Below are positions 1 to 37,818 of a DNA stretch of 37,818 nucleotides, one piece after another. Position 1 is the first letter of the stretch; every line of letters begins with the position of its first letter. Origin of the DNA: Chitinophagaceae bacterium (lineage in GTDB: Bacteria; Bacteroidota; Bacteroidia; Chitinophagales; Chitinophagaceae). The notes under the pieces are model-generated. The model did not search any database. It was not told the origin of the DNA and saw nothing but the letters and a program-made list of their open reading frames with translations. Location: positions 1 to 37,818 of the forward strand of contig JACVCQ010000001.1 in NCBI GenBank assembly GCA_016741945.1, read 5' to 3'. The position numbers were made by a program, and so were the translations under genes.

Positions 1-603
1 AAATTCTGAGGCAAGGTAAAACGAGATAATGCCCTTCACCACCCTAATGGGAGAATGGGGGCCAAAATCAGTATCGATTCGGCAACCTTAATGAATAAAG
101 GGCTAGAAATGATTGAAGCTCGATGGTTATTCAATCTGAGACCTGATCAGATTGAAGTCGTAGTACATCCACAGAGTATTATTCATAGTTTGGTTCAATT
201 TGAAGATGGTAGTATCAAAGCACAAATGGGCTTACCGGATATGAAATTACCCATTCAGTATGCCATGGCTTTTCCTCAAAGAATACCCAATGCTTTCCCC
301 CGGTATGATTTTAAAAAGCCCAATACCCTCACATTCGAAGAACCCGATACCAAAACCTTTCGCAATCTGGCATTAGCGATGGAGGCCCTCCACAAAGGTG
401 GTAATATGCCCTGTATCTTAAATGCAGCCAATGAGATTGCTGTTTTTGCATTTTTACGTAACAGGATTGGCTTTTTAGACATGACAGAAGTAGTAGAACA
501 AACCATGCGTAAGACAACGTTTATAGAGAAACCTAGCTTAGAAGAATATTTTGAAAGTGATGGAGAAGCACGAAATTTCGCCGCCACTTTAATTCACCTG
601 TAA
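1..603 (+). CDS. dxr: 1-deoxy-D-xylulose 5-phosphate reductoisomerase, C-terminal part (5' end outside the window)
   Basis: Motifs MGAKISIDSATLMNKGLE, HPQSIIHS, PDMKLPI and NAANEIAV; sits upstream of rseP as usual. The first ~55 nt contain an in-frame TGA and look like low-quality edge sequence. Confidence 0.95.
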
Positions 604-685
604 TCTTTTTCCTATTTTCACCACCAATTCTTTATAACTGCACGAGAGAAAGACTTTTGAAATTTAAAACACAGCAGAAATCTGT

Positions 686-2038
686 ATGACTTTATTAGCA
701 ATTGATTGGAGTAGTGTGGCGGTCAAGGCCGGACAATTCATTTTATCTTTTTCTATCCTCGTGGTTCTTCATGAACTGGGACATTTTTTACCGGCACGCT
801 GGTTCAAGTGTAGGGTAGATAAATTCTATTTATTTTTTAATCCATGGTTCAGTCTTTGGAAAACCAAGAAGGGGGAAACAGAATATGGGTTGGGTTGGGT
901 TCCTTTCGGTGGCTATGTAAAGATCGCGGGAATGATTGATGAAAGCCTGGATAAAGAGCAAATGAAATTGCCACCCCAACCTTGGGAATTTCGTGCTAAA
1001 CCGGCTTGGCAAAGATTGATCATCATGGTGGGTGGAGTTGTAGTGAATGTATTGTTGGCTATTGTCATCTTTATTGGCATCACCTGGAAATGGGGCGAAG
1101 AATACTTGCCCGTTAAAAATTTGAAGTATGGGATACATGCTGATTCATTAGCAAAATCAATTGGTATTCAGGATGGAGATAGGATCGTTGGGATCAATCA
1201 AAAAACATTAGAAAATTTCGGTACACTAGAATCCGAACTCATGTTGAATGATGCACAAAACATTCAAGTAGAAAGAGCCGGATCTACCATCACACTCAAT
1301 ATTCCGGATGGATTTGTTAAGCAACTGGTGAAGAATAGAAGAACGGGGGGGATGATTGTTCCACAATATCCTACTATTGTAGATTCTGTATCATCAAAAG
1401 ATGCTGTATTCACCAAGAACGAATTGCGTAAAGGTGATACTTTGGTTGGATTGAATGGTACTGCTTTTCAATTTTATCATCAATACCAACAATTGATTAA
1501 AGGGTATGAAGATTCTATTGTTACAATTTCCGTATTGCGTGGTACAGATACTGTGGATGTAAGAGCGAGGGTCAATGATAAAGGTAAACTCGGCTTTTTG
1601 GCAGTGTCTCCTTTAGTGATGTTTGGTACAGTAACCAAAGAATTTACTTTCATGGAAGCCATTCCGGTTGGCTTTAATCGTTGTTGGGAAACCCTGGATC
1701 GTTATATCACAGGCATCAAGCAAATATTTACCGGTAAGGTAGATGCAAGTGATTCATTGGGAAGTGTAATCAGTATCGGTAATACATTCCCCGGTGTATG
1801 GGATTGGGAGCGTTTCTGGACATTAACCGGCATCTTCTCCATTGTACTTGCGTTTATGAATATTTTGCCCATTCCTGCTTTGGATGGCGGACATGCACTC
1901 TTCACACTCATTGAAATGATTACCGGACGTAAACCCGGAGACAAATTCATGGAGTATGCACAGATGGTAGGTATGATCTTGTTGTTGGGATTGATGGCGT
2001 ATGCATTGGGATTGGATTTCTGGAGATTGTTTAAATAA
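686..2038 (+). CDS. rseP: RIP metalloprotease RseP (M50, PDZ domains)
   Basis: HELGH zinc motif, PFGGYVK, NILPIPALDGGH; follows dxr. Confidence 0.96.
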   Translation: MTLLAIDWSSVAVKAGQFILSFSILVVLHELGHFLPARWFKCRVDKFYLFFNPWFSLWKTKKGETEYGLGWVPFGGYVKIAGMIDESLDKEQMKLPPQPWEFRAKPAWQRLIIMVGGVVVNVLLAIVIFIGITWKWGEEYLPVKNLKYGIHADSLAKSIGIQDGDRIVGINQKTLENFGTLESELMLNDAQNIQVERAGSTITLNIPDGFVKQLVKNRRTGGMIVPQYPTIVDSVSSKDAVFTKNELRKGDTLVGLNGTAFQFYHQYQQLIKGYEDSIVTISVLRGTDTVDVRARVNDKGKLGFLAVSPLVMFGTVTKEFTFMEAIPVGFNRCWETLDRYITGIKQIFTGKVDASDSLGSVISIGNTFPGVWDWERFWTLTGIFSIVLAFMNILPIPALDGGHALFTLIEMITGRKPGDKFMEYAQMVGMILLLGLMAYALGLDFWRLFK

Positions 2039-2076
2039 ATCTACTGGTCAGAAACTTAAATGACTTTGTGCTATTC

Positions 2077-2137
2077 TTCTTCTTTTATGCATATTGTGGA
2101 GCCTATGAAAGGCGAAATGATATGCATAAAAGAAGAA
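2077..2137. terminator. Inverted repeat between convergent genes, probable bidirectional terminator
   Basis: TTCTTCTTTTATGCATAT (2077-2094) pairs with ATATGCATAAAAGAAGAA (2120-2137). Confidence 0.6.
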
Positions 2138-2176
2138 GTAGTTGTATTGATACGTTAATATTACCTTCTTAATGAT

Positions 2177-3097
2177 TTATTTACTTAAACCCATTCGCTT
2201 GCACCATATAAGATTTTCAACTAGCAATACGTGGTTATAAGCCGGGCAGTAATAGTAAAAAGTACCTAATCGGGTTTTCGTCATCATTTTTTTTGCATTA
2301 TCAGACATAATGGACCCCATATTCGAAATAAAAAAACAAAACTCCTCATCTTCGATTAGATCAATTAATTGAGATTCACTTTGTATCAATATTTCTGGTG
2401 GAATTATTCCCCATCTTAATAAGGCAGTGCTCAATATCACTTTATCTATAAATGTATTAGCTGTACGCAAAGTCCTTTTGGTGTCTTCAATGAGTTGAGG
2501 TTTTAGTTTCTCTAATGAAGCAATAGGTTTCAAAGCCATGAGTCTTGAAACATGGTATAAAATCAATGGAAGTGTAGCGTATTGTGGACTGACATAGTCA
2601 GCAACAGTGATATGATGATTTGTTTTTATCACATCTTCAATAAAATACAGACTTGCAGAATCAGATGATGTCCATGGCAGATTATAATACTGAACGAAGT
2701 AAAGCACATTGGACATTACATTCATATCAAATTCAATCGCCATTTTTTTGCCAAACCAGGTAGAATAAGCTGATAGGTTAACATATTCAGGAAAGGTATT
2801 TGTTACTCTTTTACTTTTATTGTTGGCGTATGCTTGCATGAGTTGATGAATTTCGGATGCGATTGAATCAGATTTTCTCTGAGCCATTGGCAGTATTACT
2901 GTATCATCCATATCATCAGGCAAGACCCTGCTTTTGTTAAATAAGTTTAGCCAACCCGAGTGGGGAAATATCTGGGGGTGCTCAGTAGGCCAGAAATTAT
3001 AAGTGGTTCTTTTATTTTTTCTGTTCTGGAATATCGGGTAAACAGCCTGGGTATTATTGAATGCTTCTAAATAGGTGGAAGCATTTGTGGTTAAGCA
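2177..3097 (-). pseudogene. Hypothetical protein with a PDDMDDT motif, probably 5'-truncated
   Basis: The frame stays open 58 codons upstream of the TTG at 2923 (…VYPIFQNRKNKRTTYNFWPTEHPQIFPHSGWLNLFNKSRVLPDDMDDT) up to a TAA at 3098-3100, with no start codon in that stretch. Confidence 0.55.
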
Positions 3098-3303
3098 TTA
3101 TATCTGTTGACAATGTAAGTTACCCACTGTCTGATATCGTTTGGATAAGCAAATACAGAACCCTGTTTCTTCACGAGGGTCTTTCCAAAAAAGAATCGAT
3201 CGAACTCGTCTTTAAACGTTTTCGGAATATGCTTGACATTTACCATTTCATGGGCAGATGACAAAGTCTTTAATGAATCAATATCTGATCTGCGAACTAG
3301 CAT
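3091..3303 (-). CDS. Small hypothetical protein (70 aa)
   Basis: ATG-started ORF with an A/T-rich upstream region, directly downstream of tmRNA; no family recognised. Confidence 0.55.
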   Translation of the reverse strand: MLVRRSDIDSLKTLSSAHEMVNVKHIPKTFKDEFDRFFFGKTLVKKQGSVFAYPNDIRQWVTYIVNRYNA

Positions 3304-3411
3304 TATATCAAAATAATATTTTTTTACTTAAATAAATGAGTAAATGACTTCAATATGCCTTAATATATTTGATTATCAATAACTATTGTATATAATTAAT
3401 TGAATATAAAT

Positions 3412-3445
3412 AAAAGAGGAAATCGTGTTTTACGTTTCCTCTTTC
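3412..3445 (-). terminator. tmRNA terminator hairpin
   Basis: AAAGAGGAAA…TTTCCTCTTT stem just beyond the tmRNA 3' end, followed by a U-run on the minus strand. Confidence 0.65.
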
Positions 3446-3447
3446 AG

Positions 3448-3817
3448 TGGAGTCGAGGGGAGTCGAACCCCTGTCCAAACATCGCTACCATTAGCTTTCT
3501 ACATGCTTATTTCATGATTATTTGTCGGTGTATTGCAGGACACGAACAAACCAACAATACACTTAGCTGGATGGTCTTAAACAACAGTCACAGCCTTCTG
3601 TCGTAGCAACCTGTGTTTATTTTGAGTCGGCGGCGGCACCTGGTAACAGATCAACCTGTGCGGCGGCCCAAATGACTAACTAATCACTGATTAGGCAGCC
3701 ATGGCATACTGTGTATTGCCATTTGAAGTTTGAATATTCAGATTAAAGTGCTAATTATCCAACGCACTGCATGCTTACACCAACCGTACCATATGCTGTC
3801 AAAACCAGTACGACCCC
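3448..3817 (-). ncRNA. ssrA: tmRNA; tag peptide (A)GNTQYAMAA* at 3691-3720
   Basis: Minus-strand 5' end GGGGTCGTACTGGTTTTGACAGC, 3' end GGGGTTCGACTCCCCTCGACTCCA (T-arm, acceptor stem, CCA), and an internal tag ORF ending in AA*. Confidence 0.97.
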
Positions 3818-3826
3818 GTGCGTCTG

Positions 3827-3834
3827 CAAAGTTA
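3827..3834 (-). promoter_or_regulatory. Bacteroidota -7 promoter element of ssrA
   Basis: TAACTTTG on the minus strand (consensus TAnnTTTG), 9 nt upstream of the mature 5' end. Confidence 0.75.
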
Positions 3835-3925
3835 CGACTATTTGCTATGCACTTATGGGAGGTTCTGTTAAAGATATGAATAGTCCTAAAATAGGTTGAC
3901 AGTTTTAAAATAAGTCCCGGTTGCC

Positions 3926-4550
3926 TCAGGTAGCCGGGATTTTTTTGTTGTAGACCTGATCTGGCGTTTTCATTTGAAGGGCTATATGGGGTCTTTTGTT
4001 GTTGTATAAAAATATACTTTCTCGAACTAATTGTTTGACCTGTTCTTTACTTTTCATTTTCCGATCCATCCCAAATTCTTCTTTTATGGTACGGTTCATC
4101 CTTTCGGCTAATGCATTTTCGTAAGGGTCTCCATTCTCTGTCATACTTAATTGAATGTTATTTTCTGCTGTCAATAATGCATATTCTTTACTACAATATT
4201 GCATTCCTCTATCTGAATGATGGATGGTTGCCATACTCGGGTTGTTTCGTTGAGTTACAGCCATATTCAAAGCTTTAATCATGCTTTGTGTTTCCATATT
4301 ATCTTCTATAGCATAGCCCATAATTTTTCTACTGTAGGCATCCGTTATCATATTCAAATAACAATTTCCCTGTTCAGTCTTTATGTATGTTATATCGCTT
4401 ACCCATATTTCATCCTGATGATTTGTTGTTTTCCCTTTGATACGATTAGGCCATTTCCTTAGCCAATGTTTACTCATGGTTGTTTGTGTGTAGCGTCTAC
4501 GGGGCTTGATTTGTAACCCATAATGACGCATTAAGTCAAAGAGCTTATCC
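3926..4550 (-). pseudogene. Outer IS3 orfB, 3' fragment (DDE catalytic core)
   Basis: WVSDITY, HHSDRGMQY, ENALAERMNRTIKEE; separated from its 5' part by the inner IS. Confidence 0.92.
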
Positions 4551-4602
4551 TGTCTAGTCCTGAAATAGGTTTACACCTAAAGTAAACCAAAAACAGGATT
4601 AT

Positions 4603-4989
4603 ATGGAACACAAACTAGAGATTCGTCAGATGTTTGATGAATCATTCAAACGAAAAGTGATTGAGGAGTATTTGTCAACAGGGCAATCCAAGACATCAAT
4701 TCAACGCAAGTACAATATCCATTTTAAGAGTGCCATTTGTACTTGGATGAAACGTTTAGGCTACATAGAAAAGGTTGAACAAAAGTGTAACTTAGCTTCT
4801 TTAAAACGAAGTATTTTGTCAAACAGCACGCCTAAGCCAACCAACGCTATTGATGCTGATAAGAGGATCAGAGACCTTGAACTACAGCTTGAGGATGCTA
4901 AATTGCAAGCTGAGGCTTATAAGCGAATTATTGAAAAGGCTGAAAAGGAACTAAATATCCCTATCAGAAAAAAGCACAATACCAAGTAA
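4603..4989 (+). CDS. IS3 transposase OrfA (HTH plus coiled coil)
   Basis: FDESFKRKVIEEY…ICTW HTH pattern; A-AAA-AAG slippery heptamer at 4968-4974. Confidence 0.92.
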   Translation: MEHKLEIRQMFDESFKRKVIEEYLSTGQSKTSIQRKYNIHFKSAICTWMKRLGYIEKVEQKCNLASLKRSILSNSTPKPTNAIDADKRIRDLELQLEDAKLQAEAYKRIIEKAEKELNIPIRKKHNTK

Positions 4990-4997
4990 TCAAAGAG

Positions 4998-5900
4998 ATG
5001 AAAGACAGTTATCCGTCGGTAAGCCTGATACGGCTCTGTCGGTTGCTTGGTGTTACTCGTCAGGCGTATTATCAGTTTTACTGGCACATTGAAGAGCTTC
5101 AAGTAGAAGAAGAATTAGTATTAAATGAAGTCAAAGAATTAAGGCGTATGCATCCAGCAATAGGTACTAGAAAACTCTATTGCATGCTTCAATCATTTCT
5201 TCTGGATCATCAGATTAAAATGGGCCGGGATGCTTTATTTAAACTAATGTCAGTTAATAAATTACTGGTAAGAAAACGTAAAAGAAAGATCAATACAACG
5301 CAATCTTATCATTGGTTTAAAAGATATCCTAGCTTGATTAAGTCATGGTATCCTGACGCCCCTAATCAGTTGTGGGTTGCAGATATAACCTACCTACCAG
5401 TGATAAACGGCTTTTTATATATCAGTTTAATTACCGATGCTTACTCACATAAAATTATGGGCTACTCAATAGGGGAAAGTCTTGAAGCTGTTCACACCAC
5501 AAAAGCACTTCAAATGGCGCTGAAGAATGAAGACCACCGCAATATTATTCATCATTCTGATCGAGGAATCCAATATTGCTCTTCAGAATATGTAACCATT
5601 TTACAAGAAAATGGTATTCGTATTAGTATGACAGAAAGTGGTGACCCATTAGAAAATCCAATTGCAGAAAGAATAAACGGGATATTAAAAGAAGAATATC
5701 TCAAGCATTATCACATTACAAACTACCAAGAAGCAACGAATCTGTTAACCTGCATTGTGGATCGTTATAATAACAAACGACCACATCAAAGTATCAATAT
5801 GCTTACTCCTGAAACTGTACATGAACAATCATTATTAGTTAATAGAAGATGGGGTAAATCCTCCTCTTTACCTAATATTGTAAAGCAACAACAGGATTAA
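4998..5900 (+). CDS. IS3 transposase OrfB (rve/DDE), fused to OrfA by a -1 frameshift
   Basis: WVADITY, HHSDRGIQY, ENPIAERINGILKEE; lies in the -1 frame relative to orfA and is open back to the slippery site. Confidence 0.95.
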   Translation: MKDSYPSVSLIRLCRLLGVTRQAYYQFYWHIEELQVEEELVLNEVKELRRMHPAIGTRKLYCMLQSFLLDHQIKMGRDALFKLMSVNKLLVRKRKRKINTTQSYHWFKRYPSLIKSWYPDAPNQLWVADITYLPVINGFLYISLITDAYSHKIMGYSIGESLEAVHTTKALQMALKNEDHRNIIHHSDRGIQYCSSEYVTILQENGIRISMTESGDPLENPIAERINGILKEEYLKHYHITNYQEATNLLTCIVDRYNNKRPHQSINMLTPETVHEQSLLVNRRWGKSSSLPNIVKQQQD

Positions 5901-5937
5901 GTAGAAAACTGTAAACTTATTTTAGGACGAGACATCC

Positions 5938-6206
5938 CGACCAAACCTCAGTCCATTCTCCTTTAGATCCTCTTTGATTAGATGATACACTTTACGGGTT
6001 CCAATTCTAGGCAGCTGTTTTCTCTCCCTATCCACTAGCTTTTTAACAGCCTCTAGTGCCAAGGTCTTTTTTACTCTATCTTTTTGCTGCTTGTACACAT
6101 TTTGACGACTGTAACCTAAGGCTAATGCTATTCTTCCGACGCTGTGTTCTCTTCTTTTTCCCCCTGTTTGTCGGAAGCTGCTTGTGACAGGGGTAAGAAC
6201 TTTTTT
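5938..6206 (-). pseudogene. Outer IS3 orfB, 5' fragment
   Basis: Translates …ALGYSRQNVYKQ…QLPRIGTRKVY…LRFGR; removing the inner IS and one TCC restores LRFGRDKLFDLMRHYG. Confidence 0.9.
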
Positions 6207-6532
6207 CTGATCTCAGTATTGAACATATCATCAGCAATATCTATGGCTCGATTTAATATCTCTTTCTCTGCTTCAAGCCGTTTGATCTTTGCTTCCAGTT
6301 GCGATATGTAAGTCTTGGGTGGAGCTTTCTTTTTCATGGGAGCTTTACTTGTCCAATCTAAAGTTCCGTGTTTTCTTAACCATACCAAAACTGTACTTCT
6401 TCCCTGGATACCATACTTCTTTTGACTCTGTTTCCAAGTTAAATGACCTTTTTCAACCTCATCAACTACCTGAAGTTTAAAGGATAAACTGTAGTCCTTT
6501 TGGGTTCTCTTTAAATGATTGATACTCATCAT
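6128..6532 (-). CDS. Outer IS3 transposase OrfA
   Basis: KRTQKDYSLSFKLQVVDEVEKG…YGIQGRSTVLVWLRKHG; A6G slippery site at 6200-6206 followed by a CCCCTGT…ACAGGGG stem. Confidence 0.93.
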   Translation of the reverse strand: MMSINHLKRTQKDYSLSFKLQVVDEVEKGHLTWKQSQKKYGIQGRSTVLVWLRKHGTLDWTSKAPMKKKAPPKTYISQLEAKIKRLEAEKEILNRAIDIADDMFNTEIRKKFLPLSQAASDKQGEKEENTASEE

Positions 6533-6582
6533 AAGTCAACTTTTGTGTCAACTTATTCTAGGACGAGGCATTGCTCACATAG

Positions 6583-6615
6583 AAAAAGCCCCAGCAGTGA
6601 TGTTGGGGCTTTTTT
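6583..6615. terminator. Rho-independent terminator
   Basis: AAAAAGCCCCAGCA-GTGA-TGTTGGGGCTTTTT, downstream of the minus-strand ligase gene. Confidence 0.8.
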
Positions 6616-6678
6616 GGAGGTGTGGAGGTGAAAAGTGAAATAGGACTATCCTTTTACCTTTCATTTTTCACCTTTCAC
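6616..6678. repeat. Inverted pair of 7-mer tandem arrays
   Basis: GGAGGTG/AAAAGTG units facing CTTTTAC CTTTCAT TTTTCAC CTTTCAC. Confidence 0.55.
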
Positions 6679-9170
6679 TTATTACAATACTGCGCAATAA
6701 TATTATTCGCCTCATTATAATTTTTCGACTTGGCAATTTGTAAGGTCTGACAACCCAATTCCTTTTCGCCCAGATTAATATGACTGATTCCTTTAAAGAA
6801 TTCCGATTTGCCATCGTTGGAAATTTTCAGCGCAATTACTTTATCGAAATAAAAAATAGCTTTTCTGAATTGGTTTAAATTAAAAAAGCTTACACCGGCA
6901 TTTTCATAAATCGCGTAATTAAACGCATTGATCTCAGCCGCACGTACAAATTTGGCAGCTGCAGTTTTATAATCTTGTTTAGTGAAAGCGACAACCCCTT
7001 CATTATATATCTGAGTAGCTTGTTGTAAGGAAGTTGCTGTTTGTTCCCGATTTGTACTAATCGTACCGCTAAAGTTGATGTTATTCGTAATTTCCTGTTT
7101 TCTTTGCATCAGATTCGCATAATCAGTTTCACTGGCTGGTCTACTTCCTTTCGGACCAAAAAGATTTAGTGCACTGTCGGCTAGCTTTAATAACTCAGGT
7201 GTTCCTTTCTGTAGTGAATTTAGTAAACCCATGAGATATAAGTTCCATGCAAAAGGTTCATTACGATATTTAGTATAGGTTCTAAATGCTTTGGCAATAC
7301 CTGCAGTATCTCTTCTTTTTGCATGTACGGCAACCAAAGTTTGGTAATAAGTATTGGCTCTGGGTTTATTGTAATAAGCCATTTCAGCATAATATTTTGC
7401 ACTATCCATTTGATCAGTATTAAAAAAAACATTTGCCATTAAAAACTGACTGTAGTAAATATGCGGATTATGCGGAATAGCTTTTCTTAGTAAACGCAAT
7501 GCCTCATCATACTGTTTGTTCTCGGAATGATACCTGCCTAGAATGGCATCAATGGGTTGCGACGAAGAAGTAAGATTCGGAATGGGGGGGAACATGGTTT
7601 TCACTTCAGTGAGGGGAATACTCATGGGTTCATTTTTCAGATCCGGAACAACACGAAACTGAGCTTTCAGTGAAACATAAGTTAAATAGGTAACGTATGT
7701 AGTTGGTAATAATATCAAAATAGTAATAATGCCATACAATGGATGAGCCAATGAAAAAGTAGGATTCACCTTTACCGTATTGTCATCATTGATTGCTTGT
7801 TTAGCCTTAATATAACTCCCAAGATTGATAGCGGTTACACATGCAAAAAATACTTGCATGATCGCTCTTTCAATCGGAAAGTTCAAACCTGCATCTACAG
7901 CATATACAATTAATGCCATGAAAGAAAATAATGCAATTAGTTTTGTTTGCTCGCCGGCAGTGGATCGTAAAGTTTTGATCGTACAATAGAAAAGACACAC
8001 ATATAGTGATAAGTACAATAATCCACCTAATAAACCTAATTCTGCAGCATGTTCTAAAAAATCATTGTGAGCATGTGCGGGTACATTTAAGTCATCAATA
8101 TATTCTTTCTCATAAGGAATAGAAGCCAGCTTCCAATTACCATATCCACAACCCATCAAAGGGTTCTCGGCAATATAATCAAATGCATGTTCCCATAATT
8201 TAAAACGATAACTTGAAGCGTCATTGGTCAATGCGATAGAACTAATATTACCAATCACACTGCCATAACGACCACTATTGCTTTGCTGTAATGTAGTTAC
8301 TTGTGTATTAATGGCCTGTGTAATAAAAAAAGCAGATAAAAGAGGCAAAAGCAGATATGCAGATCGCAGTAATAGTTGATCCGCCTTCTTTTGTTGAAGG
8401 AATTGCACAAATAAAAATCCAAGGAAAAACAACGACACTAAAATTAAGCTTACATAAGAAGCACGGGCACTAGCCATGAAAATAGTGGCAATACCCAGTG
8501 TTAAAGCAAGAATAAGAAAAATGCGTTCTGCCAGTTTAGCCTGATACAAAGCATATAATACAAATGGTATTTTGATAACCAAGCTGGCTGCAAAAATATT
8601 TTTATTACCTGTATTGCCATTAAGTGAACTGATCAATGCACCGAGAGATGTTTCAGCAATTCCATCAAAAAGTTTATTAAAATATTGTATGGATTCTACT
8701 AATAAAACAGCGGCTAGTAGTCTACATATCAGTATAAATGACCCCTGTTGATTGGCAAATAGGATAGCTAGATTGAAAAAGGCAATCAATGTTACAATGA
8801 ACCTTACAAAGCAAACCCAGGCTTCCACCTGATTCATGGCAAAGAAAATAGACAGGCCTGCGAGAAGAAAAAGCGATAAATAAAGTTTTGTATATAATTG
8901 TCTATAAATGGAGAGGATCACATCTTTATACAGGTCTTTTCTGGCCCAGATATACATCACCACAAGAATATCCAACAATGATACATACAGCCATTGAGGT
9001 CCCATCACATCTATAGCGTTCATATTGGTAATAAAATGAACAGCCATGTACAGCCCCACGATGATCATGGGTATCCAGGAACTCTTATTCTCAGTTTTAA
9101 AATTTGTAGAACCTTGTTTATCAGCAATTTGCTTATCAGAAAAGGGGGAAGTGGGTTTCTTTCTGGCCAT
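6675..9170 (-). CDS. O-antigen ligase (Wzy_C) family membrane protein with C-terminal TPR repeats
   Basis: Many TM helices, GNKN, R-x2-LW…NPLMGCGYGNW…HAHNDFLE, then TPR-like helices. Confidence 0.85.
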   Translation of the reverse strand: MARKKPTSPFSDKQIADKQGSTNFKTENKSSWIPMIIVGLYMAVHFITNMNAIDVMGPQWLYVSLLDILVVMYIWARKDLYKDVILSIYRQLYTKLYLSLFLLAGLSIFFAMNQVEAWVCFVRFIVTLIAFFNLAILFANQQGSFILICRLLAAVLLVESIQYFNKLFDGIAETSLGALISSLNGNTGNKNIFAASLVIKIPFVLYALYQAKLAERIFLILALTLGIATIFMASARASYVSLILVSLFFLGFLFVQFLQQKKADQLLLRSAYLLLPLLSAFFITQAINTQVTTLQQSNSGRYGSVIGNISSIALTNDASSYRFKLWEHAFDYIAENPLMGCGYGNWKLASIPYEKEYIDDLNVPAHAHNDFLEHAAELGLLGGLLYLSLYVCLFYCTIKTLRSTAGEQTKLIALFSFMALIVYAVDAGLNFPIERAIMQVFFACVTAINLGSYIKAKQAINDDNTVKVNPTFSLAHPLYGIITILILLPTTYVTYLTYVSLKAQFRVVPDLKNEPMSIPLTEVKTMFPPIPNLTSSSQPIDAILGRYHSENKQYDEALRLLRKAIPHNPHIYYSQFLMANVFFNTDQMDSAKYYAEMAYYNKPRANTYYQTLVAVHAKRRDTAGIAKAFRTYTKYRNEPFAWNLYLMGLLNSLQKGTPELLKLADSALNLFGPKGSRPASETDYANLMQRKQEITNNINFSGTISTNREQTATSLQQATQIYNEGVVAFTKQDYKTAAAKFVRAAEINAFNYAIYENAGVSFFNLNQFRKAIFYFDKVIALKISNDGKSEFFKGISHINLGEKELGCQTLQIAKSKNYNEANNIIAQYCNK

Positions 9171-9210
9171 AGTTGGGTTATTGCCGTGAAATTAAGGATT
9201 TTGCTATGAG

Positions 9211-9345
9211 TTCACTATGGGTTCACTATGGTTTCTCTATGGTTTTATTATCATTTCACTATGATTCTCTTATGACTCTCTTATGAAGTTCTTATCACTG
9301 TCGTATCTCTGCCATAACCTTTACTTAACCCATTACCGACCTTCT
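9211..9345. repeat. Degenerate 11-bp tandem array
   Basis: TTCACTATGGG TTCACTATGGT TTCTCTATGGT TTTATTATCAT TTCACTATGAT TCTCTTATGAC TCTCTTATGAA GTTCTTATCAC, decaying to the right. Confidence 0.8.
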
Positions 9346-9443
9346 CAGTTATCTGTCAATATCCGGTCAGTACCCTCTCATAAGACTATCTATACATTCC
9401 AATAACCCTAAAAAATGTGCTCTAACCATCAAAAATTCCTATA

Positions 9444-9478
9444 ACCCAGCACCTAGTACCCAGTACCAAGCACCCAAT
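9444..9478. repeat. 7-mer tandem array (5 units)
   Basis: ACCCAGC ACCTAGT ACCCAGT ACCAAGC ACCCAAT. Confidence 0.75.
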
Positions 9479-9555
9479 TACTCTAAAATCCCGCAAATCT
9501 TCCGTTTTTTCTTAAAAATATTTATGAATTTCTTGACCATTCCATTACAGTCCCT

Positions 9556-9563
9556 TACCTTTG
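9556..9563 (+). promoter_or_regulatory. -7 promoter element of the S10 operon
   Basis: TACCTTTG followed by CA, with a TTG about 20 nt upstream; 30 nt before the rpsJ ATG. Confidence 0.8.
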
Positions 9564-9593
9564 CAACCCCAATCAGAAAATTGGGTTTCGACT

Positions 9594-9899
9594 ATGTCTC
9601 AACGTATCAGAATCAAATTACAATCTTACGATCACAATCTGGTAGATAAATCTGCTGAGAAAATCGTAAAAACAGTGCGCAGCACTGGTGCCGTAGTAAC
9701 TGGTCCAATTCCCTTGCCTACACACAAGAGAATTTTCACTGTACTGCGTTCACCACACGTGAATAAGAAGAGTCGTGAGCAGTTTCAACTGGCTACTCAC
9801 AAGCGTTTGCTGGATATTTACACGTCTTCATCAAGAACAGTAGATGCCCTGAGCAAATTGGATCTGCCTTCTGGTGTTGAGGTAGAAATTAAAGCGTAA
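9594..9899 (+). CDS. rpsJ: 30S ribosomal protein S10
   Basis: [14 protein letters not shown]…GPIPLPT…[13 protein letters not shown]; true start is the ATG at 9594. Confidence 0.99.
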
Positions 9900-9900
9900 A

Positions 9901-10067
9901 GCTACGAGCTACGAGCCATGAGCTGCGAGCATTAGTTCTTATCAAATAAATTAGTCATCTGCCAACTCTTTACTTAAATAGAGAAGAAAGCAGCTCTGAA
10001 TAAATAAACGGTCAAAGATTAAGATTACTGATTTTAAATCAGACATCAGACATCCGAGATCATACAT
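9901..10067. repeat. Two 7-mer tandem arrays in the rpsJ-rplC spacer
   Basis: GCTACGA GCTACGA GCCATGA GCTGCGA (9901-9928); ATCAGAC ATCAGAC ATCCGAG ATCATAC (10038-10065). Confidence 0.8.
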
Positions 10068-10112
10068 ATAAACAGGCCCTTCGAGGTTTGTTTACTTCCG
10101 GTACTTCCAACG

Positions 10113-10179
10113 ACCACCATAGCTTTAGCGAAGGTGGTTAGCTAAAAAGCAACCCTCCTTCGCTAAAGCTACGGCGGGT
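10113..10179. repeat. Inverted pair of REP-like palindromes
   Basis: CCATAGCTTTAGCGAAGG faces CCTTCGCTAAAGCTACGG. Confidence 0.8.
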
Positions 10180-10270
10180 AAAGGGAAAAGGTCGGCAGCG
10201 AACAAGGATTGAATCCCGCTTCATCGGTGGGATGTCCTCTTTAACCTTGCGGGGCATAAACCGCAAAACG

Positions 10271-10888
10271 ATGAAAGGTATTATTGGTAAAAAAATCGGG
10301 ATGACCAGCATCTTCTCGGCAGATGGTAAGCAAACTGCTTGCACCATCATCGAAGCTGGTCCATGTACCGTAACACAGGTGAAGACCCAGGATACTGATG
10401 GTTACACCGCACTTCAATTGGCATTTGGCGACAAAAAAGAAAAGCACTCCACGAAAGCTGAGCTGAATCACTTCGCAAAAGCTCAAACAGCCGCCAAAAA
10501 ATTTGTAAAAGAATTCCGTAATTATTCCATAGAGAAAGCATTGGGAGAAACTGTTACTGTTGACATTTTCGCTGAAGGCGAAAGCGTTGAAGTAGTGGGT
10601 ACTACCAAGGGTAAGGGTTTCCAGGGTGTTGTAAAACGCCATGGTTTCTCGGGTGTGGGTGAGCAATCACACGGTCAGCATGATCGTCAGCGTGCACCGG
10701 GTTCTATCGGTGGTTCTTCTTATCCTTCACGCGTATTCAAGGGCATGAGAATGGCCGGACGTATGGGTGGTGACAGAGTAAAAATGAAGGGATTGAAAGT
10801 GGTGAAGATCTTCCCTGAAAAGAACTATATCCTGATCAGCGGTTCTGTTCCTGGTCATAACGGTTCAATCGTTTTAATCCAGAAGTAA
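10271..10888 (+). CDS. rplC: 50S ribosomal protein L3
   Basis: [12 protein letters not shown]…[14 protein letters not shown]…RAPGSIG; start at the ATG at 10271. Confidence 0.99.
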
Positions 10889-10903
10889 TCACAACTTAAT
10901 TGA

Positions 10904-11542
10904 ATGACCATGCAAGTAGATGTATTAAATATAAAAGGACAGAAGACCGGCAGAACGGTTGAATTACCGGCTGAGGTTTTCGGTATCGAGCCAAATGATC
11001 ATGTGATCTACCTGGCTGTAAAACAGTACCTGGCTGCAGGCCGTCAAGGTACACACAAAGTAAAAACCCGTGCTGAAGTGCAGGGTGCTAGCCGTAAGCT
11101 GCACAAGCAAAAAGGTACCGGTGGTTCTCGTAAAGGTAATATCCGTAACCCTTTGTACAAGGGTGGTGGTACGATCTTCGGACCAAAACCTCACGCTTAC
11201 GATTTCAAATTGAATCGTAAAGTGAAAGACCTCGCTAAGATCTCTGCACTGAGCTACAAAGCAAAAGAAAGCGCGATCGTAGTGGTGGAAGATATTCAGA
11301 TGGACGCACCTAAAACCAAGCAATTGGTGGAAGTGATGAAGAACCTGAACATCGCAGATAAGAAAACACTGGTTGTATTACCGGAGTACAATGATAACCT
11401 GTACCTGAGCACTCGTAACGTACCCAATGTTGCCAGCACTTTATTGGCAGACATCAACACGTATGAGATCATGAATGCAGATGTACTCGTAATCACAGAA
11501 AACACTGCTAAAATCTTCGCAGACGAAGAGGCAGTAGCTTAA
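10904..11542 (+). CDS. rplD: 50S ribosomal protein L4
   Basis: RQGTHKVKTRAEV…QKGTGGSRKG…GGGTIFGP; the start may be 10910. Confidence 0.99.
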   Translation: MTMQVDVLNIKGQKTGRTVELPAEVFGIEPNDHVIYLAVKQYLAAGRQGTHKVKTRAEVQGASRKLHKQKGTGGSRKGNIRNPLYKGGGTIFGPKPHAYDFKLNRKVKDLAKISALSYKAKESAIVVVEDIQMDAPKTKQLVEVMKNLNIADKKTLVVLPEYNDNLYLSTRNVPNVASTLLADINTYEIMNADVLVITENTAKIFADEEAVA

Positions 11543-11571
11543 CCAATTAGAAACGTTTCAACCGAAATACA

Positions 11572-11871
11572 ATGAAACTGAGTGAAGTATTAGTAAAGCC
11601 TATTTTAACTGAGAAAGCAAATGCTCAACAAGAAAAGTTGAGAAGATACGCTTTCAAAGTAAATCGTAAGGCGAACAAACTCGAGATCAAAAAAGCAGTA
11701 GAAGAATTTTATGGTGTGAATGTGATCGATGTGAACACTGCTGTTGCTCCAGGTAAAAACAAAACCCGCTACACCAAAGCTGGTTTTATTCAGGGTGCGA
11801 AACCTGCTTACAAAAAAGCATTCGTAACCGTAGCCGAAGGAGAAGCAATTGATCTGTACGCTAACATTTAA
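11572..11871 (+). CDS. rplW: 50S ribosomal protein L23
   Basis: PILTEKA…ANKLEIKKAVE…YKKAFVT. Confidence 0.99.
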   Translation: MKLSEVLVKPILTEKANAQQEKLRRYAFKVNRKANKLEIKKAVEEFYGVNVIDVNTAVAPGKNKTRYTKAGFIQGAKPAYKKAFVTVAEGEAIDLYANI

Positions 11872-11996
11872 CCCTCAGCCCTGAAGAGGGCAAGCCCTAA
11901 AGGGGGCATGAGGTAGAATGATAAAGTATGGTAGTTCAACTACCGCAAAAGTTGATTAAAAAACAAAACCTAGTTTCCCTTTAGGAGCTAGGGGTA
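11872..11996. repeat. Degenerate CCCTAAAGGG-type palindromic repeats at both ends of the spacer
   Basis: CCCTCAGCCCTGAAGAGGG…GCCCTAAAGGGGG on the left; CCTAGTTTCCCTTTAGGAGCTAGGGG on the right. Confidence 0.6.
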
Positions 11997-12007
11997 AAAC
12001 AAAGAAA

Positions 12008-12847
12008 ATGGCACTGAAGAAGTACAAACCGATGACTGCCGGAACGCGCTGGAGAATCGGAAATGCTTATGCTGAGATCACTACTAACAAGCCTGAAAAG
12101 AGCTTGTTGGAGCCACAAAAGAAAACTGCAGGACGTAACTCACAGGGTCGTCGTGCAATGCGTTATATGGGTGGTGGTAGCAAGCAACATTATCGTATCA
12201 TCGATTTCAAAAGAAACAAGAGAGATATTGCTGCAACAGTAGTATCTATCGAATACGATCCGAACCGTACTGCGTTCATCGCATTGGTTCAATATACGGA
12301 TGGAGAGAAAAGATACATCATCGCTCCTCAGGGAATTCAGGTGGGTGCAAACATCATCGCTGGTGATGAAGTAGCTCCTGAGATCGGAAATGCTTTGATG
12401 ATGAAAAATATGCCACTGGGTACTATGATTCATAACATTGAATTGCAGCCCGGACAAGGTGGTAAAATGGTAAGAAGTGCCGGTGCATCTGCACAGTTGG
12501 CGAACAAAGAAGAGAAATACGCAGTATTGAAAATGCCTTCTGGCGAATTGCGTAAAGTATTGATCAACTGTTACGCAACTGTAGGTGTGGTTTCTAATAG
12601 CGACCATAACTTGGAAACAGCTGGTAAAGCAGGTAAGAATCGTTGGAAAGGTATCCGTCCACGTGTGCGTGGTGTTGCGATGAACCCGGTAGATCACCCA
12701 ATGGGTGGTGGTGAAGGTAAAGCTTCAGGTGGTCACCCACGTAGCAGAACCGGTAAGTATGCAAAAGGTGAGAAGACACGTACAAAAGGAAAAGGCAGTG
12801 ATAAACTGATCATCCAAAGAAGAGACGGTAAAAAATTAGCAAAATAA
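12008..12847 (+). CDS. rplB: 50S ribosomal protein L2
   Basis: [30 protein letters not shown]. Confidence 0.99.
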
Positions 12848-12889
12848 TATTTCCGATCTGATCGGAACCAATTTTCAAAATAACTCAAT

Positions 12890-13159
12890 ATGGGTCGTTC
12901 GATTAAAAAAGGTCCTTACGTTGATGCCAACTTAGAAGGTAAAGTTGAAGGTATGAATGATGGCAAAACCAAGAAAGGTGTAATTAAAACTTGGAGCCGT
13001 CGCAGTACCATTACTCCTGATTTTGTTGGACACACTTTTGCAGTGCACAACGGAAACAAGTTCATTCCTGTTTATGTAACCGAATTCATGGTAGGTCACA
13101 AACTGGGTGAATTTGCTCCAACACGCAACTTCAGAGGACACGCAGGAACTAAAAAGTAA
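12890..13159 (+). CDS. rpsS: 30S ribosomal protein S19
   Basis: RSIKKGPYV…TWSRRSTI…[11 protein letters not shown]. Confidence 0.99.
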
Positions 13160-13233
13160 TCACTTGGCGTAAAGCTGATGGCTGATAGCGAATAGCAGCA
13201 CCACCGGAAGCGATACCCTAAACAAATAAAGAA

Positions 13234-13578
13234 ATGGAAGCAGTAGCTAAACTGAACAATTATCCTACAGGGCCACGCAAAATGCGTTTGCTGGCTGATG
13301 TGATCCGTGGAATGGAGGTAGAGAAGGCATTGGCTATTCTCGAGCACCACCCACAGCACAATGCAGTGCCTTTGGCAAAATTGCTGAAGAGTGCCATCAG
13401 CAACTGGGAGCAAAAAAATAATGGCGCCAGTGCTGCAGACAGCAGTCTGGTGGTAAAAACTGTATTCGTTGACGGAGGTCGTGTACTGAAGCGTATGCGT
13501 CCAGCACCTCAAGGCCGTGGCTACAGGGTACGTAAGCGCAGTAACCATGTAACATTAATCGTAGATTCTAAAAACTAA
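13234..13578 (+). CDS. rplV: 50S ribosomal protein L22
   Basis: [13 protein letters not shown]…[10 protein letters not shown]…KRSNHVT. Confidence 0.99.
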
Positions 13579-13593
13579 TTGTAAAACCACTAT

Positions 13594-14388
13594 ATGGGTC
13601 AGAAAGCAAATCCAATTGGTAACAGGTTAGGTATCATCCGCGGATGGGAAAGTAACTGGTATGGTAGTAAGAAAGACTATGCTACCAAGTTAATCGAGGA
13701 TCATAAGATCCGTACTTACCTGAACGCCCGTATCAACAAGGGCGGTATTGCCAAAATTGTAATAGAGCGTACCCTGGGTAAGCTGATCGGTACAATCCAC
13801 ACCTCTAAACCAGGTATCATCATCGGTAAAGGTGGTGGAGAAGTAGACCGTATCAAAGAAGAGTTGAAAAAATTAACCGGTAAGGAAGATGTACAGATCA
13901 ACATCCTGGAGATCCGTCGTCCTGAACTGGATGCTAATATCGTAGGAGATACTATCGCTCGTCAGATCGAGAATCGTATCAACTTCAAGCGTGCTACTAA
14001 GATGGCGATCGCTTCTACACTCAGAATGGGTGCTGAAGGTATCAAGATCAAGTTGAGTGGTCGTTTGGGTGGTGCTGAGATCGCTCGTAGCGAAGAGTTC
14101 AAACAGGGTCGTGTGCCTTTGCATACTTTCCGTATGGACATCGACTATGCAAACGTATATGCTCAAACTGTTTACGGTAAGATCGGTATCAAAGTATGGA
14201 TCTGTAAAGGTGAAGTACTTGGAAAGCGTGAACTGAATCCAAACTTCGTAGGTGGTAAGAATGATATGAGTGAAAGAAGAGGTGGTGAAGAAAGAGGCGG
14301 AGGACGCGGAGACAGAAGAGATGATCGCGGCGGTCGTGGTGGAGATAGAAGAGATAACCGCGGCGGAGGCGGAAGAGACAGAAGATAA
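13594..14388 (+). CDS. rpsC: 30S ribosomal protein S3
   Basis: [13 protein letters not shown]…[12 protein letters not shown]…VPLHTFR; R/G/D-rich C-terminal tail. Confidence 0.99.
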
Positions 14389-14443
14389 TTTGAAAATCAA
14401 CCCATTTTCAAATTCAATTATTCAAATTTTCAAATTGTAATAA

Positions 14444-14863
14444 ATGTTACAGCCTAAAAGAAGTAAACACAGGAAACAGCAGAAAGGCCGCATTCGTGAA
14501 GTGGCTAAGCGTGGTACTTCCATTTCATTCGGTTCATTTGCTTTGAAAGCGATGGAACCCATCTGGTTAACCAACCGCCAGATCGAGTCTGCCCGTCAGG
14601 CAATGACCCGTGCTATGAAGCGTGAAGGTAATGTGTGGATCCGTGTATTTCCTGATAAGATCATTACCCGTAAGCCTCTTGAGGTAAGGATGGGTAAAGG
14701 TAAAGGTAACCCTGAATTCTGGGCTGCTGTAGTAGAACCAGGACGTATCATCTTCGAATGCGATGGTGTATCTCAGCAGGTAGCTCAAGAAGCGATGGAA
14801 CTCGCTGCTCAGAAGTTACCGATTAAAACCAAATTCATCGTAAGAAGAGACTTACAAGCTTAA
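14444..14863 (+). CDS. rplP: 50S ribosomal protein L16
   Basis: MLQPKR…EVRMGKGKG…KLPIKTKF. Confidence 0.99.
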
Positions 14864-14880
14864 TTTTCAAATTGACCAAA

Positions 14881-15093
14881 ATGGCAAATAAAAAAGTTGA
14901 ATTCAATAAAGGTCTGAAAGACATGAATGTCGCAGATCTGCAGGCAAGAATTCAGGAAGATCAGTTAAGGCTGAAAAAATTAGAATTCGCACATGCAATT
15001 TCTCCATTGGAGAACCCGATGACTGTTCGTGGTTTGCGCAGAGATATTGCTCGTCTGAAGACTGAGTTGAAGAAAAAACAATTAGGAATTTAA
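14881..15093 (+). CDS. rpmC: 50S ribosomal protein L29
   Basis: LENPMTVRGLRRDIARLKT; position in the operon; ATG at 14881. Confidence 0.97.
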   Translation: MANKKVEFNKGLKDMNVADLQARIQEDQLRLKKLEFAHAISPLENPMTVRGLRRDIARLKTELKKKQLGI

Positions 15094-15175
15094 AGCTTCA
15101 GGCTTCAAGTTCCAAGCGACAAGCTTATCAAAAAAAACTTTGCTCACAGCTCATAGCTCGGAGCTCATAGCTTAA
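15093..15175. repeat. Paired 7-mer arrays in the rpmC-rpsQ spacer
   Basis: AAGCTTC AGGCTTC AAGTTCC AAGCGAC AAGCTTA … TGCTCAC AGCTCAT AGCTCGG AGCTCAT AGCTTAA. Confidence 0.8.
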
Positions 15176-15186
15176 AAAAATAAACA

Positions 15187-15447
15187 ATGGCTGAAGTAAG
15201 AAATTTACGCAAAACAAGGATCGGGGTTGTCACCAGCGATAAGATGGACAAGACCATCACTGTTGCGGTGGAAAGAAAAGTAAAACACCCTATCTACGGA
15301 AAGTTCGTAAAGAAAACCACAAAGTTCCATGCTCATGATGAAAAAAGTGAGTGCGGTATCGGCGATGTGGTTAAGATCATGGAAACTCGTCCGCTGAGCA
15401 AAACAAAGCGTTGGAGACTGGTTGAGATCGTAGAAAAAGCAAAATAA
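15187..15447 (+). CDS. rpsQ: 30S ribosomal protein S17
   Basis: [12 protein letters not shown]…HPIYGK…RPLSKTKRW. Confidence 0.99.
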
Positions 15448-15567
15448 TAATAGTCCGCCTCAGGCGGATTCAAGCTGCAAGCTGCAAGAATTTGAGCTGT
15501 AGCCTCTGATAAATTGATAAAAAATCTGGCGAAGAAATTTCTAAGCCGGAAGCTAAAAGCTAAAACA

Positions 15568-15936
15568 ATGATTCAGCAAGAAAGTAGATTGAATGTAGCT
15601 GATAACAGTGGTGCTAAGGAAGTGCTTTGTATTAAAGTACTAGGTAACAGCGGTCAGGATTATGCCAAAATTGGTGATAAGATCGTTGTAACTGTAAAAG
15701 ATGCGATCCCTGCAGGTGGTATCAAAAAAGGTACTGTATCTAAAGCAGTAATCGTTCGTACCAAAAACAAATTGCGTCGTAAGGATGGTTCTTACATCCG
15801 CTTCGATGACAATGCAGTGGTATTACTGAACAACTCTGATGAGCCTCGTGGTACCCGTATCTTCGGACCAGTAGCAAGAGAGTTGCGCGATAAGGGATAC
15901 ATGAAAATTATTTCACTAGCTCCTGAGGTTCTTTAA
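15568..15936 (+). CDS. rplN: 50S ribosomal protein L14
   Basis: [17 protein letters not shown]…[12 protein letters not shown]; true ATG at 15568. Confidence 0.99.
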
Positions 15937-15945
15937 TAATAAATA

Positions 15946-16030
15946 AGCCGTTAGCTATTAGCTGTTAGCTACTGGCGATCGACATCATAATTTTGGTTAG
16001 CAATTGCTAACCGCTAAAAGCTAAAAGCTC
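15946..16030. repeat. Inverted pair of 7-mer arrays in the rplN-rplX spacer
   Basis: AGCCGTT AGCTATT AGCTGTT AGCTACT … AACCGCT AAAAGCT AAAAGCT. Confidence 0.8.
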
Positions 16031-16037
16031 AAAAAAG

Positions 16038-16376
16038 ATGAGTACAAGATTTAAACCCAAATTCAACATCAAAAAAGGAGATACCGTAGTGGTGATCGCC
16101 GGTGATGACAAGGACTTGAAAAAGCCCCGCAAGGTGTTGGAAGTTATCGTGGATAAAGGTCGTGTGGTAGTAGAAGGTGTGAATATCGTAACCAAACATA
16201 CCAAGCCTTCTGCGCAGAATACAAAGGGTGGTATCGTTAAGATTGAAGCACCGATCAACATCAGTAATGTGATGTTATGGGATGCTAAAACGAGCAGCGC
16301 TACCAAAGTAAAGCGTAATCGTGAAGAAGGTAAATTAGTTCGTATATCTAAAAAATCAGGGGAGGTAATCAAGTAA
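16038..16376 (+). CDS. rplX: 50S ribosomal protein L24
   Basis: [18 protein letters not shown] motif, EAPINISNV. Confidence 0.99.
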
Positions 16377-16951
16377 TGAGTACTGCAAAATACACTCCGA
16401 GATTAGCAGACAAGTACACCAAAGAGGTAGTACCTGCTTTAATGAAAAAGTTTGCTTACAAAACTGTAATGCAAGCTCCTAAGTTGGAAAAAATCTGTAT
16501 CAACCGTGGCGTAAATGGTGCGGTGAATGATAAGAAATTGGTAGACATCGCTGTAGATGAGCTGAACATGATCACTGGTCAGAAAGCAGTTCCTACCATG
16601 TCTAAAAAGGATATCTCCAACTTCAAACTCCGTAAAGGAATGCCAATCGGTGCTCGCGTAACACTGAGAGGAGAGAAGATGTATGAATTCTTAGACAGAT
16701 TGGTATCTGTTGCGTTACCTCGTGTACGTGACTTTAAAGGTATCAGCGATAAGGCGTTCGATGGTCGTGGTAACTATACATTAGGTGTTACTGAGCAGAT
16801 CATCTTCCCTGAGATCGATATCGATAAAGTGAATAGAATCACTGGTATGGATATCACTTTTGTAACTACTGCTCAAACCAACGAAGAAGCATATGAGTTA
16901 CTGAAAGAACTGGGTATGCCTTTCAAAGGAGCAAAAAAAGACAATAACTAA
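16376..16951 (+). CDS. rplE: 50S ribosomal protein L5
   Basis: ITGQKAV…FKLRKG…LPRVRDFKG…FPEI; TAATG overlap with rplX. Confidence 0.99.
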
Positions 16952-17019
16952 AAAGTAACTGGTAGCAGCCGGTTTGTAATCATCAAATCCGGAACCTACT
17001 CAAATCTAAACATAAAACA

Positions 17020-17289
17020 ATGGCAAAAGAATCAGTAAAAGCCAGACAAAGAAAGCGTGAAGCCTTGGTAGCCCAGTATGCAGAGAAGCGTGCAGCTCTA
17101 AAAGCAGCAGGTGATTATGCAGCATTGGATAAACTGCCTAAGAATGCGTCACCTGTTCGTTTAAAGAACCGTTGTCAGCTTACCGGACGTCCGAAAGGTT
17201 ATATGAGATACTTCGGTCTCTCAAGGGTAATCTTCCGTGATATGGCCCTGAATGGTAAAATTCCAGGTGTTAAAAAAGCAAGCTGGTAA
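17020..17289 (+). CDS. rpsN: 30S ribosomal protein S14 (89-aa form without the zinc-binding Cys set)
   Basis: [15 protein letters not shown]…FGLSR…IPGVKKASW. Confidence 0.99.
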
Positions 17290-17358
17290 AACTACCCTGT
17301 CCCGATCAAGATCGGGAAATTGGTACAAAATTTTGAACACGAATTAATTCTAATAAAA

Positions 17359-17757
17359 ATGGTAACTGATCCTATAGCAGACTTCTTAACCAGAATCCGT
17401 AACGCACAGATGGCTGGTCACAGACTGGTAGAAATTCCTGCTTCTAATCTGAAAAAGCGTATGACAGAGATCCTGTACGAACAGGGTTACATCCTGAAAT
17501 ACAAATTTGAAGATGATAACAAACAAGGTCTGATTAAGATCGCGTTGAAATACGATCCTTCTACTAAACAACCTGCGATCCGCTCTCTGGAAAGAGTGAG
17601 CCGTCCGGGTCTGCGTCAATATGCTAAACCTGCAGAGATCAAAAGAGTGATCAATGGTTTGGGTGTGGCTATCCTGAGTACTTCTAAAGGTGTACTGACT
17701 GATAAGCAAGCAAAAGCGCAGAATGTGGGTGGTGAAGTTCTTTGCTACATCTCATAA
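17359..17757 (+). CDS. rpsH: 30S ribosomal protein S8
   Basis: MVTDPIADFLTRIRNA…RVSRPGLR…STSKG…GGEVLC; ATG at 17359. Confidence 0.99.
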   Translation: MVTDPIADFLTRIRNAQMAGHRLVEIPASNLKKRMTEILYEQGYILKYKFEDDNKQGLIKIALKYDPSTKQPAIRSLERVSRPGLRQYAKPAEIKRVINGLGVAILSTSKGVLTDKQAKAQNVGGEVLCYIS

Positions 17758-17845
17758 TTAAGTGATCGTCCTGTCTGACAATTAAGCTTTTAGTCGGAGC
17801 TGAACACGGTCAGGATTTTAGTTGAACAATAAAAAAGAAACGACT

Positions 17846-18400
17846 ATGTCTCGTATTGGAAAAAAACCGGTAACTATCCCAGCAGGTGTAACCATCACTG
17901 TTAGCAAGGAGAATGAAATTACTGTAAAAGGCCCGAAGGGTGAATTGAAGCAGCAGATCGATAGAGATATCACTGTTACTATCAAAGACAATGAAGTAGT
18001 ATTTGAACGTCCTACTGATCAGATCCGTCACCGCGCTATGCATGGCTTATACCGTGCACTGGTAAGTAACATGGTAAAAGGTGTTACTGAAGGTATCAAG
18101 AGAGAATTGGAGTTGGTGGGTGTGGGTTTCAAAGCCGCTAATACCGGAAACATTTTGGATCTGGCATTGGGTTACTCTCACAATATCATTTTCGAAGTTC
18201 CTAAAGAACTGAAAGTTGCTACGGTAACTGAAAAAGGTCAGAATCCAAAGATCTTGTTGGAAGGTATCGATAAGCAATTGATCGGTCAGGTAGCTGCTAA
18301 ATTGAGAAGCTTACGTAAGCCTGAACCATACAAAGGTAAGGGTGTGAAATACGCTGGTGAGATCCTGAGAAGAAAAGCAGGTAAAGCAGCAGGTAAATAA
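17846..18400 (+). CDS. rplF: 50S ribosomal protein L6
   Basis: MSRIGKKPV…PEPYKGKG; ATG at 17846. Confidence 0.99.
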   Translation: MSRIGKKPVTIPAGVTITVSKENEITVKGPKGELKQQIDRDITVTIKDNEVVFERPTDQIRHRAMHGLYRALVSNMVKGVTEGIKRELELVGVGFKAANTGNILDLALGYSHNIIFEVPKELKVATVTEKGQNPKILLEGIDKQLIGQVAAKLRSLRKPEPYKGKGVKYAGEILRRKAGKAAGK

Positions 18401-18405
18401 TAATT

Positions 18406-18438
18406 AGTCGATGGTCCATGGACCATGGTCTATGGACT
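18406..18438. repeat. Palindromic 7-mer array (RGTCCAT type)
   Basis: AGTCGAT GGTCCAT GGACCAT GGTCTAT GGACT. Confidence 0.85.
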
Positions 18439-18493
18439 GAAACAAGATGTTAAACATGCTTCCGGCCGAATCGGGAGTAACAAATAAAACAAA

Positions 18494-18844
18494 ATGGGTA
18501 AATTAATTCAAAGGCAAAAAATCAGATACCGCATTCGTAAGAAAGTGGCTGGTACAGCTGTTAAGCCACGCTTATCTGTATTCAGAAGCAATGCTGATAT
18601 TTATGCACAGTTGATCGATGATGATAATGGTCAAACACTGGCAGCAGCTTCATCTCGCGATAAAGATATCGCTGCTCAGAAAGTAACCAAGATCGAAAAA
18701 GCGAAACTGGTAGGTGCGGCAATCGCACGTAAAGCCACTGAACTGGGATTGAATACTGTAGTATTTGATCGTGGTGGTAATCTGTACCATGGCCGTGTTA
18801 AATCAGTAGCCGACGGTGCAAGAGAAGGTGGTCTGCAATTCTAA
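18494..18844 (+). CDS. rplR: 50S ribosomal protein L18
   Basis: PRLSVFRSN…VFDRGG…YHGRV…AREGGLQF. Confidence 0.99.
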
Positions 18845-18873
18845 TCTGCTAACAACAATTAATCGTTAGATAA

Positions 18874-19395
18874 ATGTCTAAAGTAAACGTAAATAAGGTA
18901 AAAGCCGGTGGCGACATGGAACTGAAAGAGAAAGTAGTTGCCATTAACCGTGTGGTGAAAACCACTAAAGGTGGACGTACCTTCAGCTTCTCAGCACTGG
19001 TAGTAGTGGGTAATGAAAGTGGTGTAGTTGGACAAGGTCTGGGTAAAGCAAAAGAAGTACAAGAAGCGATCACTAAAGGTATCGAAGATGCCAAAAAGAA
19101 TTTGGTGAAAGTACCTATCATGCATGGAACCATTCCTCACGATCAGTGGGCGAAAGATGGTGCTGCTAAAGTGCTGATTAAACCAGCTGCACATGGTGCG
19201 GGTGTGATCGCGGGAGGTAGCATGCGTGCTGTTCTGGAAAGTGCAGGTGTAACAGACGTACTGGCGAAAAGCCTGGGTTCTGCTAACCCTCACAACGTGG
19301 TAAAAGCCACCATCAAGGCGTTAAGCCTGTTGCGTGAACCCGTTCAGGTTGCTAAAACCCGTACGATCAAGCTGAGCAAAGTATTTAATGGATAA
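18874..19395 (+). CDS. rpsE: 30S ribosomal protein S5
   Basis: [23 protein letters not shown]…SLGSANP. Confidence 0.99.
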
Positions 19396-19407
19396 TCATT
19401 GGTTGTT

Positions 19408-19447
19408 AGTCCATAGTCCATGGTCCATGGTCTATGGACTATAGACT
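19408..19447. repeat. Palindromic 7-mer array (RGTCCAT type)
   Basis: AGTCCAT AGTCCAT GGTCCAT GGTCTAT GGACTAT AGACT. Confidence 0.85.
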
Positions 19448-19464
19448 AACTCAATAAAGTAGTT

Positions 19465-19647
19465 ATGAAAAAGATCAAGATCACACAGATTAAAAGCGGT
19501 ATCGACAGATCTGAGCGTCAAAAACAAACTTTGATCGCTTTGGGTTTGAAGAAATTGAATGCTTCAAGAGAAGTAGAAGCTACTCCTCAGATCCTGGGTA
19601 TGGTGAATAAAGTAAGCCACCTGGTGAAGGTTGAAGAGATCGCTTAA
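19465..19647 (+). CDS. rpmD: 50S ribosomal protein L30
   Basis: IKITQIKSGI…LGL…GMVNKVSHLV. Confidence 0.98.
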   Translation: MKKIKITQIKSGIDRSERQKQTLIALGLKKLNASREVEATPQILGMVNKVSHLVKVEEIA

Positions 19648-19815
19648 TCCAATCAGATAAGATAGAATTTGTTCCGTATCATATGGAATGAAAATGAGTC
19701 AATTTACTTGATTCATTTTCTGTTTATAAAAAATCAGAATTCTCTCTGTCACTGACAACACATTTTCAAATCATTTGCGAGGGGTGATTCCCCGAAAGTT
19801 CAAAATCAATACAAC

Positions 19816-20265
19816 ATGAAACTACACAATCTGAAACCTGCAGAAGGTTCTACACACAAGCAAAAACGTTTAGGTCGTGGTGAAGCATCCGGTAAGGGTG
19901 GTACATCTACAAAAGGTAACAAGGGTGGACAAAGCCGCGCGGGTTATAAGAGCAAGATGGCTCACGAAGGTGGTCAGATGCCTATACAGCGTCGTATCCC
20001 TAAGCGTGGATTCAAGAACAACAATCGTGTTGAATTCGTCGTATTCAACCTAGGTCAAATTGATCAATTGGTTGAGAAATATGGCTTCACTGAATTCAGC
20101 CTTGAAAATTTATACATCAATGGATTGATCAGCCGTACCGATAAAGTAAAAGTATTGGCCAACGGTGAACTGAAAGCTAAAGTATCTTTCAAAGTGAATG
20201 CAGCCAGCGAAAAAGCAAAAACTGCTATCGAAGCTGCAGGTGGTAGCGTTGAAATTATCAAGTAA
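19816..20265 (+). CDS. rplO: 50S ribosomal protein L15
   Basis: KRLGRG…EGGQMPIQRRIPKRGF…IEAAGG. Confidence 0.99.
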   Translation: MKLHNLKPAEGSTHKQKRLGRGEASGKGGTSTKGNKGGQSRAGYKSKMAHEGGQMPIQRRIPKRGFKNNNRVEFVVFNLGQIDQLVEKYGFTEFSLENLYINGLISRTDKVKVLANGELKAKVSFKVNAASEKAKTAIEAAGGSVEIIK

Positions 20266-20342
20266 TTTTTTCGTAACTTGCCAGACGCACAACGTGCGTC
20301 TTTTTTTGGTTTAAGACTATTAACGCTTACAATTGCATTCAA

Positions 20343-21692
20343 GTGAAAAAACTAGTTCAGACATTAAGGAATATTTGGACGATAGAGGAGCTTCGTAACA
20401 AGATCATTATTACACTTGCACTGGTTCTTACTTATCGTTTTGGTACCCACATCGTATTGCCGGGTATTGATCCTAATAAAATTGAAGAAGCACAGAAATC
20501 TGCCCAAAGTGGGGGTGGTTTGTTAGGCATCTTCGATATGTTCGCAGGTGGTGCCTTTTCTCAGGCATCTATATTGGCACTCGGTATCATGCCCTATATC
20601 TCTGCTTCTATCTTCATGCAACTGATGACTATCTTAGTTCCTCAGTTACAGAAAGTTCAAAAAGAAGGAGATAGCGGACGTAAAAAAATCAATCAGTGGA
20701 CACGTTACCTCACCGTAATCGTGACTGCATTTCAGGCAGGTGCATATGTTGCCTACCTGAACAGTCCGGGTTACGCTGAAGCGATCATGCCTGCTTATGC
20801 ACCTTACTTCTGGTTCTCTACTGTTATTACCTTAACAGCCGGTACCATGTTTGTAATGTGGCTGGGCGAAAAAATTCAAGACAAAGGTTTGGGTAATGGT
20901 ACATCTATCATCATCATGGTTGGTATCCTTGCTCGTCTTCCTCAGTCTTTGATTCAGGAGTTTAGCGCGAAAGGTGAAAGAGCCGGTGGTGGTTTGTTGA
21001 TCTTCTTGATCGAGATCGCTATTCTGATCGCTATCATCCTTGGATTGATCGTATTGGTTCAAGGTGTTCGTAAAATACCCGTAAACTATGCTAAGCAGAT
21101 CATTGGCAACCGTCAGTTCGGTGGTGCTCGTCAATTCTTGCCTATCAAAGTAAACAGCGCCGGTGTAATGCCGATCATCTTCGCTCAGGCGATCATGTTC
21201 TTGCCTACACTCGTATCATTTACCAATCTTGATTCTGCTCAGGGTATCGTGAAGATCTTCAACGATCATAGCAATACTTGGTATATGGTGATCTACTCAA
21301 TCATGGTAATCGGATTTACTTTCCTTTACACTGCATTGATCTTTAATCCTAAACAAATTGCAGAAGACCTGAAACGTAACAACGGTTTTATTCCAGGTGT
21401 AAAGCCCGGACAACCCACTGCTGATTATATTGGATCTGTCATGGATAGAATTACTTTACCGGGTGCTATCTTCTTAGCATTGGTAGGTATCATGCCAGGA
21501 TTCGCTCAGCGCTTAGGTGTTACGCAAGGATTCAGCACTTTCTTTGGTGGTACTTCATTGCTCATTATGGTAGGTGTGGTATTGGATACACTACAGCAAA
21601 TCGAAACATACTTGTTGATGCGTCAATATGATGGACTGATGAAAGGTGGTCGTATACAAGGCAGACAGACTGTTTCTACAACAACGATTTAG
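20343..21692 (+). CDS. secY: Preprotein translocase subunit SecY
   Basis: GTG start; SILALGIMPYISASI, GLGNGTS, GFIPGVKPG, FGGTSLLI. Confidence 0.99.
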   Translation: MKKLVQTLRNIWTIEELRNKIIITLALVLTYRFGTHIVLPGIDPNKIEEAQKSAQSGGGLLGIFDMFAGGAFSQASILALGIMPYISASIFMQLMTILVPQLQKVQKEGDSGRKKINQWTRYLTVIVTAFQAGAYVAYLNSPGYAEAIMPAYAPYFWFSTVITLTAGTMFVMWLGEKIQDKGLGNGTSIIIMVGILARLPQSLIQEFSAKGERAGGGLLIFLIEIAILIAIILGLIVLVQGVRKIPVNYAKQIIGNRQFGGARQFLPIKVNSAGVMPIIFAQAIMFLPTLVSFTNLDSAQGIVKIFNDHSNTWYMVIYSIMVIGFTFLYTALIFNPKQIAEDLKRNNGFIPGVKPGQPTADYIGSVMDRITLPGAIFLALVGIMPGFAQRLGVTQGFSTFFGGTSLLIMVGVVLDTLQQIETYLLMRQYDGLMKGGRIQGRQTVSTTTI

Positions 21693-21696
21693 TTTT

Positions 21697-21728
21697 AGAC
21701 CATGGTCCATGGACCATAGACCATGAAC
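21697..21728. repeat. 7-mer array (RGACCAT type)
   Basis: AGACCAT GGTCCAT GGACCAT AGACCAT GAAC. Confidence 0.8.
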
Positions 21729-21746
21729 AAAAAGTACGATATTTGC

Positions 21747-21789
21747 AAACCTGTCGTCTCGCTGATAGCGACGACAGGTTTGTTTTTTT
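21747..21789 (+). terminator. Terminator-like hairpin between secY and map
   Basis: AAACCTGTCGT…ACGACAGGTTT followed by GTTTTTTT. Confidence 0.6.
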
Positions 21790-21810
21790 ATCATGTCGAG
21801 AAGAAATCAT

Positions 21811-22614
21811 ATGATCATTTATAAAACAGAAGCGGAAATAGCCCTGATGAAAGAAGCAGCGCTTTTAGTAAGTAAAACACTTACTGAAGTGGCCAAGGTA
21901 TTGAAGCCGGGTATGACAACGATGCAAATCGATAAGCTTTGTGGAGACTTCGTCAAAGATCATAAAGCAGTTCCTTCTTTTTATAATTACAGAGGGTATC
22001 CTTTCAATGTATGTGCTTCGGTGAATGATGTGGTTGTTCATGGATTTCCCAATGATATTCCTTTAAAAGATGGTGACATTGTTTCTGTTGATATGGGAGT
22101 GATCTTAAATGGATGGCATGGTGATCATGCATATACATTCATGTTAGGTGAGAGTGATCCGGAGATTATTCAATTAGTAAAAGTTACAAAGGAGTCATTG
22201 TACAAAGGCATTGAAAAAGCCATTGTAAATAATAGAGTTGGAGATATCTCTTTTGCCATACAGGAACATGCTGAAAAGAAGCATGGCTATGGTGTGGTGA
22301 GAGAACTGGTAGGACATGGATTAGGTCTTAGTTTGCATGAAGATCCACAAGTGCCTAATTATGGTAAACGTGGGAATGGTCCGAAGATGAAAGAGAATTT
22401 GGTACTCGCTATTGAACCCATGATCAATCTGGGTACAAGAGAAGTATATACTGATGATGACGGGTGGACCGTTCGTACACAAGACGGAAAAGCAGCTTGT
22501 CACTTTGAACATGATGTATGTGTGAAGCGTGGGCAAGCATTGATACTTTCTGATTACAGCATTATTGAAGCTGCTGAGAAAGCAAATCCGAATCTGAATA
22601 CTTCTTATTACTAG
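21811..22614 (+). CDS. map: Methionine aminopeptidase type I
   Basis: CASVNDVVVHGFP, GHGLG…HEDP, AIEPM, HFEH; start at 21811 or 21793. Confidence 0.98.
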   Translation: MIIYKTEAEIALMKEAALLVSKTLTEVAKVLKPGMTTMQIDKLCGDFVKDHKAVPSFYNYRGYPFNVCASVNDVVVHGFPNDIPLKDGDIVSVDMGVILNGWHGDHAYTFMLGESDPEIIQLVKVTKESLYKGIEKAIVNNRVGDISFAIQEHAEKKHGYGVVRELVGHGLGLSLHEDPQVPNYGKRGNGPKMKENLVLAIEPMINLGTREVYTDDDGWTVRTQDGKAACHFEHDVCVKRGQALILSDYSIIEAAEKANPNLNTSYY

Positions 22615-22642
22615 TAATTCAACATTGAATTAATATTTTTAC

Positions 22643-22669
22643 AAAGACCTTTATGAGAAGGTCTTTTTC
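22643..22669 (+). terminator. Terminator after map
   Basis: AAAGACCTT-TATGAG-AAGGTCTTTTT. Confidence 0.7.
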
Positions 22670-22680
22670 TTTATCTAATT

Positions 22681-23907
22681 ATGCAACAACAACTCATTGT
22701 TATTGGTGGTGGAGCCTCCGGTTTCTTTTGTGCAGTAAATGCGGCACGCATGAATCCTGCATTGAAAGTTTTGTTGCTGGAGAAATCAAATAAGCTTTTA
22801 TCAAAAGTAAAAATTAGTGGTGGAGGAAGATGTAATGCAACGCATGCTTGTTTTGATATTCTTGAATTGATAAAGAAATACCCACGTGGAAAAAACTTCT
22901 TAAAAAAATCGTTTCATCAATTTTTTACAAAAGATACCATTGATTGGTTTGCAGAAAGAGGAGTTCGATTGAAAACAGAGGAAGATGGCAGAATGTTTCC
23001 GGTTACAGATGATTCTCAAACTATTATTGATTGTTTATTAAAAGAAGCAGACAAGTATAAAGTAATAGTACAATTACAAACAGGTGTTACTTCTTTTCAG
23101 AAAAAGGAAAACAAATTTGAACTTCAGCTACATAATGGAAATATCATTTTAGCAGACTTTATATGCGTTGCTACGGGTGGTTTTCCAAAAGCCAATATGT
23201 TTGATTGGTTGATGTCAACAGGACATACCATTGCAACACCGGTTCCGTCACTCTTCACATTCAATATACTGGGTAATCCTATTACATCTTTGATGGGTGT
23301 TAGTGTAGAACGTGCGATCGTAAAAGTTGCAGGTACCAAACTGCAGGAAGAAGGACCATTGCTGATTACGCATTGGGGTATGAGTGGTCCGGCCATCTTA
23401 AGAACTTCAGCATGGGGTGCGAGAGAGTTGGCAGATAAGAATTATCATTTTACAATTCTGGTGAATTGGATACCATCGTATACAGAACCAATGCTGCGCG
23501 ATGATTGGCAAGCGATCAGAGACAGATTCGGTGCACAAAAACTAGGTAGTAAAAATCCATTTGGATTACCGAGTCGTTTGTGGCTACATATTCTTCAGGA
23601 ATCTGAAACTGATAGTGATTGCCGATGGTCTGATCTTCCTTCAAAACAACAAAACAGACTGATCAAAAATCTGACTGCGCATGAATTTAGTGTAAAAGGA
23701 AAAACAACCTTTAAAGATGAGTTTGTAACTGCTGGTGGCATCATGCTCAGTGAAATTGACGCGCAAACGATGCAGAGTAAAAAACTATCCGGACTATTCT
23801 TTGCAGGGGAGGTCATGGATGTAGATGGTATCACTGGGGGCTTTAATTTCCAACATGCGTGGACCAGTGGTTTTATAGCTGCCAAAGCTATGGCATCAGC
23901 CTATTAA
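22681..23907 (+). CDS. HI0933/YhiN (BaiN-like) flavoprotein oxidoreductase
   Basis: IGGGASG, KVKISGGGRCNAT, LITHWGMSGP, FAGEVMDVDGITGGFNFQ. Confidence 0.93.
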   Translation: MQQQLIVIGGGASGFFCAVNAARMNPALKVLLLEKSNKLLSKVKISGGGRCNATHACFDILELIKKYPRGKNFLKKSFHQFFTKDTIDWFAERGVRLKTEEDGRMFPVTDDSQTIIDCLLKEADKYKVIVQLQTGVTSFQKKENKFELQLHNGNIILADFICVATGGFPKANMFDWLMSTGHTIATPVPSLFTFNILGNPITSLMGVSVERAIVKVAGTKLQEEGPLLITHWGMSGPAILRTSAWGARELADKNYHFTILVNWIPSYTEPMLRDDWQAIRDRFGAQKLGSKNPFGLPSRLWLHILQESETDSDCRWSDLPSKQQNRLIKNLTAHEFSVKGKTTFKDEFVTAGGIMLSEIDAQTMQSKKLSGLFFAGEVMDVDGITGGFNFQHAWTSGFIAAKAMASAY

Positions 23908-24004
23908 ATAATGATTGATCTTACAGGTGATTGTTAAAAAATTGCCACTTATCCATTCCGCTGTAAAATCCTGACATAGATTTACTATTTTAAGTGTCAA
24001 CTAA

Positions 24005-26608
24005 ATGAAACGCTCTATGAGAAGACTCTTGCTCGCCGCAACTGCATGTGCGGTATTTATGGGCTCAACCCTGTATGCTCAACAACCCCCGGCCGGAATG
24101 CCTACCGGTGCCCGTCCACAAGGCGATAGTTCAAAAGCTCCTGCAGCACCCAAAAAGCCAACAGTAGCTGAGAAGACAAAAGGTAATAAAAAGATCGAAG
24201 GCTTATTCACTTTATATCAGGATACCGCTACCGGTAGTCTTCAGATGTATATTAGAAAAGACCAACTGGATAAAGAATTTATTTATCAGAGTTTTTCTAT
24301 CAATGGACCTACTTCATTGTTCTTACATCAAAGTATGCACCGTGCAACAGCCGTGTTTAAAATGAAGAGAGCATTTGATAAAATCGAATTCTCTCAAGTC
24401 AATACCGGCTTTTTTTATGATAAGAATAATCCTGTTAGTAAGACCGCAGATGTAGATAAGCCCGAGGCGGTTTTTTACAATGATAAATTCAGTATTGAAG
24501 ATTCATTGGGTTATTTGGTAAGTGTAGATCAGTTATTCCTAAGTGAAAAATTAGATCCTGTAAAACCGATCATACCACCGAGCCCATTGGCTTTATTCAC
24601 TTTTAATTTGGGTGGATTAAATCCTACCAAATCTAAGTATGCGAATATCCGTTCTTTCCCAAATAATACCGATGTGGTAGTGGATCTATCTTATGATAAT
24701 CCAAGTACGCTTGCAAGCGGAGGTCCTGATGTAACAGATCCTCGTTATGTGCGTGTGCGTATGCAACACAGCTTTATAGAAATGCCTAAAAACGATTTTC
24801 GTTCACGCAGAGATGATCAGCGTGTGGGATATTTTCTGGATCAGCGTAACAACCAAACCAGCACCAGTCCTGTTCCTTACAAGGATATGATCAATCGTTG
24901 GAATTTGGTGAAGAAAGATCCATCTGCAGCCATCAGCGAACCTGTAGAGCCAATAGTATTCTGGGTAGAAAATACCACTCCCCATGAGTACCGTCAAACC
25001 ATTATCGATGCCGGATTGAAGTGGAATGAAGCATTTGAAAAAGCAGGATTCAAAAATGCAGTTCAAATGAAGATCATGCCTGATGATGCTACCTGGGATC
25101 CCGCAGATATTCGTTACAATGTAATTCGTTGGGTATCATCTGCAAACCCTCCTTATGGAGCCATCGGACCCAGCTTTACCAATCCAAGAACCGGACAAAT
25201 ATTGGGTGCAGATATCACGGTAGAATGGTTCTCAGGAAGTGCAACACCGATTTTCGATGAGTTGTACAATGGTCCGTCTATGCAATCAGCGAACGATTTA
25301 CATTTCCCCGGTATGCAGATGAAAAATCATACGGCTTGTACATTGGCCGGTGAATTGAAAGCACAGTTCATGACCGGACATACCACCCTCGAGGCCATGG
25401 ATGCTCCGGAAGGAGAGATCAAAGAAATGCATAAGCAATTCCTGATCTACTTGATCATGCATGAAATGGGGCATACACTCGGACTGAACCACAATATGAA
25501 AGCCAGTCAGATGTTATCGCCTGCAGAGATCAATAATACCTCTATCACTCGTTCTATCGGATTGATTGGATCAGTGATGGATTATCCAGCAATCAATGTG
25601 TCATCAGACAGAAGCAAGCAAGGAGATTATTATACCACTAAAGCAGGTCCTTATGATCTGTGGGCGATCGAATATGGTTACACGCCATTCTCTGAAGCAC
25701 AGGAAGAAGCAGGACTCACCAAAATATTATCACGCAGTACAGATCCTAAATTGGCATTCGGTAATGATGGTGATGATATGAGAGCTCCCGGTAAAGCCAT
25801 CGATCCACGTGTGAATGTAAATGATCTGACCAATGACGCCATCAGTTATGCAGAAGATCGTTTCAAACTGGTGAATAATTTAATGGGTAAGCTGGTGCAG
25901 AAATATACCAAGCCTGGACAATCATATGTAGAAGTACGTGCACGTTATGGTGTATTGAATGGACAACGTAACAGCATGATCAATGCCGTTAGCCGTTATG
26001 TGGGGGGTGTGTATATTGATAGAAGTAATCCTGAGCAAAATTCAGGTAATAAGCCATACACGCCGGTTCCATTAGCCACACAGAAGAAAGCGATCGATGT
26101 ATTGAATAAATATGTATTTGCGCCAAATGCTTTTGATGCAGATGCACAAGTATATCCATACCTCGCATTCCAGCGCAGAGGATTTAACCAGCCGGGCAAT
26201 GGAGAAGATTTCAAGATCACCAATAATGTATTAGGCTTACAGGCAGGTGGGGCGTTGGCTCATATCCTGAATCCGATCACTTTGCAGCGTATGACCAATA
26301 CGCGTTTGTATGGTAACCAGTACAGTGTTGCCGATGTAATGGGTGATCTGGTAAAAGGAATTTTTGATGCTGATATCAATGGTAATGTGAATGTTCACAG
26401 ACAATACCTGCAAACTACTTTTGTAAAAGGAGCAGCAAGTTTGTTGAATCCACAAGCACCGATTGATGATGTATCTAAAGCAGCGGCATTGTATACCATC
26501 AAGAAGTTGAGAACCAAATTGGCAGCTGCCGTTTCAACCAACGAAGAAACCAAAGCACACAGAGCCAATCTGCTCTTCCTGATCGATAAAGCGCTGAAGA
26601 CAGACTAG
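24005..26608 (+). CDS. Secreted zinc metalloprotease (DUF5117/DUF5118, EcxA-like metzincin)
   Basis: Signal peptide, R-x2-DQRVGYF, NPRTGQIL, HEMGHTLGLNH, SVMDY Met-turn. Confidence 0.92.
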   Translation: MKRSMRRLLLAATACAVFMGSTLYAQQPPAGMPTGARPQGDSSKAPAAPKKPTVAEKTKGNKKIEGLFTLYQDTATGSLQMYIRKDQLDKEFIYQSFSINGPTSLFLHQSMHRATAVFKMKRAFDKIEFSQVNTGFFYDKNNPVSKTADVDKPEAVFYNDKFSIEDSLGYLVSVDQLFLSEKLDPVKPIIPPSPLALFTFNLGGLNPTKSKYANIRSFPNNTDVVVDLSYDNPSTLASGGPDVTDPRYVRVRMQHSFIEMPKNDFRSRRDDQRVGYFLDQRNNQTSTSPVPYKDMINRWNLVKKDPSAAISEPVEPIVFWVENTTPHEYRQTIIDAGLKWNEAFEKAGFKNAVQMKIMPDDATWDPADIRYNVIRWVSSANPPYGAIGPSFTNPRTGQILGADITVEWFSGSATPIFDELYNGPSMQSANDLHFPGMQMKNHTACTLAGELKAQFMTGHTTLEAMDAPEGEIKEMHKQFLIYLIMHEMGHTLGLNHNMKASQMLSPAEINNTSITRSIGLIGSVMDYPAINVSSDRSKQGDYYTTKAGPYDLWAIEYGYTPFSEAQEEAGLTKILSRSTDPKLAFGNDGDDMRAPGKAIDPRVNVNDLTNDAISYAEDRFKLVNNLMGKLVQKYTKPGQSYVEVRARYGVLNGQRNSMINAVSRYVGGVYIDRSNPEQNSGNKPYTPVPLATQKKAIDVLNKYVFAPNAFDADAQVYPYLAFQRRGFNQPGNGEDFKITNNVLGLQAGGALAHILNPITLQRMTNTRLYGNQYSVADVMGDLVKGIFDADINGNVNVHRQYLQTTFVKGAASLLNPQAPIDDVSKAAALYTIKKLRTKLAAAVSTNEETKAHRANLLFLIDKALKTD

Positions 26609-26612
26609 GGAA

Positions 26613-26728
26613 GGGAAACAGAGAAATAAGAAACAGAGGAATAAGGAATAAGAAAGTAATTGTGAGAATCAACTACTTTCTTATTCCTTATTTTTTATTC
26701 CATATTTCTTATTTCTTATTTCTTATTC
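26613..26728. repeat. Inverted 7-mer arrays forming a long hairpin, possibly also a terminator
   Basis: AATAAGGAATAAGAAAGTA (26640-26658) pairs perfectly with 26674-26692; TTCTTAT x3 follows. Confidence 0.8.
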
Positions 26729-26785
26729 TCCTCTGCTTGCATAATTCAAATCCATTCACTATATTAAGGAACTAAAACGCCTGCC

Positions 26786-27214
26786 ATGAGAAAAGTAAGT
26801 AATGTATTACAACGCAAAGGAAACAGAGTAACTACCGTTCCGCCAGAGATGACGGTGATTGATGCATTGAAGCTGATGGCTGAACAAAATATTGGTTCAG
26901 TTGTGGTGATGAAGGAAGAGAAATTCGCCGGTATTATGACGGAACGCGATTATTCCCGTAAAGTAATATTGAAAGGGCGCCATTCCAGTGAAACAAATGT
27001 AGGAGAGATCATGACCACTGATTTTCCTTATGTGGCGATGAATGATACGGTAGAATCTTGCATGCAATTAATGACTTCTCACCGATTGAGATATTTACCG
27101 GTGATTGAAGATGAACAATTGGTGGGAATTATTTCGATCAATGATCTGGTAACAGAAACGATCTTAACGCAGGCTGAAACGATTAATCAGTTGCAGAGTT
27201 ATATACAGTCCTAG
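26786..27214 (+). CDS. CBS domain pair protein
   Basis: MAEQNIGSVVV…GIMTERDYSRKV…RLRYLPV…GIISINDLV. Confidence 0.93.
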   Translation: MRKVSNVLQRKGNRVTTVPPEMTVIDALKLMAEQNIGSVVVMKEEKFAGIMTERDYSRKVILKGRHSSETNVGEIMTTDFPYVAMNDTVESCMQLMTSHRLRYLPVIEDEQLVGIISINDLVTETILTQAETINQLQSYIQS

Positions 27215-27259
27215 TATCTTTTTTTAATACATTCCCCTAATTATTTAACTAAACCAATT

Positions 27260-27778
27260 ATGAAAACACTATTTCTATTTTTGATCTGTTTATGCCTATC
27301 TGCAAGTACCTTTTCGCAACAGAGAAGCAATCGCCAAGCTTCTCGTCCTAAAAAGGTTTTACCACCGCCTAAAACAGATCAAGAACACCTTGCTGATGCA
27401 AGAACTTTGTATTCCTTACGTTTATGCAATGCAGCAAAAGCCTCTTATTCTTTTGTTACCAATCAAAATAAAGATCAATCATTAATTAATGCTATCACTC
27501 AGTGTTTAGTAACTCCTAAAGCAAGTCTGGATGAAGCAGGAGGTTTCGATCCCGCTATACATGAACTTTCGGCATTAAATATTCCAATTAACCAACAAGT
27601 TGGATATGAAAATGTAGAATTTGGAAATGAAGAATTTGCTGCTCAAAGGTATAGAAATGCTATACACTTTTTTTTAACATACCTAACTGATAATTTTTCA
27701 AAGCTGAAAAATAATATTGAGCTATTAAAGCAATTTGAAGAAAAAATTGAATACTGCTATGATCAATTACGTAATTAG
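27260..27778 (+). CDS. Hypothetical exported helical protein
   Basis: MKTLFLFLICLCLSASTFSQ signal peptide; no family recognised. Confidence 0.7.
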   Translation: MKTLFLFLICLCLSASTFSQQRSNRQASRPKKVLPPPKTDQEHLADARTLYSLRLCNAAKASYSFVTNQNKDQSLINAITQCLVTPKASLDEAGGFDPAIHELSALNIPINQQVGYENVEFGNEEFAAQRYRNAIHFFLTYLTDNFSKLKNNIELLKQFEEKIEYCYDQLRN

Positions 27779-27864
27779 TTAAATGAAAAATAGATACAGC
27801 AGTTGCCCATTAAAACATTATTTGGGGCTTATCATACATTCAATAGTACAAAAGAAATAATAGT

Positions 27865-29148
27865 ATGGAGGAGTCGATGCAAAAACAGACAGAAAATCTT
27901 AATAAGCCATTGATTAATAGGATAGAAATTTTTTCTGATAAGATTGCAGCATACCGAAAAATACTATTGAATTTTTTTGTAATGCTGTTGGTCGTTTACC
28001 TGATCGTTGTCTTAATAGCCACTTCTTTTCAGAAAAAGTTATTGGTATTGCCAGTAGATATTCCTGATAAGCTAAAGAAAGAAGGTTATTCTCCTGAATT
28101 CTTTACGCAGAAGATTGTAGAGCGAATTGAATTCATTAAAGACAGTGCATCTGATTATTATAATAACAATGATATTAAACTGATGATGGAAGATGAGAAT
28201 ATCGAGATCGTCAATACGTTACTCGATAACACTCCATTAGAAGGATTTAAAAGCATGTTCATTGATTTTGTCAATCGGAATCAGGAAAAAGTAACAGGTA
28301 AAGTAAGAGATCTCAATGATCGAGTCCAAATGACGTATCGTATTGGAAATAAAACCCCTATTGTTGTTGAAAAGAGTACTACAGATAGTCTTATTTATGC
28401 TGCGGCTGAATATATAATGGAAGAAATGAATCCTTATTATTTAAGTGCTTATTATTTTAAGACCAAGGAGTTTGATAAGTGCTTACGTTTAGTACAGAAG
28501 TTGCTGAATAGTAGCAATACCAGGTATAAGTATCTTGCTTTTCATATACGAGGAAATGTTTACATAAGTATGGGAGATCAGTATTTGAACAATGCCGATT
28601 CAGCAAATCATTGGTTAGGTGATGAATACTTAGATTATGCCAAAAATATTTTTGATAGTGCAATCGCCACCAATACTTTCAAATCACCATGGCTTAGTTA
28701 CAATAGTATGGGTGCAGTTTATCACAACAAAAAGATGTATGACTCAGCAAAAATTTGGTACAAGCGATCTATGTCATCCAATAGTGCTGGTGCAAATGCT
28801 TTTTATAATTATGGCAATATCCTATTGGATGAATATACTGTTGATGGAAAAAACTTAAAATCATATCCTGATACAGCTGTCTTTTACTTTAAAGAAGCCA
28901 TTAAACGAAATTCGTTTAACGTAGACTATTATATTGGATTACTGAAAGCATATGCTTATGGAAAGCATGTTGAAGAAGCCAAGGCTTTATTTTTCAAGTG
29001 TAAGGATATGGATCCGAAGAATTTAGATATTTATTCTTATATGGTTCAAGCATATCAACCGAAGGATCCGGTAATGGCTCGGCTATATATGAGTCTTTAT
29101 ATAAAAAAGCTTAAGGAGGCAGGATATGCTATTGCTGCAACTCAATAA
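27865..29148 (+). CDS. Membrane-anchored TPR-repeat protein
   Basis: One N-terminal TM helix; TPR-like segments (YNSMGAVYHNKKMYDSAKIWYKRS, AFYNYGNIL). Confidence 0.8.
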   Translation: MEESMQKQTENLNKPLINRIEIFSDKIAAYRKILLNFFVMLLVVYLIVVLIATSFQKKLLVLPVDIPDKLKKEGYSPEFFTQKIVERIEFIKDSASDYYNNNDIKLMMEDENIEIVNTLLDNTPLEGFKSMFIDFVNRNQEKVTGKVRDLNDRVQMTYRIGNKTPIVVEKSTTDSLIYAAAEYIMEEMNPYYLSAYYFKTKEFDKCLRLVQKLLNSSNTRYKYLAFHIRGNVYISMGDQYLNNADSANHWLGDEYLDYAKNIFDSAIATNTFKSPWLSYNSMGAVYHNKKMYDSAKIWYKRSMSSNSAGANAFYNYGNILLDEYTVDGKNLKSYPDTAVFYFKEAIKRNSFNVDYYIGLLKAYAYGKHVEEAKALFFKCKDMDPKNLDIYSYMVQAYQPKDPVMARLYMSLYIKKLKEAGYAIAATQ

Positions 29149-29227
29149 TATGATAGTACCCTTCGCTTTGAAACGGTACTTGTATTTTCGTAGGTTCTAT
29201 TTTGTCATTGTAGATTTCATCCTACTC

Positions 29228-30322
29228 ATGAAAAAATTTCTTTTACTGATCTCTTTGTTATTAAGTCAACAATTAATAAAGGCACAAACCAATACGCAGC
29301 GCTGGACTCCCAATTATCCCACACCTGTTGAAGGTGATTATCTGGTCAGGAATTTTGAATTCCAAAGTAAGGAAGTGTTAACTGATATGAACCTGCATTA
29401 CTATACCATTGGCAAGCCGGAAAAAGGGAAAGATGGTAAAGTCAGTAACGCCATACTCATCATGCATGGTACTACGGGTAATGGAGGTGGATTTTTGAAC
29501 CAACGTTTTGCAGGGAATTTATTTGGTTCCGGACAATTGCTCGACGCTACCCGGTATTATATCATTTTAGTAGATGCTATCGGACATGGTAAGTCTAGCA
29601 AGCCTAGTAATGGTTTGCATATGCGCTTTCCAAAGTACACATATGATGATATGGTGAAAGCACAATATGTTTTACTAACTGAACATTTGAAAGTCGATCA
29701 TCTTCGATTGGTGATGGGTACATCGATGGGCGGTATGCATACATGGGTTTGGGGTTATACGTATCCTGATTTTATGGATGCACTCATGCCATTGGCCAGC
29801 TTACCGGTTGAAATTGCAGGAAGGAATAGAATGATACGTATGATGGCGATCGATCTCATTAAAATGGACCCCGAGTGGAAAGGGGGAGCGTACACCGAAC
29901 AACCGAAAGTAGGCTTAACAGGAGCCATCTCTTCTTTATTTTTCATGGGTAGTAGTGCCTTACAATTGCAGAAGAGTGCACCTACACGGGAGCAGGCAGA
30001 AGCGGCTTATGCCAGAACGAGATCCTCTTACCTAGCTTCTTTAGATGCCAATGATTTTATCTATGCATTTGATGCCTCACGTTTTTATAATCCCGCGCCT
30101 TATTTAGAAAAGATCAAAGCGGCATTGGTAGCGATCAATTCCGCAGATGATGAAGTGAATCCACCCGAGTTGGGATTGATGGAACGCGAGATCAAAAAAG
30201 TTAAAGACGCGAAATATATCTTGTTGCCAATCACAGATCAAACTTCCGGGCATGGAACACATTCCAATCCACTTCTATGGGGAGAGTACTTGAAGGCTTT
30301 ATTGGAGAAGACGAAGAAGTGA
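29228..30322 (+). CDS. Secreted alpha/beta hydrolase (homoserine acetyltransferase-like fold)
   Basis: Signal peptide from the ATG at 29228; HGTTG, GTSMGGM nucleophile elbow, SADD, GHGTH. Confidence 0.9.
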   Translation: MKKFLLLISLLLSQQLIKAQTNTQRWTPNYPTPVEGDYLVRNFEFQSKEVLTDMNLHYYTIGKPEKGKDGKVSNAILIMHGTTGNGGGFLNQRFAGNLFGSGQLLDATRYYIILVDAIGHGKSSKPSNGLHMRFPKYTYDDMVKAQYVLLTEHLKVDHLRLVMGTSMGGMHTWVWGYTYPDFMDALMPLASLPVEIAGRNRMIRMMAIDLIKMDPEWKGGAYTEQPKVGLTGAISSLFFMGSSALQLQKSAPTREQAEAAYARTRSSYLASLDANDFIYAFDASRFYNPAPYLEKIKAALVAINSADDEVNPPELGLMEREIKKVKDAKYILLPITDQTSGHGTHSNPLLWGEYLKALLEKTKK

Positions 30323-30342
30323 TGATCTTAAGTAATAGAATA

Positions 30343-30678
30343 CTACAGATCCAATACAATCATCAAATTCTTTTTTAGTAATTGAACTTGATCTTGGTTC
30401 AGTTTACCGATTCTTTGTATTAATCTTTTATTATCAATAGCCCTGATCTGGTCAATGAGAACATCACTGAGTTGATTCAGTTGCGATTTTTTTAAGTGAA
30501 TACGAAGAATATTCATCTTAGGTTGAATATTGGTGGTGATAGGACAAACAATCGTTGATAGATTTGAATCATTCAACAGATCCGTTTGCACAATAACAAC
30601 AGGTCTGGTTTTACCCGGCTCTGTTCCTTTACCCGGATTCAGATTGGCTAGCCATATATCATATTGCTTAATCTTCAT
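30343..30678 (-). CDS. PemK/MazF family toxin
   Basis: IWLANLNPGKGTEPGKTRPVVIVQ…DQIRAIDNKRL; ATG at 30678 overlaps the antitoxin stop. Confidence 0.93.
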   Translation of the reverse strand: MKIKQYDIWLANLNPGKGTEPGKTRPVVIVQTDLLNDSNLSTIVCPITTNIQPKMNILRIHLKKSQLNQLSDVLIDQIRAIDNKRLIQRIGKLNQDQVQLLKKNLMIVLDL

Positions 30679-30898
30679 CAGCCAGTTTTTCAAACTCACG
30701 TAAGATGTTCATGGACTCTTTTCTCGTAAGGGCAGATTCTTTTGCGAGAGCATGCTTCAATAATTTTCTCTGATGATACCGATTGTAGAGATCTACCGCT
30801 TCATTGATATAGCGATTACGGGCTATGTTCAACTGCGCAGTGATGGCTTCAGCTTCTTCGAATGTATGGTCATCCAGTTTGAGTGATAAAGTTTTCAT
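30668..30898 (-). CDS. Putative ribbon-helix-helix antitoxin (76 aa)
   Basis: MKTLSLKLDD…ARNRYINEAV RHH-like pattern; acidic tail; coupled upstream of the toxin. Confidence 0.85.
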   Translation of the reverse strand: MKTLSLKLDDHTFEEAEAITAQLNIARNRYINEAVDLYNRYHQRKLLKHALAKESALTRKESMNILREFEKLADED

Positions 30899-30903
30899 AC
30901 CAT

Positions 30904-30938
30904 TACTTTTGGTAAAGGTATATACTTTTGGTGTATAC
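30904..30938 (-). promoter_or_regulatory. Putative TA promoter/operator
   Basis: Palindromes GTATATAC (30918-30925) and GTATAC (30933-30938); direct repeat TACTTTTGGT x2; -7-like TACCTTTA on the minus strand. Confidence 0.55.
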
Positions 30939-31013
30939 TCAGTAGGGGGTAGTTGTTCCATGGCATTGATTGTAATGTGAAATATTCAGTAGTGCCGAAA
31001 ATAGTGATACATC

Positions 31014-31400
31014 CCATCGTATTTACCGCCAATTTGATGAGTAGTTCGTTGACTACATTTCAAGTGAAGTGAATAACCTTCTAACTGCAGATCCTTCGTC
31101 GCAATTTCCGACTTCGTCGGAATGCTCCTCAGGATGACAACGACAAGGGACATCAACTTGCTGTGTTGGCGAAGCCAACACAGCGTTAACACACAACACT
31201 GAACCGTCATCCTGAGGAGCATTGATCACGCAAGTGATCATCTGCGACGAAGGATCTGACCAGTATAGGGAGTTTTATGGTTATAGGAAAGAAGTAAATA
31301 GTACACCTAAGCTGTGTAACACGCATAGTCCCCTCGTACCTCGGGAGGCATCTGCGACGAACTTTTTTATTTGTAAGACTTTATGGAGAAGGAAGTATGC
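31014..31400. repeat. Modular palindromic repeat, copy A (complete)
   Basis: Left segment shared with copy B; long foldback CAGATCCTTCGTCGCA…ATGCTCCTCAGGATGAC / GTCATCCTGAGGAGCAT…TGCGACGAAGGATCTG; tail of about 140 bp shared with B, C and D. Confidence 0.92.
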
Positions 31401-31419
31401 TGTTGAGCATACAAGAGAC

Positions 31420-31587
31420 CTATCCTTCAGATTGTAGTTTCTTTATTTCAGAAAGATCTACGTTGCGCATGGCTTCATTGGCTTTATCGACTTTCTCCTG
31501 AAATAGTGGCATGTCATTATATTGATCCAAAGATTGGTCAATTGTAACAACAGTCGATTTGATATGATACAATTCCTTTTGTTCCAT
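31420..31587 (-). CDS. Small protein (55 aa) missed by the ORF track, coupled to the upstream gene
   Basis: MEQKELYHIKSTVVTIDQSLDQYNDMPLFQEKVDKANEAMRNVDLSEIKKLQSEG*; ATG 1 nt after the upstream TAA. Confidence 0.75.
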   Translation of the reverse strand: MEQKELYHIKSTVVTIDQSLDQYNDMPLFQEKVDKANEAMRNVDLSEIKKLQSEG

Positions 31588-31588
31588 G

Positions 31589-32041
31589 TTATAAAGATAG
31601 TTTTTTTCTTGTGATCAAAAATGCTTCGTAGGGTTCATTTTCTTTGAAGTGTTCCAGTATACTATCCTTCCATCCAAATAAATAAAAGTCACGTTTTATA
31701 GCAGGCAGATATTTTGTTATACCGATTCTATACAAACGCGTACGACTTTTTGTACTTCCTGATGCATACACACAGACATTCGGATATGTATTAGTAAAAA
31801 TATAAAGCGTCCGTACAACTGTGGCCAAGACTAACTCACTGTCAGCGTTATTTGAAATGATGCTGTCATTAATGTCTCCTTTTTCGTTTACCTTATCACC
31901 AAAAGCAAGATTGTACAGACCATTATCGTTAAGTTTGGTGTATTTAACAAGTTTAATAATCGACCCTTTAGGTCCAACACTGGTAAACTCAAATACCATT
32001 AATGAAGTGGAAGACTTCAATGGATATGCAGTGAGGTTCAT
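31589..32041 (-). CDS. DUF6934-like protein (150 aa)
   Basis: FEFTSVGPKG…YNLAFGD…SNNADSELVLATV…GST-x-SRTRLY; family recognised from memory; ATG at 32041. Confidence 0.75.
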   Translation of the reverse strand: MNLTAYPLKSSTSLMVFEFTSVGPKGSIIKLVKYTKLNDNGLYNLAFGDKVNEKGDINDSIISNNADSELVLATVVRTLYIFTNTYPNVCVYASGSTKSRTRLYRIGITKYLPAIKRDFYLFGWKDSILEHFKENEPYEAFLITRKKLSL

Positions 32042-32098
32042 TTCTGGCGCTTTGGAAAAATGAGTAATGATGGTGGCTTCCAAAAATGCTTGCTTTGT

Positions 32099-32435
32099 CC
32101 ATCGTATTTCCCGCAAATTTGATGAACAGGTGGTTGACTTTGTTTCAAGTGAAGTGATAAGAAAGATCGCTCAGCAGTGTTGGCAAAGCCAACACTGCTT
32201 GAACACCCCATCACGATAATGTCATCCTGTCCAAAGGACTCCCGCGGAGAGGAGCATTGATCACGCAAGTGATCATTTGCGACGAAGGATCTGACTATTA
32301 TGGGTGTTTTATGGCTATCTGGAGAAGTAAAACTAAGTAGTACAACTTAGCTGTCTAACACGCAGAGTCCCCTCGTACCTCGGGAGACATCTGCGAAGAA
32401 CTTTTTTATTTATGAGACTCTTCGGAGAATGAAAG
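32099..32435. repeat. Modular palindromic repeat, copy B (lacks the left arm)
   Basis: Shares CCATCGTATTT…TTTCAAGTGAAGTGA, the central hairpin, TGATCACGCAAGTGATCA, GCGACGAAGGATCTGAC and the tail. Confidence 0.9.
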
Positions 32436-32501
32436 ATTGTGATGATGAAGACCATAGACAAGTATTCAAAAATAGATTCATGTATCGTCTAATTTTAATA
32501 C

Positions 32502-32672
32502 CATTGATCATGCAAGTGATCATCTGTAATGAAGAATCAGATCGTTTTGTTAAGTTCTATTACAATCGGAATGGAGCAAAACTAAATATTACATTTAGCT
32601 GTGTAACATGCAGGCCCCCTCATGTCTCGGCAGACATCTGTAGTAATTTTATTTATAAGAATCTGTGGAGAT
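32502..32672. repeat. Modular palindromic repeat, copy C (degenerate right half)
   Basis: CATTGATCATGCAAGTGATCATCTG…AAAACTAAATA…TTAGCTGTGTAACA…GACATCTG…TGTGGAGA. Confidence 0.8.
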
Positions 32673-32751
32673 GTTATAAATACATCAATTAGACACATAC
32701 TCTATTGCGTATATGTTTAACTGTATAAATGGAGGGATGATTAATCAATTT

Positions 32752-33606
32752 TTATCTATTAAACTCATGTTGATAATCCTTAACAAATTCATGAAATGCA
32801 ATAGGTTTCCTTTGTAATAAAAATTCTAGGTCAGGTGTAACAGTTTTAAAATAATTTAATTTGATGTAGCTGTAGAGAACTGCTAAAAAATCAACCATCG
32901 GTTGGGGAATGCCAAAGTCATATAATGTTTGTTTATACTCTTCTTCAGTAGGATTGACATTTTGAATCGGTCGACCCAGTACTGTTGTAAATATCTCAGC
33001 CATTTTTTTATGGGAAAGGGCTTCGGCTCCTGTAATGGAATAGGTTTTTCCATAATGGGGATGAGGATATTCAAATACATTCGCAATAGCTTGTGCAACA
33101 TCTCTGATATCGTTGTAAGAAGTAGTACCATCACCGGTAGGTAAGTAGATCATACCTTTTTTTATAGCCCATAAATCGTAATTGATAAAATTTTGAAAAA
33201 TAAAATTAGGTCGCATAATCGTATAAGGAATTCCAGATTCTTTGAGAGCTTTTTCAGCTTTGTAATGTGAACTATTCGGATTAGCATCGGCTCCTAATAC
33301 AGTCGTTAATACAATGTGCTCAACTGAATATTCCTTCGCCTTTAGTAAAAGCGGGATAATTTGTTCTGAAAATTGATGAGAACCTGATGGTGCCACCAAA
33401 TAAATAGACTTCACCCCTTCTAAAAGCTGATCAAAGCTGGAAGGATCATTTAAATCATACTTAGTTGTGATGACTTCCTTTCCTAATATTTCTTTTAACT
33501 TCTCGGTATGATCAAAACTTGCAGCTTTGATCGCAATGCCTTTTTTGAGTAGCGCTTTAGCTATATTGTTCCCGAATGTTCCTGTTGCACCTGTTACTAA
33601 AATCAT
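32752..33606 (-). CDS. NmrA-like / atypical SDR NAD(P)H-binding oxidoreductase
   Basis: MILVTGATGTFG, H-x2-AE-x2-L, RPNFIFQN, DIRDVA. Confidence 0.9.
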   Translation of the reverse strand: MILVTGATGTFGNNIAKALLKKGIAIKAASFDHTEKLKEILGKEVITTKYDLNDPSSFDQLLEGVKSIYLVAPSGSHQFSEQIIPLLLKAKEYSVEHIVLTTVLGADANPNSSHYKAEKALKESGIPYTIMRPNFIFQNFINYDLWAIKKGMIYLPTGDGTTSYNDIRDVAQAIANVFEYPHPHYGKTYSITGAEALSHKKMAEIFTTVLGRPIQNVNPTEEEYKQTLYDFGIPQPMVDFLAVLYSYIKLNYFKTVTPDLEFLLQRKPIAFHEFVKDYQHEFNR

Positions 33607-33659
33607 GATTATTTTTTTTGAAGTGTAAAAGTATTTTGGATAGTTTAGTTTTGAAATTT

Positions 33660-33704
33660 GTTACCTTATTGTAACAGAAGAAAAACTAGTTACCATAAGG
33701 TAAC
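33660..33704. promoter_or_regulatory. Two GTTAC-N6-GTAAC palindromes, probable HxlR operators
   Basis: 33660-33675 and 33689-33704, in the divergent nmrA-hxlR spacer. Confidence 0.7.
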
Positions 33705-33717
33705 CAATTCACATACT

Positions 33718-34032
33718 ATGGAAAGTGTACATGATTTTTGCCCGGTTTCAAAAACCCTATCTTATATCGGTGGTAGGTGGAAGGTGGTGATTTTATTTTA
33801 CTTACAACATGGAAAAAGAAGATTTGGGGAAATCTCGGCACGCATACCCAATATATCAAGGAAAGTGTTAACCGAACAATTAAAAGAATTAGAGACAGAT
33901 GGACTGATTCAACGTACATCTTTTAAAGAAGTACCTCCAAGGGTAGAGTATTCCATTACTGCGCTCGGATTAAGTCTTAATAAGGTTTTAAAAGAGATGG
34001 AAGTATGGGGATTTGAACACAGGGGTTTATAG
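33718..34032 (+). CDS. HxlR-family winged-helix regulator
   Basis: CPV…IGGRWKVVIL…LTEQLKELE-x-DGL…VPPRVEYS; ATG at 33718. Confidence 0.93.
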   Translation: MESVHDFCPVSKTLSYIGGRWKVVILFYLQHGKRRFGEISARIPNISRKVLTEQLKELETDGLIQRTSFKEVPPRVEYSITALGLSLNKVLKEMEVWGFEHRGL

Positions 34033-34136
34033 TTAAGTCAAAATTTAATCGTCTTCATTATAGTCAAAGAATAAAGCTGCTTTATTGATGCTTGTTTGAA
34101 TAGAATAACTTGGTTACAAAAGGCATCAGCAAGTGT

Positions 34137-34256
34137 TTTAATTATGGCGAATTCGCCATAATTAAAATGGGGTTTACTGACGGTTTCCCAACTGCCAAGG
34201 AATTCAATGGTATTTATGTTTCTTAGCCAATCAGAAATAAAGAAATCGCCATCCTT
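34137..34256 (-). pseudogene. Internal fragment of a KilA-N domain gene
   Basis: KDGDFFISDWLRNINTIEFLGSWE…FNYGEFAIIK, about 40 aa only, abutting repeat copy D. Confidence 0.75.
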
Positions 34257-34586
34257 CGTCGCAATTTCCGACTTCGTCGGAATGCTTCCTTCATTACATT
34301 CAGGATAAACCTCAGGATGACAACGACAAGGGACATCAACTTGCTGTGTTGGCTTCGCCAACACAGCGTTAACACACAACACTGAACCGTCATCCTGAGG
34401 AGCATTGATCACGCAAGTGATCATCTGCGACGAAGGATCTGACCATTATGGGCGTTTTATGGCTATAGGAGAGAAGCAAAACTAAATAGTACATCTTAGC
34501 GGTGTAATGCACAGAGTCCTCTCGTACCTCAGAGACATTTCGGAGAACTTTTTATTTATGAGACTTTGTGGAGAAGGAAAAGTATG
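34251..34586. repeat. Modular palindromic repeat, copy D
   Basis: Core nearly identical to copy A, apart from a 23-bp insertion (34287-34309) and an inverted central loop. Confidence 0.92.
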
Positions 34587-34598
34587 AAATCGGATTTC

Positions 34599-35270
34599 TT
34601 ACTCTATTTGATATCTCAAAAAAACGCCAAAGTTTTCAAATGTTTCTTTATTCATTCCAAATTGAGAAAAATCTGCACCTACACCAAACTGAAATTTTTG
34701 CTTATAGTTAAGTCCTATTCGAAAAAGCTGATTGCTGATGTTATGCTGTGTAAAAATATTCAAAATTTCTCGTTGTTGATTCGGGTATTTATTCTGTATA
34801 CCCAAATTTGTACCTGCTATTAACTGAGAGAATATCCCCCATTTTTTATTGAATTGTGGGGAATAGTTTATCAAAGTAAAAAAATCTAACGCAATTGGCT
34901 TTACCAATTGAACCATAGGAAATGCACTGATTGAAAAATCTTCCTTTTTGTTAAGATATCCAAACGATAGTCCCAAGGTGGGAATAAATTCAGTACCGTC
35001 AAACCCACCTCCACCGGACACTCCCAGCCAATTATTAAATTGGTAGGTTAATTGCCCTTCAATTGAAATTGTATTTTGGGTTTTGTCTTTATAATGAATA
35101 GCATAGAGGCTTTGAGAAAATATATTCCATCTACCTATACTGTCTAAGTCTTTTTGTATATATGCATAATAAAGCGTTTGTTTATTACCTGCCATTACTT
35201 CAAAAGGAATTTGGGCAGAAGTATGCTGAATAGTCATTATAAAAATGACTATAAAAATTTTTAATTTCAT
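34599..35270 (-). CDS. Hypothetical exported, beta-strand-rich (outer-membrane-like) protein
   Basis: Signal peptide, alternating amphipathic strands, C-terminal FGVFLRY. Confidence 0.75.
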   Translation of the reverse strand: MKLKIFIVIFIMTIQHTSAQIPFEVMAGNKQTLYYAYIQKDLDSIGRWNIFSQSLYAIHYKDKTQNTISIEGQLTYQFNNWLGVSGGGGFDGTEFIPTLGLSFGYLNKKEDFSISAFPMVQLVKPIALDFFTLINYSPQFNKKWGIFSQLIAGTNLGIQNKYPNQQREILNIFTQHNISNQLFRIGLNYKQKFQFGVGADFSQFGMNKETFENFGVFLRYQIE

Positions 35271-35353
35271 CTTTCAAAAAGTTTGATATTTTTTTACGAT
35301 TATGAAAAAGCTAGATAATTATGAATTAGGGTTTTTATTGAGTAAAGCAAAAC

Positions 35354-36670
35354 CTAGCTTAATTCATGTAGAACCTGAATGGCGGAATCGATAGCCCCAT
35401 GAACGGTGCCATAATCTTTTTTGGTATTCATTGCTTCGCCTGCAAAAAATACTTTATTGTTGATCGGTTTTCTTGCGATTTCTCTTGCTGATGTACCACC
35501 TGGTTTCGTATAGCTATAAACGCCATTTATATAAGATTCTGCTCCCCAATCCTGTGCTAATCTATCAATGTAGTATTTAGAGGCTCTGCCATCGAAAATG
35601 GTATCCAACTCTCTTAAATAGTTTTCAATCGCTTTTCTAGGGTTGTCATAGTACATATCTGCTTTCACCCCCATCACTAGAGAAGTTAAGAGACTTTGAG
35701 AAGAACCCCCCTTTTTTGTTGGGTCAATATAGTAACCAGCGTATTTTCCATTGAATATACTGTGATTAAAAAACTGTTTCTCGAATTTTAGAAAAAGTTT
35801 CAAGCCCTTATCCATACCAATGAACTCGAATGCCTTTTTCTTATCAGTTGGTAGTTCAGGAGCAAAATCTATATTATCAGATTTTAGTATGGTAATTGGA
35901 ATCGTAATGATAATTTTATCAAACTCATAACTTTTGTTTTCAGCATTGAAAACCTTTATTAAAGAGCCAGTATAATCTATACTTCTTACAGGGAAGTTAT
36001 ATACAATTTCATCTTTCAATCTATCAACAAATCTTTTTTGAATAAAACCATACATCGTGGTATTTGTGAATTGATAATCTACAGGATCAAGCTGTTTTGT
36101 CATCATTGAAATTTCATTGGCTGAAAAATTTTCCGCTTTAGTTGTTGTATCGGTTAATACGTTCTCAATTAACTCTAAAAAGTTTGTGTCATTGTTGAAT
36201 TGCTTTGCATAATGTAAAACAGAAATATCATTTTTCAATGGTGTTTTGAGCTGTAAACTTTTTATAAATTCATAAAACTCTGATGGAAAATCATCTAAAA
36301 GCAACCCTTTATATAAGACTTTGATTGACTTATTTTTTTTATCAACATAAACTGGAGTTTTACTTTTCTTAGTGAGTTTATATAATTCATTATCATGCCC
36401 GTGTATCCACTGTGCTCCTAAATCAATCGGACTTGAAAAAAAAGACTTATTTTCATAAATTCTACCTCCTGCTCTGTCTTTGGCTTCAAGAACTATAACT
36501 TCATGTCCTTGTCTTTTGAGCATATCGGCTAAATACAAACCTGATATACCAGCTCCAATGACTCCAATTGTTTGATTTGGGTTCTTATTTGCTTGAAAAG
36601 CAACACTTGGAACTAAAGAAGCACTTAATCCTAATAAGGATATGCTTTTAATAAATTCTGCTCTATTCAT
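35354..36670 (-). CDS. Flavin monoamine oxidase family protein with a Tat-like leader
   Basis: IGAGISGL, EAKDRAGGR, DLGAQWIHG, FFAGEA, TVHGAI; leader MNRAEFIK; ATG at 36670. Confidence 0.9.
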   Translation of the reverse strand: MNRAEFIKSISLLGLSASLVPSVAFQANKNPNQTIGVIGAGISGLYLADMLKRQGHEVIVLEAKDRAGGRIYENKSFFSSPIDLGAQWIHGHDNELYKLTKKSKTPVYVDKKNKSIKVLYKGLLLDDFPSEFYEFIKSLQLKTPLKNDISVLHYAKQFNNDTNFLELIENVLTDTTTKAENFSANEISMMTKQLDPVDYQFTNTTMYGFIQKRFVDRLKDEIVYNFPVRSIDYTGSLIKVFNAENKSYEFDKIIITIPITILKSDNIDFAPELPTDKKKAFEFIGMDKGLKLFLKFEKQFFNHSIFNGKYAGYYIDPTKKGGSSQSLLTSLVMGVKADMYYDNPRKAIENYLRELDTIFDGRASKYYIDRLAQDWGAESYINGVYSYTKPGGTSAREIARKPINNKVFFAGEAMNTKKDYGTVHGAIDSAIQVLHELS

Positions 36671-36760
36671 ACTACTGCGTATCAAAATTTAATTTCTTAA
36701 CTGATTAAATAACGAGAATAATGACAGCAGCAAAGGTTTGAATAAGAATTCGGAATTTTT

Positions 36761-36796
36761 TTGAGCTAAATCAAAAAATGATTTGATATAGATCAA
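36761..36796. promoter_or_regulatory. Tandem Crp/Fnr-type boxes upstream of the oxidase
   Basis: TTGAT-ATAG-ATCAA (36783-36796) and TTGAG-CTAA-ATCAA (36761-36774); -7-like AACCTTTG on the minus strand at 36731-36738. Confidence 0.75.
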
Positions 36797-36807
36797 AAAA
36801 TTATTTT

Positions 36808-37383
36808 TTATAATTTTCCTGATCTGATACGACTTAATGTTTCTTGTGTGATGTTTAGATAAGATGCAATATGTCCTAAATTGATTCGATTACCAATATT
36901 TGGAAATTGTATTAAGAGTTTCTCATAGCGTTGTTTGGCAGTAAGAAATTGTAAATCAGTTACTCTATCTTCAATTTGAGTAATATAATACTTTTCTATT
37001 AATTTAATATACCAAAGCGAGAAGGAATGGTGTTGTTGAAGTAAATGATAGAGATGACTATTCTCAATTGCGTACAATTCACTGTCTTCTAATAGTTGTA
37101 TGCTTTCAGTAGAGGGCTTTTGACTTACGAAACTTGGAGCATCTGCTACAATATCATTATCAAAAGAAAACCACACGTTACTTTCTTTACCAGTTTCATC
37201 GGAAAATGTATAGCGAGCTGCACCTTTAACTAAAACCCAAAGATATTTACATGGCCTTCCTTGTTTCAATAAATAATAATTTTTTGGGTATTCCTTGTAT
37301 TGAAAATGAAGTAAGACATCATCCAAAATTTGGTAAGGAAGTGGGTAAATACTATTGATAAAATTTGAAAAATCTGCTTTCAT
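36808..37383 (-). CDS. Crp/Fnr family transcriptional regulator
   Basis: cNMP-binding-like N-terminal domain; TAKQRYE…IASYLNITQETLSRIR HTH. Confidence 0.93.
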   Translation of the reverse strand: MKADFSNFINSIYPLPYQILDDVLLHFQYKEYPKNYYLLKQGRPCKYLWVLVKGAARYTFSDETGKESNVWFSFDNDIVADAPSFVSQKPSTESIQLLEDSELYAIENSHLYHLLQQHHSFSLWYIKLIEKYYITQIEDRVTDLQFLTAKQRYEKLLIQFPNIGNRINLGHIASYLNITQETLSRIRSGKL

Positions 37384-37612
37384 TGCTTTTACACGTCGAA
37401 CATTAATATCGTTTTCTAATTATATTGACTTATATATTCAGTCAACTATTTTAAGAGTCACCCAAAATAAGTTAATTTAAGAACTTCTAAGTAGATACTT
37501 ATATATAAAAAAATAAGTGAATGTATCTTTCTAAAAATTAGATAAATAACTCCTTTCTCTCCCCAAACCCCAATTTTCCCCCTCAAACCACCCATCTACC
37601 CAACTTTTTCCC

Positions 37613-37620
37613 TACTTTTG
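37613..37620 (+). promoter_or_regulatory. -7 promoter element of rpsA
   Basis: TACTTTTG followed by CA, then a CCTGAT…ATCAGG leader hairpin. Confidence 0.75.
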
Positions 37621-37654
37621 CACCCCTGATTTATTAAACCATCAGGACTATTTT

Positions 37655-37818
37655 ATGAACATTTTTCGTAAACAATTAAACGCAGATGCTCAGGACAACG
37701 CGGGTACGCCCGAAGTTGATACTGCGACAACAAATGCACCTGAAGTTGCGCCGATCGTTGAGACAGCGCATGATGATTTTGACTGGAGCATTGACAAGCG
37801 TAATGTGGATCACTATGT
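37655..37818 (+). CDS. rpsA: 30S ribosomal protein S1, N-terminus (runs off the window)
   Basis: MNIFRKQLNADAQDNAG…ETAHDDFDWSIDKRNV, resembling Bacteroidota S1 N-termini (DDFDW); strong promoter upstream. Confidence 0.8.
   Translation, partial: MNIFRKQLNADAQDNAGTPEVDTATTNAPEVAPIVETAHDDFDWSIDKRNVDHY

Follow-up and report, generated by a model that had tools for sequence, protein, structure and literature searches.

Repeats separating accessory genes at a variable Bacteroidota hotspot carry RAYT element ends, and a RAYT encoded elsewhere likely built the array

The palindromic repeats that lie among unrelated accessory genes in a stretch of DNA from a Chitinophagaceae bacterium (assembly GCA_016741945.1, contig JACVCQ010000001.1, positions 1 to 37,818; the whole stretch of 37,818 nucleotides is referred to here as the window) each consist of the upstream ("left") end of a RAYT element together with the whole or part of a CGTC-type REP. 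From sequence comparisons it appears likely that a RAYT encoded elsewhere built this array of genes headed by RAYT left ends at a variable hotspot. That reading draws on the identity of the repeat tails with the flanks of RAYT genes, on a fixed outer breakpoint, on duplications and truncations anchored at that end, and on the gain, loss and re-ordering of cargo among relatives.

An earlier, sequence-only reading of the window had described four copies in the same orientation, and these are confirmed by a repeat scan of the window (family D1, at 31214, 32249, 32496 and 34397), by BLAST between copies (A-D 83% over 340 nt, A-B 86% over 186 nt and A-C 70% over 176 nt; E 3e-13 or better) and by folding, which for A (z=-9.1) and D (z=-7.0) lies far beyond that of shuffled sequences. 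Their outer ends, read off the window sequence by the junction rule from aligned ends, fall at 31392 (A), 32431 (B), about 32674 (C) and 34577 (D). The distance from outer end to adjacent stop codon is 78 bp for C, close to the first estimate of about 80 bp, and is revised from about 20 to 27 bp for A and from 12 to 21 bp for D. The hairpin of the RAYT end is best preserved in B (z=-2.05) and has decayed in A (z=0.2) and D (z=+1.3).

Copies A and B additionally carry a promoter-like head, which ends in TTTGCGGnAAATAC in A (Table 1). The head module of A also precedes mazE, DUF6934, KilA-N, Abi-like and PDC-S02 genes of relatives, and the TTTGCGGnAAATAC motif recurs between genes in the genome of the window (G000), before an ssb-like gene and others; the module is presumably a promoter. 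Unit D has no head, which is gone together with the 5' part of the KilA-N gene. The other modules also reach beyond the array in G000, where 9 contigs together hold 19 CGTC-type arms and there are 8 further tail-like matches on 7 other contigs.

Table 1. Features of the array and its hotspot in the window
Feature	Position	Strand	Basis or detail
CBS-domain gene, left hotspot anchor, conserved	26786..27214	+	family match and gene order of relatives
mazF/PemK toxin, 111 aa	30343..30678	-	PF02452, E 3e-29
Putative antitoxin, 97 aa ORF, overlaps mazF	30668..30961	-	ORF; in relatives always with mazF
Unit A head, promoter-like module ending in TTTGCGGnAAATAC	31014..31072	-	cargo leaders diverge past the motif
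Unit A inner CGTC-type REP dimer	31089..31257	.	arm 31089-31139, central hairpin 31160-31184, arm 31205-31257; fold, z=-9
Unit A RAYT left end	31258..31392	-	leader-derived link, REP hairpin 31322-31356, outer half-site to 31392; L103/L104 alignment
DUF6934 gene (31589-32041) and 55-aa ORF (31420-31587)	31420..32041	-	PF22028, E 5e-50
Unit B	32099..32431	-	head 32099-32157, central hairpin 32174-32198, RAYT left end 32339-32431 (hairpin 32361-32395)
Unit B single CGTC arm with nested 20-nt hairpin insert	32220-32292	-	copy alignment
Aspartyl-protease cassette leader, ending at CTTT where the outer end of unit B severs it	32432..32501	-	L046 match
Unit C: degenerate RAYT left end, link, part of one CGTC arm	32502..32674	-	70-71% to A, B and D
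NmrA-like gene (32752-33606, -) and HxlR gene (about 33718-34032, +), divergent	32752..34032	.	PF05368, PF01638
KilA-N gene, internal scrap	34133..34256	-	match to L046 KilA-N
Unit D: CGTC REP dimer with 23-nt insert (34251-34440), link, RAYT left end (34489-34577)	34251..34577	-	alignment, fold
223-aa secreted-type ORF, flavin amine oxidase, Crp-like regulator	34599..37383	-	Amino_oxidase and cNMP_binding matches
rpsA-like gene start, right hotspot anchor	37655..37818	+	ORF

The gene at the right edge of the hotspot we take to be rpsA, from its likeness to that gene and its naming in the sequence-only reading; this rpsA-like anchor is kept in 223 of 281 genus genomes. Family searches upheld the labels first given to the cargo (PemK/MazF PF02452, DUF6934, NmrA, HxlR, Amino_oxidase and cNMP_binding), found no match for the 97-aa ORF beside mazF, which may be an antitoxin, and returned nothing from Pfam or NCBIfam for the 223-aa ORF, which the first reading had labelled an OM protein. 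The mazEF cassette is common to the hotspots of six relatives, with 86-93% amino-acid identity in L082, L083, L084, L215 and L227 and 89% DNA identity in L046, and the pair formed by DUF6934 and the 55-aa ORF recurs behind a unit in L089 and on environmental contigs. The KilA-N scrap, recognized as such in the first reading, matches L046, which has the gene (KilA-N, PF04383) in intact form, at 91% identity across 124 nt. Positions 32432-32607 match L046:4283-4459 at 84% identity, and the L046 gene carries PF13650. An accessory island of G025 (L212) also holds the 223-aa and Crp genes, and no repeats accompany them there.

Between the CBS-domain gene and rpsA, relatives are either empty or filled with different cargo. 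KilA-N precedes mazEF in G000 and L084 and follows it in L046 and L215. Between relatives, the repeats bound such re-ordering as well as the gain and loss of genes for which the first reading proposed to look. A second hotspot shows similar changes: in L165 as in L238, an amidohydrolase block of 1.6 kb begins at the element end, but its neighbours and order differ.

The enzyme that fits the repeats is an HUH RAYT resembling subclass 2.6 and encoded in trans, as had been proposed among the first candidates. The window tails align over their full length with the upstream flanks of the RAYT genes L103 and L104, and among 30 RAYT loci of the genus inspected by eye the hairpin stands on both sides of the gene, inverted, in 28, the remaining 2 being cut by contig ends. 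These flanks are atypical, non-GTAG hairpins with further copies elsewhere in the genome. The RAYT proteins match NF047646 at E 1e-18 to 1e-20 (those at E 4e-19 to 2e-20 score 65-73 bits, short of the 80-bit equivalog cut-off) and carry the HUH and catalytic Tyr motifs of a Y1 HUH transposase; they gave no match to PF01797 and no sequence match in the PDB. Across 60 proteins the motifs are NH[LIV]H (41/60) and Y[IMV]HxNP (57/60), and the C-terminal SS is present in both proteins that were read. Close relatives of the window are Sediminibacterium, and pattern matches are labelled Sediminibacterium or Bacteroidota at 12 of 14 loci, the other 2 (overlapping) being labelled otherwise. Of 281 genus genomes, 34 have the cognate RAYT; in L170 it is a member of a gene/end array, and in L037+L040 it adjoins an array of 10 genes.

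When 75 ends were aligned, conservation stopped sharply 6 nt outside the CTCCGCAG motif. Joining at this outer end often truncates or duplicates a neighbour; an instance within the window is the cassette of C, severed by B. Nineteen of 71 unique junctions have an intact homologue and could be tested; in 14 of these, against 6.8 expected (P about 0.001), the end is joined after TT, which is absent in the other 5, a figure to be read in the light of the TT-containing pattern by which the junctions were found, their lack of independence and the chance microhomology that a T-rich end favours. At 16 of 105 junctions an intact second copy of the 45 nt preceding the end is present 84-5433 bp downstream, several of these duplications being repeats of the element's own leader; shifted controls gave 4/201 and 13/200, and the upstream direction gave 7/106. 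Examples include a 1.4-kb unit with the KilA-N cassette (L046), the 5' parts of RAYT genes (L105, L106) and the 5' part of a permease gene (L039). Among 47 full-length ends, 39 are turned towards a co-oriented gene's stop codon, which in 14 cases is at most 30 bp away. An end-gp19-end arrangement occurs at G000:C544; since the right-end module adjoins other genes in five relatives, it can represent two independent one-ended units.

Duplications of this kind recall the simpler proposal of the first reading, namely that one gene-plus-repeat block was duplicated in tandem and its cargo then replaced; no site-specific enzyme would be involved. The common direction of all copies and the 143 nt that A and D have in common at 97% accord with it. 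Duplications do exist, but they are anchored at the element end, and are in part the mechanism itself; their non-random ends and the fixed end point largely refute the proposal. Moreover, the copies are just 70-84% alike and older than the species split, and the same ends are found beside RAYT genes and, at several unlinked hotspots, at the head of genes. We regard tandem duplication as very improbable.

A rival reading is a passive hotspot. Here ordinary homologous and microhomology recombination would swap the accessory genes while the RAYT moves only its own ends, and the T-rich spacers that follow stop codons would merely accumulate REPs, on which RecA could later act. The expected tie between variation, breakpoints and repeats was found in part only: repeat-bounded changes occur, but in 4 of 14 relatives the interval is filled with varying cargo and has no repeat. 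Many breakpoints also lie off the repeat, at the rpsA side (the rpsA-proximal block has no element end on its 5' side), at the 3' end of mazF, at the 3' break of the KilA-N scrap and at the 5' edge of a shared 93-aa ORF. Arrays furthermore persist where the enzyme was not found: G000 (90% complete) yielded only a remnant of about 60 nt, and no cognate RAYT was found in the array-bearing G175 (one contig), G299, G304 or G105. This persistence, the variation without repeats and the many off-repeat breakpoints likewise count against a RAYT-built array. The units, too, match those of other species (B at 88-89% to units of G109 and G285) as closely as core genes do (88-91%), and they stand beside different cargo, as unit-unit recombination predicts. 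However, gene-sized duplications and truncations start exactly at the outer end and are joined to non-homologous sites within genes, junctions that RecA exchange between units does not create, and the 19 junction comparisons are mostly not clean two-ended insertions. On balance we consider a purely passive hotspot rather unlikely.

The inner palindrome is explained by a different gene. At G000:C1, G000:C304 and L165 (and in G304), small GIY-YIG genes lie between CGTC REP dimers, an association that the first reading had thought worth seeking; the gene at L165:2180-2485 matches PF01541 (E 2e-13), that at G000:C304 is possibly intact, and structure searches gave weak UPF0213 matches only. All 19 arms in G000 start with CGTC or TGTC, a foot that the search pattern largely required, and head-to-head dimers of the module are observed. 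In both respects the module resembles described CGTC REPs (Di Nocera et al. 2013, PMC3733652), and in flanking genes for single-domain GIY-YIG proteins of roughly 95 aa it resembles the SRM repeats of Ssn nucleases (PMC11893778). It differs from the SRMs in that a nested hairpin replaces the loop, for which reason the strict published pattern goes unmatched (0 matches in the window, 3 in the whole genome), and from both known kinds, as far as their accessible descriptions go, in being nested inside a RAYT end. One might suppose that an Ssn-like nuclease drives the array by nicking beside this dimer and promoting recombination. SsnA cuts ssDNA next to such hairpins (PMC11893778), the dimer is the biggest and most stable module, and one break of the KilA-N scrap falls at its foot in unit D. 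Against this, the unit in L089 heads four cassettes and has no CGTC REP, which suggests an ancestral unit of that form; the arrays in L037/L040, L170, L165 and L238 have the RAYT end alone; and a joining activity of Ssn is not described. We regard a nuclease-driven array as very improbable.

The first reading had also compared the repeats with attC sites, judging them much larger and more modular, and the array shares with sedentary integrons and CALINs (IntegronFinder 2.0, 10.1101/2022.02.28.482270) its accessory, TA and defence-type genes in one direction (PADLOC models are matched by 11 of 24 cargo proteins tested), ssDNA hairpins just past stop codons and strain-to-strain shuffling. That the array is an integrase-less integron with atypical attC sites is nevertheless extremely unlikely. 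No RYYYAAC...GTTRRRY pair lies within 200 nt behind any of the 7 cargo stops, no IntI scored above the TIGR02249 cut-off in 5 genomes including G000 (90% complete), and the repeat is a RAYT end; on these results the repeats are not attC-like. An Rfam search found nothing relevant. Unlike integrons as described there, the array has no IntI, attI or attC cores, its unit may bring its own promoter, and cuts are often intragenic. Integrons are, according to the same source, rare in Bacteroidetes. Nor is the system wholly undescribed, as had been suggested: its parts, subclass 2.6 RAYT ends and CGTC REPs, are of known kinds.

In the reading that we hold likely, the RAYT would nick single-stranded DNA at the fixed outer end, and the nicked end would be joined to a TT site further on (a one-ended strand transfer), whereby the end plus the following gene or genes would be copied or excised as one unit. 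The chemistry could be rolling-circle-like amplification or the formation of ssDNA circles, by analogy with models for E. coli BIMEs. Selection would then retain units whose cut closely follows a stop codon, a position at which the sense strand is rich in T. The CGTC/GIY-YIG REP may have been nested inside the unit later, and cargo may have been reshuffled by homologous recombination between units of 150-380 bp after the enzyme was lost. The array in G000 is probably frozen and decaying. A farther-reaching possibility, which we advance tentatively and would not expect to hold, is that subclass 2.6 RAYTs are the integron analogue of the Bacteroidota, and might excise, circularise and re-insert end-headed TA, Abi, defence and immunity cassettes via a fixed hairpin end and a loose TT target, thereby assembling and reordering arrays at chromosomal hotspots. 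REP-driven gene sequestration as such was already proposed in 2012 (Ton-Hoang et al. 2012, PMC3333891).

The locus bears on the role of RAYTs for their hosts and on the spread of REPs. The accessible literature on subclass 2.6 (PMC6006769) gives neither end nor target site, and the locus supplies a precise substrate, with a fixed outer end, a TT junction and cognate proteins. The comparative evidence suggests that RAYT ends copy, truncate and re-order whole genes, TA and defence-type genes included. Should a RAYT indeed move cargo, this would be an integrase-free way to cassette arrays in an integron-poor phylum, and the integron-analogue reading, if true, would identify a host benefit accounting for RAYT persistence. 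Should it not, the case shows how REP ends can mimic attC arrays and mislead readers of genomes.

IS91/ISCR elements and Helitrons use an HUH enzyme and one fixed end, and capture adjacent DNA up to a loose second site. The system in the window resembles them in its one fixed end and loose second site, and differs in that its enzyme is a Y1 RAYT and not a Y2 Rep-type protein, the enzyme gene usually lies outside the unit, and the ends are inverted hairpins. One-ended transposition of IS91/ISCR and gene capture by Helitrons are both named in PMC3333891. Closer still are the REPtrons of TnpA-REP/RAYT subclass 2.6 (Bertels group 5; Quentin et al. 2018, PMC6006769), which likewise belong to Bacteroidota, encode a Y1 HUH protein of about 190 aa, and have atypical non-GTAG hairpins that recur genome-wide. 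Of their motifs, NH[LV]H, YxHxNP and SS recur here to the extent given above; their consensus WQ contrasts with the FE found at the W position in 44 of 60 proteins here (WQ/WE in 4/60), and bipartite ends, a target site, cargo arrays and end-anchored duplication do not figure in the accessible part of that description. The E. coli TnpA-REP/BIME model (PMC3333891; Corneloup et al. 2021, PMC8266576) also involves a dinucleotide nick at a distance from the REP, rolling-circle-like tandem amplification or excision of ssDNA circles, and a proposed sequestration of flanking genes or gene fragments. In E. coli, however, the REPs have a GTAG foot and are cut at C/T, whereas the ends described here lack GTAG, have a single fixed end point and apparently target TT; and the outcome differs from the BIMEs described there in being multi-gene arrays of one direction, at fixed hotspots, whose order changes between species.

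The four repeat copies in the window (units A to D) are real, sharing one orientation and showing a likeness and folding far above chance, and the labels that the sequence-only reading had given to the cargo genes were confirmed apart from "OM protein", which stands as a putative label. The modules of these units also occur outside of the array. The window's own genome (G000) contains 19 CGTC-type arms on 9 contigs (34 on 13 contigs with looser matching), as well as 8 further tail-like matches on 7 contigs. The exact tail pattern was found at 14 loci among genome contigs, 12 of them titled Sediminibacterium or Bacteroidota, and at 31 distinct metagenome loci (32 rows), with no match in viral contigs. 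A BLAST search with the 146-nt tail detected only 2 of 61 genomes, because this query is insensitive in BLAST, and an Rfam search of the array returned nothing relevant, the sole Rfam match being the tmRNA.

To judge from its sequence, the tail is the upstream end of an element of the HUH tyrosine transposase RAYT (TnpA-REP). At a locus of one relative (L040) the hairpin flanks an ORF matching NF047646; relatives of this RAYT occur in 34 of 281 genomes of the genus and in 23 of 151 genomes of the order, and in 28 of 30 genus loci, judged by eye, the hairpin flanks the RAYT gene on both sides in inverted orientation. At two such loci (L103 and L104) the flanks match the window tails along the full length, through outer half-site, spacer, hairpin and leader start. 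RAYT was one of the enzymes that the sequence-only reading had proposed to search for next to the repeat. By motifs and host the cognate RAYT resembles subclass 2.6, as characterized in the accessible portion of Quentin et al. (PMC6006769), but most of its proteins carry FE where WQ is given there.

No cognate RAYT was found in G000 or in four of the relatives' genomes (G175, G299, G304 and G105), whereas array-bearing G109 has one elsewhere in its genome (L162). PF01797 is uninformative for RAYT presence, because the cognate RAYT of G305 escapes it. A RAYT-like gene at G000:C218 was rejected as the cognate enzyme in view of its 29-33% identity, its different flanks and its position at a contig end. 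What G000 retains is a remnant at contig C544, consisting of the last ~60 nt of the gene and the right end. Since the hairpins of A and D now fold no better than shuffled sequences, the array in G000 looks frozen.

The inner module can be recognized as a CGTC-type REP dimer of the kind described in PMC3733652. Such dimers flank three small GIY-YIG genes, of which that at G000:C1 is frameshifted, that in L165 is intact and the third lies at G000:C304, in keeping with the earlier suggestion that GIY-YIG genes might be flanked by the array's repeat. According to the accessible text of PMC11893778, SRM repeats flank Ssn nucleases; the CGTC dimers resemble them in flanking GIY-YIG genes, but the strict SRM pattern fails for the dimers, and these loci would represent a variant of Ssn-like elements. 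A search of the literature on GIY-YIG with "repetitive extragenic palindromic" found no papers. In a more distant relative (L089) each of four units is made up of end, link and head and has no CGTC REP, which suggests that the REP was nested into the unit later.

The last part of the head is TTTGCGGnAAATAC, and five different leaders of cargo genes start behind it. This motif precedes mazEF, KilA-N and Abi-like genes, as well as genes that we take to be ssb-like, ORF6N-like and four-helix-bundle-like; from its position before unrelated genes the head is predicted to be a promoter. For the same reason (for example, the ssb-like gene) the head was rejected as an attI-like site. Most RAYT genes are preceded by a sequence that resembles the reverse complement of this motif, GGTATAAACCGCAA, and the two might possibly constitute a regulated promoter class. 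Given its likeness to the right-end feet in L170, the head may be a worn right end.

Features of the window, of other contigs of its genome (G000) and of loci from relatives (L numbers)
Feature	Location	Strand	Remarks
Units A, B, C, D	window 31014-31392, 32099-32431, 32502-32674, 34251-34577		same orientation
TTTGCGGnAAATAC sites	window 31019-31029 and 32104-32114 (approximate)	-	also on G000 C137, C121, C28, C109
Mini-hairpins, 20-23 nt	window 32230-32249 and 34288-34310 (approximate)		nested within REP stems; also in L214, L170, L086
tmRNA	window 3445-3817
Two IS3-family elements	window 3926-6532		opposite orientations, just after tmRNA
Further small repeat families	window 18405-21736, 26640-26728, 10114-10177		between ribosomal-protein genes and neighbours; 7-mer GGTCCAT-type palindromes, TTCTTAT-type tandem arms, one CTTTAGCGAAGG hairpin
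GIY-YIG genes with CGTC REP dimers	G000:C1:6339-7104; G000:C304 end; L165:1774-2860		loops replaced by nested hairpins
C544 arrangement (L288)	G000:C544:285-1346		RAYT left end, lone T4 gp19-like tail-tube gene (PF06841), last ~60 nt of RAYT gene, right end
RHS-type loci	L170:5900-11400 (G303); L168:7500-15000; L162		downstream small genes each bracketed by RAYT end pairs, RAYT among members; stops 8-15 bp before one end, starts 4-50 bp after the other

The same mini-hairpin inserts recur in both REP families and across species, the hairpin family GGAAAGTTCCGAAACTTTCC often adjoins RAYT ends directly (L089, L050, L002, L248 and G000 C541 and C544), and the RAYT ends of L002/L039, L037 and L255 have been interrupted by a near-identical IS3. 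One contig (L042/L049) is labelled as an alphaproteobacterial genus, yet its genes and repeats are Sediminibacterium-like, and it is probably a mislabelled bin.

Conservation outside the end is lost 6 nt before CTCCGCAG (75 ends). Of 71 junctions, 19 could be compared with an uninterrupted homologue, and 14 of the 19 were joined after TT as compared with 6.8 expected (P about 0.001), an excess that carries less weight because the end is T-rich, the junctions were located with a pattern containing TT and they are not independent of one another. When the 45 nt preceding the end were sought intact nearby, with metagenome loci added (106 junctions), they recurred 84-5433 bp downstream in 16 of 105 junctions; the corresponding counts were 4 of 201 and 13 of 200 for shifted controls and 7 of 106 on the upstream side. 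In several of the 16 it is the element's own leader that is repeated. Duplications of gene scale are the clearest: in L046 a 5' piece of a 93-aa ORF is followed by an end, a KilA-N cassette and the whole 93-aa ORF, and the 5' part of a permease is duplicated in L039, as is that of a RAYT in L105 and L106. C and B are separated in the window by 70 bp that represent the leader of an aspartyl-protease cassette; B truncates this leader at CTTT, and the cassette is whole in L046. A co-oriented stop codon is faced by 39 of 47 full-length ends (within 30 bp in 14), and several ends are located on terminator-like T-tracts.

At the first hotspot, between a CBS gene and the rpsA-like gene, 20 rpsA-upstream stretches were compared, mostly the best of 223 matches, and 14 of them reached the CBS gene. 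At least one module was present in 8 of these intervals, 2 were empty (278 and 677 bp), and 4, from more distant relatives, held other cargo and no repeat. The contents differ in every close relative, with KilA-N before mazEF in G000 and L084 and after it in L046 and L215. The repeat-bounded gain and loss predicted by the sequence-only reading thus holds in part: cargo is gained, lost and re-ordered at the repeats, but some breakpoints lie off them and the 4 repeat-free intervals vary as well. Several breakpoints have no repeat, namely those towards rpsA, the one behind mazF, the 3' break of the KilA-N scrap and the one that precedes the 93-aa ORF. Together with the variability of repeat-free intervals in distant relatives, they argue against capture by RAYT ends and for a hotspot that is merely passive, an alternative that we consider unlikely although it deserves some weight.

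Permutation at RAYT ends recurs elsewhere. A second hotspot, whose neighbour gene we take to be feoB-like, contains a 1593-nt amidohydrolase block (92.7%) in L165 and in L238. In either case the block starts at the element end and extends ~20 bp past its stop, and it has exchanged order with a 233-aa gene; genes of 238 and 355 aa exchange places between L165 and L251. In L037 and L040 about 10 same-direction genes, most then followed by an end, form an array that leads to a RAYT and a REP cluster, and an array of genes and end pairs in L170 includes the RAYT among its members, with ends 8-15 bp past stop codons in four cases. PADLOC models were matched by 11 of 24 cargo proteins tested and by none of the 4 from the window. 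The arrangement at C544 was considered as a "hollow REPtron", in which cargo had replaced the RAYT, and was downgraded: in five relatives its right-end module has other genes as neighbours, which makes this a third hotspot, and the gp19-like gene of G175 is without it, so that C544 need not be a capture, and the module is a mobile piece itself.

These comparisons demonstrate that one end is fixed, that its partner site is loose and of TT type, that duplication is directed downstream and that cargo is permuted. They are probably best accounted for by RAYT-driven capture, in which the enzyme would nick single-stranded DNA both at the end and at a more distant TT and rejoin the two, which might yield a tandem copy or a circle of the end plus downstream DNA. 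Ton-Hoang et al. (PMC3333891) have tandem copies and circles arise by such steps in their BIME model and, in the text accessible, noted possible gene sequestration. Selection would then retain units cut just behind a stop codon, and homologous recombination between units would afterwards exchange their cargo. This last step is suggested by unit identity, which is 70-84% within the window, while B is 88-89% identical to units heading other genes in other species, as like as core genes are between species (88-91%). Seven sequencing runs matched, none with a share above 0.07 and no RNA run among them; the 4 compared were all contigs, whose "goes back" joints are consistent with hybrid units rather than with circles.

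In the literature searched, which lacked most subscription papers and was in part accessible only incompletely, we found no description of RAYT-end cassette arrays, of how the ends of this RAYT group are built and joined at TT, of the nested RAYT/CGTC unit or of multi-species cassette permutation bounded by RAYT ends, and the accessible text of the one relevant paper on RAYT, REPIN and cargo contained no link of cargo to REPs. A preprint (10.1101/2020.03.09.984088), as far as its accessible text goes, tied TnpA-REP to lanthipeptide gene expansion and withdrew its own causal claim, which counsels caution for RAYT and cargo here.

The array is composed of known kinds of parts. IS91 and ISCR elements are examples of one-ended capture, and the RAYT-end array works partly in their manner. 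It also works partly like an integron array, but no pair of attC core sites was found behind 7 cargo stop codons and no IntI above the TIGR02249 cut-off in 5 genomes, and an integron array was rejected; that RAYT-end arrays serve as an analogue of integrons is a tentative proposal, somewhat doubtful as yet.
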